Of a DNA stretch of 64,000 nucleotides, positions 1 through 64,000 are shown one piece after another. This stretch comes from Epiperipatus broadwayi (lineage: Eukaryota > Animalia > Onychophora), in assembly GCA_028023455.1 (NCBI GenBank), contig JAQFVV010000003.1, positions 5,890,001 through 5,954,000 on the forward strand, in the 5' to 3' direction. Within the stretch, counting starts at the first letter, position 1. Every line of letters starts with the position of its first letter. The position numbers and the translations under genes were made by a program. Under the pieces are notes generated by a model that was given only the letters and a program-made list of their open reading frames with translations, was not told the DNA's origin and searched no databases.

Positions 1-1899
1 ATCCACTATAGATAATCAAATATCAAACTTCAAGATTTGTCTATCACAAATAATTATATAGACAAATAGTTTGCACAAAAAATATTTTAGGTAAATGTAC
101 TTTTTTTTATTTATATGAGGACCTAAAGAGTAAATTTTGAGAGGTTAAATATTTTATGGAAACCTTACCGATCCTTTTAAAAGTGCATATGCTAATCACC
201 CCTCCCCCTTTATTAATATTTCTCTCATTCTGTTAAATCATTTTTTTTCTGAAGGCATGTTTAATATGTATTTTTCTATTTTTATAATTGTGAATCTCTT
301 TATTTAATATTAAAGTATGGTATAATTAAATAAATCATTATAGCATATTTTTGGTTAAATTGAATATATTTATACATATTTACCACTGGTTAGTATTGAC
401 TACTAATCATAAATAAATTACTTTAATCCTCAAGTTAACAGAGTAAATGGTAAATCAAATATAGATGGAAACATTTGTTTTTCATCCTTATATTTCATAT
501 ATGTAATTTGATAGTCATTCTTTTCTGTAATAATCATTTTTTCCCCATAATTTTTTAGTGATTTGTTAGTAAATTCTGTTTTCATATAAAATTAGTAGCA
601 TTCTTTATTCATTTTAATATATTCTATCTGTAATATATATGTGTTATTATAAGGTTATATGTCTGATTGTTATTTTTATGGTTTGATACTTTGTAGTAAC
701 CTGGTTATGAGTATGAATATAATTAAAGTAATTCTAATATTCATTAATGTTCTAAAATTCCAGGAATTTCATAGGAAACTATGAAATGGCAGCAATGAAA
801 TAAATTTTGTCTTATTTAAAATAAAATTTGTGTTTTACCAAATAAACTAATTATGATCAGTTATGTGATTATCCAAAATTACTCTTGATATAAACATCAA
901 TGTTGATGTACTTGGCAATTAATCCATTGCATAAAATTAGTGCATCTTTGTGTACTAGATATAGAGATATAATATCTACTTATATTATCTGTTACAATAT
1001 GTTAAATAAACTAAAATTTCAAAGAATACATGGTAGAAGGAAGATTTAAGTATGCTTAAAAAAAGATAATGCACATGAAAAAAGAGGGATGGAAATGGTT
1101 TACTACGTGCTTATGTTTTTATAAAAACATATATACAGTATTCATTTTTTATTGTGTTGCAAGATTATATCTAAGCTATTAATAATGTGACAATTTTTAG
1201 CACAATAAATGAATAATAATAATCATTAGTATATTTATTAAAAGTAGATGATGTTAAAGTTGTAAGTTCAGCTCATTTCATATTTGTAGATCAAAGGTCA
1301 AATAATATTTTAACATGAAAAACAATGATATAAATCTTTGTCTTACATCCAGCAATTTAAATTTGGCATCAACTACAAAAAACCTCAATGTATGTTCACA
1401 CTTTTCTAATCACAAAAGTTGGACACAACATTAAAATAAGAGATTAAACCATGTCTTTTACATACTGCATATTTTTAAGCAAGAAAGAATATACATCCAA
1501 ATAACTCAGAGATATTGCTGTAAAATTTATTAAACTGTATCCAGATCTTTTATGGCTAGAAAATGCATTAATCATTGCCAATCATCCTGATCTTGTTTAT
1601 TTCTTAAATTAGTAAAAACTCCTTATGCATTTACAAATTAATGCAATGAAAGCCTCATGAGGCATTGTGCTTTGGCCCTCTGAAGTCCAGATATAGACTT
1701 GGTCTTAATGTAATTTAGTAAAATCCTGAAATATATTTTTATGGGCTCATAGGTTTAACAAATCTGAATTGCCTTAATTAGGTATATTATTCTTCACGTG
1801 TTGATTATCATCATGTATTGAAATTTGCACAGTTTCATTTTCCCTCTTCTAACATTAAGGATAGATTTGTCTTGTTTCCTATCATAATTATTTTACGAC

Positions 1900-2700
1900 T
1901 ACATTTACCTCATTTACGTATATTTAAGATTATAAAGTATTCCATATAGTATATTGGAAATTGTATGAATAGCCAGAATGCTAACCATGTGATCGCTAAT
2001 CAATGCCAACTTGATTCGCACCGAAGTGTGTATAAAGGATTTTTTAAAATTATTTGAACTATTATAGTGTATTATTAATGATTACTATCGATAATGATTT
2101 AATATTTTAATAACAAAATATTACCGAAGATAAGCTAAGTCATCATACCACGTTTGCCTTAGTATACGTCTATTACATCTAAATAAAACAGTCTGTAGTT
2201 TCTTTATTTTCTGCTGCATTAACTTTAACCCGATAATCATATGACACTTGCTAGAATGAAAACTATCTTGTAGCAATCACTTTTTATTTTCCATTAGAGT
2301 ATATTCCGAGTCAAACTAGAAGAGTTAATCAAAGAGTTGAACAATTGTGAAATTTAACAAGAGAATAATTTATAAAGCTGTCAAAGTTTGAAACATTTTC
2401 CAACTAAACTCCCAAGGAATAACCATTGAAATAAATTTTCAAAACTAGGTAAATTGTACTAATTTGTTAACTTTAGAAAAACAGCTGTAACATGTAACTT
2501 AAAAATCTCTATTATGGTTATCAAAATATAAAGTACAAAATTGCTACTAATAATAAATTTAAAAAAAATCTGTGAGTGCATCAATTTAAAATCCTTTATT
2601 CTCGGTAAGCTACCTTGCATATTTTTAACCGGTTTTTAATGACATAAGCCGTTTCATTGATTATGCTCAAAAAGATATTAGAATAAATCAAGGAAGTGGC
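1900..2700. promoter_or_regulatory. CpG-retaining, promoter-like island with divergent splice donors
   Basis: Local cluster of CpGs in a CpG-poor background; minus-strand donor TCG|GTAATA (exon end 2125) and plus-strand donor TCG|GTAAGC (exon end 2604). No coding frame could be assembled. Confidence 0.35.
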
Positions 2701-5483
2701 AAATAATGGCAAACTGCCATTGATGATGATCAAGTAGTATCGTATCAATTGGCTAGAAATCTTATTGACTAGCTATTACTTCATCTACTTTTAAGACAAA
2801 AAAATATGACATATACAAAAAGAACAGCTATCAATGACGCACTGCCATAGATGATGAACAAGAATTATCAGTCAGATGTAGTATTTTACTTGTTTTTCTA
2901 CCTGAATTGAGTAGAAAACCTAACACATATACATAGATAATAAAAGCATATAGTGTAGAAGTTAGACTAGCTTGCTATGTCTATGACTTGGTGGTTATGT
3001 ACAGAGTACAATTTGAAAATTTTTTAAAATAGAGAAAAATTCCCCAAAATAGTTTTTTTTTTTTACTGATAGTCAACCCATAATCAAACCCTCTAACTCT
3101 ACAATCTTGAATGTATGTGTCTATATTTTCAACTAGAAATTATGCAACTTTAATTCCAAATGCACTGATCTTGTCTATTCTTTGGAACATATTAGTAGTT
3201 TGAAAACAGATAATGCAACTTGCACAAAATATTGATTGATACCTTGACCAGTAATGTCATTATAGTTTGCAAGACTCTAGAAAAAAAAAAATCAATATTA
3301 TTGAAAACATCTAATTACAAATACAGGATCTTGTTTCACACTTTATGCACCACTTAGACATGAAGTGAAAATAAAATTATTTTGGGGTAGGGAGAATGTT
3401 AAGAATAATGTGCTGATAATTAAATATTAATAAAATAAAGACTTGTATGTTCATTGTGAAGTACAATTATTTCATAAAATTTACTTTTTTTTATTCTGCA
3501 AATGATTAATTATAATTATAATTTGAAGTATCATATTTTATGTTATCTACATACAATAAAAGCTCTTAGATTTTATTTTATTAATTTTAATTTGAAAAAT
3601 AAACAAAAACAATTTCTGTTATATGTAAATACATAATATACAAATTTGATGATAAATTCAACCAATGTAAAATGCTTTAAAACATAAAACATTGTGACTA
3701 ATAAATATAAAATTTATTTGTTTAGAACTAAACAAACTATTATTATATAATTTACAGTGAATCTATAATATATATATATATAGTATATAATGCACTACTT
3801 CAGTTATACACTACATCAAAAAAATGTAAACAAACAAAAAAATGTAAATAAACAAAAAATAGAAACACTGAAATTCATAAAATTAATACATTTTATGGTA
3901 TAACAACAGCCATTTTTCTATTCTACACAATCACATTTATTAATATTTATTTAGGTACAAAAAAGCACATTTTATGATTTGTGTGATACAATATTTCATG
4001 TAATGAAATGTTTTCTAAGTATAAAGCTAAAAGTTTTATAAAATTTAAGAACAGTCATAAAATATTTTTCTCAAGCAATAAAATGAAAACTAGAATTATA
4101 GAACAGGAAAAACATATACAAAACATTATTGAATTGAATCAGAAAGCTTAATGTATGAAGAATTTAACTAAAAATTTAAAAAATGGCAAGTAGATATAAC
4201 TTTATAGTTCTGAGGATGATATGGACTTAAAAACAATTATGAGCCCATATTTGTTGATTACAAGACTGCTATAGAATTTCTATAGGAGGAAAAAGTTATT
4301 GAAGAAAAAAGATATTATAATAAAAGTTTAACACTTCACTATTCATTTTAACTTAAATAGTTCATCATCAACTACATTTCTTCAGAATTCTCTAATTCAC
4401 TTTCTTGTGGCTATCTATAGCACTATTTTTCCAATTTTGCTTTCATTTAATAGCAAAAACTAGAATTAAAATTTATAATGATTTATTAACTAAAAAAATC
4501 TGCAAAAGTAAATATTTTGTGGCTAAATGAGCCAATAATGCTATTGATTGGTAGATTCTATATTCTCAGGCTTTGAGAAGACTTATAAGAGTACTTGAAT
4601 TTTTCCTTTGTTACTTTGGGGGAAAATGTATATTTTCTGTAATTTATTTACATATTTGTGATTATTTTTCAAAAATATTTGTGAAATATTTTTAGACCAA
4701 AAATAATTATAATTATAGCTTGATTTTATTTGAAAAAGTTTATTTTTAGATAACAACTGAAGTGAAATTGTAATTATGGTAAAGCAGTAGTTATATATAA
4801 TTTTCTGAAAAATTAATGTTTCCATAAATAATAAAACAATTTTTTGTGATATTTTATCAATTATAAGTGCAATTTTAACTTTTAAAATAGAATTTCATTG
4901 ATTCATGATGTCTTACAATAATTCATTATATGTTAGAAATGGAGGACAAATGAGAAAAGGATCATAACTGGCTATGAATATGAGAAATACATCTTCATGA
5001 AAGCGCTTAGCCATTTAATTTAGTTTTCAATTTGTTGTTATAGCTTTACGTTGGAAGTGTGAAAGCACGATTTATTATTATATTGGTCAAATGTAAAGTA
5101 TAAATATACAGGTTATTACTTAATCTTATATGTGTATACTTATTTTCTAAACATTCCAAACTGAAATATTATCTTTTAGAATGTTTTTCATTTATAAACT
5201 TATATTTGAAATAAATAAGATAAAGATTAAAATAAAGATTAAAAAAATAAAGATATAAAATACTTAGTTTTTATTATTTTTATTTTTTGAATGAATGTGA
5301 ATAAATAAATTCACATAATAAATAAATATGTATATATACTTCTTCAGTTTATTATTAATAAGTACATTATTATTATTATAGGGATTTGAACCCAGACTTT
5401 CAAGCTCCCTTTAGTCATTCACTCTATCTTATTATACAAATGATAGCACATATCCATATACATCCAAAAAAGATAAATAATGT

Positions 5484-5525
5484 CCAATATACATATTTTG
5501 TACTGAGCCAGAACTCATCACTTGA
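5484..5525 (-). ncRNA. Degenerate minimal type I hammerhead ribozyme
   Basis: Minus strand: caa-GTGATGA-Gttctggctcagtac-AAAA-tatgta-ta-ttgg; C3 and G12 of the core are mutated. Confidence 0.5.
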
Positions 5526-5723
5526 TATAGATCATTGTCTCCCATACATATATATAATCAGTACTCAATTTATATTAAGATAGAAAACCTTCAAACTTTA
5601 ATGGATATGCTTCAATCTTCTCCATTCTCCAACTCTTCAGTCATCCATATCATTGAAAATCTGATGATATGTTCAAAGCACCAAGCACTGATTATATATG
5701 TGTATAGGAGATGATGATCTGGA

Positions 5724-5797
5724 CCAACTGATGAGTGCTGGTTCAGTATGAAATATATATATATATATATGGTTCAGTATGAAATATATATATTGAA
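5724..5797 (+). ncRNA. Minimal type I hammerhead ribozyme with intact core nucleotides
   Basis: CCAA-CTGATGA-GTGCT(ggttc)AGTAT-GAAA-(TA)n; a local duplication (ggttcagtatgaaatatata, second copy from 5771) separates the core from the TTGAAGATC stem I partner. Confidence 0.6.
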
Positions 5798-6057
5798 GAT
5801 CATTTATCTTTTTTGCATGTATGTGATTGTGTGTGTTGGTTATATAAGATGAAATGGATGACTAAAGAAGCTAAAAGTCTGGTTTAAATCTCCCTTAATT
5901 ACATCTAATTTAAAGTACATACACTATACATGTATTTAAATATTATCAATATTATATTGTTGTTGTTGTTATTATTATTAGAATTATTTTAATTTTGTTT
6001 ATACTATAATCTTAATTTATATATGTATACTATGAATACAAAAAGCATTTGATATAT

Positions 6058-6326
6058 ATATATAAAATACATATTTTGCGGGTTCATCCGTGTTAAAAAC
6101 TTTTAATATTAATATACTGACGTTTTGACTTGGTCACACAAGCTATCCACAGAGTTATTTTTAAAAATTTCCTCCCCGTAGAAGTTAATAATGTTAAAAC
6201 GAAGATTTGCACGGGTTAAATATATAAAATACATATTTTGTGGGTTCATCCATGTTAAAAACTTTTAATATTAATATACTGATGTTTCGACTTGGTCACA
6301 CAAGCCATCCAAATCTTCGTTTTAAC
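6058..6326 (-). repeat. 162-bp-period tandem repeat (about 1.6 units) with a short inverted tail, one HHR per unit
   Basis: 6058-6148 is repeated at 6220-6310 with few substitutions, mostly CpG transitions; 6311-6326 (aaatcttcgttttaac) is the reverse complement of gttaaaacgaagattt inside the unit. Confidence 0.85.
6114..6158 (-). ncRNA. Penelope-type minimal hammerhead variant (degenerate)
   Basis: Minus strand: ataact-CTGTGGA-T-agcttg(tgtgac)caagtc-AAAA-CG-TC-agtat; the second unit keeps ggcttg/caagtc-GAAA but is truncated before CTGA. Confidence 0.55.
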
Positions 6327-6345
6327 ATATATATATATATATATA

Positions 6346-6807
6346 TATTATAGAGCTCACAAAACAAACTCTTAACAAGCTTTGTAGAATACCCTCATCC
6401 TCAGACCAGTATCTGCTACTGACATCCTCAGTGAGGTGCTAGGATATTCAATCATTAGATTAAAAATACTAGGACAAACCCAGCACTTTATCTAATGTAT
6501 AACTATTAAGTAGAAACTCTGAAATTTTCAGACATCCATATTTCTTCCAATCCAACTATATGGGGTTAACAATAATATATGGTGTATCTGAACTTAGTTC
6601 AGTCCCATATGGCTATTTAAGTTATATGCATGTCTGAAAATTTCAGAGTTTCTACTTAATAGTTAAATGCTGGGCTTGTCTTAGTATTTTTAATCTAATG
6701 ATTGAATATCCTAGCACCTCACTGAGGACACCAGTAGCAGAAACCATTTTGAGGTTGGGGGTATTCTACAAAGCTTGTTAAGAGTTTGTTTTGCAAGTTC
6801 TATAATA
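6346..6807. mobile_element. Long foldback element (about 190-bp arms, about 80-bp spacer)
   Basis: Arm 6346-6541 is the reverse complement of 6624-6807 over its length with scattered mismatches and one indel; no coding capacity; a partial homolog lies at 11203-11297. Confidence 0.9.
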
Positions 6808-7281
6808 ACATTTGTAAACACAAGCTATATTAAATTAAGTCATGTGACATCTTCCTTGATTTTTTTTTAACATATCTATAAATATATAAATATATGAAAA
6901 GTACTAAGCACTTTCAAATCAGCTTAATAATATGTATTCTACTGGAATTAAAGTTTATCAACAAAACACAAACTATTATATGCAATGTTCTTGAAAGAGA
7001 CCTTGAAACAAAATATACTGGATATTATACTCCAATGTGATCATTTTCAAAATCCTTAATTTCCATTAGAAAATTATATTTTCATTTGCATTTCACAATT
7101 CTGTTGATTCAATTTCTATGACAATTACACTTATATCATTTTACAAATATGGAAATATCTAAGTGCAGATCCAAGGCAAGGATACTTCCTTGCTTGGTGT
7201 TAAGAGTGATACTGACTTGATACAATTAAGATATCATTCTTTTAGCATAATTAATATACAAACCAATTCTGCAAACTTTTC

Positions 7282-7292
7282 CACACACACAT

Positions 7293-7345
<53 letters not shown>
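7282..7345. repeat. (CA)n(TA)n compound microsatellite
   Basis: Direct reading of the sequence. Confidence 0.95.
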
Positions 7346-7347
<2 letters not shown>

Positions 7348-8409
7348 AGCAAAAGATCGTGTAAATTTCTTAATTATATTCAACATATGCTTTTAGAAAC
7401 AGTAATGTATCATTTTACAGTTCTCTACAGCTATCTATTGTAAGCTTCAAAAACATTAAACCCTAGATAATAGTGTTACAATCCATATTTCCAGATCAGT
7501 TTCTGGGTAATGTCTTTATTAAATAAAACCTTTGAAATACTTGCATCTATACAAATATACAACTATTTATACTTAATATACATACAACTAAATTAAAATT
7601 TAAAATAATGAGCTATTTTTAATAACTCTATACAATATCACCAATAAATTTTCCAGTCAAAAACTTTCAAATTATTGTATAACAATAAAATTCAGTTATT
7701 CCATTGTTTAGGATATTTATTTTTGAGTCCATAAAACTTGTCTTCAACTGGTTATGAATAATTGTCAAACTCTTCCATCATAATGATAACTTTTCAATTT
7801 TACAAATATCAAACAAAATCTAATTTGATTTTAGTGATCTTAAGTAATTTCAAGTCGGCCTTAAATATATTTATTGAAGTATAGCAAATTTAATATTTAA
7901 AAAATGTGTCTTGATATAATCCTATTTTATAATCTTGATATTTATATGGTTGATAGATTATTAGTTATGACATGGAAGTATGGCAATTACTGATATCCAG
8001 ATGAAGACTACTGTTACAAGTTCAAGAACAACTGCTATAAGAGTCTTTGACTGAATTTTTATGTTCTATAGTAATTTTTATGTTTGATTGGCAAATTCAT
8101 TGGCTAGATTGTTTAGTTGTTAATAATAATTTGTTAATTATTCTAGAATATCAAGTTAATAGCTAAAATACACAAATATCTTAAATTGTTCAAAAACTTA
8201 AATCTCAAAATCTTTTTAAATATTAGGTTATTAAAACCTTAAAAGTATAAACAAACTAAAGAGTTTCTAAATATATAAACACAATCCTATACCTTCTCTC
8301 ATAAAACTAATCTAATGATATGGATAAAATATCAGTATCTAGTCTCCATTGATTATTTAAAATGACAATAAATGATTCTGGAATTTAAAAAATAGAGTGA
8401 ACTACTTAC

Positions 8410-8430
8410 TGCTCTTAAAAGCATATATAT
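8410..8430 (-). other. Candidate 21-nt micro-exon (IYMLLRA in phase 0)
   Basis: Acceptor ttctttatttAG and donor GTAAGT flank an open 21-nt segment; no homology recognised. Confidence 0.2.
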
Positions 8431-8934
8431 CTAAATAAAGAATATATTCAATTTAAAACTTAAATCAGTATTTACTAATTTTCAAACTGTGATTAAAAAA
8501 TGTTTTAAACTCATAATTTACATTTAAAATTTTAAGACTATTATATAATCGTCTTCTAAAATGTTATTAAATGTAAAATCTGTTTAAAATATAATTAAAT
8601 TTGTATATTTTAATTCTGATTTCTTTTGATGCTTTTAAAATTTTAATTTCTAAAAACAACACTCTTTTATTAGACACAAAGAACTTTTCTTGCAGTAAAG
8701 CTAAAATAAAATTTAATTAATTATGAAAATTACATAATTTCTTTGTATCTTTTTTTTAAAAAAGTTGCATGTTCCATATTACTATTTATTATTTAAAATA
8801 ACTTTTGTGTTATAATAACAGAAACACACTCATACATACTACATTTTATACAGTATTTATACTAAATATGTTAAATGCCCATTAAATGGAAATACAATCA
8901 ATTCCTAATGAGTTATATGATATTTACTTTAACT

Positions 8935-9060
8935 TGTATAAATATATACATATCTTTTCTACATGTGTGTGGTCATGTATATCAGTAGTATGAGATAGTT
9001 TGAATAGCTGAAGGTTGCTTGAAAGTCTGAGTTCAAATCCCCTACATCTACAATTAAATT
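8935..9060 (+). repeat. Partial, older copy of the distal arm of the 5378-5896 family
   Basis: Shares tatctttt..catgtgtgtgg and cttgaaagtctgagttcaaatccc with the 5378 family. Confidence 0.45.
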
Positions 9061-10041
9061 CCAGGTATAAGAATGCCTGCATTTCAAATCTTATAAATAT
9101 ATACATGCAAATTATCATTAGACATTAATAATCCTGACCTCCACAAACTCAAATTATATTTTTAAAATAATGGTTCAAAAACATTTTTGATTTCATAATT
9201 TCATCTTAGATCTATATTTTTTTTAATCCTTTTTGTCACTTAGCATATTTCAATAAAGTACTGCATAATCTATCTTTTGCTTGCATAAAATCTATATTTG
9301 ATAGCAGTAATTGATTTTCCTTACATAACTCTATTCACAAGATATCAGTGGATAACTAATAATAGTGCCCAGGATAATTTTAGATTTTGGATGCTTTAAC
9401 TAGAAAATATAGTCTTGTCACTGAATATGGTCATTCAGAAACAATTTCTATTCAAGCTAATAAACTAAAAATATTGAATTCAATGATATGGGCATTTAGG
9501 TTTTCAATTGGCACTCTATCAATAAACTTAGTTGTTGTTTTTTTTCTCTTTTTTTCTATTGTTCAACTCATCCTTATTAAAGTTAATTAGTACATCATTA
9601 ATACTATTCATTCTTTAGTGAAAATACATTTATGTCTTCATTTGTTTTTATTGTTTAAAAATTCATATTTTTTTTGCTAATCCATTAGTTTAAATAAATA
9701 AAAACAATAATGCTACAACAATTGAAAATAGTCCATTGAAAAATAAAAACCTGCCTAGAAGAGTTGAGATATAAGTAATAAAATACAGTATATGGTTTTC
9801 TAAATGTAACAGCTTTATTTGTTCAAAGATAATACTAAAATTACAAATAAATAAATACTGTGTATTTAGTTGATAAGAAGGTCAAATGAATGCTTGAGCA
9901 TCAAAGATTGATTTAGGAACTGATTTAAGAGCTTTTAATTCTCCAATCTATTATTATGCTAAACTTCACATGATATACTCAGATTATCAATTACTTGATT
10001 TAATTCTGCCAATATTAACTTCTATAAATGATATCACAGTA

Positions 10042-10175
10042 GCAAAATTCTTCATACAGTAGTGCCAATCAATGCAAGCCAGTCTAATCAGTGGATGCAG
10101 GAAGGTTTGTGCATAAAATCCCTATATAGTGTCTATTGATCCAATATCCCCAGACTAGTTTCTAGCTTGTGGCTT
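10042..10175 (+). repeat. Dispersed ~135-bp repeat family (copy 1)
   Basis: Reverse complement of 50688-50822; its 5' part also forms the hairpin at 42633-42743. Confidence 0.7.
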
Positions 10176-11202
10176 TTATCAGTGAGAAATGGTGATCATG
10201 TGATGTTTGATGGTTAAATGATATCAGTTAGTGAAATGTCCTGAACAGTTTAACTCAATGATGAAAGTGGCAAAGTTATCAGTTAAAGATTCCTAGATTG
10301 AGTTTCAACTGATGAAAACAAGACTCAGTTTTATCAATTAAGAGTAAAACTGTTCTCAGGCTATCATTTTAATGCTAATGTTGCTCAATTTGCTTAACAA
10401 CTAACCATATGATAAATAAAATAAAATAGTTGGTCTAAACAATTTTCTTATGCAAACTTCAACCTCTTTTCTTTATTTTTATGCCTTAAATTCTTTTTCA
10501 AGCAAGTTGGTGTTGACTATACTAAATAATTGTAATCAATAGTGCATTAATTGAAAAAAGTTCAAAACTGATGATGAGCATTCAGTACAGTTAAAACATA
10601 TCTCAATTTTTAAAAAAACTCACAAGAACAAAAGAGAGAGGATAAAGACAATGAAAAGAGAATAAAAGTTGTTTAATTTAAAAAAAAAGGAGAAAAAATA
10701 CAAAACAAAAAAAGAATAAAATTTATTTAATAATACTACAAACAGACAAAAAAAAATTATTTATCAATAAAAAAAATGAAAAGATGGTTAAATTATGATA
10801 AATCATTATTCTTGAGACAATGAAGAGTGGACTAAAGGTTTATCATTTGATTTAAATAGTAACATGTCTACTTCCTCTATTGTTGTTTCAAGCAATTTTA
10901 ATTTTCTGTTACATTCTTGATGACTTTACATAATTTTGTTATTTAAAATATCTGCAAATTGCTTAGTTATGTGCATTAATGATGATGATCTCTTTCTTCC
11001 ACATGCACATATTCATTAAATCAATAGATGCTGGATGACAGTATCAACTTTCATCCCTAATATAGTTAATGATCTTCATTTAGACTGGAAAATTTTTTTA
11101 GTACTACACACACCTTGTGATTAATTTTTTTACTCAATAATTGTAATAATAACTTGAAAATTTTACCAACTTGAGATTTTCAACTAATTAAAAGTGCCAA
11201 AG

Positions 11203-11297
11203 AATGAAACCATTGGTCTGAGGATTTGGGGAGGGTTTCTAGATAAAGATTTTTAAATGCTTTCTTTTTGTAGCATTTATCAATAAAGCTTGTTAGA
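11203..11297 (+). repeat. Partial homolog of the 6346-6807 foldback arm
   Basis: gaaaccatt-ggtctgaggat...ggg..ttcta and aaagcttgtta.gag match the arm, separated by an insertion. Confidence 0.4.
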
Positions 11298-11892
11298 GCA
11301 ATTAGCACTGCTCATTATTAACTCAAGTGTTTATCTATGTAGCTCAAAAATAAGATAAAAAGTTATATTTGTCAATAATATGGATGTATATATTATATAT
11401 TTCCTAGAAATATATATATATATATTGTACATGTGGTCTTACATCCCACTAAGAACCATTAAACACCATTAGCTAGCTACTTCAATCCCAATACCCACAA
11501 TAACAACATTCTCTACATATAATATAAAGCAAGTTATATGTATAAAGAAAATACACTTCAAATAAAATGTATTCCCAAAAGATGAAAATGTTCACAAGCA
11601 TTGTAGTTGAAAAACATTTAATTGTTGCTATAATTAACATTTAACAAATGTGTGATAAAATACATAATCCAGACTAAACTGTAAAACTTAAATATTGACA
11701 TTTACCATTATTATAAAAACCTTTCTTTAATTATTGTTTAATGTACACACATTATAACAATATAAGAAAAATATGGTTAAATTTAGACACAAGTAATAAA
11801 GGGAAAAAAATTATTGTTATTAAACCACTACATATATATAAATCGTAACACATGATGTAAATAATTAACTCAATGTATGAACTCGAACTTAC

Positions 11893-11931
11893 CACTTGAA
11901 AGAGACAAATTAACATAAAAAAGAACATCAT
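11893..11931 (-). other. Candidate first coding exon, hydrophobic MMFFFMLICLFQV followed by a consensus donor
   Basis: GTG|GTAAGT donor at 11892, local CpG retention; no downstream protein could be assembled. Confidence 0.2.
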
Positions 11932-13399
11932 TTTGATGATTGGCAAAATATATATACAAACGACCTTCTCAAAAATCAGATCAAAAACTCTTATTAGCTA
12001 ACCAGCATGTATACATTGTGAGTGGAAAATCGAACTTATCATTCAAACAGAAAACTCTGCAACCATCAAAATAAAAAATCTTAGACAAGAATATCTCATT
12101 GAATATGGATAAAAGCTAGAATAAAAGTATATGGTTTAAAACTCAGCAAGTTAAGGAGTTTTAAATTATAAATATCAGAAATAACTTTCAATTTATTTGA
12201 TAGTTAAGTGTATTTTCAATCTTGAGCCAGAGTTAGATCAACTTTAAATTGAGATTGACAATAGCCAATAACTTGCTATTCAAAAAACTCAAGGAATTTA
12301 TTGAACTACATATGTAAAGATACAGACAACTATGCACTGCTAAATGTGAAGTTATCCCAAGGGAAGAGATTCATCACCCAAACTCAACATCTCAAGGTAG
12401 ACCATACAAAAAAAGAAATTCAGATCATCATCGTGTATGTTCTAGAATATTCAAATCCCACCAATTGAATCATGAACTATAATAAAAAGGACATATACAA
12501 TCCCTTTAGGACATTTTCATTTATAGATTCTTGATAACAAGTTTTAATTTTTTTGTTAGTATTGATGTTGAATGATTATTCTTTGAGAGGAAAAGAGAGA
12601 GTGGATTAATAAATATTAACCACATTAATCAATGAATAGTCATGGGTATCTAAGCAAATCAATTGCTTTTGTTATAATCTCTCATTGCATAAATTGTAAT
12701 TATTGTGAATAAATTTGTTAAATATATGATTTCAAATTAAAGAATGTCATTTGTGTTTTTTCCTTATTCATTTATCAATTTATCACATGCTCACACAACA
12801 AAGTAATATTAATATTCCCTGAAGTAGAATATTATGCATATTCTTCCTAAGCTTAAATTCTGGGATAAACAGAAATTAAGGATAGAGAAAAGAGATGAGC
12901 ATACATGTAGATATTTGACATATGTCAATATGTCATCTCCTAGGAGTGAGATCAAAGTAAATATGAGCCTAGAAGTTTAAGAATCCTAAATACACTTTCT
13001 CATTCACTCTGATAATCTATCAAGTCTACTATTATGCAATGAGAAAATTCATTCTGTTACTCTCTTTCTCTCTCTATATATATTGTACCAAAGTACATTG
13101 ATATGGAATTAATTTATTATGAATCCCATGTTTTAAAATATAAAATTTTAATATTAAGAGAATAAAATGTAAAAACTAAAGAGCAGAGGGGATGGGGATT
13201 TTGTTATTAAGAAAAATAAACTGTAGACACTGTTTAAAATAATACGCTGTTTAAAATAATAATATTTTTTTTAGTTTAAAAGAAGTAAAAAATCATGTAA
13301 TAAATAAATGATTTAATATTCTTTAAATGAATATTTTAATAAAATAATAAATAGATTTCGTTTTATCTTATAATAAATAAATATATGTGCGTGTGTGTG

Positions 13400-14300
13400 T
13401 GCAATTTTTAATAAAAAGTAGACGCCAGAAGCTGATTTTATTTCATGAGATGAACGCTGCTGCTAAGTAAAGTTTTCCATTGTTTAAAACAGTATAAATA
13501 GCTCAATTTTTGTTCATTCTTGGTCTGACTTTCTCATTTTAATAAAATATTTCTTGAAGTAATATTTCCAAAAATGTTGCGATGTTAAAACCAACGTATT
13601 TTCAGTTGACCGAAAGCCGCTCTCTACGCATTTAAGATCTGCAAGTAGTTTGGAAAGTAATCATGTTGAAATAGACTAAATGGACAGCAGAGTGCAGGGA
13701 CTGCCAAACCAGCCACGAAAATCATAACAAGTCATAGGATCCATGAAGGAATCATTTACCGGTCGTCGATGAATTAAGAAATAATTCCATTATACTGTTT
13801 ATGTCATATATAAAACCTAGGTAATTATTTGACTTTGATATCTAAATATTTCCGATTTCTTCTTAAAATAAAGATAGACTTTATTGAAAGAACTTTTGAA
13901 CTTTTTGAATTAAACTTAAAAAAAAAGAATAAACTTTAAACTTCAAAAAAGTAATATTTTGTGATAATAAAATAAGTGAAAGCAGCTTCTATTAAATAAT
14001 ATTTTTGAAACAATGGCATGCACGTATGTGTGATTTGATTTTTTAAACTTAAAAAAATAAAAATAAATATGATGTAACGTGTATAATTTATTTGCTAAAG
14101 TAATATATTAAAATGCTTATTTTAATCTTTAAAAAAAAAGAAGTGTGTGTGTCTTATTATAAGATAAAATGATTTATTTATCCTTAAAATAATATAAAAA
14201 ACACTTAAATTATTTTTCTTAAAACATTTATGTTTATTTCTGATACGTGCGGGTAAGTATAAATATTTATTTTCTTAATAAGAGTAGGAGGAAAATAATC
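13400..14300. promoter_or_regulatory. CpG-retaining, promoter-like island with divergent splice donors
   Basis: Higher GC/CpG at 13420-13780 and near 14245; minus donor CCG|GTAAAT (exon end 13760) and plus donor CGG|GTAAGT (exon end 14252). Confidence 0.4.
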
Positions 14301-15621
14301 TAATCATTAATAATAATAGTTTAGAAAAGATTCGCTGATTTAAATCTATAAATGTTTTGGCATTCAGTATAATGTTGTATTAATAGTTTTAAAGGATTGA
14401 AGTATTATTTAGAATGGTTCGGGGAAAATTATTTTAGTTTTAAAAAAAATAGTAGTAGCTTAGAAGAGGCAGCATTTAAGATATACCTTTTGTTTGTCTA
14501 TTTAGTGGATGGTTGGAACCGGTTGAGCTAGCAGGGATTCAGATACCAAGTTGTGCTAATCAGATAAACATGCTAATTCTAATATAATTAGCTGGCACCT
14601 AAGGGATTTTCTTTCTTCTTTAAAAATAATAATAAAGTGTTTATTTGATCGGTATATATTTGGTAGTCGAGTGTTGAATGTTATTGATAGTTGGCTATTG
14701 ATAATATTTGACACTTTATCTGAAAACCAACCATTTTTTTCTGAAAGGGAAATTTAGGAGGACAAAATATAAAAAATATTAGTTAATATTTTATTTGTCG
14801 ATGCTAGGTGTTTGTTGTTTCCCGTAAGTGTAAGTAGAAATTTTTAAATTGTAAGTTGATAGCGTTAAAATTATTTGAAGGTAGTAAATAATATGAAGTG
14901 AAGGTAGAAAACGGTGAATAAATAGTTAGTTAGTCTCTGTGTATTTTTTATAATTGTTGTTCAGAGCAGGTTGGGTTATTTTATCAGGTTGGATTCAATT
15001 ATCAGATTGGTTCAATATATATATATATAAACTAAGTATTATATGACTCTTTATATTTACTTCAAATTTCTTTAATAATTTACCCTTTTTATCATTTATA
15101 ATGTCATCTTGGATATATCAACAAAGCATTATGTGATTCTTCCAACTTACATTTAACATCTGCATTAAGAGGATTTTATATGATCATTTCTAGTTGTTAC
15201 CTTTTGATGTGAAAGATGAATGTGGTTTTAAATAACATCTAAGATCTTTAAATATTGTTCATGATATATTATCACACAATATAAATATTTTAAGGCATTT
15301 AAAACTTTCAAGTCATTGTTATAAATAAATAAAAGAGAACTGCTAGATATGATTTACATTCAGTATTCTTCTGTGACAATGATAAATAGACAAAAATTTG
15401 TCAGAGAATTTGATTGGCAATACCATCTCATGTTTATGATCACAATGCACAACTTTGAAATAAAATAATAGAATGAATTATGCAGTTAATAGTCTATTTT
15501 GTATTTTTCAATTATATGAAAGTTTAAGTTTAATATAAACATATAAACTGTAATAGTTAAACAGCATTAAGCTGTTGCAGATGCGCTTTGCAGATTTTAA
15601 CTATAAATGACTGAATACTAA

Positions 15622-15723
15622 CACTTCAAACACATGATAAAGTCTTTGGGAAAAGATAGAGTGGCCTCTATCTTTTCGAACCCAAACGCTTTTGTATGGG
15701 CAAATCTTAAGTGTCTGAAAGTG
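15622..15723 (+). ncRNA. Structured RNA candidate, box C/D snoRNA-like
   Basis: Box C-like ATGATAA (15634-15640), box D CTGA (15715-15718), terminal CACTT/AAGTG pairing, perfect 12-bp hairpin GAAAAGATAGAG-TGGC-CTCTATCTTTTC extended by AAAGTCTTTGGG/CCCAAACGCTTT. Confidence 0.35.
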
Positions 15724-16371
15724 AAAGCATGAAGATATTAAATAATCACATTAAATTACTTTTACATGCTTGAATGAATGATGCTGGTGAAAATTACTAA
15801 AATTTACAATACGTCATTTTTATTTGAAATTAAATGTATGTAAATAAATCAATTATTTTATATAGTGCAATATAAAATAATTGATTTATTTATAAACATA
15901 TAAGTAAATTATGAATTAATGCTTGTAGATATGAATACCTTTATCAATTATGGGATCTACAGTATATCACAATCATATATTTCTTTACTGTCATTGTGTA
16001 AAAAATAATTTGACTGGTTGAGATCATAATCTGCATTGGTATTAGAACTGAAATATTTCAAACAAATTAAATAATTATTATTTTAAAATTTTCAAAAGAG
16101 CATAATAAAAAAACAAGATAAAAACTAGTGCCAATTGTTAATAATATAATGAAAAAATATGTACTTGTTTTTGAAGGCAGTGACTGAAGTTAGAAATTAG
16201 AAGAAGAATTAGATAGTGCTGACTTCTATAAAATACTATATGTTACCAGACTTACATTAGTGTAGAGGTAAAACAGCCATCTGCCATATTCACAAACTAC
16301 TTTCAAATTTGAGTCAAATAAAGCCTGAATTTTCCCCATGTTTCTACCAGGCTTATGATGTATTTTTTCAG

Positions 16372-16459
16372 TTAGTTATTAAATGAATCAATAGCTATTC
16401 TTAGATAAAAATAGGACAGAAAACTGTACAACACTAACATCCAAAAATTAGTCAATATG
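16372..16459 (+). other. Candidate non-coding (5'UTR/lncRNA) exon ending in ATG
   Basis: Strong acceptor tattttttcAG and donor ATG|GTAAGC; stops in all three frames. Confidence 0.3.
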
Positions 16460-16893
16460 GTAAGCATTGATTCTCTTTCACTATCCCTATGAGGGACAGC
16501 TGGTTAAATCTTTGCCTTGAAAAAAGTTAGTTAAAGATTATATCTGCCTACATTGCATTTAAATGTAAATCTATAAAACTGTTTTGAAAGAGTTTTTAAT
16601 TTTCATTTTAAATAAATAAGAAAAAAATCTGAATATATGTAAAGATTATCTGCTCAAAGACAAATAGAATTAATGTACTAGTAGAAAACTATTACTAAGT
16701 AATATTTGATCATCATAAGTTATTATTCCACTTAGCACAATTTATTTTACTATTTTAATATTAGAGCTACATCTTAAATTTCAATATTCCCATTACAGCA
16801 TTAATAGGCATTTAAAAATTTTCAACAAATATTTATATGGTTCAAAATATTTTAATAAGACAGGGGATTTTTATAAAATTCAAACTGGCTTAC

Positions 16894-16943
16894 CTTTGAA
16901 TCTTAACAATATTAAGATTATTTATGTTACAGTATAATAAAAT
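16894..16943 (-). other. Candidate 50-nt exon (ILLYCNINNLNIVKIQ, phase 0 to 2)
   Basis: Acceptor ttatttttttAG, donor AAG|GTAAGC, one open frame; no homology recognised. Confidence 0.25.
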
Positions 16944-17098
16944 CTAAAAAAATAACTAAATATATTATAATTTACTCTCACAAACAAATTAATAAATTAT
17001 ATTTAAAATTTTGCATACCATTTATTTATAAACACCTTATTATAATTAATTTAAAGAGAAATTAAAATAAAAACATGCTTTTAAAAAGTTTACCACAG

Positions 17099-17184
17099 AT
17101 CAAAAGTTTAGGAAATATTCCAAATGTAATTGTGAAGAAGACATTATTAATCAGACTGGTCGTGATGATTTTAGCAGTTTATAA
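17099..17184 (+). other. Candidate terminal exon (DQKFRKYSKCNCEEDIINQTGRDDFSSL* in phase 1)
   Basis: Acceptor tttaccacAG, open frame to TAA, AATAAA about 100 nt downstream; no homology recognised. Confidence 0.2.
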
Positions 17185-20100
17185 TCCATGTTTTATAAAG
17201 CAGATGACTGATTTTGTATCTATTACTCCCAAACTTCTATTGTTTAAAAAAAATTTCACAAGTGATTTTTAATCTTTTATAATAAATAAATTATTTTATA
17301 CATACATTTACATGCAAAATTAAAGAAAAAAATATTCATTTAATATCTATAATAAATTGTAATGAACTGACTGGGAGTTTCATGTATTAACAGAGTTTGG
17401 GTTTATGATAGAAATAAAAAAATCTATTTTGAAATTCAAAAAATTAACAAATGTGAAATAGCCTTTTAACTGTGCTGTTTTAGAATATACTCATGAGTCT
17501 TTTATGTTCCCTTTTTTCATATTTTTTTCTTCAATTATACCTTTTAATAGAAAAAAAACATATTTATCACCAAATATTTACATTTTAGTTAAATTTCATT
17601 AAAAGCATAATTTCAAATAATGAAAATAATTAAAGCTTCAGTCTAAAAAAATGTATTTAATGAAATTAAAACTTAATCTTCTACAAATTTTTTGTTTAGA
17701 CAAATTTTAATAAAATAAAAGATCCTAAAATGAAAATTATCTTAGAAATATTAAAAATCAATTATATACATTTTCCACAAGCTAACTTTCTCCTAATAAT
17801 CAAATATATTGAAATAAATGCTACATGTAAACATCATATTTATTGAACAATAAATATTTAATAATTATAAAAAAAGTAAACTCATAAACAAATAAAATAT
17901 ATGTTTATTTTTCTGTGAAAATCAGATGAAAATTTTGTACAGAAACATAAACATACTTTACTCGAAGAAGAAAGTGACTTCATCTTTCTTGCTACATTGA
18001 TTGTTTAAATATTTAAACACAATAATTATAATTAAAATTTTAACTTAAAGCCATGATATTTCATTAAAAAAATATAATTCCATTGAAAATTTTTACCATT
18101 AATGATCTACATGGATTTTGGTTTTTGAGATCTCTTAATGCAAATTGCAATACTAATAGAAGTCTGATAGGATCCTACATTTTAAGGTTAATGGTGATTT
18201 TTCTGATTCAACTGTCCAAGATCTGTATGGAACTTGATATAATTACCAAGTTTTATAGAGAATATATTTGAGTTTTAAGTCATAAATAGGTGTATAAATC
18301 ATTATATAATAAGAGCCTGAATTTTTATACACACACATACCTTATAATTATAAACACTGCAATGATTTTGCAAAATCATTTGATCTTGTTCCAGATGATC
18401 AAAATTATAAATTCTTACAGATTAAAATTTATTTTATCTCTTGCGGAAAAATAAAAATATATATATTCAAATGTCTTATTAAATAAAATTTACTGAATTT
18501 GATCAGTTAGGACAAAATTTAAATCTAAAAATTCAATAACCTAAAGATAAATAAGATTTAGGGTTTTTTTCCTGTCAGTAAAACTAAAGAAACCTAAGAA
18601 GGCAAAAAATAATTAAATTTTAAAAGTTATATATATCATCTCTGCTGTTTTTATCTTAAGTTTTATTTTAAAAAATATTAATAACTATATTTTATTTATC
18701 TCAGTATTTAGAATAAGATGTATAAAACATTTTAAAGCTTAAACTGACTTAACTAGTATGACAAAATATCAGCTTTCATTATACAAAAAGTAAAAAGCTC
18801 ATTAAAGTTTATGATACTGCTCTGAAATTGAGATGCTGAAATAAAATGCTTTAAGAGAGTGTAAACAGCACACTATCACAGTAGATAAAAAGATATTTAG
18901 TCAAGAAGTGACGTGCCAATTCATTCATCCAAATGAATGGTTTCATTTAATTGACCAAAATGAGATTTTTCATATTGTTATTAAGTGGACATCAAACCAG
19001 GAACCTTTAGCTGGTCATTCCCTATTCAAGAGTGTTTTTCAGCCTTCTTCTAATGTAGTCGCCAATTTGGTAATTTTTTCTAGCATCACCTCTTTTTCTT
19101 ATTCATTATTTTATATAATTATAAATAATTTGCAACATGTATCAGTTAGTTTATATTGTGTACTGTTCTTCCAATAAAATGATTACAGAAGTGGTAAATA
19201 ATGTTATATTAATTATATATGTTTATTTAATAACAATACTGATAAAAAATAATTAGAATAAAATTATGTATAAATAATATATAGAATATATAATGCAATA
19301 TTTGAGTCTGACATGATATTTAGATTTTTTTTTTACATTAATGAAATACTAGAAAGATATTTGGTCTCAATTGGTTTTAATTTTTCTCTTTTATTATTTT
19401 TAATATTACTAAACACAGAAAAACATAATTCACATAAATAAGTAACAGAAAATTACTACAATACTACTCAAATTGTAATTATATTTTGGACTATTTCCAT
19501 TATATATTAATTATCACATGATTTTAAAACAAATTTAAACTTTTTATTTTAACTTTTTAATAACACACATTGTTATTAATAGAACACAAATAGTATATAA
19601 TTCAATGTTTTTTATTCTTTCTTCTTCAAGTGTTGCTGACCTGATCAGTGATGGTAATATCATGGTTACTTTAAAATTCACAAATATTACCAATGTCACA
19701 AACTTTAAGACACACATCATACAATTAAAAACCTTTCAGTGCAGTGATAGGATAGATCTTTTATGCCAATCCAGAATATATCACTTTCAGTTTTTTTGCT
19801 TTAATTTTTAAATTTTCATCATAAAAGGTATCTCTTAAATGACTTGCAGCTCACTGGTTCACTACAATTAAGCTATACTTACATGAGGGACTACTAATTA
19901 TCAAATGTCATTACTATATCTAATAAAATATTCTGGAGATATGAGTATAAAATCACTATTATCTAGTATTTATTGATGATTCTGGATTAGTCTAAAAAAA
20001 CAGTTGGCTTAATTCTAGTATTTGATGATGTCAACAGATAAACTGTACAATAACTAAGTTTTAAATCTTTATTCTAAACCATCATTGTCTGGTACAAATC

Positions 20101-20449
20101 TTAAGCTATACTTAAGTATTGACAAAAGTTAACTTTAAATTGCTAGACTGCATCACTGAATTGTTGAGAAATACAATTTAAATTCAAAATATTAAAGATG
20201 GAAAAGATGAGAATTGATTTTATATATACAAGAAATATGGTAACTAAATAATGATTATTTTACAGACTATAATTAGAGCTTTCATATCTCTAGATTTTAT
20301 TTACATTATATCTTGGTACCTATAATTGAATGACTTCATTGTTCGGAAATTATTAAGTTTTAGAAATAACAGAACTGGAATCAATCTAAGGATCTTAGTT
20401 TCATAGTTTAACATTCTATAGCTGCAATAAATATGCAGGTAAATAGAGC

Positions 20450-20731
20450 GATTTGAACCCAGGATTTTCCAGACTATTAATCCTTCACTCTATTTCAAGA
20501 AACTAATAAACATGACTATATATATATATGATCTCCAATATATATTTTGTGCAGAACCAGCACTCATCAGTTGGGCAATATCTTAATCTCTCACAGATGT
20601 ATATAATCCAGCATGAGGGTTATATTAAGATAGCGATTCCTCAAACTTTAATGGACAGTCTTCAATCTTCTCACTCTTCCAACTATTCAACTGTGCATTT
20701 CATTGAAAAACTGATGATGGAATACTCAAAG
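20450..20731 (-). mobile_element. Single copy of the HHR-bearing repeat family
   Basis: Colinear with 5382-5680 (gatttgaacccag..., ccagcactcatcag, ctcaaactttaatggac..cttcaatcttctc, cattgaaaa.ctgatgat). Confidence 0.8.
20535..20574 (-). ncRNA. Minimal type I hammerhead ribozyme, one core substitution (G12A)
   Basis: Minus strand: CCAA-CTGATGA-GTGC(tggttct)GCAC-AAAA-TATA-TA-TTGG: stem I CCAA/TTGG, perfect stem II, palindromic ATATAT in place of stem III. Confidence 0.65.
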
Positions 20732-21307
20732 GTGTTGGATTTGATATTATAATCATACCAATATAGACACTAATAATAAAATGAGTTTATATATTTCTGC
20801 CTTGGGTAGTGTTTAACCACACTGAATTAGGGTGGTTTATAAAAAAAAACTATATTGCTTAATGTTCATATTTTAATATCCACTTTGTCTGTTTACTTTT
20901 ATTCATGTACGATAAACAATCACTATATTTTCATGAAATCCTTAAAGATGATGTGCGAAGACATTTGAAATTGAGAGTTATTTTTGAAATGTATATTTTG
21001 CAGAAAAATTAATCAGTTATAAAATGATAAAAAGATAAAAAATATTTCATGTATTGTAATTAAAGCTTCCATCATTCCAAATTTTTATATATCAACCAGT
21101 TAATGTATTGAGTTCATTCTCAAAACTTTAAAGAATAGGTGATTCCACTCTATTTTTAATCCTTTGTCAATTAAATGTTAATTATTCATAATCTGAGGAG
21201 AGAGCAGTTTATTCTATTAAAAATATTTTTAAAATACAAAAAAAGAATATAACTTAGAATTAAGAAATCATCTTTAAAAAAAAATCGTTTTTAACATTAT
21301 GATTAAA

Positions 21308-21418
21308 ATTTTTTTTTTTCTCCATGTGTCATAGCATCGGCCGGGACGCGAACCCACAACCGTCTGCAACCAACTATTTGCTTGCATGGTAGCTGCGATA
21401 CCTCTCGGCTAACAATGC
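21308..21418 (-). mobile_element. tRNA-Gly-like SINE / retroposed tRNA-derived element (copy 1)
   Basis: Minus strand GCATTGTTAGCCGAGAGGT...GGGTTCGCGTCCCGGCCGATGC-tatgacacatggag-A(n); homologous to 57826 and 63210. Confidence 0.75.
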
Positions 21419-21488
21419 AAGACTTTTTATTTTTACCACCATATAAACTTACAATACTTCAAAATACTTACTATATATATATATATAT

Positions 21489-22076
21489 TGTAACCTCAAC
21501 TTTAATTCAAGTAGCTAGTCGATTGAATCGAACCCTGGGATCAAACAAGAACGGCTAGTGTGTTTATCTAATGATACTAATAATAAGACTAAGTATACCC
21601 AGGTGCCAAATTGTAACTATGAAATCGTAATGCCCACCAGAGATCATCATCATCCATGCTTATTACTATAGAAGACAATGGAGAAAGTAATTAAATTGTC
21701 TCTCAAAAAAAATATAATGTTGATAAATCCGATTCAATTTATTGTTGTCTTGGTTTCAAACCTAGGAACAATTATACAAATGTTTCCGTGATAAATTCTT
21801 ATTACTAATTGAATAATAATGAGACAACTTTCTTCCACAACCTTATATAAATACATGATCTCGAGTGGTAACTACGAGAATGTTGTATACATTTTTAATA
21901 CATACATGACTAGAAATAAATTAATAATCGATGCGGAGAACTCATAACTTATACTAATAATATAAAATTATTATTTAATTTAAAGTAGGATAAAGAAATG
22001 TTATAAATAAATCCTTCCCATTTAATCCCACTACTTTATTTTTCGTTCTCAGCATCTATCACTTTTAATAGTTACA
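21489..22076 (+). mobile_element. Probable solo LTR
   Basis: Perfect TGTAAC...GTTACA termini, TATATAAA near 21845 followed by AATAAA motifs (about 21915 and 22005), CpG-rich interior; TSD not resolvable because the left flank is a (TA)n tract. Confidence 0.45.
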
Positions 22077-22620
22077 ATTATATAACACTGACTGTCTGTG
22101 TTATATTCTCCTTTATAGATTCTCAATCCTATTCTCTTCAAAACACATATAAGCCTTCCAACCGACTATAGATTCGTCATCATTATTATAATGGTATTTC
22201 CCGAATTCCAAGCTAGCTTTTAGATTTAATAATCGAAGCACTCCTTCTCAATGTCTAGATCTGCTAACGAGATGCAATTATTAACGATTACATTGCAATG
22301 GATATGATTCCCAACTTACTAAATTAAACTTTAATGTGAGTTTACCAGTGGGAATCATATTAAATACCGAAAGTAGGAAAGGGATTTTATGTCTGCTCCC
22401 AATATTCATAAAACTGCAATGAACCAAATGACTAAATTGAATATATCTAAATTGACTATTTTCTCTCATCTTATTCTATTTCATATCATCTGTTTGGCAA
22501 ATTTAATTAGTACTTTTACATTTTTGTCAAAGTAAACTATGGAAGTAAACTATGGACATTAATCATGGAAATTGATCAAGGAAATTACTTATGTAAGTGA
22601 AACATGGAAATCAATCATAA

Positions 22621-22729
22621 AAATGAATTACGCAAATAAATTATGGAATCAATCAATCTAACAATGAATTATATAAATTTAAATTATGGAATCAATCAAT
22701 CAATATAAATGAATTATGTAAATTTAAAT
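22621..22729. repeat. ~43-bp tandem duplication (taaattatggaatcaatcaatc...)
   Basis: Units begin at 22637 and 22680, with a partial unit upstream. Confidence 0.7.
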
Positions 22730-22989
22730 GTAATCTGGTATTAGTTCTAGACATAGGTGCTGGATATAGATTCTGGAGATATTTGAAATATCAAACACAA
22801 GACACGGATGTAAATTCATAACAATAACAAATCTTTATTACAATAAAAAAAAATCTATATAATTTCATTACAATCTCAAATATTATATGAAACTTACTAA
22901 ATAATAATAATAATGATACATAATACATATTTAGATTAGCTAATTTTTTTTTATAACTTAACCAATGTCTTGACCCATCCTTTAATTGA

Positions 22990-23050
22990 ATATTAATATG
23001 CTTACACACGAAATCAGAATCAGAATTCCGTATTTAAGTATAATATGAAA
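22990..23050 (-). promoter_or_regulatory. Possible first-exon donor of a minus-strand transcript
   Basis: CpG-containing segment ending in TGT|GTAAGC (exon end 23006). Confidence 0.25.
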
Positions 23051-25306
23051 TTATCTTATAACTTGCATAGAACCTATAAATTTCTGCTCCCCCTTTCATT
23101 ACAACAATTATAAATTGAACTATTCCAACAAACAATGATATCTTTACAATAATTATAAATTTAATTATTTCAACAAGCAATAATATCTTTTATCTTTCCT
23201 ATGAAAAGATAATGTGACATGTAAAATCTCTAATCGGTCCAACAAATGGGTTTAAATATAAAACCATAATTTTACATTCATGCATGCTAAATATTCACTG
23301 CTTTCCAATAGTGACTGTATATATTTTGATAGGCCAGTATATTGCCACAGCTTGATGATGTTTAATTTTATTATCCCCCACAAATTCTGACTACAGATCG
23401 GTCAGCTCCCAAATTAAAATAACTCTTTGCCATTCCCTACATTAACACATGCATCTGACTGAAACCCCAATCCTATCAAAACAGCTTTTATCCTGTCTTA
23501 CAAAACCTTCTAGATATTTCATAGCACTATGCAGCACTTCATAACACACACATCAGGGTTTCAGTAAGGGAAATTAAACAACTCACAACTTCAAATGCCT
23601 GCATTGGCCAGAGATAAGCCCTGTCTGAGGCTAGAATCATGTGAGGAAATATAGTCTCTACACATTTAGTCTATATAGGCATGCATAACATTTCCCACAA
23701 CTCTATCAATAACTCTATCAATCATTCCCTACTTAAATAAAAACAAATGGAGCTGGGAACTGGTCCTCAATCTCTTACTGCCATAGTGAATAAATTATGA
23801 GATAGTTATTTCCTATCTATCCCTTTGAGGTAGTAAGATAACTCTACCTCAGTAATAACAAGCATTTATAGCTTCACATGTACACACATAGGGTAATTAC
23901 AGTCTTGATGCAAATGACAAAGTCTGACTGGATCACGAACCAAACCCATGAACTATCTTAATTTAAAAAGTCAAGCACACAGCAACATCCACCCAATCTT
24001 TATAATTATAACAGATCAAATCAACATATTATAGCATAGCAATGACCATTCACATGATCAACCAATCACTTTTCATACATCTAATACTAAGCATATAATT
24101 TTGATAATAAAAAAATATTTCAATCTTTTTTTTTACAAATATGTAAGTATTTATACTTCCTCATTATTACACATCAGCATTTTTTAATTCCCCCCTTTTT
24201 AACTTCAATGGGTCATTATGGGTCAAAATCATTTCTCTTTTTTAAAAAAAAAATTAAAATTAATATAATTGTTGAATCTCTATCAAACATGCTACACATA
24301 TAAATAAAGCAAAATAATAACAAATAATAAACATTATGGATTGTCTCTTTGGTTTGCATTCCCACCGACAACAAATGCCATTCAGTTCACTTGTCTTGGA
24401 AAATGTAAATTTTATAGATGCACATAAAGTTCCTTTTAATCAAGATGTAGCTACATTGATCATGATAATTAAAAGTGGTTGAAAATGAGTCTTGTACATC
24501 ACTTTCATGTTTTGAATCTTTTTTTCCTGAGTTTGAATTTAGATTCTTGGTTTCACAATTTAGTTTCTTCAAATATTATTTTTCTTCTTTTTCTTGGCTT
24601 TTGTTTTTTCTTTTGTCATTGTTAAGTTCAAATCACAATCAAAAAAAATGTAGTGTTAAAAATATTGATTAGTCATCTAACCTTATATTAAAGTTTAATC
24701 TTTCCTTGGAGTTTTATTAACAAGCCATGGATGCAATACTTTTCCTGAGATGTTTTCTTTAAACAAACTTTAAAAAACCCAATATAAAGATTGAGGTACT
24801 GAATACAAAATCTTTTATTATGAGTCAATTTGGTCATAATTGATCTTGGAGAGAGAAAAACTATATACCATTTACAACCGAATTAGCACTTCATATTTAA
24901 GTAATGTTTTTACACTTCTTAATAAGTTAAGTCAATTCAAGAGAAAAAACAATCAGAGGAAACCTATCAGAGATTGAATTAGCAAGTCCCCTCACTTTCT
25001 AGCTATTTATAAGGAAAGGAAAAAAATCATCTGCCAGTTTCTCTTTCCCATGCCTGGTTTTCTCTAATTTATGACTTTCTCTCAGAAATTAACCTTTAAC
25101 CCCATCTGTTAAATGTTAGTTTGATTTACCATCTTTAGCTCTGATTTCGTTAACACATTGCCTTTGATTTATGAAAACTATTCAAAAAAAATATAGGATT
25201 ACTGGGAATTTTTGTAAAACAGATATTATTTAAACAATTCCTTTATTTAAAACTTAAATCTTAGAGCTGAAAACAATAAATAATTCCTATACAAATAAAT
25301 TCATTC

Positions 25307-25378
25307 TACACCAAATTTCTACAAAGGAAAAAAATCTATATATACACCAAATTTCTACAAAGGAAAAAAATCTATATA
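25307..25378. repeat. Perfect 36-bp tandem duplication
   Basis: tacaccaaatttctacaaaggaaaaaaatctatata x2. Confidence 0.95.
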
Positions 25379-25434
25379 TGCATCACACACACACATATGC
25401 ATGTACAATACTAAATAAAAAACTGCTTGTTCAG

Positions 25435-25496
25435 ATTCATATTAGCACAAAATATCTTTTATTCATATTAGCACAAAATATCTTTTATTCATATTA
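25435..25496. repeat. 26-bp tandem repeat (2.4 units)
   Basis: attcatattagcacaaaatatctttt x2 plus attcatatta. Confidence 0.95.
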
Positions 25497-25917
25497 ATAC
25501 CAAATGTCTTTCCTAATTTCCTATCATTTTAAAACCTATATTATGAAAAGAACTGTCAAACTAAGGCTATCTATAACCAGTTCAATTTCAAATTGTATCA
25601 ACATTTTTATTGATAAATATTACAACTCATGAAAACTTTTTATTTTAGACATATAAATATTTATTTTTTAGATATTACAACATGTACAAAAGCCAACCCC
25701 CCTCTCTCTATATATAATGCTAGCCACAATTTTAAATAAATCCAAACAGATTCTCTCTATATGTTAACTGTAAGCTACACAGTTATTAGTTTCTCAAAAT
25801 AAAGCTTTTCAATTTTTCTTAAACTAAAAAACTTTTTTTTAATTATAAATAGTTAACAAATTAACCCTACCATTTATTTTCCATTCATTGGTTTCCATAT
25901 GAAAGAAACCAAAGGTC

Positions 25918-26017
<100 letters not shown>

Positions 26018-27399
26018 TATATACAACATCACATGCATATAAAAAAATTGATTTTTACATTTTTTAAACAAAAATAAAAACTTTGAAATAAAAAAAAAGT
26101 ATTTATTATGCTGTCTTTATTGATAGAAAATATAATTAAAAAAAAATACCCCAATGAATTTAAACAGTAGCATCTCTCTCCTTCTGCTTGTGTAAACATA
26201 AGATATGGTGATCATGTGGTGTTTTAGTGGTTTAACATAATTGGTATTTATATTTCAGAAATCTTTTTCTCTGATTACATCTTCCATCTAGGATCAATGG
26301 ATAAAACTAAAATATAATGTCATACATCAGATTCAACTGGTCAATGTACAAAAATAAAAATAACTGAATATGCAGAAATAATTGCTTTATGTGAGGTAAT
26401 TATGGAGGACACTTGTGAAATTGTAGTAACATAAGATCCATTATAGAGTTAAGTGGTGCTGCTATATCAAATCACTATTAAATGAATAACCATTATTATA
26501 AATTGCTACTACATATATAATACAATTATGTGTATGTTAACCATGTCATAAGTAGTCTGAATATCTTGTAGTGGATTTACCCATGTTGTCAAACAAGGGG
26601 TTAAACATATTTCAGTCACTGGCCATTTTTAAAATTAATTTAATTAATTATATATATTTATATAGTTATTAATTCTGTTTTTCAAATTTCACAGTTTTTT
26701 TTTGTAATATTTATTTAAAAAAACATTAAATTAATAACAAAATTAAAATATAAAATGAATTTGTTTTGTTTTATATCAAGAAACTATAATTAAGTTAAGA
26801 AAAAAATATATAGTTAATAAATAATCAAAAGGGAATTTGCAGAAGTAATTCAATTCTCAACTTTCTTGAAGTTTTCTAATTTCTTCAACAATCCTTTTTT
26901 TATTGACTTTGAAAGTAACATTTTCTAAATAAAAAATAATATTGATTATAAAATTTATGATTATTTAATAATCAAACTTTATTAAATTTTGGCAAAAATA
27001 TTTTCTATATCAAACAACAAAAGACAACAACAGATCATAATCCATTTACTGGGATTGAACACATGAACATAAAAGTTGCTCTGGCAAAAATAAAGTGATT
27101 TGAATGCTTTATTTATATTAATATTGGTATGAATCATTGTATTTATCAAAACCTGGATCAAAATATCTATTTTCTGTGTAACTGCATTACTAATGAGACA
27201 ATATTTTCAGTAGATGCAAAGAAAATCCTCTGAATCATTTTTTTTATTATAAATCAGTGCAGACCACAAAAATACACATCATTGTCTGCATGTGGTTCAT
27301 CCCATGGTATATCAGTTTGATATCCTGGTATAGAGATATCAACTACTGTATAAATACATGAGTAGTACTTTAACTTAAAAATTCAACACACATGATTGC

Positions 27400-27860
27400 C
27401 CTTTCTAAAAGTTTTTATATTTTTCTTCAATTTTCAGAAAGTTCTCTTTTTAAAATTTATGAATTTTTTAATCTTTCTTTCATCATTTTGCCAATTCTTT
27501 TTATTATACCTCTCCTTATTCACCTGCATCTAACATGCTTTATCCAATTATTATGATTATTGTCTTCAATAAATATCCTATTCTTTTTACCTCATACTAT
27601 TAATATCTCACTATATTTTATCTTATATTATCAACTCACATTTTCATTTTTCTTCAAAATTTACTTATCAAAAACTTCTAATTACTTTTTACACTTTTAA
27701 TAAATAATGTTTCTGCTTCATATCCAGAATAAATCCTTTTCCAAGACTTCAGCTTTGTACACAATAATCATACTTTTTTATATTAAAAATAACTTAATCC
27801 ATTATAGTTCTATTTTAATTTTTGTAGCACTTTCCTCATTAACTTCTAATATACTGGTCT
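27400..27860 (-). mobile_element. Decayed non-LTR retrotransposon ORF2 C-terminal fragment
   Basis: Purine-rich minus strand with VYKAEVLE resembling the LYGAEVWG motif after the RT thumb; many stops. Confidence 0.4.
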
Positions 27861-27866
27861 GCTATA

Positions 27867-27879
27867 ATATATATATATA

Positions 27880-27960
<81 letters not shown>
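27867..27960. repeat. (TA)n microsatellite
   Basis: Long TA run with a single G interruption at 27881. Confidence 0.98.
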
Positions 27961-27962
<2 letters not shown>

Positions 27963-28033
27963 TTATGAAAAAAATAGCTATTGTGAGCTTTTATAGAGTG
28001 AGCAAAGAAAAAATAAGAGAGAAATTAAGAATA

Positions 28034-28190
28034 AATTAGTGGCACAAATGAAGAAAATTCTTGGAAAAATAGAAGAAATAGAAAAAAAATAAGAGTTTTA
28101 CAGTATATACAAATTACTGATAGATACTCTTATTTTTTTTTTCTATTTCTTCTATTTTTCCAAGAATTTTTTTCATTTGTGCCACTAATT
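28034..28190. repeat. Near-perfect inverted repeat (about 63-bp arms, 29-nt loop)
   Basis: aattagtggcacaaatg...aaataagagt (28034-28096) vs actcttattt...catttgtgccactaatt (28126-28190). Confidence 0.9.
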
Positions 28191-28599
28191 GAATGAATAG
28201 CTAACTGCATCCATTATCTTGCATAAGAATATGAACTGATCAAGTTTTTACATTTGAAAATGAAGAAAAGTTTAGAGATTTTGTTAGATGACATATATGT
28301 ATTATGATAAGATCATAGAGAAAATATGCAATCAGATAGCTTAATCCCTGGGAATAAAGAAGATAGATTTAAAAGCTAGTAAAAGTTTGCTAGGCTGCTT
28401 GACATTGATTATTTAACTATGCACCATTTAGAAGGTAAAATAAGAAGGCAACAAATACTTCAAAATTAGATGATTATAGAAATTAGAGTGTAATATTCAA
28501 ATATTTTTTTCTTATCCTTATGCTAATTGTAATTGATTTATTCAATGTCTTGAACTTTGGCTAGAAAGATATTTTATTCAGTGTGTGTATATATATATA

Positions 28600-30060
28600 T
28601 ATATAGCTGAACATGCTTTTAGCCAGTGAAACCAGATTTATAGCACTCATTAGCTTCAGGATGCATTGTATAATTTATTTGGTATGCTAATTTATGTAAA
28701 TTGCTAATTAACATATTCCATTTTTTTAGATAGTTTAATACTATTTTCTTTTTTATTGATTGCATGGTAATTGTTAAAAATAAACCATGCCTACTTTACC
28801 TTTTACTTTCTGTCATCATGTTGAGTACAGACAAACTTAACATTTACTGGGTCAAAAATGTGGCCAGACTGTTGTTCATACTCTAAGAAAATATATTTAT
28901 ATTAAAAATCATTTTCCATACCATTGTGTAAATATTCATGTTGCAAGATTCTGGTGGCAAGGCTTGCATGAGACTCCCCATAGTATATCAATCTACAAAA
29001 ATCATTACTGCATTCAATTTTATAAACAATTGGGGGGGGGGGGTGATCCTGAGATATTTTATGCTTTGTATTATTTAAGTCTGTTAAATTAGGGGAGGGA
29101 GGTTCAGACTTACATTATATGTGTTAGAGCATATTTTCTTCATTTTATATGATAGCTTCAGTATGTAAAGCAAACTTACCCATGGATTATTATCTACCTG
29201 TTATATGTGTACCTGTTTTATTTTGTTATAAAATTTCTTAACTGCATTGATTAATGTAATGCTGTTGCAACCAATATTACATAGATCCATTATATAGGTC
29301 TCTACACAGCTTTCCAATCTACCTCATATTTACAAAAATTGAAATTACTGTTTAAAAATTTTTTTTATCCCAACTAATTTATGACATTTTTAGTGTGAGA
29401 AACTGAGAGTGAATTGTGATATGAATTTCAATAGGCTTAATGATCATTTTATAAATCAACATGCAGTTATTCCATTAAATATATATATGAAAATTTCAGA
29501 ACTTTAGAGATATTTTCATGTTCTGTCGAACATTGAAGTGCAAATTTCTGCATTAACTTTTTGTACATATTTGTAATGTATTCCTCTGGTGCATATATCA
29601 AAACATCATTGACACATCATTTATAAATCAAGTGAATCATTAACTAAGTATTTAGGAATAACTTCATCTTTAAACTTAGCAAACCCATCGGCCATACACA
29701 ATCCATCTTAAAGTGTTGTCTGTTGAATAATCCTGTGATGTCACTATATATCGATATCCATTTTAGCATGTCAATAATAAACTCTCTTTTTTGAGAATTG
29801 TATTCAGCATTTTACAGCAATTCTTGGATTATACTGATTGTTTATGTGGAATTGATCTGTACAGGTCAATGATGTCGAGTGTAGATATACTAGATGAAAT
29901 CCAAGAGTTGGTAGTGTATTAAGGCCAAGATGTGTGGTTAGTCATTCAGTGATGGTTTCAGTGACATTATAGTAATATGGCTCTCTAAAATCAATCATCA
30001 AATGAAGAGAATATTTTTTCTTGTACACTAACTTCATTGGTCGAAAATGTGCTCAGCCAT
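28600..30060 (-). mobile_element. Decayed Penelope-like element (RT + GIY-YIG endonuclease)
   Basis: Minus-strand motifs in the expected order: FRP (about 30045), LDIIDLYRSIPH (29845-29885), DGLCMADG (about 29695), VNDVLIYA (about 29600), STEHEN, then CSNDFCRLIYYGESHASLATRILQHE...GHIFD...AWFI (28775-29015). Confidence 0.8.
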
Positions 30061-30099
30061 TATCTACATATATATACTGAATAAAACTTCTTCTTAGCC

Positions 30100-31250
30100 A
30101 ACGTTCAAAATGTTGGAATAATTTAAGAAATTGGAATAGAAAATCAATAAAAATATTAATAGATACGTAAGAGGACACGTGGAAAAAATATAACGTATAG
30201 AAATACATAGGTATTAGAAGAATTAAGTCGCGTAATGAAATTGATTATATGGTAATGGGTGGAGGGGGAGGTATATTTAAGGTTAGTACAGAGTCATTAG
30301 GATTTAAAAGTGGAGTGAGCCGTGAGTACCAGACAAATAAGATAATGTAGGTCGTGGAATGGTAAAGTGAAAAATATATAATTATAGATTTTAAAAAGAA
30401 ACAGGGTGTTGATAAAGGGATATTAAATGAATAATTTCAAAGAGCATATTGATAAAGATAAAATCAAAGCTGATTAAGTTATTGAGATATAAATCAAGAC
30501 AAATGTTTCTAGCATTTTAGAATTTAATTTTTGAATGATTATTTGATATATATATATTAATATTTTTTCCAAAGCTTTTCTCTCCTCTCAGTATAAAAAC
30601 GAAATTTAACAGAGAATTGGATGATTCAACTTCGAACAAGATTATTTTGGTGAATGATTAAAGCAAAAATACTCTCCTGAGACAACAGTGAGTCAGAGAA
30701 TAAACAAAAACAGACAAAACTGACGAGATTGCTCAATTACGCTTCCAACAAAACTTATTCTTCAATTCCAATGATGAGTGATCATTAAGTACGGCAGACG
30801 AATCCTCGCGATTAGTTAAGTTTTACTGAGAATTTATATTAGGATTGAATTTGAAACCGTAATAATAAATATAATAAACAAATACATAGTTGCTATTTTT
30901 TTCTCGTAACTGTTATCATTACGGGATACTAATAATACACAGATTCCGAGTTTTTTCTTTTAATAACGCTAATAATCACGTGTTAAGAACAATAATTTTT
31001 AGCTTCCAATACTCACGATAAAGTTTGAAATGTTCACAATTAATTTATCAATAATTTTGTATTTTCCTTCTCAACAGATATAACATCTTTTCGTTTTAGA
31101 AAAACCAGAAAACAGCTCAAGGTAATAATGCCTTAGAGATATTAATCTCAAGTTTGCGAATAAAGGTTTTTGAAAGTATGAAATAATATTTTAGTATTGG
31201 CAGAAAAGTTATGAAAAAAAAATGAAACTATTATTTAAAAAAAAGGTCGA
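30100..31250. promoter_or_regulatory. CpG-retaining, promoter-like region
   Basis: Numerous CpGs (cacgtg, gtcgcg, ctcgcg) and several GT(A/G)AG donor-like sites; no coding frame found. Confidence 0.3.
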
Positions 31251-31329
31251 TATCATGAAATGTTTGGAAAAATTCTAAAGAAAATAATATAGCAATGAAG
31301 AACAACTTCAAAGTAATCACTACAATTAC

Positions 31330-32700
31330 TTTTAAATTGTTAAGCATCTTAACTGACGAGGTAATACACATAATTCAATCTATAAAGAAGGAGGAAACTC
31401 TAGAAAGTGATGAAATTATTATTACTGAAACAAGCAGATGAAGAATCAGAAAAATTGTTGGAAAAACTATATATCAAATGTTTAAGTAATAGAGAGATAC
31501 CAAATGATAGGAAGAATGCTATAGTAATACTGACATTTAAGAAATGTGATGAGGAAGATATTAATAGTTGCTGATCTACCAGTTTTCAAATCAGTTTTAT
31601 AAGAAAATATTTACAAAGATAATTACAATTTATCTACAATAAAGTTTAGAATCAAAGCTAGATTTACAAATGATTTTAGTATAATGGATCATAGTCAAAT
31701 ATTGAAAACAGTTATAGAAAGAACTAATAAAATGCCATTTTGCTTTGGACTTATAGATTGTAAAAAAGTATTTGATTTAACAAGTATTTCCACAGCGATT
31801 AAAGTTTTGGACCATCAAGATGTATATAATTCTATTTTGAAAAATATTTATAAAAATTTAACAAATATGATTAGATTACACCATGACACTAAGAAGATTT
31901 AATGCTGATAAAGATGTATGACAGGATAATTCCATATTTCAAAAACTTATACAGAAATTTTACAAAAAGTACATTGTGGATTACTAATTTAGATTTTAAA
32001 GATGATGTGGTTATTTTTGTATTCAAAACTTTAGAGTTTTAGGAAATTGCAAGGGTTATAAAAAGATTAATATTAAAAAGACTAAAGTAATATGCAATGG
32101 ATTTTCTCAGGGGGAAAAAAGTTGATTAAAAATCATGAATTGGAAAAATAGTTAAAAGTTACAAATACTTTGGTCAAAATTGTTATTACAAATGGAAACA
32201 TAAAATTATTATAGAGTTAATTTAGTATGGAGTGTTACAATAAAAATAATATAATATTTAATAGAAATATGCCTACTTTTGAAAAGAAAGATGTTTAATA
32301 AATATGTTTTAGCAGTTTGTACTTAGAGATCTGAGATTTGGGTACTTAATAGAAGAGCAATATAGTGATTTCAAACACTCAATGAAGTATGGAGAGTTTA
32401 TATTTAGCAGCAGCAAGAAGATATAAAAAATGAAATATTTGTATGAGAAAACAAAGTTATCATTAGTTCAATGAAAAAGATAAAAGAGAGAAATAGAAGT
32501 CTGTAAATATTGTTAGAAAAATGATAATAGATGTGCAGTTGAAGTAATTAAATCTCAAAAGATTATAAAATAACTAGAAAAAAATGAGATAGATGGATGA
32601 AATAAATGTTTATTGATGTGATATAAAAAAAGAGATTATGGAATGGAGAGACTGGATTAAATTTTGAAAGATCATCCTGACATGAATTAATAAGAATTAA
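31330..32700 (+). mobile_element. Decayed RTE-clade LINE reverse transcriptase region
   Basis: KLYIKCL..IPND.KNAIVILTFKKCD, DHSQILKTVIE...LIDCKKVFD, DDVV, and an RWxDEI-like C-terminus; many stops and frameshifts. Confidence 0.85.
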
Positions 32701-33289
32701 AAAAGATGGTGATAAAGATATTATAATCTAATTTTTAAATAAATTATCTAATAATATCTAAATAAAACAATTTTAACAGTTGTTATTGTGATCATTATTC
32801 ATATTTTTTATCAGTCATTTTATTTGCACTTACTGTTTTACATTACTGTTTAAAAATCTGTGCGTCAATGTGCCTGCATTTACTAATATTCACATACACA
32901 TACATTTATATACTTTAATGAAATTTGATGAAAAGTAATTGCAACTTACATTTACCATCATTATTATCACTTTAAAACAAATATTTATTTATTTATATTA
33001 GATTGCTAATAAGATGGTTATTGTTAGTGCAATGCTAAAGGATTGACATCTTTGATCATTCAAAAGGTGCATTTCTGAGGATATGTAATGCAATCATTTT
33101 TTATTTTATTTTATAATGAATAACTTCTAAAATGTCCTATTCAATATCATTCATGATTAACTCCAATTCACCAATAGGAATACTGTTATCCATTACCATA
33201 TTTTTAATTGTTTCTTTCCTTGTAGTAATTAATTAAAATATAAAGATTTTTTAGACTTGAGAGACCTTAATATCAGTAGTTTAATAGTA

Positions 33290-33292
<3 letters not shown>

Positions 33293-33339
<47 letters not shown>
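33293..33339. repeat. (TA)n(CA)n microsatellite
   Basis: Direct reading of the sequence. Confidence 0.95.
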
Positions 33340-35089
33340 GGATGAAAATAAAGTTTTTACGAATAAAACATGAAAAATGTTTATAACTACAAATTCAACT
33401 AATTCTTCATTTGTGTGTGTAAAAGAAATTGTCTGCATATTGTTGTGCTGCTATTTAAAACTATATCTCATTTACTGCCATCCAGTAATACTAATATCTT
33501 AGTAGCATGTAATGTTGCCATCAGTGTAGTGTATCATCATTATTAATAATTCATTACTGAATAAAGGTGCTTTAAACTTTAATAGTTTTTCTAAGTATTT
33601 CCAAAACTTCCTTATCCTATGTACTTTACACATACTATTTTTCAAAATCTTTTGTAATTTCATGATACTCAATTCAAGACACCAGTTGTCCATATATTGT
33701 CATTTCCTCTGATGATTTCAGTCTAACTTTTAATTTGTTAAACTGTTGATTCTGTCGACCACTGCCCAAAATGAACATTCAGATTTAATTTGTTAGTGTT
33801 CTTGTTAAAGAAAGTGTATTTTTATTATATTTTAATGAATTATATTTTTCAAAATTAAAATACAAAGTAAAAATATATTTTAAAGCATTTGATTTTTTTA
33901 CCAGTACATAATGAATGCACACTCTTTTAAAGTTTTAATAAAATAATTAATATTATAATTGTGGTAAATAATAAATTATCAATAAATACTAACTGTAATT
34001 AAAGGTTTACAGTATGTACTTAATTGTTTTTTTGTCAAGTTGCATTAAAAAAACAAAGCTGATTCTAACATAAGTGATATTAATAAGTAGTACTAAAATG
34101 TATAAATCATACACACCAATTATAATTTTATAAGTGGCTTCATCTCTTGAAATAAAATGTATCTAAATTTTAAAAGTTTTCTAAAATAATTATTCAAATT
34201 ACAAATTTATTAAGAGTGCTAATGAAGGCAAATATTACCACAGAAGATATTCTGTAAGGGTACTTTAAATAATTTCTTATCTTCTATAAGATCTTGTGCA
34301 GAAAGATTAATTCTTTCAATATCATTATACCTGATTATTGTTTTGTTTGTGCATTTTTTTTAGATTTCTCATTGGTGCTGTTAATATAATCTGAATTTTT
34401 CATATTGTTCTTCTATTAACTAGATATATTTAGATAGATAAAATATTATTTTGTAATATCAAGTTATTTTTATCAGAAGCACTCTTAATTGTATGATTAA
34501 TTTCATACACTACATTTCCATCTGTATTAATAATTTATAGTTAATAACTTCTTTCAATTTATTGCTATCAATCATTATTTTCTTAAATTGGATTAGTAAA
34601 GATATTACTGCTGCTCATGATGATACAATTTATTCAATGTTAAATGGTTGGCCTATGGGTCTGGCAATAAGTGGGATTATACATATTTTATTTTTGGATA
34701 ATATTAAGCAATTTATTGTATGTCCTATTGTGATTGGTGATCAAGACATACTTTATTGTAGATATGTTGATGATGTGTTAATATATGCACAATAATCTAT
34801 AATACAAAATGTTTTTGATAATTTACAGAATAAACAGGGTTTATCATGGACAATGGAGATTGAGAATAATTGTTCAATTAAATATTTAGATGTGCAGATA
34901 TCATATGTTAATCAAGCATATTTCTATTAGAAGATATATACAACCAAGTTCTAATGTATCAGCTAGTCATAAAATGACTGTTTTTAAATCTTTTTTATCA
35001 TGCAATCAATGTTTATGTTCATGAGAAGTGCATTGTAGAGACAATATAGATTCTATGTTCAGGATTTAGTCCAAGTAGGTCATAGTAAA

Positions 35090-35766
35090 TGTAACATTTG
35101 TAAAAATGGCAGACATGTTTGTGCACTCCAGAAAAAACTAGAGTTTATTCGTGAGGTTGTTTTTAGATCACACTCTGATAACTGAGGAATTTAATTAATG
35201 CATTGACGTAATGGCGATCAATGATTCCAAGAAATATTTGCTGATTGCAAATATTTCTAGATATAAGACATTACCTTATTGGACAGTGATTAATTGTTGC
35301 AGTGATCAAAAAGCGATAAGAAGACTGGGTAACAACTAGGCAGTGTAATATAGAGAGTAGTAGAGAGCAGTCATGCAGTATTGAGCAGGCAGTATTTATG
35401 TAGAGATATCTCATGTCAGTGCTTGTGGTTAATGACCAGTGCCCAGTGGAAATGTGGTCCACAGGTGTAGCTGAAAGAGCCCACAGAGATGGGGAGACCA
35501 CAGCAGAGATATTCAGAGCATTCGTTGGACAGCATTCATTGCAGACCAATTTGTTGGAGAGCATTTATTGCAGACCAATTCAGCAGAGAGATTGCAGACC
35601 AATTCGTTGGAGAGCATTCATTGCAGACCAATTCATTGGAGAGCATTTGTTGCAGACCGATTCGTTGGAGAGCTTTCGTTGGAAGAGAACATTGTGGGAA
35701 TTGTATAACGTTATTTGCTGACCGCACAGTCATGCTTGCGGATATAACATAAGTGTGGATATAACA
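35090..35766 (-). mobile_element. Solo LTR (677 bp) with 5-bp target-site duplication
   Basis: TG...CA termini (TGTAAC at 35090, ATAACA at 35766), GTAAA directly on both sides (35085-35089, 35767-35771), minus-strand AATAAA at 35144-35149, higher GC than flanks. Confidence 0.85.
35521..35682. repeat. 29-bp minisatellite inside the solo LTR (about 5.5 units)
   Basis: Consensus ttcgttggagagcattcattgcagaccaa; one unit shortened to 24 bp; no unique spacers. Confidence 0.9.
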
Positions 35767-36376
35767 GTAAACATATGTTATTATTGTTAGTTGATAATTT
35801 TTATAAAAAGCTACAATATATATAAAAAGTTACAGTATAATAGGAATATTATTAAGATCTGAAAAACTATGGATGTCTCTGGTTTTTATTCCATCTGTCC
35901 AAAGTGTAGCTATTAACATATTTACACAGGACTTCATATTGTGTGGAGAACCCCACCTAATCTCAATAAAATTTTAAATAACACAAAATTTTGTACTAAT
36001 ATTAATAATAGGAGTAATGTAGTGCATTCTATTTTGTATTAACTTCTGGTTGTGGTGTTGTATATATTGGTAAAACAAAGACTAATATGAAATACCATTT
36101 TAAGCAATATAATCACACTTACAATAAAGCATTAATAAATGTATTTGCTTTATTCTGCTTTTTATATTTATCAATCTTCCACTGGGCATATTTTTGTCCA
36201 TAATCTTTTGAGATATTAATGCATAAAATGCAGGATAAAAAGTGAAAAATTAAAGAATCGTATGTAATCAAAAATACTCCTTATGGAATAAATTTACTAG
36301 TTTTCCTATTAGTTGATCCTTGTCTACATTATAGCCATTTGGACATTTATTGATTAGTTTTTTATACAGTTTATTG

Positions 36377-36403
36377 CCTTGATAAGGACTTAAGTCAAAA
36401 GCT
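36377..36403 (+). ncRNA. Degenerate hammerhead remnant at the 3' end of the Penelope-like element
   Basis: ccTTGATAAG-GACT(ta)AGTC-AAAA-GC-T resembles CTGATGAG-stem II-GAAA with an AGCT palindrome. Confidence 0.4.
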
Positions 36404-39400
36404 GCTAAGCATTTATGTATTATTTATTTGTTAATATTATATAAAATATTATTCTCTCTGTCAGTAACAACAGCCATGTTGTTTTATTATTATTATTTCT
36501 CCTTTTTTGAAAACTACTAAACATCCCTTTAGATTTTTTGACATTTATCTTTAGTTTTATTTGCTTGATTTTGAATTATTTGCAAAACAAACAACATATA
36601 AAAAATCTAGATGCCTTAAATTATAATCCATCTATTTTTTTTCTTGGTTTCCTACTTTAATCCATAAAATATTTCCCACAAAACTGCTGTGAAAATTTTA
36701 AGGATAAGAATCACTCTTTTATATACTTTAAACAAAATTAATCATTTAATTTTGCCTTGTAATCTAGTTACTAATGTTGTTGCATTTTTGATAAATATTC
36801 TTCAGAATTTAATAATATCTTGGATTCCTGTCTTGATCTTTCAAAATGTTAATCATCATGGATCATTTACACAATCAAATTAAAAGTTATATATATTCTA
36901 TAAAAATATTAATATTGATGGAAACATAATGGATAAAAATAATTATAAAATTATGAATTTGAAAAAATATTTTTGATATACATAAGTTAATGTTGACAAA
37001 AGATATATATATATATACATATATATTCTAATCTGGAAAATGTATACCAGAGGAGTATATAATCTACATGTCAAACTCCAAATTCTAATCCTGAGGATCA
37101 ACCAATTCTACATGATATGCTCCAGCATTCTGATGATTACTATCTTCTTTGGATAATCTCAGTGGGTTATGTGTTATAATTATATTTACTACCAAGACAT
37201 GCATTAAAATAAAAAGGAACTAAAATAATGACAAAATGCATATTACCATAATAGACAAACAAATTAAGAGGAGAGTCCTCACTCATTCTTAAACATAATT
37301 TTTAAATTAACCAAACTTTCCATATTAAAATGTAACCCAAGTAGGACAGGTACTTTGCATATCATATAGAATATTAAAAGAAATTTCTTCTATTATATCC
37401 TCTTTAGATGAAAACAAATGATAATCATCAAATAAAGATTACTGTCATGATTTGATCTAAAATAATTATTATAAATTAAGAGTTAATGCACTTTTCTTAT
37501 ACTGCAATGAACTATAACTAATTTATTAATGCCACACTATTGATATTTGCAACAATAAAAATAATTTGGATAATCATAAAATAATCATGTGATAATCCCA
37601 GGATTCTTCATCTAATAATTTTAAGTATTAATTGTCATACCATGTTGTTGAATAAATGAATAACATCCTAGTAGACTAAAGGAGAAATACACTTATGTCT
37701 CTTATAAGTTAATGAATTCCCAACATTCTATAATAGTAATAATAATTAATCAAAGAAATATTTAATTTAATTAACAAATGCATAAAACAATATAATTTGG
37801 AAAAATCAAAGTTTTTGACCCAGGATGCCATTCGAGTGTCTAGAAAAAAATTGGTACCTTTTATGTCATTCTAATACTCATCAAAATCAATTTTTGAAAT
37901 AATATAATTTTAATTTATAGAATAATTAAATAATATGCAGTGTTAAATGAAAAATTAATTCAAAGTAAATCAAATAAATATTCTTATTTTAAATGCAACT
38001 CCATCCTTTGGAATTGTGATTCTTATGCAACTTTGCATTTTTAAGTTTGGATCTGTATCTTATTTGAATTGTTTATCTGATTTAAACCAAGATTTCTGTA
38101 ACATAATTAATAATTCAGGACTAAAAAAATCATATATAGAAAGAAAGACTAAATTTTAATAATAATAAAACACATTTATTGACAGTTAACATCAATTTTA
38201 CTTTTCACAAAATTTAAAAATAAATATTTTACAAACAAGAAATGTTATCTACAAACATAGGTACTGTTTTGTACAAGATGCATAAATAATGACAAAATAA
38301 TCATCTACCCACTTGCAAAATCAATCAATTATTTACAAACATTTGGGTAGTTTTGTTAATTCAAACTTATTAATTTTTGGCTAAACATTTAATCTGACTA
38401 TACACTATTTTATTTTATGATACAATTATTTTAAAGCAAGTACAAATTACTATCCTGATGACTTATTTTTAAACATATTTTTTATGCTATTCTATTGTTA
38501 TAAATAATCATTTACTAAAGATTTTAAAATAAATAATTTACAACAATATTTAAAATATACTTTCATTTCCAGTTGGCTACTATTGATTAGCATATTGACT
38601 AATACTATTCTATTTATAGCATTAAAAATAAAATTACGAAACTTAATCCTTAACTGATATAAGGCCAAACATTTCAGCAGATTGTTATGATAATATTAAT
38701 TATCATACAAAACATAAATAATAAAATTACTGTCTAGCATTTTGTTAATTTAATAACAATAAAATGAAAAAACTTTTCAGAATCCACATACACAAAAGAC
38801 TAGATTTTTCCCATGCCCACATAAATTATTTAAACTTTTAATTGTCTTACCAATCCCTCAGTGAACTACTTCTGGATGATGATTATAATAGTAATAAATA
38901 TTACATAAGTGCATCTCTTATTATGCTACTCTTACATATTAACATTAAATTACTAACATTTTTGTTGGTTTTCTTGTAAACTGCTGGCAAGGCAAATAGT
39001 ACAATACATACATTACATTACTTTACTAAACACTATGAATAGAAAAGTGTCCCTGAAGTGACTATACACGTCAAACTCTAACTTATCAATTGCCATAACA
39101 ATTTAAACACATACATTAACTTCACTTCAAATGATGGAATATAAACTTGATATCTTCATGAGGAAAAGTATTCTCAAAGCCATGACTACACAAATGGGAA
39201 ATAAGCAATGGCATATTCCAATACCTCTTCTCAGGTAAATATATGTGTGGACAAGGTCCTAACACATGGAAAATGGAGTATAAACTAAAGAAAAATCCTA
39301 TCTAAAGATCTAGATATTCTAGCTAAGCAAAAAAGACAATAAATATCAAAATATAATCCTCTCATGAAAAAAAAATACCAAACATTGGGAAGAGCAATGC

Positions 39401-42400
39401 TCAAATCATTCAATAAACAATATAATGAGAACACAACATTCAAAAGTCACATGCATCCCACAATTATAACAGGATTAGCATATATCCTTAGCATAAAAAT
39501 GGCAAGATAAAAAATTTCCCCTGAAAACTAGAAAAATAAATTTATATCTCTAAAATACATACACTAAATAATTTACAAAACCAACAAATAAATACAAATC
39601 AAATGACTTTTAAAATACTTTAAATAGCATAATAAAATTTCACAAATAATAAGATATACACACATCTGGATGATAGCAGCATAAAAATTTAAAACTGAAG
39701 TGAACATAAATAGCAAATGTAAAATTACTAAATATAATAATGATAAATACCTTATCATATTAATAACCTCATAATAAAATTATTATACTATAATAATTGA
39801 AAATTTTTATGAGCTTCTGATAAATCAGATATTGGCAGTTTACCCATAAATGAATAAATTGCATATTAGTAAAATACTACAAGCAATGTAAAGAAATAGA
39901 TATCTTTACCTGGACATGTATATCATATATACTTCAAGCCAACAGTAATAAAAAATGTATAAATGTTATCTTAATTGACATAATAATAAAATGCATAAAT
40001 TTTCACATATCATTAAAAAAAAACTTTTGTATAACATTAAAAAAAAAAAATTTAAAAATAATAAAATTATTATTTTTCTAAACACCCATAGTTCTTTATT
40101 GGATATAAATTTTTTCTTGACATTTATTTTATATATTGTGCCATCTGAAATTTGGTATAGTTTTAGTATGTGGTGAAATGTCAAATATATTTTTATTTTT
40201 AATTTTAATAGATAATATATTAGCCTAAGAGCATTGAAATAGGTTGTTATGACAATGAAATATTTAAATAAGAAATGTATTATTATTGCAACATAAAAAT
40301 ATAGATTATTTTTATTAATTTAAAATGCATATGTAAATAATAAAATTTATGACTTCGATAAAATTATTATTGTTTCTTTATTAAATGCATTTCATTTATT
40401 GCATTTACAAGTAGTAGATTATAAACAATACACATAAATATTTAATATCTTAGGTGTGTCTGTTTTTATGTTTGTTATAAGTAATAATTATAACATATTT
40501 TTCTCTTATTATTATTGTAAAAGATTTTAAGCATGGAACACAGGGTGATTTCTGGATCTTAGTTTTGATCATGCCAATTATAAGAGGTTATAAATAACTG
40601 AATGATTCAAATTTGCTCTCTGACATTCTGACTTTCATAGAAGCAAACCTATGTCCTTTTATATAATTTTTTTATATTTATTTTAAAAGTAGTTGCTTAA
40701 TACCCACAAAAATGATGGAAGAGAAAGAATTATATTTGTCCAGGAAACTGGACAGGATTGCCAACAACTTATTAAAAGAAAAAGAAAGTAATTTATAGCC
40801 TTCAAATTCAGCTTGATGTATCCCTACTGAAAATGATTATTGCATGTAAACAAAATGTTTTAATAATGAAATAAAGGAGCTAACACCATACTTCTGTATA
40901 TAAAAATTATTTTAATCTAAAGATATAATTTATAATATTGATGGGCTATTTGGACATGGGATTTAAAGTAAATTATTTTACATCATATAATAGAGTTCAG
41001 TGTCTGATAAAAATTTATTGCTTTGAGTATATTGATATATAACAAACATGCATCATTTTGAATAACTGTTTACAATACTTTTACTTCAATTGAATTAGTG
41101 AATATCATTAAATTATTTCTTATGGAATAGACATTGGAACTATTGTGTTACTTCGAAGTGCCATACAGAAGAATGGAGATCGATCATATGTTAACATGTA
41201 TTTCATTTATGTATATATTTGTATAATATTTATAAATATTGTTGATTACTATATGTTAAGTTAATTGTTTGTTTTATATGTGAAATAAAAGAGAATTAAA
41301 AAAATTAGTTTAAATTTAAATTTTACATTCTAAATTTTAATGATTAAAACTGTAATTTGAAATATTATATGTTTACACGATAACTGCAAATTACCTTTTT
41401 ATACAAGTTCCTAAGTGTTGAAAATCTGAAAGAATTGTATTGTAACAATTACTCATTGATGTTTTATTTGAAAAATAAGGTGAATGAATAAACAAACTTA
41501 TGACTTTATATTTTATCTTAATCAATTACTTTGTTACAAAGCTCATAGAAGTATCATTAACTCTCTTGTATTTTAAATAGTGTACATGTACAGCAACATT
41601 TTTATTTCACATAAATTTTATATCATATATTAAGCATTATATAAATGAATTTTCACTGTATAAACACCTACCTTGTTAATATTCATTTAAACAAAGAATA
41701 CATTTTATGATATTAAATTAGACTGTATGTCACAAATGTTTATTGTTTATCTGTCATTATTTTTTTTTTATAGTTAATAAATTTTAAGTTAATTTAAATA
41801 AATAAACTTAGTTGTCATTCAATTAATAATGCAAACCTATTAGCTACTAAAATTTTGATAGACAGTTGTCATGTATTGACTTATGTCATATAATTTATAA
41901 TAAATAATCATAAAATAATCTAGGAAATAAATGATTGGTTTGGTAAGTGTATGTATTATTATGTAGTATTTTTTTATAGTAAATCCAGTATATTATCATT
42001 TGAATTAGATATACATTTTATATAATAATAAATAAATTAATTTGGTATTTCTAGATGTTTACTAATTAATTAGAAGATCACTATAATTATTTTAACAGTT
42101 ATAAGCAATAGTTATTTTTGAATAAAAATTTATATATGGGTTAGTTCGATAATTTATAAATTATAAATATATTAATTATTTAGGGTAAACAAAAGCAATT
42201 ATTATTGAATGCTTGCATTTTCCTTTACACTATTATTTATTTAGATGCATGTTATAGTAACTTATTATTTAGATAGAAAATGATAATCTTATATTATACC
42301 TTGAAATTGGTATTTGAATCACCTTAAATAAAATGATTTACTTTATTTAGATTTAAAGCTCATTGGTGCAGATTGTATATTTAATTTAAATATTAAATTC

Positions 42401-42632
42401 TTATTATTACCATTTGCTTATAATTGAGTATTAATAATACTATGTATATTAGGGTAATTATAATTTAGATTTTAATAACCTGACTTTTATTGATTTGAAG
42501 GATAACTCATTGTGATTTGCTAATTGTATTGAAGTGTCAAATAAGAATCTTTTATTTATTTTGTCATTATGATTGGATATTGTAAATTCACATGATCCAC
42601 CATTCTTTATGTTTACACAAACTGTTTACACA

Positions 42633-42743
42633 GAGGTAAACCTCTCCATATAGTAGTGCCACTCAAGGCAAGCCAGAGAAATCCTGCATCCTTGATTACT
42701 CTGGCTTGCACTGGTGGTGCTACTGTAGAGAGAGATTTGCTTC
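42633..42743. repeat. 111-nt imperfect hairpin made from two inverted 5' ends of the 10042/50688 repeat
   Basis: gaggtaaacctctccatatagtagtgcc...gcaagccagagaaatc / gattactctggcttgc...gctactgtagagagagatttgcttc with a 10-nt loop. Confidence 0.75.
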
Positions 42744-43234
42744 TGTGATATTGTAAATTGTAGGGTTATTTTAAGTACTGACTTTCCTTTTACATAATTA
42801 TAAGTTGTTTTAAGTCATGAAATATGTTAGATGAATTGCCCTTGTGTATTGCATTTTATTATAGATTTGTAATGTGGGTACTTTATTCTATCACAATTTT
42901 ATGTTATAAATTTATAAAGTTTTAAAAGAGAGAATTTTATATATATATATTTTTTTTATAGTTTAATGTGCATAACCCTGCAGTATTACAAATCCTCTTA
43001 CCACCATTAAGTATTTTTATCTTATTACAATTGGTTTACCCAACAAAGGCATATTAATAATTTATGAGGTAATCTTGCTATGTTATTTTCATTTTATTCC
43101 ATTACAATTGGCGATCAACAAATGGCTTATATTTTTATTCTGTTACAATTGGTGTCTCAAATTCACAGGATATATTAAAGTCTTCATTTCCTATCCTTAT
43201 CATTTTCATTTTATTACAATATATATATATATAC

Positions 43235-43835
43235 TGTGGACGGAAATTAATCTTCACATATATGCTGTTAAATTAAATTTATGTGCACTCACCTGTCAAT
43301 AAGAGTTTTAAAAGTATAAGTGTAACACTTATGCTTAGAACTTATTTTTATATAAGCCAATCCTTATTGACCATGCTTAAATCAGAACTTGGACTTATTA
43401 TAAGCCTAGTATAATTGACAAATTATTTGTACAAATTTAGTTTATATATCACAGGGAAGAGAAGGTTTTTCATTTTTAAGTACCTGCAATTTTTGAATTA
43501 TATTAGTATATGTGTGAAGATTAATTTCCTCTACAAGATTACAGTTATATACATCTGCTAAATTACTTATCTATATATATTTAAACTAATATAATTCAAA
43601 CTTGTGGGTACTTAAAATGAGAAACTTTCTCTTCCCTGTGATATGTAAACTAAATTTGTACAAATAATTTTGTCAATTAAAACATCAGGCTTATAATAAG
43701 TTCAAGTTCTGAATTAAGCATGGTCAATAAGAGTTAGTTTATATAAAAATAGCACATGTGAAGATTAATTTCCTTCCACAAGATTACAGTTATATACATC
43801 ACTAAATTATTTATTTACATATATAAATATACACA
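43235..43835. repeat. Composite inverted plus tandem duplication (A'-x-B'-A-B-A)
   Basis: B arms 43343-43507 and 43585-43751 are reverse complements; the spacer 43508-43584 is directly repeated at about 43752-43835 and its start is inverted at 43235-43265. Confidence 0.85.
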
Positions 43836-45479
43836 TATACACACAAACCAAACAAATAATGTGCACCATTTTTTCTTTATTTTCTTTGTAAAATTGTCAT
43901 ACTACCTATTCTTAAATAACTACCTGATTTAAACTTAGGTCTACTTAATCTATACTAAATATCATGATTGCTCACCTTCTTTATTTTATCAGAGATAATA
44001 ATAGCAGATTACATTTTGTATACAATATATATATATATATATATGTGTGTGTGTCCACATCCATATTAAATAGATCAAAATAAATAAATAAAAAAGTATA
44101 AAAAGTTGAAATGGATATATGAAGTTATAAAAATAAAAACTTAAAATTACTACATGAAACAATTGTATTTTACAATTCTGAATAAGGCTGCTACATAGAT
44201 GAAAGTTCCAGAGATGTCTTCAATAATAATTTATTGTTTTATAACTTTTTAACTCAGTTTTAGATCATAAAATATAAAATTATAATACATTAAATCTTTC
44301 CTCACCAATGGCAGGGAAACTTCCCAACCAGATTATTTTAAAATTCCCAGCTAAAAATAGTTAGAAATCCATTTGTTAATCAATATTAAATGAGTAGATA
44401 AATAGGTTATGTAAACCATGCTCAAAATAATTTGAAGCTTGGTTAATAATTCTCGGCTATCAAAAAAAAGTTTTTAATATCCATTGTTTCATATCAACCC
44501 ATTAATCACTATATATGTTATTAACTTTTTGTAAATACCTTCCATGCCTTCTGGTGTTTAGAACATGAGTAGAGTGGAGATTCCAAAATTAAGGACTTAT
44601 GGATCAATTCTCAGTTGAGCAAAGGAAGAATTCTTGATTTGTTTAATTGTTGCAGTCAATCTACCAATTTATGTGCTCAAACATTAGATGATCTTCCAAT
44701 CAATTAACCATACAATTCTTTTTTCCTAAGCAATGAATACAATGGTAGATAAACTCAAACTCTAAAATTCATGGATAAATTTTCAGTTGAATAAAATAAA
44801 AAAGAATTTTATTTAATTAAATGAATGGATCGGTTGGTTGAGTTCAAACATCGCATAACCTTCAGAGCAACTAACAATATGACTTTTTTTATAATAATAA
44901 CCATGGCAAAAGTAAACATCACTTCCTGTCTTAATTATATGACTTTTGATACAATGTAACTATGTATATGACATTCATCTCATTAGTAATAAAGGTTACA
45001 TTATATTATAACAAATAAATAAGTGAATGGTCTTAATGCTCGGAAGTTTGTAAAAAATTCAAGCACAGTAAATACCAGAACTGAAATCAATTTGTGTGTG
45101 GTATGCTCTAGAATGTGTCTCTCTACCACTGCATTAAACCACACAGGGTACCATAAATAACATTTGCTTATGATGGAATATTTACTTTCAGTTCAAGTAT
45201 AGCAGATATTTATTTACTAAACAATATAGAAAAGTGTCATTGGATTGGTTAACGACTAAAAAAAATCCTAAGTTTTTCTTGTTTTGGAAATTTTCAACAT
45301 GGCAGTTGAAAGTATTAAACCATTATCCCATAAAATCTTGCTATGGAGTTATATGAATAATAAGTAGATTGAAAAAGACAGATATCTAAATAAATTTATA
45401 GATAATGTATCTAAAATAACATTTCCTTTATTAAATATTCTTATGTTATTTATAATTAGCTATTTAGCATATGAAAATA

Positions 45480-46400
45480 GAAATAGTGGTAGCGAGTGAG
45501 CTATATGTGACGTTTGAGCTGGATAATTTATAGATTGAAGCACTACTCAAATTCATTCTGATATCGCAAAAGTAATTATGTACTAATTTAGTATGCATTT
45601 GCTAACAAACTACTTTCCACTTAACGTTTATAAGAATTATAATTTAACCCGTTTTGGAAAATTGGTTTAATAATACAAGAAGTTATTTGAAAATAATCGA
45701 CTTGCAGACGGCCAATTCCCAATTATCTAGCAATTATCGACAAACAGTTTTAATATTTTATACGCTGTCAAAACTTGAAGTTAAAACAAAACATAAAACT
45801 GTCATATCCCTGTCAGCTGAACTCATTTAAATAATCACTCAATCCAAACTGAAGTTTAGAGAGAAAGTCCTAGTTAATTCAACATGAAATATATAAATGG
45901 CTTTTTTAATTAGCGACTCTAATGTTTTCTTTTTTTTTATAAACTGAGATTAGTTAATGATTTTTAACAAATTCTTAAAAGAATCCACAAAATATCAAAT
46001 TTAATCACGCATGAACAATCAAACTTTATTTCTTCATTAAAAATACATTTTAATTGAGAACTGAAATCAGAAGTGTTTTTATGCTTTTATTATTAGAAAA
46101 TATTATTCATACTGATTTTAATCCTTTACAGATGCGAGACGATTAATTAATATTTCTTATCTAAGCATTACATATAATCACACAAGGCAAACCAAAAGTA
46201 TTTAACTTTTTTTTTTTTAAAAAAAAAGCAATCTAAATATAATAGAAACATAATATCACTCAAAAAGTTTTTTTTTTTTTAAAAAAATCACTATACGTTT
46301 ACTTCGATAATTCAGTGATATAGTTCTCATTAAAGTTTAACGTGTAGTGTTAACATTGAGGTGTTAAAACAAATTGTGTCAAGGAAACACATTATTTTCG
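45480..46400. promoter_or_regulatory. CpG-retaining, promoter-like region
   Basis: Cluster of CpGs in a CpG-poor background; strong plus-strand acceptors downstream (about 46130, 46846, 47692) without a recognisable protein. Confidence 0.3.
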
Positions 46401-49079
46401 ATGATGGTCTAGAACTTAACATACAAATCTCCTTCAAAGTGGGATTCCTTTGTCAAACTGAGCATATCGAGAAAATATGTAATCAATATTTAGTTCTACA
46501 TCTTTTATTCAGATAATAAAGTGATGCAGTTACCATGAATCTTAAGTCATCTTTGGACTTGCTAGTAAAAGAGATGTACTATTCATGAAACTAAAATTAG
46601 CAGGAATAAAAGTTATAAAAGCATAGAACAATTAAAGAACAATATTTACTGAATATTATAAAGTCCTCAAAAGAAGTTCCCAACAGCTGTATTGTAGATT
46701 TGATAAATAAAGCAGATATTTCTAATAATGCAGGATGCTATAAAATTTATGTAAGGATATGATTAGCAAGGGCAAACTACCAATGATGAAAAGTATCATT
46801 GCTTAGTTCTGGAACTATCTTACATGATTTCTCATCCTGTTTTCAGGTGAAAAACTTAATATAGTTCCATAATATTTTAGTTAATAAAAATAACAAAGTA
46901 ACATAACAAAGAAGCAACAAATTCAGTTTGTCTATATTTGTAACTTTTTAAAAATATCCTTTAGTATTTACATGTAGTTGCATAATAGATGCACTATTAT
47001 TAATAACAAATCAAATTCTGAAAGTGAATTGTACACTTATAAGGAATATAGCAAAGACTTACATAAACATTACATAAACAGAAAGGGATATATATTTTAA
47101 TATAAAGAATATATAATCTAAAATGCTTTTGATGATAATGATATACCACTGTTGGAAATAAATTTACATGCTCGTAATTTCAACATAATTTTCTTTTTCT
47201 TACCCACTATCATTCCATAAGAACTAATTAGTAAAAAGATTAATTTATTAATCCATTGTACACAATCCAAGATCAAATCTAGAGTGGGATGAACTGAATA
47301 AACAAGGAATAAAATGAGTTACTTTTAATAAAATAGAAATGCTACTACATATTACATTTTGCAGAATTTAAAATTTTATATTTCCAAATGATAGTTATAA
47401 GATAAATTACTGGAAAACAATAAATCATACTCAAATTAATGGTATTTCATATCTGAATCATTAAAATAATAAAAACTCACGTACAACCTTCCAAAGAAAA
47501 TTATTTGAAAATAGTAAGATGTTTGCAAAAATGTTGTAATTGAAAAAATTTTGAACCATTAAAGAATTAAGTTCTATTATGTAGAAATGATATTTGAAAA
47601 ACTATCTATGGTCAGTTAGACATAACTTTTGCAGTAAAAGTAAAAGGCTAATATATTACCTTTATGTTTTTTATCTTTACAGTCAATATATCAACATCTG
47701 ACCAATTAGATTAACTGAAACTTCCTTTCTTTAAACTTATCACCATCCAGGATGAATAAATGATTTGATTAAGAGTTTATTTCTGAAAAAAAAAAAACCT
47801 CAAACTTATCTGGGATTAAGAAGTAGATACATAGAAGATTAATATATTAATAATTACTTGCTGTGATTATTGATAAATAAAAGTTAAAAGTCTTAAAAAT
47901 TTAATTGCCAAAATGCATGCACATTCTGAGTGAAATTAAACACATTATATACAAAGTTAATCAATAGCCAAAAGGTGAATTTTTTTCCCATCTGAAAACA
48001 TTCTAGGCTTATTACAAAATTTTTAGTTTTATAAAAAAAAAAAAAGACCAAATCTGTCAGAATTCAAACTTAATCCAAACTCATGTAATGAGTAAAATCA
48101 TTATCGTAGAAAGTCTTTGATTACTGATAAACCATTAATTTTAAAAAAAACTTCAATTTTTAATAGAGTATAATATATTTCATTTGAAATTGCCTTAAGT
48201 AGAACGGTGCTTCATTAAAAAATAAAACTAGCCCGATAACACACATACAGGCACACATAGACCCATAAGTATCACTAATGATATGACATTTCGTTACTTT
48301 CTAAATAAATCTTTTTAAAACGTATTATTTGGGTTGTGTTAATTAAATTTGCAAAGGATTAACAAAAACGTCATCTCAACTCAAAGTAAGACTAAATAGT
48401 ATCCATTAACTGGATCCCATTTGTTAGCAGATAATCTTGTTAACCTTCTTTTAGAATGGACTGAAAGCTGATACTATTAAGAAGTCAAAACAAATTACTC
48501 AAACAAAATTAAAACACTTTTCAGCTAACTTTTCAAAATTTTCTTTTTACTACTTTTATATATATATAATTGATTGATTTATCGCACAAAAATTCGTAAG
48601 AAATTCCAGCGCCAGAAGTGGCAGAAATGGCCTTGATCTATGAACTTTGAGCCCTAGAATCTGCCACTCTACTAGTATACCAAACCATATAGGACACTGA
48701 TGCTGATGATGATATCTTTAAAGACATGATATATTATATGTAAAAATAAATTTGGTGATATTATAATATCTAAATTATTTTTAAAAAGTTGTAGGAATGT
48801 GAGGTACAGAAGATTATCGTATAACCGTATATATACAGAAATTTTTTTAAGTATTCAAAAATATAATTATACCATCATAATTTTATTATTTTGCTCTGTT
48901 GGTTTAGTGAGATAGTAGAATAACTAACACTGGAGTGTAAGATTCTTGGATGATTCCATTTCTGCTACTTTTTGTGAACTCCTGACCAATAAAAAACATT
49001 TTATTATTTATTTATTTTTAATCAAAAGTGATATTAAACAGCACCATGATCATTTTTGTTTTGTTTTTCAGACTATTCA

Positions 49080-49330
49080 CTAGGAGAACAATAAAAAAGA
49101 ATCAAATGGCTTATTGCTCAAGATGTTCATAAGAAGTCTAAATATTGGAAATGACAAAATAAGTCATAATTCATGAACCTTGACTTTTAGAATCCTCCAC
49201 CAGTTTATCACAGAATTAAACTATACAATGCAGGGAAATAGTTTCAATAATCAAGCAGAATGCAATCATGGACTATGGTGGTCAACAATGAATGATGTTC
49301 ATATCTGCGATCATGATCTAATAATCAATA
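49080..49330 (+). mobile_element. Decayed RTE-like LINE 3' fragment
   Basis: Stop-riddled similarity to the RCLRxILxIxWxDKxxN and WxGHxxRM motifs of RTE C-termini. Confidence 0.3.
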
Positions 49331-49535
49331 GTGAAAAATGAAACTCTCTTCAAATTGATTTACTATATAAATAAATGACATATTTACTACAATCCTTGAA
49401 TTGAGTAAATGATTCAAAACCAAGAACATGATAAATGCTCCTTCAGTGATGAAGATTACATTATATAATCATATTTTACAGCAAGAACATTAACAAGACC
49501 ACCTTATTAATTAAAATTAACCTGGTATCTTTAAA

Positions 49536-49569
<34 letters not shown>

Positions 49570-50687
49570 CATATGAGTATTAGTTCAAGAATTCAAGTGA
49601 TGCTTGAGCACCAGAATGAGCATGACAGTTTCTTTCAGTCGAACAAACTGGAATTTGTTTGTTTTCCTCAACTGGAAATCAATCCAAATAACTTTAGTCC
49701 TTAAATCAATCTTGCTCACCAAGAATATAAACAATACAATGCATTATTTTTATAATAAAAAAATCTCAATACACATGTGACATACTTAGAATAATTTTAG
49801 ACTTTTATTCTCTATCTAATAGTAATTAGTTATCTATTCTCCAACATTGAATGGCTAGCTAGGATTGTTTATTAATGTTGAGTCTTTTAAATCAAAAAAA
49901 GGGACTTGCAATCAATAAATATTGAACATCACTACTATCAAAATGAAATCATCAATAAATTCTGGCATAGTAACCTAATTGTAACAAAAACTTTTTGATT
50001 ATAATGTTAATAATATCACTTACTTTAGACTATTTTCTATAGTAAAACAATTATTGGTGGACTTTATGAGGAATATTATAAACAGTATATACATCTAATA
50101 AGAAAAAATAATATATAGATATCTTTTACTAATGGTAAAAGCTAAATCATTATTCATTTCCTTAATAGTTGTTTTATTAATCCAGATAATCCAAAGACCT
50201 TGATCTATCAGATAAAAATAACTACATATTAATTTATTAACCAAAAAAGTGTACAATTTTTTTTTTTTGGAAAATCTCTGAGATCTAAAAACATTTTTAA
50301 AACATTATTTATACTAACACATAAACCTGTCTTTTACCATGTGCATAAACAAACAAATATATAAATATGTATGAAAATCACTGTACTATCACTTTTGGAC
50401 ACATAAACCATCTTAACCACTATTGGTCACAAATATAACTGGCATACTGGCTCAATCATAAACTATGATTCCTGTTCATCATATGGATATGTTATAATCC
50501 ATGATATCCAAGATGACTAAAGTATTTATTAATTCTGGTCAGCTATAAAAATCCAGAATGGCACTACTAGTAACCTACTTTAAATTTATACCTTTTGAAG
50601 AGATTCATGAAACTCATTGGTAATGTAGCAATACTTATTTAATTTAATTAAATGCATACATAAATTGTGAATAAAACAAAACAGATG

Positions 50688-50822
50688 AAGGCCACAAGCC
50701 AGAAACTAGTCTGGGGATAGTAGATGAGTAGGCACTAGTTAGGGATTTTATGCACAAGCCTTCTGGCATCCATTGATTACTCTGGATTGAACTGAGTGGC
50801 AATACTGTATGGAGAGTTTTGC
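50688..50822 (-). repeat. Dispersed ~135-bp repeat family (copy 2)
   Basis: Reverse complement of 10042-10175. Confidence 0.7.
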
Positions 50823-53319
50823 CTGTTTTAATAACAGTTACAAGCAAGCATAAGAACTGGTGCTTATGTGATGTTTATTGGTTTAATAATATTATTACAT
50901 TATTCCTTTTATTTTCTTTTAAATTAAGTAAATATATATGCTAAAAATATATATTTTATTACCCAGATGCCTCATCAAGATTGAAATTGCATATGTGAAT
51001 AATAATAATTATATTAGAAATAGTTAATGTATTCGTATAAAAAAAAATACAAAATATAAATACATACCTTACTCTAAAGTAAACCCTTATATGATATTTA
51101 GAGTATGTGGTTTAATATCAAGGGGGAAAGATGATATTGGTTAATGAGCAATAAGTGAGAGAAAGAAAAAACAAAAATATTTATAGATGTTTATGAATGT
51201 AGTGACAAAATAAATATTTATTTTTAATCCTTATTCTTTTATTCTTTGTCTCTTGTCTTTTAACTTTTTCCACCAAAATATAGCTATGCAAAAAACTGAC
51301 ACTTTGAGCCAGCGATAATAATTCTTGGGATGATTTTTCTTACTTCACATTTTTTCACAGAGTTTAAAAAATATATTTCCCATTTATTAACAGAGTTTTA
51401 AAATGAATTTCCAATTTGTTCATAAAGTTTTAAATGAATTCTCAATCCATTGATCACTCCTATACAATTTATGATTAAACAATTTTTTCCATGTTGTTTT
51501 AAAAAAATTATGGATTTTTCGAGTTAACAAAATGGGTTGTGATATTTATTCAATGATTATTCCATAATTAACTGGTCATTCTCAGTAAATCTCTTTTCTT
51601 GGTAGGGCACAATTATGACTTCATTTTGACAGAGCTGGAATGGAGCAATTCCATTTTTTCCTTCATGCTAGGTCATGCAGGTTCAACAACTTTATTTTTT
51701 TCTTCCATGGAGCACCATGATAGTCAGCAGTGGATTATAAGTTTTATTAGCAGATCATTTGTTTAAAATTTAATTTTCATATTCTCTCCAAAATGTAGTA
51801 TGATTTACTTAAAAAAATTTATTGGCAACCCTGTTTATAACTTATCAAATTTAATTACTTCAATCCAACCCTCTATAAGGTGTTTATTAATAAATAGCAT
51901 AACTAAAACACCTTCCATACAATCATTAACAATTTTTGCTTTTTAAAAAGCACAGGAAAGAAAACATCATGATAATTAATCATTATCAGAAATAGAAAAT
52001 GGGAAGACAGAAAAAATTAAAAAAATATTATTTTTTAATAACATAAACATTCTGAAATTCCACATTTTTATAATAACTTAATTAAAACTTCTATAGCACA
52101 ATTGATAACTTTAAGAAACTATTTCTCTTCCTTTTTCATTTTTTTCAGATTAATTTTACAAACTAGTTTTGTTTTTTTTTTTTTTTTTTTGTATAGAAAT
52201 ATTTGTTTGAGATCAAATGTGAAGAAATTCATACTCCATACTCACACATACTCCATAATTGAACAAAGTTAACCCTTTATTTATTAAGGTTTTAGAATAA
52301 AGAAGAAAATGCTATTAATTATTAGCATCTTATTTAATGCAGAGTTTAGAATTAAAATGCTGTTATTAGCTTTCATATTTGTTATTTACATTTAATGCTT
52401 GATGTATCTATGCATAACTATGACATATATATATATGTATGTGTGTAAATGGTGTTTAATGTAAAGTTTAATCGATTAAGTCATATAATACATAATATTA
52501 TTATAATCAAGACTAATAAATTCCTCAACTTAACAATAGATGTGCATCTTGGATATTGGTTATTCATCATATGACCACAGAATAAGCTTAAAATGTTTGG
52601 AAACAGTCATGAGTTAGATACACACTAAGAATTAATTTAAAAGACTGAATATAAAAATTCATAAGACATTTTACATTAAGTTCCCCCAAACACCCAAAAT
52701 GCAGATCAGTGGCCAAATGCCATGAAAACAAAATTATCATGTAATCATAAAAGTAATTTAATATGAAAAAAACTTAATCTAAAAGTCTGCCTAAAAAAAA
52801 AACTGATCGAATTTGATTCATTCCAACAAACTTTCTAGAATAAATAAACTATAGTACAAAGTCTAATCTAATAATAAATACAAACATATAACTTCCTCTG
52901 TTCTATTTTATTTTAGGAAGTTTACTAGTATAAATTAAGTAGTTTTCTATATTAAAATAGTTTTTATGTTTAGTGGTTAATGCATTTACTTTTCGTTCCT
53001 TAAAATATAAGCTCCAGAAAAATTCAAGTTAAATAAGAACAATAATCAACATCAAATAAATCAGTATACAGTTATTTTTAGTTAGAAGGCAAAACAAAAA
53101 TAAAAAACTACTTATGTCCCCAATACTCAGCAGTTGTCAATGCTGAGAATGTAATATTTTCTTTCACTAATTTTCTTTATGGTAGACGGGAGGGGGTGAA
53201 GAGGTATAGTTATTTAAAGGCTATAACATATGCAAATAAACTTTAAGTAAGACAGATTGCAATCCATGGTCAATTTTAACATTATTTAAATGCAAGTATA
53301 TTGTCTATACTGAACTTAA

Positions 53320-53410
53320 TGTATGTGGTTATGTGTATAAGTTGTACATGATGGAGTGGATAGCTATAGGGATCTTGAAAGTCTGAGTTCAAACCCCTTC
53401 TAATTTTAAC
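53320..53410 (+). repeat. Partial copy of the distal arm of the 5378-5896 family
   Basis: gtatgtggttatgtgtataag...gatcttgaaagtctgagttcaaacccc. Confidence 0.45.
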
Positions 53411-54953
53411 ATTAATAATTTGTGCTGTGTAATAATTAAATGTAATTTAAAATTGATGGATATTAAAATATGCAATAAATATTTCTTGATATTTTAAAAA
53501 TAAATAAATAGGAAAACAGTCTAAAACCTCTGAAAAAAGAGCAAATTGTCAGTCAAAATTGTGAAATCTCATATCAAGAGAACTGGGCAAAATAAAGCTT
53601 CTTCTAATAATATCTCAAAATGGCCATTTTCAGATTTACTAATTAAATCAACACATAAATCTGTTAAGTGTCATTCAATAAATACATTTTCCAAGTTTGG
53701 TAAAATTAATAAATATGAAAATGCAACAATTATGATTCAAGGTATTATCTTTAAACCAAAGTAAGCTTGATTAATCTATGGTTACCAGACTATGTAGTAA
53801 TATACTATTCTTATTCCCAGATTGGTTTCTTGCTTTACCTTCATTAAATTTAAAGCTGAAATTAATATATGTGTGCATCTAGAACTGCTTTTTACTTCTT
53901 TATACTATATCTTGAAATTTAAAAAAATCAGGTTTTGAATTCAAACCAATTCAGATCTTCATAACTATACCAATCTCATCAATAGTGGTCATCAAAAATC
54001 AAAAACCAGTTTGGAAATGAAAATATTATAATACTATATAATCTGGTTTTCATTGATTACTCAAACTTATACTAATAAAATTTAGAGGAAAATTAAGACA
54101 ACTGTTCTTAGAGGCATATGAATAATCACATGTAAATGTCATGATATTATCATAAACATTAATATTCCTAGTCTAAAGAACTAAAAAAGACTCCTATCAT
54201 ATATTTGAGGCCTCTAAAATATAGAAAAATTGATTTTGACTCAGATATAAATGTATATTGTAAAAGTACAGACACGTGTGATGGAATCATAGAGTGATAG
54301 AAATCCCCAATCATCACAAATGAATACTAAGCATAAAAAATAAGCAAAAATCAGCATTGGAAATTATTATAAATAATTATAAGCTATAATATGGTATCAC
54401 CACCATTAATCATCAAGGGTAAACAATCATCTCTTGTAATTTGATTTAAAATTGGGATAAAATATAATCTGATGCTTATCATCATTTAGCTAATGCCAAA
54501 CTCAGGTCATAATATAACAACAATCATCAAAATTTTACCTGGACATACACATTTAAGTAATAATGCATGTACAATCATAAGTATAAAAACGTATGGGATC
54601 ATTATATTAATGCTGATCATCAACATTGCTTTGGGCCCTGAGGTATCATGAGTGTGCTGACCATCAATAAACTAATTACCAAATATATAAAGTAAAGCAT
54701 GGAGACTTTAAAAATGATATTTGCCTTTGTGTCATCCAAATAATTCTATAGAGAATCACCTGGAAGAACATAAACTTACACTCATTACATATATATTGCA
54801 AATACCATTATGTCTCAACTAGGTTTGGGATTGCAAGGATCCTTGACACTAAATGCAAAAGAAAAGACATATATTTAATTCATTCTAATATTAAATAATT
54901 TCATTGGTACAACCTACATATTCCTTAAAACACAACTCTATGATGAAATCAGT

Positions 54954-54981
<28 letters not shown>
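54954..54981. repeat. (CA)n microsatellite
   Basis: Direct reading of the sequence. Confidence 0.95.
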
Positions 54982-54984
<3 letters not shown>

Positions 54985-55117
54985 AATTTACAGAAAAGAT
55001 AGTTGGAAAAAATAAAGACAAAAAAATAATTTTGGAAATTATCTTTTTTTATTTAAATAAAAAACCTAATAAATAAAAGAATAAAATAATTTTGATGTAA
55101 ATATTTCAAACATATTT

Positions 55118-55734
55118 ATTCAGAAAAAGTATTATATGTAACTGAACAGGAAGTAACTGGAGCTTCCAATGAATTATATCATGTTTGCAATCCTATCACA
55201 ACAATCCATCAGCCCAGACATCAGATCAACTTATCAGACCATAGATACATTAGAAACATACTCTTTTTAACACAATTCACATAGCACATGTTATAATTCA
55301 ACTTTATACACACATTATTTCTAGAGAAACTCTAAACTTTGTTTAAAATAAAAATTACAATTCTATCACATATTACTGAAACATTTGTCCAAAGATATGT
55401 GAAAAGGATAAATGATCCCAACGATGCACATTTCAGGATCATTTATCCTTTCCACATGCTTTTGGCCTTATGTTTCAGTAATATGTGATAAAATTGTAAT
55501 TAATATAAAAAAATAATAATTAAGTTTGGAGTTTCTCTAGGAATAATGTATATATAAAATTAAATTGTAACATGTGCTATGTGAATTGTGTAAAAAAGTC
55601 TGTTTCTAATTTATCTATGGTCTGAAAAGTTTCTCTAATTTCTGGGCTGATGGATTGTTGCAATAGGATTGCAAATATAATATAACTCATTGGAATCTTC
55701 AGTTATTCCCTGTTCAGTTACATACAATCTGAAT
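55118..55734. mobile_element. Long foldback element (about 300-bp arms, 17-nt loop)
   Basis: 55118-55418 is the reverse complement of 55436-55734; core TA|TGTAACTGAACAGG...CCTGTTCAGTTACA|TA; loop caacgatgcacatttca. Confidence 0.9.
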
Positions 55735-57825
55735 TATTTATTTATTTACAAAAAATATTATAGTTTTAAATTATTTATTATTTGCTAAGTATGCTTTCTA
55801 CAGTTCTTGTCACATTCGTAGCACTTGTACTTCTTTGTTGGAATCAATATAATATTTAAATATAGCATGCCTTATGCAAATTTATTCAAATGTTTCATTT
55901 TCTTGATAGTGGTGCACAGGAGACTTTTATTTATTACATAAGGATTTTTTGCAATGACCTAGACCTTTTTAACATTACACTTTCTATCTTTTCTTTCTGC
56001 ACAAACTATTTTCACAGCTATTAAGTCAAAAATATAGCCTCATTCATGTTCCAAAAAATTTTGATCTATACTTATTATTCTTTTGTGCATGGTTGAATAG
56101 ATATCTAAGTTGAGCTACCCTAATAGACATACTCACTTATGATTCAATAATATACAGCCTTGCACAAGGAGTCACTGTATTTAATTAGCCTATCCATATA
56201 GTACACACAAATAATGCTTTACAATACATATAAATATAATTCCCTTCTGATTTTTATTTAATTAGTTAACATTTAATCTGAATAAACTTTTCTCTTGCAA
56301 TAGTCAAGTCCAAATAATATATTTCACAATAAAGTATAAAAAGTAACTTTAATTTGAACCTTCTCCTCCCCCCCCCTTTTTTTTTTTTTAAAAAAAAGAT
56401 GTCTCCATTTTAACCTAGAACAATTATTTACCATTTTCAACTATTATTTTCTTTTAAAGTAATATTTATAAATATATTGTTACATTATACAATATCATTT
56501 TATTATGATTTTTTTTCCCAGTCCTTCTTTTGTAGTTGATTGGTTGAATGTCTATTCTGGTAGATCTTCCAAGTAGTAATTTAGTCAACCTCTTGATTCA
56601 ATTTTTTTTTTTCTCAGCCTTTCTCAATAGTTAATTTATCCATTTGTAGTTTCAGGTTTTCAGTTTAATAATTATTTTCACTTAATTATTCTTCTATTTA
56701 TTTTATTTTTTTGTAGCTCCAAGTCAACATTTTAATAATTATTTTCATTTCATTTTATTCTGCTTAGTTTTTCTTTTTTCCTTTTTGTAACTCCAGGTTT
56801 CCAGTTTAACAATTTTTTTTCAGGGTAACATAAGTTGACACAGCCATAATTTTGAATGAATCACAACATGAGATTTGTTGAAAGTTTCTGCCAAGGGTAT
56901 TTTTCTTCTCCTTTAAGTGAAAAAGTGGTCACAGAGTTGAGTTAGGAATGATCAGTTTTTAGTAAGAAATTAGTATTTATAGTTCTGATAAACTCTATAA
57001 TAGTCTATTGCTTTTGTTAGTATCTTTATTAAAGAATAGTGAACAGTATCAAGTGAATAGTATCAAGGTACTACCCAGAGTTATCAAGGTAAATTTTTAC
57101 TTGTAATACATATACTGATCTCTTTAAGTAACTTATGAGTAGAGATCTTAATTTATATAAACCTAGACTGGCAATTTGTCTACATAAAGATTCAAACAAT
57201 GAAGCAATTCTGGGACAAATGCTTTAATACTCTGCATAAGTTAGTGCAAAGATAGAATGACTGACTTTAAGATATAAAGATTTCTGAATCAAAGCTAAAC
57301 TCCATAATTTCTGGTACTCTCAACAACCTGAGAAATGAACCATGTGACTGTATGATGTTAAATATGATAATGTTGAGTAGTTTAAGAATGTGATTTTTCA
57401 GGAATGAACATTTTTATTTTTGTCAATGAAGTTTTGATAAATGTTCAGATTTGAAAGTTTATTTATAAAATGGTTGTTGTTCTGCAGGGATGAAGTTATT
57501 TACAAAAAAAATAAAATAATAATAATTGAGAGGAAATACATGTGAATATTTTTTTTAATCCTTTCATGTTATTCATACAAAATAAGTACTCAAACAGAAA
57601 GTCAAGAATATAATATTATTTACCATGGGTAAGGTAAAATAAACTTTAAATAAAACTATTGTACCTCATAGATGAACAATGAAGAAAGGAGGAATTATTC
57701 ACAAGGTTTCTAATTGTTAGATAATAAAAATTTGAGTACTTCTTTCTATTCCATTCATTATTGAATAGTTAATAGAAGTGTCTAAGGGATAGCTACCTGA
57801 AAAAAAATATATAAAAACTTGTTTT

Positions 57826-57931
57826 GCATTGGTGATCGAGAGGTCAGTGCGACTGCCTTGCACTTGCAGGCAGTTGCCCGGGTTGCGGGTTCGCATCCCA
57901 GCCGGTGCTATGATATTAAAAAAAAAAAAAA
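57826..57931 (+). mobile_element. tRNA-Gly-like SINE with A-tail and target-site duplication (copy 2)
   Basis: GCATTGGTG...GCCCGGGTTGCGGGTTCGCATCCCAGCCGGTGC-tatgatatt-A(n); AAAAACTTGTTT on both flanks. Confidence 0.8.
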
Positions 57932-59229
57932 CTTGTTTAAAAAAATTCAAGTTTACACAACCTGAATCCAAATCTAACTCAAAAGTCAAGCAGATGAATG
58001 CTTATTATTGCATTACAAGACCCTTATATAAAATATCATATGATCAGCTATTTGAAAGATCAAAAAGCACTGGATCACCAAAAATGCATGTGGAAGAAAA
58101 TATTCCATCTACATAATCATGGCAAGATTTTTTGCTTTCTTAACACTAATGTTCAGTCCATCATTAAGCCTGATTGTTCAAATCCAGTCTATTCTGTAAC
58201 TGAGAAGCTTAAGTTGATTAAATGAAAATAAAAAAAGTGCTATTATATTTAAAAAATTTTGAGTAAAATTTATTTTATTTAAATTTAATGCCTATAAAAT
58301 GTGAGCTGTATTTAATTTTAAATTTTTTAAAACGAATTATAAATATTTTTTTCAGAATTTAGTTTCAAATGAAGCAGAAAAAAGAATGTAAAAAAATAAA
58401 AGCCTTTTAAGAATTGGATTCAGCAAAACTAAACATGAAGTCGAAAAGATCAGCTATGCAAAGTTGCACACACAAAAAAAAAAAATACCCAGAGATAAAA
58501 GTGGCAGACCCAAGTACAAAAGACCCCCAAATCAATTTTCAACTGAGTAAAAAAAAAAGTCAATTTGATAACTGAATAGAATCATTATTTTAGTGTTCAA
58601 ACATCATTTGATCTCTTGAGCAACTAATCATATAATTTTTTTTTAAAAAAAAAACAATACTAATAAATAGACACTTTTATACAAATTAAAAGAGATGGGT
58701 GGGATGCTGTGAGCTTTGAGGAGAAAAATAAAGAAGATATTTTTAAGTATTTGGAAAATAAATCAAAAGACAGACATTTAACATGAGGAATAGGATCTGC
58801 TTGAAAGATGCACAAATGCAGGCATTTTATATATTTTCAAAGAATTTGATTTATATATATTCTAATAAATTTAAAATGCCGTTTATTGTCCTACCTTTTT
58901 TTTCCGTGTATTTTTTTTTATTGATTAATTACTTTAAATTTCTGATTTCCTAAACACCTATTTGTTTTTCAAACAAAACACGCTAACTCTGCAATCTTTT
59001 CAAACGTAATTGCACTGGATTGGCTTTCTTTTCACGAAGAACTATTGGCAACCATAGTAATAAGAAAAGTCTGAACACATGTAACAATGCCAATTTATTT
59101 ATTTATTTATTTTGTTCAGCAAGCAAACAAAAATCTTATTATCAAATTTTATGTGCAGACTTAATGTCATCTGTTTTTAATGAACAATCAAGGAAAGAAA
59201 AGCAATTAGTGATAGATCTTCCAAACCAG

Positions 59230-59900
59230 CAAATGGTTAAAAATGAAAAATGTGAATATTGGAAAAGAAGAAAAAATGAAAAATAAAAATGGAAAGAAAT
59301 TAGAAAATGAAAGATTATTCGTGCATATAAAAAATGTAAATATTTAATGTAGTTTTCGGGTTCAACCGTGTGTGTGTGCTCGTTTGATATTACTATTTTA
59401 GCTAGAAGTCACTGTCATCATTTGTGTAGTAAAAGTAGGAAGTTGGAGAGATGGAGAACTAGAATGGAGAATAAAAAGAGTTTAAATATATATAGAAGTA
59501 AACAGAATATTGGATGTGAGTTAATTTATGATAATACCAAGGAAAATAATTTATTATTTAAGGCTCGAACAGAATCGTTAGCCACAAGAGAATGAATATA
59601 CATATAAATGAAGAAATGTGGGTGATTTAGTCTGCAAGTTATGTAAGGAAGGCATGGGAAATATTAGGCATCTGTTAATTGAATGTAAATGCTTACAAGC
59701 AGAGAGGATACCACTAATGATGTTGGGAGAGAATAAATATAAACAAATATATTATACAGAAAGTGGGTTATTGGTTTTTATTCTGGATTTGGAAAAAGAT
59801 AAGGGGGATTTAGATATAAAGATCATAGAGTGGACAAAGGTAAGGTTGTGGAAATGGGATGGTGCAGGATAGAGAAGAGAAAAACTTAGGGTGAATGGAA
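59230..59900 (+). mobile_element. Decayed non-LTR retrotransposon 3' end with CCHC-like motif
   Basis: WRTRMENKKSLNIY...LIYDN...LLFKARTESL followed by CKLCKEGMGNIRHLLIEC (ORFs 59368 and 59618). Confidence 0.7.
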
Positions 59901-61799
59901 AAGGAAGATAAGATAGCTAACAGGTTTCTCTGGGCATAGTGACTGAGAGATTCCTGACTCCAAGAAAAAAAAAGCCATAGTGCATCGCATTGCAAAAATA
60001 TCTTAGTAGATGACTATTTTCAGGTACTAATTTCTATAGCAACAATTACTGGGCTATTTTTACTACCCAAGCAATAACAGATGAGATCTAAGTAAAATTA
60101 ATTATAAACAACAAACCTGCAAATAAATAAAGATTAAATATACATTTTTTCGCTGCAAAAAAATCTTTTTAACATATTTGATACGCCCATACAAAAATTG
60201 AACAAAATAACGGGATCATCTACCATATGAACATTAGATTAATACAATTTTGAAACACTTATTAGCTTCTTCTTTTTTTGATCGATGCAATACAAAAACT
60301 TGAAAATTATATTTACATCTTTTTGACGATATAAAAAAACATTTATTTTATAATGGTATTATATTTTGATATGATTAGTACAAATGTGAAAATATACACT
60401 AACTCAATATGTTTTTTCTTTACAGGTAGAATCTAAAAAAGATAACAAGAATATGATGCCAGCTTTTTAAGTCTGCAAATAAAAAATATAAATTTTTGTG
60501 TGCAAAATAAATCAAATTGTTGGTGATCATATGTTTGGAACAACAGTAGTCCAAATTGTTGAGCTGTCTAATGTTTTAAAATCAATTGTCTTAAAACTAA
60601 TGACAACATTTATAAAAAAGAAAAAAATCTAACATATACTAGTGAAAAAAACTAGTCCAAAAATATAAAACACACACACATCCCAATGTAACCATTTTAG
60701 TATCAATAAGAATCTATCGTGAGCTTTAAGCACAGAGGTATTTATGTAAAAATTGCTATGCATATAAAGATAATTGATCATAAATATTCAATGACGAATG
60801 AAATTGAGTAATCATTTACACAATCTGGAATTCACCAAAAACACAGCCCATTAAATAAACAGCTTTCTCAAAACTTTGAAACATGATGGAACTATAATGA
60901 CTTAAATAACCATTTTGTGATATTATTTTGATCCAATTATTATTTTAAATTTTGATGCATCACATTTGCAAACTATTTGCACATTCTACAAAGGCTAGAT
61001 GTCTTATCATTTCCTAGAATATAATACTTCAATTCATACAGCACCACAAATAAATATTGGTTTGAAATACATAAGTGTAATGTTACACCATTCCTATAGC
61101 CTGACCAATCATTTGATTTAAACATTATTTAGTCTTCATATTATATTCTTAAAAAGTGAACAAGATGTGTCATATCCAATGTTCCTCTAAAAGTAGATTC
61201 TCTCTGAGCTAACCAGGGCTGACCACACCAAACCAATTACTTACTATGCAGCAAAAAAAAAAAAAAAATGTCAAAATTTAACATTTATTGGTATATTTAT
61301 ATGTAAAATATTTTATATATAATTAAAAATTGTAGAACTTAAATTAAAAATAATAACATAACTCAATAATAATAATTAATCCTTAATTTTTTCAAGTTCT
61401 TTATAGTTTATCAAAATTTTATAAACTTTATCTGCTTTTCTGACAAGATATAATGCTTATTTTTATTAAATTATCCATATCTTTATTATTTAGTTTATTA
61501 CAAGATTTTTATTTTATTGCTTTCATTAAATTAAAACCACATTCACAATCTATATTGGAAGCTTGAAAAGTTGCACAAATATAGAAAAGTATTGAAAGTT
61601 TTTTATATTCTTGGTCTTTTAAGGCATGTATTTAAATTATTAAATGATTTAATTACTTCAATTTACATTTTTTATTTACTAAAAATTTTAAATTATGATA
61701 TTGTTCTAATATGGAATTTAGATTTACATGTTTTTATGATTATTTGTTATGGATTAATATTTTACAAATATACATTTTAGACTATCTTTTTATTTTTCA

Positions 61800-63050
61800 T
61801 TGCAAAAGGATCCAAAGTATTGCAGTCATTTATATCTCTTCTGAAAATCTAATATCTAAATGATTATAAAGCAGCAGAATAAATTTAAGTATTGGTGAAG
61901 TATACATATAATCATTGGAATCTAAAATTGTTTGAACCACACTCCAGCAGATATTATCTAGTTATTGCACTCCTTGTTTATTAATTTATTTACCTTTGCA
62001 AATTGGTGTGCTTCCATTGAGAATGAATTAGTCCTTTGCAATGTCTTGTTTAATGCTAATAAACCTGAAAATGCATTTTGAAGAATCACACATATTACTT
62101 AATATTGTGGGTTTTTGAGAGCTTTTTAAACAATACTTATTTATTGGGTCATTGAATAATTCAACTTGTTCTGTGCAGTAATTTATTTAAATGTAATAAC
62201 TTCTTACCAGGGTATTCAGTACAAAATATCTAAATATTTATCTTACATCACTGAGAGATCTGAATGATATAACATCAATTTCTGAAATGTTGGCCAAATT
62301 CTTTATATTTTCAATTTTTATAGATAATCCATTAAACATTGTATATATTGTCCTTTAAAAAATTTCAATTTTCTTAATAAATGGAACCTTTTTCTGTGCA
62401 TCATATATCATAGTGCTATTGACTCAAATGTGAAATATTGTCTCATAGACAAGCTGCCACATCATTTGTTTTTCCTAACAATACAGTGGTAAACATAACC
62501 ATTTTTTTAAAATCAGGTTATTCTCTCTATAAAACTTTTTACTTCTATGTATATATAAGCTTAATAATACTGACAAATTTTGTATGATATCTGGATTCAA
62601 ATTTTGATCAGTATTTTATTTATATATAATTTTTTTCTACCGAAATATCTCTGTTCTTTCATCAATTGACAAACAATGAAATTAAGATGTCTGACCTTCA
62701 CTAATAATTTTCTTATGTATGATTAAATTTATACATTCTATAAATTCAAAGAAATAATTCTTGCTATACCATGATTTGACAACATTAACAAATTTTCCTA
62801 CATGTCCATGTATAAACTGAACAGAGAGCATTGATGAATTGATGATAATTTCTAAGATAACATTTTCTATTAGAACTTCTATCACATTTTTGTCCATTTT
62901 TTTATGTTCATTGTTTTCTAATCTGAGATTACAATCTTCCAAATTTTCAATTAAAATTATTGAAATTCCTTCATTGATTTTATTTTGGATGACAATAACT
63001 GAGTCGTATGAATTTTTGACTTAAATGCCACTTTAAATAGTTTATTTTCC
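61800..63050 (-). mobile_element. Decayed hAT-superfamily transposase
   Basis: QFIHGHVGKFVNVV resembles the hAT (Y/F)IHCxAHxLNL motif; VILQNAFSGLLALNKTLQ resembles the downstream IL...NxLSxxLQ helix; multiple stops and frameshifts. Confidence 0.55.
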
Positions 63051-63209
63051 ATTCAACCTATATTTTACTTGAAATAAATTTACCTTTTAAATTTGTCTGA
63101 CAAAATTTTTTACATATGACATCATCTGTATTGCTTTGGTCACTAAAAACATCCTTAAGTTTAATATAGTTTAATAATTGATTTAACTTCAACTAATTTA
63201 AAAAGCTAA

Positions 63210-63278
63210 TTTTTTTTTTTACATGTGTCAAAGCATCGCCCGGGAAGTGAACCCAGGACAATTGCTTGTAAGGCAGCT
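63210..63278 (-). mobile_element. 5'-truncated tRNA-Gly-like SINE (copy 3)
   Basis: Minus strand ...ctgccttacaagcaattgtcctgggttcacttcccgggcgatgc-tttgacacatgt-A(n). Confidence 0.65.
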
Positions 63279-64000
63279 AAATTGATTTGATGAAGATTAG
63301 ATTGACTTGCTGAACATTTCAATATTTGTAAAGTCTAAAATAAAATATTTATATTTTGGATGATTTTTTTTAATTACAAAAATAAAAAAAAGTCCCATTG
63401 CACATTAAACATCCTGTTGGCAGAGGAAAGGCAGAATTCCATCATCTCTATTATGTATAGGCCAAAATGTAATAGTATTGGAATCTATTTTTAGTTCTTT
63501 CAGGTGAGACACTGTACCTATATATTGAAGTCCTCATAGCAATACCCTTGTCTCCACTGTATGTACAGATCAATTCTATTTATTAATTCTTTTTATCAAA
63601 ATTAACAATCTGGATTCAATTTTATGTTTAAAGATAAAAACAAATGAATGAATACTTCAAATATTGGAATGTCTAGAGTTTGAAAAAAACACTGAGTAGC
63701 ATGACGGCTTTCAAAATTACTGTACACACTGCACAGTTTAGAGGGAACATTGGTCATATCCTCCACAGACATCTTTTTAAGGGCTTGCTTTTCTATTCAA
63801 GAGGTAATTGAATATTTTTCTAGTAGACTATAACCATAATTTTATATAAATTGTAAACATATATCATATTAATAAAAAAAATCATAAGTGTTCCTGTTTA
63901 TTTTATATTAATTTTGTTATCTACTATAACTCACCTTTTAAATTTTAAAATGTTCTTTTTTTGCTTTGGTTGAAGTTTTAATCTTGTTATGTGACAATAT

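Follow-up and report, generated by a model that had tools for sequence, protein, structure and literature searches.

Do the hammerhead-like strings scattered through a 64-kb stretch of the genome of the onychophoran Epiperipatus broadwayi (the window, meaning the whole stretch that was analysed) belong to a ribozyme-bearing mobile element, and if so, by what mechanism was that element copied? Among the repeats known to carry type I hammerheads are satellite 2 of newts, a tandem repeat whose hammerhead needs a dimer, and Sm-alpha of Schistosoma, where the hammerhead resides in a SINE-like element whose tRNA-like 5' head contains a Pol III promoter. A sequence-only reading of the window had proposed a non-coding repeat family that couples a minimal hammerhead ribozyme to a Pol III B-box-like motif. 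Here, we conclude that five fossil insertions in the window very probably belong to a non-LTR retrozyme that derives from Penelope-like elements (PLEs) and is non-autonomous. The element is a genuine ribozyme-bearing mobile element and not a chance motif, and it is of a kind that has already been described, i.e., the animal non-LTR retrozymes linked to PLEs.

Decayed copies in the window

Five decayed copies of an abundant non-coding mobile element are present in the window (Table 1). Hammerhead-like sequence was read at each of the three places where the sequence-only reading had located it, and an intact hammerhead is absent from every window copy. The stretch 5371-5945 is a single long inverted repeat in which two copies are joined head-to-head, with arms that are complementary over 79 nt at 82% and over 64 nt at 81%. 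The left arm (nhmmer match 5698-5375, E 1e-46) ends in the short 3' form (...GGGTTCAAATCCCTA), and its hammerhead remnant reads GTGATGA (C3 -> G), has a U-U mismatch in stem II and shows CAAAA for CGAAA (G12 -> A). The right arm ends in an optional tail (TTAATTACATCTAAT...ACATGTATTTAAAT), recognized by comparison with another genomic locus (L031) and the rows of family B. Its remnant retains the CTGATGA and GAAA core and a stem II of GUGC/GUAU with two G-U pairs, while the 3' strand of stem I has decayed to TTGA, (TA)n stands in place of stem III, and a 31-bp tandem duplication has occurred (5739-5762 = 5770-5793). The (TA)n run at 5754-5770, which had been attributed to expansion from an all-AU palindrome, is a private change of one decayed copy. 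The remnant in the fourth copy (nhmmer E 2e-76; unit mapping at 82% identity) retains CTGATGA-GTGC-TGGTTCT-GCAC, reads AAAA for GAAA and is 2 nt short in stem III.

Two sites near 9030 and 53385, the latter reading GAGTTCAAACCCC, had been taken for B-box-like motifs standing alone; they turned out to lie in 5'-truncated copies of the same family. With Rfam, neither a hammerhead nor a tRNA was detected at gathering score in the whole window or at E<=10 in the stretches 5200-6100 and 20300-20900.

Table 1 Copies of the element and their parts in the window (unit positions refer to the 508-nt unit)
Feature	Position	Strand	Details
Left arm of the head-to-head composite, 5'-truncated	5371..5679	-	Unit positions ~314 to 112; multimer mapping of the 508-nt unit
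B-box-like word GGTTCAAATCCC, 3' terminus of the left arm	5381..5392	-	Exact match; unit positions 91-101
Dead hammerhead remnant, left arm	5483..5526	-	10 mismatches to the founder 44-mer; sequence read
Right arm of the composite, 5'-truncated, TGGTTCA subfamily	5684..5945	+	Begins at unit position ~431; right boundary approximate, weak BLAST extension to 6029
Hammerhead remnant, right arm	5723..5797	+	Sequence read; TGGTTCA-pattern genome match C3:5895724
Decayed B-box-like word GGTTTAAATCTCCC, near the 3' end of the right arm	5882..5895	+	Sequence read; inverted repeat I6
Severely 5'-truncated copy with long tail, without ribozyme	8951..9095	+	Starts ~13 nt past the cut site
5'-truncated copy, TGGTTCT subfamily, short 3' end	20437..20776	-	Unit positions ~271 to 110
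Hammerhead remnant	20532..20575	-	G12 -> A (GCACAAAA); 2-nt deletion in stem III
Short 5'-truncated copy, 3' module only	~53318..53400	+	Ends ...GAGTTCAAACCCCTTCTAATTTT; compared with the family B 3' module; judged by eye, under the BLAST threshold

The founder ribozyme and its decay

Genome-wide, the founder of the family carries a canonical type I hammerhead of the form CCCAA-CUGAUGA-GUGC-loop-GCAC-GAAA-UACGUAU-A/UUGGG. The majority sequence of 46 aligned genomic copies is GATCTGGCCCAACTGATGAGTGCTGGTTCTGCA(T/C)(G/A)AAATA(T/C)(G/A)TATATTGGGGATC, with TG or CA at two sites, and bears out the proposal of a non-coding, non-autonomous retroelement family with a minimal type I hammerhead and a palindromic stem III. 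The hammerhead consensus proposed from the window was a composite of three decayed copies. Helix I of the founder (CCCAA/UUGGG, extendable by GAUC/GAUC) is followed by the core CUGAUGA, a helix II of 4 bp (GUGC/GCAC) and GAAA. Helix III consists of the 8-nt palindrome AUACGUAU alone, followed by A17, and the cut is predicted between ...GUAUA and UUGGG. Two subfamilies are distinguished by loop 2, which reads UGGUUCU in one and UGGUUCA in the other. The hammerhead core CUGANGA...GAAA...H at the cut site is present in the founder as well as in natural intact copies and is broken in two of the three window copies, by G12 -> A in both and additionally by C3 -> G in one. CTGATGA stands in the genome-wide consensus, as does GAAA once CpG decay is read back, and the loss of either motif, which the sequence-only reading would have counted against itself, is not seen.

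The two variable sites of the majority sequence show the pattern of decayed CpG dinucleotides, as TAYRTATA and GCAYRAAA in the copies comprise both decay products. A hand tally of a flank-anchored sample of 100 copies gave TG 35, CA 34, CG 10, and TA 9 at the stem III site and TG 49, CA 27, CG 9, and TA 9 at the C11.1-G12 site. The CpG-restored 44-mer has three exact matches in the genome and 177 within 2 mismatches, versus 0 for its reversed control. On this sequence evidence, the "all-AU" stem III arose from the 8-nt palindrome by CpG decay, and the idea that an all-AU palindrome had replaced the usual GC-containing one is not sustained. After insertion, decay would be neutral, with methylated CpGs lost first, among them the C11.1-G12 step of the ribozyme; the window copies would be dead because the CpG at this step decays early. 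The family thus adds a worked example of how apparent "variant" ribozymes in single copies can result simply from the CpG decay of a canonical founder.

An intact copy aligns with the Rfam model Hammerhead_1 end to end (model positions 1-45) with every core position matched, scoring 18.5 bits (E 0.11), which is below the gathering cut-off of 34 bits for RF00163. This low score, the absence of an intact copy from the window, and core positions that are conserved no better than their neighbours among the copies would all suit an ordinary repeat (SINE, MITE, satellite) with a coincidental hammerhead-like string that was never catalytic. Lack of extra core conservation is, however, expected of dead copies, yet it gives no sign of present function either. 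Coincidence would also have to account for a founder that combines all core positions, three helices and a dimer-type palindrome simultaneously, for a ribozyme block in which the two subfamilies agree better than anywhere else (93-100% identity), and for the same architecture, built from other helix sequences, in two or more further abundant hammerhead families of the same genome, one of which (sister family C) scores 30.3 bits (E 9e-6) against Hammerhead_1. We regard a chance resemblance as scarcely credible. Stem II shows no covariation within the family, GUGC/GCAC being common to both subfamilies.

The ribozyme of the founder would act as a dimer. Metazoan type I hammerheads, in which helix I has 6 bp, helix II has 4 bp and helix III is a short palindrome, are known to do so (PMC4209133), and for the founder an 8-bp intermolecular helix III is predicted, with a dimer at -27.9 kcal/mol versus 2 x -9.9 for two monomers. 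Since helix III is unable to close within one molecule, cutting is expected only from paired copies, either in a tandem transcript or between molecules. From the sequence of the founder, self-cleavage and the formation of RNA circles are predicted. A text search of the literature for the ribozyme sequence returned no match.

Abundance in the genome

A DNA search of the genome returned at least 6,137 first-look candidates. Genome patterns for the TGGTTCA and TGGTTCT variants gave 27,128 (within 1 mismatch) and 6,111 matches, respectively, two counts that overlap. With thousands of matches for the motif patterns against 0 for the reversed controls, this is a repeat family far beyond chance and, at tens of thousands of motif matches, a visible share of a 5.6-Gb animal genome. 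The copies are old, with ~72-90% identity to the family majority sequence. In a public run, which consists of contigs and for which the RNA status is a guess, depth piles up on the ribozyme region with TGGTTCA as the dominant form, an observation from which no conclusion on expression is drawn.

Unit and insertion anatomy

The unit of the family is ~508 nt long, circularly continuous, non-coding, and 34% GC, and contains one hammerhead at positions 465-508. Statistics from 132 mapped copies show different patterns at the two ends: 5' starts are scattered over the whole unit, whereas 3' ends gather in two peaks, one of 31 copies at unit positions 111-120 and one of 21 copies at 161-180, i.e., they are fixed ~115 nt past the cut site, or ~165 nt past it where the optional tail is included. 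This tail of ~45-50 bp is present in both subfamilies. The majority of copies are fragments shorter than one unit, and 25 of the 132 exceed one unit (longest 1,406 nt, up to 2.8 tandem units). No A-rich or simple-repeat tail was found on the copies.

Adjacent copies are arranged head-to-head in 33 pairs, tail-to-tail in none, and on the same strand in two. Of 21 classifiable pairs, 16 combine a short with a tailed end (p 0.017 against an expected 50%), while the tail is rare in single copies, with seven long ends versus 38 short ones. No two loci share the unit position at which the arms of a pair meet. Target duplications of 14, 12, and 11 bp surround whole composites, and one of 11 bp surrounds a single copy. 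The longest shared flank word reaches 11 or more in 4.5% of insertions versus 0.5% of controls; this general test is weakly positive because BLAST boundaries are imprecise in AT-rich flanks, and the individual cases are clear.

The long complementary arms of 5371-5945, the same terminal sequence on both of its outer ends, and the existence of target duplications could together suggest a foldback or MITE-type DNA transposon, the arms being terminal inverted repeats for a transposase. The rest of the anatomy disagrees: inner pair junctions vary from locus to locus, many single arms with scattered 5' starts exist, some copies reach 2.8 tandem units, outer ends usually differ by the ~50-nt tail, and the target duplications range from 11 to 14 bp. 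This is not what cut-and-paste of a fixed element would leave, and we rank a foldback transposon as the least probable of the explanations considered here.

Two attempts to find RNA structure in the unit were negative in the material used. One 494-nt unit (L064:5093-5586) folds at -107 kcal/mol without excess stability over shuffled sequences (z -0.25), a weak test as the copy is decayed, and RNAalifold found zero consensus pairs in the 3' module of 12 copies, which gives no structural support for a 3' stem-loop.

The B-box-like word

The B-box-like word proposed from the window is real, with three occurrences of GGTTCAAATCCC at up to 1 mismatch in the window versus 0.13 expected, but its coupling to Pol III is not borne out. 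A tRNA-derived Pol III SINE carrying a hammerhead, comparable to Sm-alpha of Schistosoma and with this word as the B box of an internal promoter, would explain why the word (1 mismatch) retains every invariant B-box position (G53, T55, C56, A58, C61), why AGTGG lies ~36 nt upstream of it at a tRNA-like spacing, and why the word GTTCAAATCCC is an island conserved at 11/11 between the subfamilies in a region that is otherwise ~60% identical. However, the word is 3'-terminal, ~90-100 nt past the predicted cut site and 10-20 nt before the copies end, and there is no 5' head. An A box is absent, since even the closest candidate departs from 3 of 9 specified positions, and no tRNA was found by ARAGORN or by Rfam at E<=10 in three stretches holding the 3' module. 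On the ribozyme strand, T5 runs occur at unit positions 17 and 336, so that Pol III would stop before reaching the ribozyme. In the younger hammerhead family C, which occurs as 435-bp arrays, the ~130 nt that follow the ribozyme contain no such word, copies of the present family have no tail of the A-rich or simple-repeat kind, and head-to-head pairing with a tail is an anatomy of the PLE type, unlike that of LINE-mobilised SINEs. A Pol III SINE is accordingly a very unlikely identity for the family. The family shares with newt satellite 2 and Sm-alpha the presence of a type I hammerhead in a short interspersed or tandem repeat and, compared by descriptions, differs from Sm-alpha in the 3'-terminal placement of a B-box-like word without A box or tRNA fold.

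In a PLE-derived retrozyme, the conserved GTTCAAATCCC word would be part of a 3' recognition and initiation region rather than a promoter; it lies 10-20 nt from the putative first start site of reverse transcription. A more active role of the 3' module can be imagined, in which the word mimics a tRNA T arm and thereby recruits the Penelope enzyme, or gives TFIIIC/Pol III a functional point of entry so that tandem copies transcribe themselves, and in which the pairing of short with tailed ends arises from two target strands that are primed at different RNA sites in vivo. Different priming sites for the two target strands were not seen in in vitro work on PLEs (PMC11167929), and we think this more active role unlikely.

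Relationship to Penelope-like elements

Animal non-LTR retrozymes have been described (PMC7229834) and have been tied to the pLTRs of PLEs (bioRxiv 10.64898/2026.07.22.740005). The family described here resembles these metazoan retrozymes in being non-coding, AT-rich (34% GC), free of LTR, PBS and PPT, and arranged in head-to-tail multimers, in the canonical build of its type I hammerhead, with four base pairs in helix II and a short palindrome as helix III, and in coexisting with PLEs, and its 508-nt unit falls within the retrozyme range of 51-972 bp (bioRxiv 10.64898/2026.07.22.740005). It differs in that the described retrozymes form long tandem arrays, whereas this family consists mostly of 5'-truncated sub-unit fragments or of 1-3 units, and in that its copies are old. 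The "highly self-paired" RNA that is a retrozyme trait was not recovered in the single decayed 494-nt unit that was folded.

The insertions likewise resemble those of PLEs, for which 5' truncation, partial tandems, an adjacent inverted 5'-truncated copy, and a tail of 30-40 bp, often at one end only, have been reported (PMC8557442). Reverse transcription by a PLE enzyme studied in vitro begins internally, at a pair of adjacent sites located ~110 nt inside the ORF and just past the hammerhead, and both target strands are cut and extended, with a preference for AT-rich targets (PMC11167929). The truncation, the partial tandems and the inverted neighbouring copy recur in the family, as do AT-rich targets, an optional tail that is usually at one end and a hammerhead lying ~100 nt upstream of the point at which copies terminate (PMC8557442, PMC11167929, PMC4209133). 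Differences are the length of the tail (~45-50 bp versus 30-40 bp) and the type of hammerhead, which is the "canonical metazoan" one in this family and a min-HHR with a helix II of 7-8 bp in many PLE pLTRs. Unlike PLEs, the family lacks an ORF for reverse transcriptase (RT) and GIY-YIG endonuclease and is therefore non-autonomous.

PLEs abound in the same genome, where a search for GIY-YIG returned 10,242 first-look candidates. The sole PLE that was read (locus L077) is a tandem element with ORFs of 875-877 aa containing RVT_1 and GIY-YIG (Pfam) in units that are 98.7% identical. This PLE has neither a canonical hammerhead (no CTGANGA...GAAA motif) nor any similarity to the retrozyme family, and tblastn of its ORF found no match in the DNA examined; in this comparison with one PLE, the family shows no link by sequence to a particular PLE. 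As the insertion anatomy matches the published anatomy of PLEs and PLEs abound in the genome, we assign the family to the non-LTR retrozymes as a non-autonomous Penelope derivative, and the copy-end statistics place it squarely in the Penelope insertion mechanism.

The proposed mechanism is as follows. A PLE enzyme (reverse transcriptase plus GIY-YIG endonuclease) would act in trans and copy the RNA by target-primed reverse transcription. Synthesis would begin inside the RNA at either of two neighbouring sites, ~115 and ~165 nt past the cut site, and would continue for a variable length, in many cases beyond the ribozyme and at times over more than a whole unit. Both target DNA strands would often be used as primers, and the outcome would be two copies joined head-to-head, short at one outer end and tailed at the other, within a target duplication of 11-14 bp.

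A coding remnant was also considered for the region past the ribozyme. The AUG within CUGAUGA opens a frame of ~50 codons that extends to the 3' end of the element in both subfamilies when CpG decay is read back, and this recalls a PLE whose ORF begins at helix II. The frames of the two subfamilies diverge after ~30 codons, and for this reason a coding reading is not claimed.

Most copies span the cut site, and the RNA templates were therefore uncut or re-ligated, a result that bears on which form of the RNA, linear or circular, serves as the intermediate in transposition.

A large, old family with a CpG-containing founder

The hammerhead-like repeats of the window very probably belong to a real, abundant and old family of predicted-hammerhead retroelements of the Penelope-mobilised retrozyme kind. 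When window positions 20440-20740 were searched against the species' own 5.6-Gb assembly, at least 6,137 first-look candidates came up; those scored are ~80% identical. The majority sequence of the aligned copies reads CTGATGA, GTGC...GCA, (T/C)(G/A)AAA, TA(T/C)(G/A)TATA and TTGGGG. Both variable sites show TG or CA in each aligned copy, which is the signature of CpG decay. When 100 copies picked by their flanks alone were tallied by hand, the C11.1-G12 step was TG in 49, CA in 27, CG in 9 and TA in 9, and the helix III step was TG in 35, CA in 34, CG in 10 and TA in 9; the founder thus had GCAC-GAAA and UACGUA. The all-AU palindrome that the sequence-only reading had proposed for stem III is therefore decay rather than design, and the genome-wide consensus contains the expected CTGATGA as well as GAAA once CpG decay is reversed. 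TG exceeds CA at the C11.1-G12 step (p about 0.01), a hint only that amplification may have continued from a source copy whose G-U pair was tolerated but could not from a G12-to-A copy.

The CpG-restored founder is predicted to be CCCAACTGATGAGTGCTGGTTCTGCACGAAATACGTATATTGGG, a 44-mer with 3 exact matches and 177 within two mismatches genome-wide (reversed control, 0). Two subfamilies are distinguished by loop 2: the TGGTTCT pattern has 6,111 matches in the genome and the sister subfamily TGGTTCA has 27,128 with at most one mismatch to a 32-mer, including the window's plus-strand copy at 5724, all these counts being lower bounds that overlap between subfamilies because the patterns are one letter apart. 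In the CpG-restored majority of both subfamilies, a frame of about 50 codons is open from the AUG in CUGAUGA to the short 3' end (e.g. L032:1508-1660, a locus of the same genome), reminiscent of the anole Penelope-like element (PLE), in which helix II marks the start of the ORF; coding is not claimed, since the subfamilies differ in frame after about 30 codons. In public run X1, whose contigs are RNA or low-coverage DNA, summed contig depth on L032:1429-1632 peaked at ~19,000 over the ribozyme block, where it comes mostly from the TGGTTCA/GCAT variant, and stayed at 0-13 in the unique flanks; in some contigs the sequence gives way to Illumina adapter ~20 nt short of the ribozyme.

Predicted ribozyme and its remnants in the window

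Canonical metazoan type I hammerheads combine a ~6-bp helix I and a 4-bp helix II with a short palindromic helix III and are active only as dimers (Cervera and de la Pena, PMC4209133); the predicted layout of our family is the same. An intact copy aligned end to end with the Rfam Hammerhead_1 model, whose helix III is likewise a loopless palindrome, and matched all core positions, scoring 18.5 bits, under the 34-bit cut-off. On folding, helices I and II form in the monomer, and the dimer adds an 8-bp intermolecular helix III (-27.9 vs 2 x -9.9 kcal/mol). Helix II is invariant within the reported family, and the RNA of one unit, taken from one decayed copy, folded no better than its shuffles.

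All copies in the window are dead fossils (Table). The three copies first noticed are present where they had been placed and the repeats are real, but none of the three holds an intact ribozyme, the proposed consensus being a composite of the best letters drawn from each decayed copy. Across the window Rfam found no hammerhead at gathering score, and two local stretches searched at E<=10 also gave none; ARAGORN found no tRNA in the window. Just beyond the tailed end of the inverted repeat at 5371-5945 begins a different repeat, with two copies ~167 bp apart at 6058-6326 (...ATATAAAATACATATTTTGYGGGTTCATCC...CTGAYGTTTYGACTTGGTCACACAAGC...); its minus strand carries a hammerhead-like variant (...GACCAAGTCGAAACATCAG...).

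Table. Family copies and parts of copies in the window
Feature	Position	Strand	Description
Hammerhead remnant	5483-5526	-	GUGAUGA (C3->G); U-U mismatch in helix II; CAAAA replacing CGAAA
Hammerhead remnant	5723-5797	+	Core kept; helix II GUGC/GUAU; (TA)n instead of helix III; 31-bp tandem duplication
Hammerhead remnant	20532-20575	-	CUGAUGA-GUGC-UGGUUCU-GCAC kept; AAAA instead of GAAA; helix III minus 2 bases
Composite, left arm	5371-5679		Short end
Composite, right arm	5684 to ~5945		With tail
5'-truncated copy	8951-9095		Tailed; formerly read as a lone B-box
5'-truncated copy	~53318-53400		Formerly read as a lone B-box

Insertion anatomy points to Penelope-type mobilisation

Extended alignments revealed an element without a fixed 5' end; past their 3' end, some copies pass straight into 5' sequence of the next, and a 508-nt unit, repeated as a multimer, accommodates all copies. 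Among 132 mapped copies, with positions counted from the predicted cut site, 3' ends form two clusters, with 31 copies ending at unit positions 111-120 and 21 at 161-180; 5' starts are scattered across the entire unit, and 25 copies are longer than one unit (maximum 1,406 nt). Adjacent copies lie head-to-head in 33 cases, on the same strand in 2 and tail-to-tail in none. One short and one tailed outer end, the latter with about 45-50 nt extra, occur in 16 of the 21 classifiable head-to-head pairs against 50% expected (p 0.017). The window composite at 5371-5945, a single long inverted repeat, conforms to this plan, and the TGGTTCA sister subfamily has the same short and tailed ends. Tails are rare in single copies (7 long vs 38 short ends). 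Direct repeats of 14, 12 and 11 bp surround whole composites in loci L033, L023 and L026, so each composite represents one insertion event; a single copy in L021 has an 11-bp flanking repeat. Most copies cross the predicted cut site, and the templates were thus uncut or re-ligated RNA, either a circle or a tandem transcript.

PLE insertions are highly 5'-truncated, often form partial tandems, often have an inverted 5'-truncated copy adjoining their 5' end and carry a 30-40 bp tail, often at one end only (Craig et al., PMC8557442). In vitro, a PLE enzyme was shown to initiate reverse transcription internally, at two adjacent sites a little downstream of the hammerhead and ~110 nt into the ORF, the stretch between them becoming the tail; both DNA strands are cut and extended, AT-rich targets are preferred, and the template is mainly uncleaved RNA (Frangieh et al., PMC11167929). 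All of these marks are found in our family except the ORF. It belongs in all likelihood with the animal non-LTR retrozymes defined by Cervera and de la Pena (PMC7229834), read as the non-autonomous PLE derivatives that they were recently argued to be (bioRxiv 10.64898/2026.07.22.740005). PLEs themselves are abundant in this genome: scanning all of it for GIY-YIG turned up 10,242 first-look candidates, among them several whose reading frame is open for 870-900 aa, and L077:1-7000 (G000:C12394:20944001-20951000, assembly and contig) holds an apparently intact tandem PLE with 3,135-bp units 98.7% identical and two ORFs of 875-877 aa with RVT_1 and C-terminal GIY-YIG. A canonical hammerhead was not seen in its roughly 500-nt spacer.

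The B-box-like word

The sequence-only reading was borne out as to ribozyme and retroelement, though not as to its all-AU stem III or its coupling of the ribozyme to Pol III transcription. The B-box-like word, AGTTCAAATCC at unit positions 91-101 of the majority sequence, keeps the invariant B-box letters, as the B box of an internal Pol III promoter would, and it probably matters, since it is identical at 11/11 positions between the two subfamilies within surroundings that are about 60% identical. Such a promoter is nevertheless improbable: the word is 3'-terminal, directly ahead of the first copy end, with neither a credible A box nor a tRNA fold, T5 runs at unit positions 17 and 336 would halt Pol III before the ribozyme, and no counterpart of the word lies in the ~130 nt that follow the ribozyme of family C, a second hammerhead family. 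We read AGTTCAAATCC instead as a putative part of the region recognised by the reverse transcriptase. For the 3' module (12 copies), RNAalifold predicted no consensus pairs.

Other hammerhead families of the genome

A simple descriptor scan of the examined loci revealed two further, unrelated hammerheads with the same layout and other helices. Family C (CUGAGGA-GUGC-CAAA-GCAC-GAAA-CCAUGG-UC; 30.3 bits, E 9e-6 against Hammerhead_1) is younger, with at least 18,314 matches within two mismatches genome-wide, many of them exact with intact CpG, and occurs in 435-bp-period arrays whose strand frequently flips head-to-head (e.g. C2:8803464-8807414). At L046:2799-2940 (G000:C6250) two family C copies are joined head-to-head within the ribozyme, and the resulting near-perfect hairpin gives spurious microRNA hits. 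Family D (CUGACGA-AGGUU-ACA-AGCCU-GAAA-CUAGU-C) has a unit of about 407 nt. One family D insertion sits inside a family B copy (seemingly the TGGTTCA sister) at L065:1599-2290 (G000:C1, about 144,028-144,719), where about 1.4 direct 407-nt units, ending short, come after an inverted arm that bears the tail; with exact boundaries and a clean 13-bp target duplication, TTGTATGAGATAG, it illustrates the Penelope-type insertion plan to the base.
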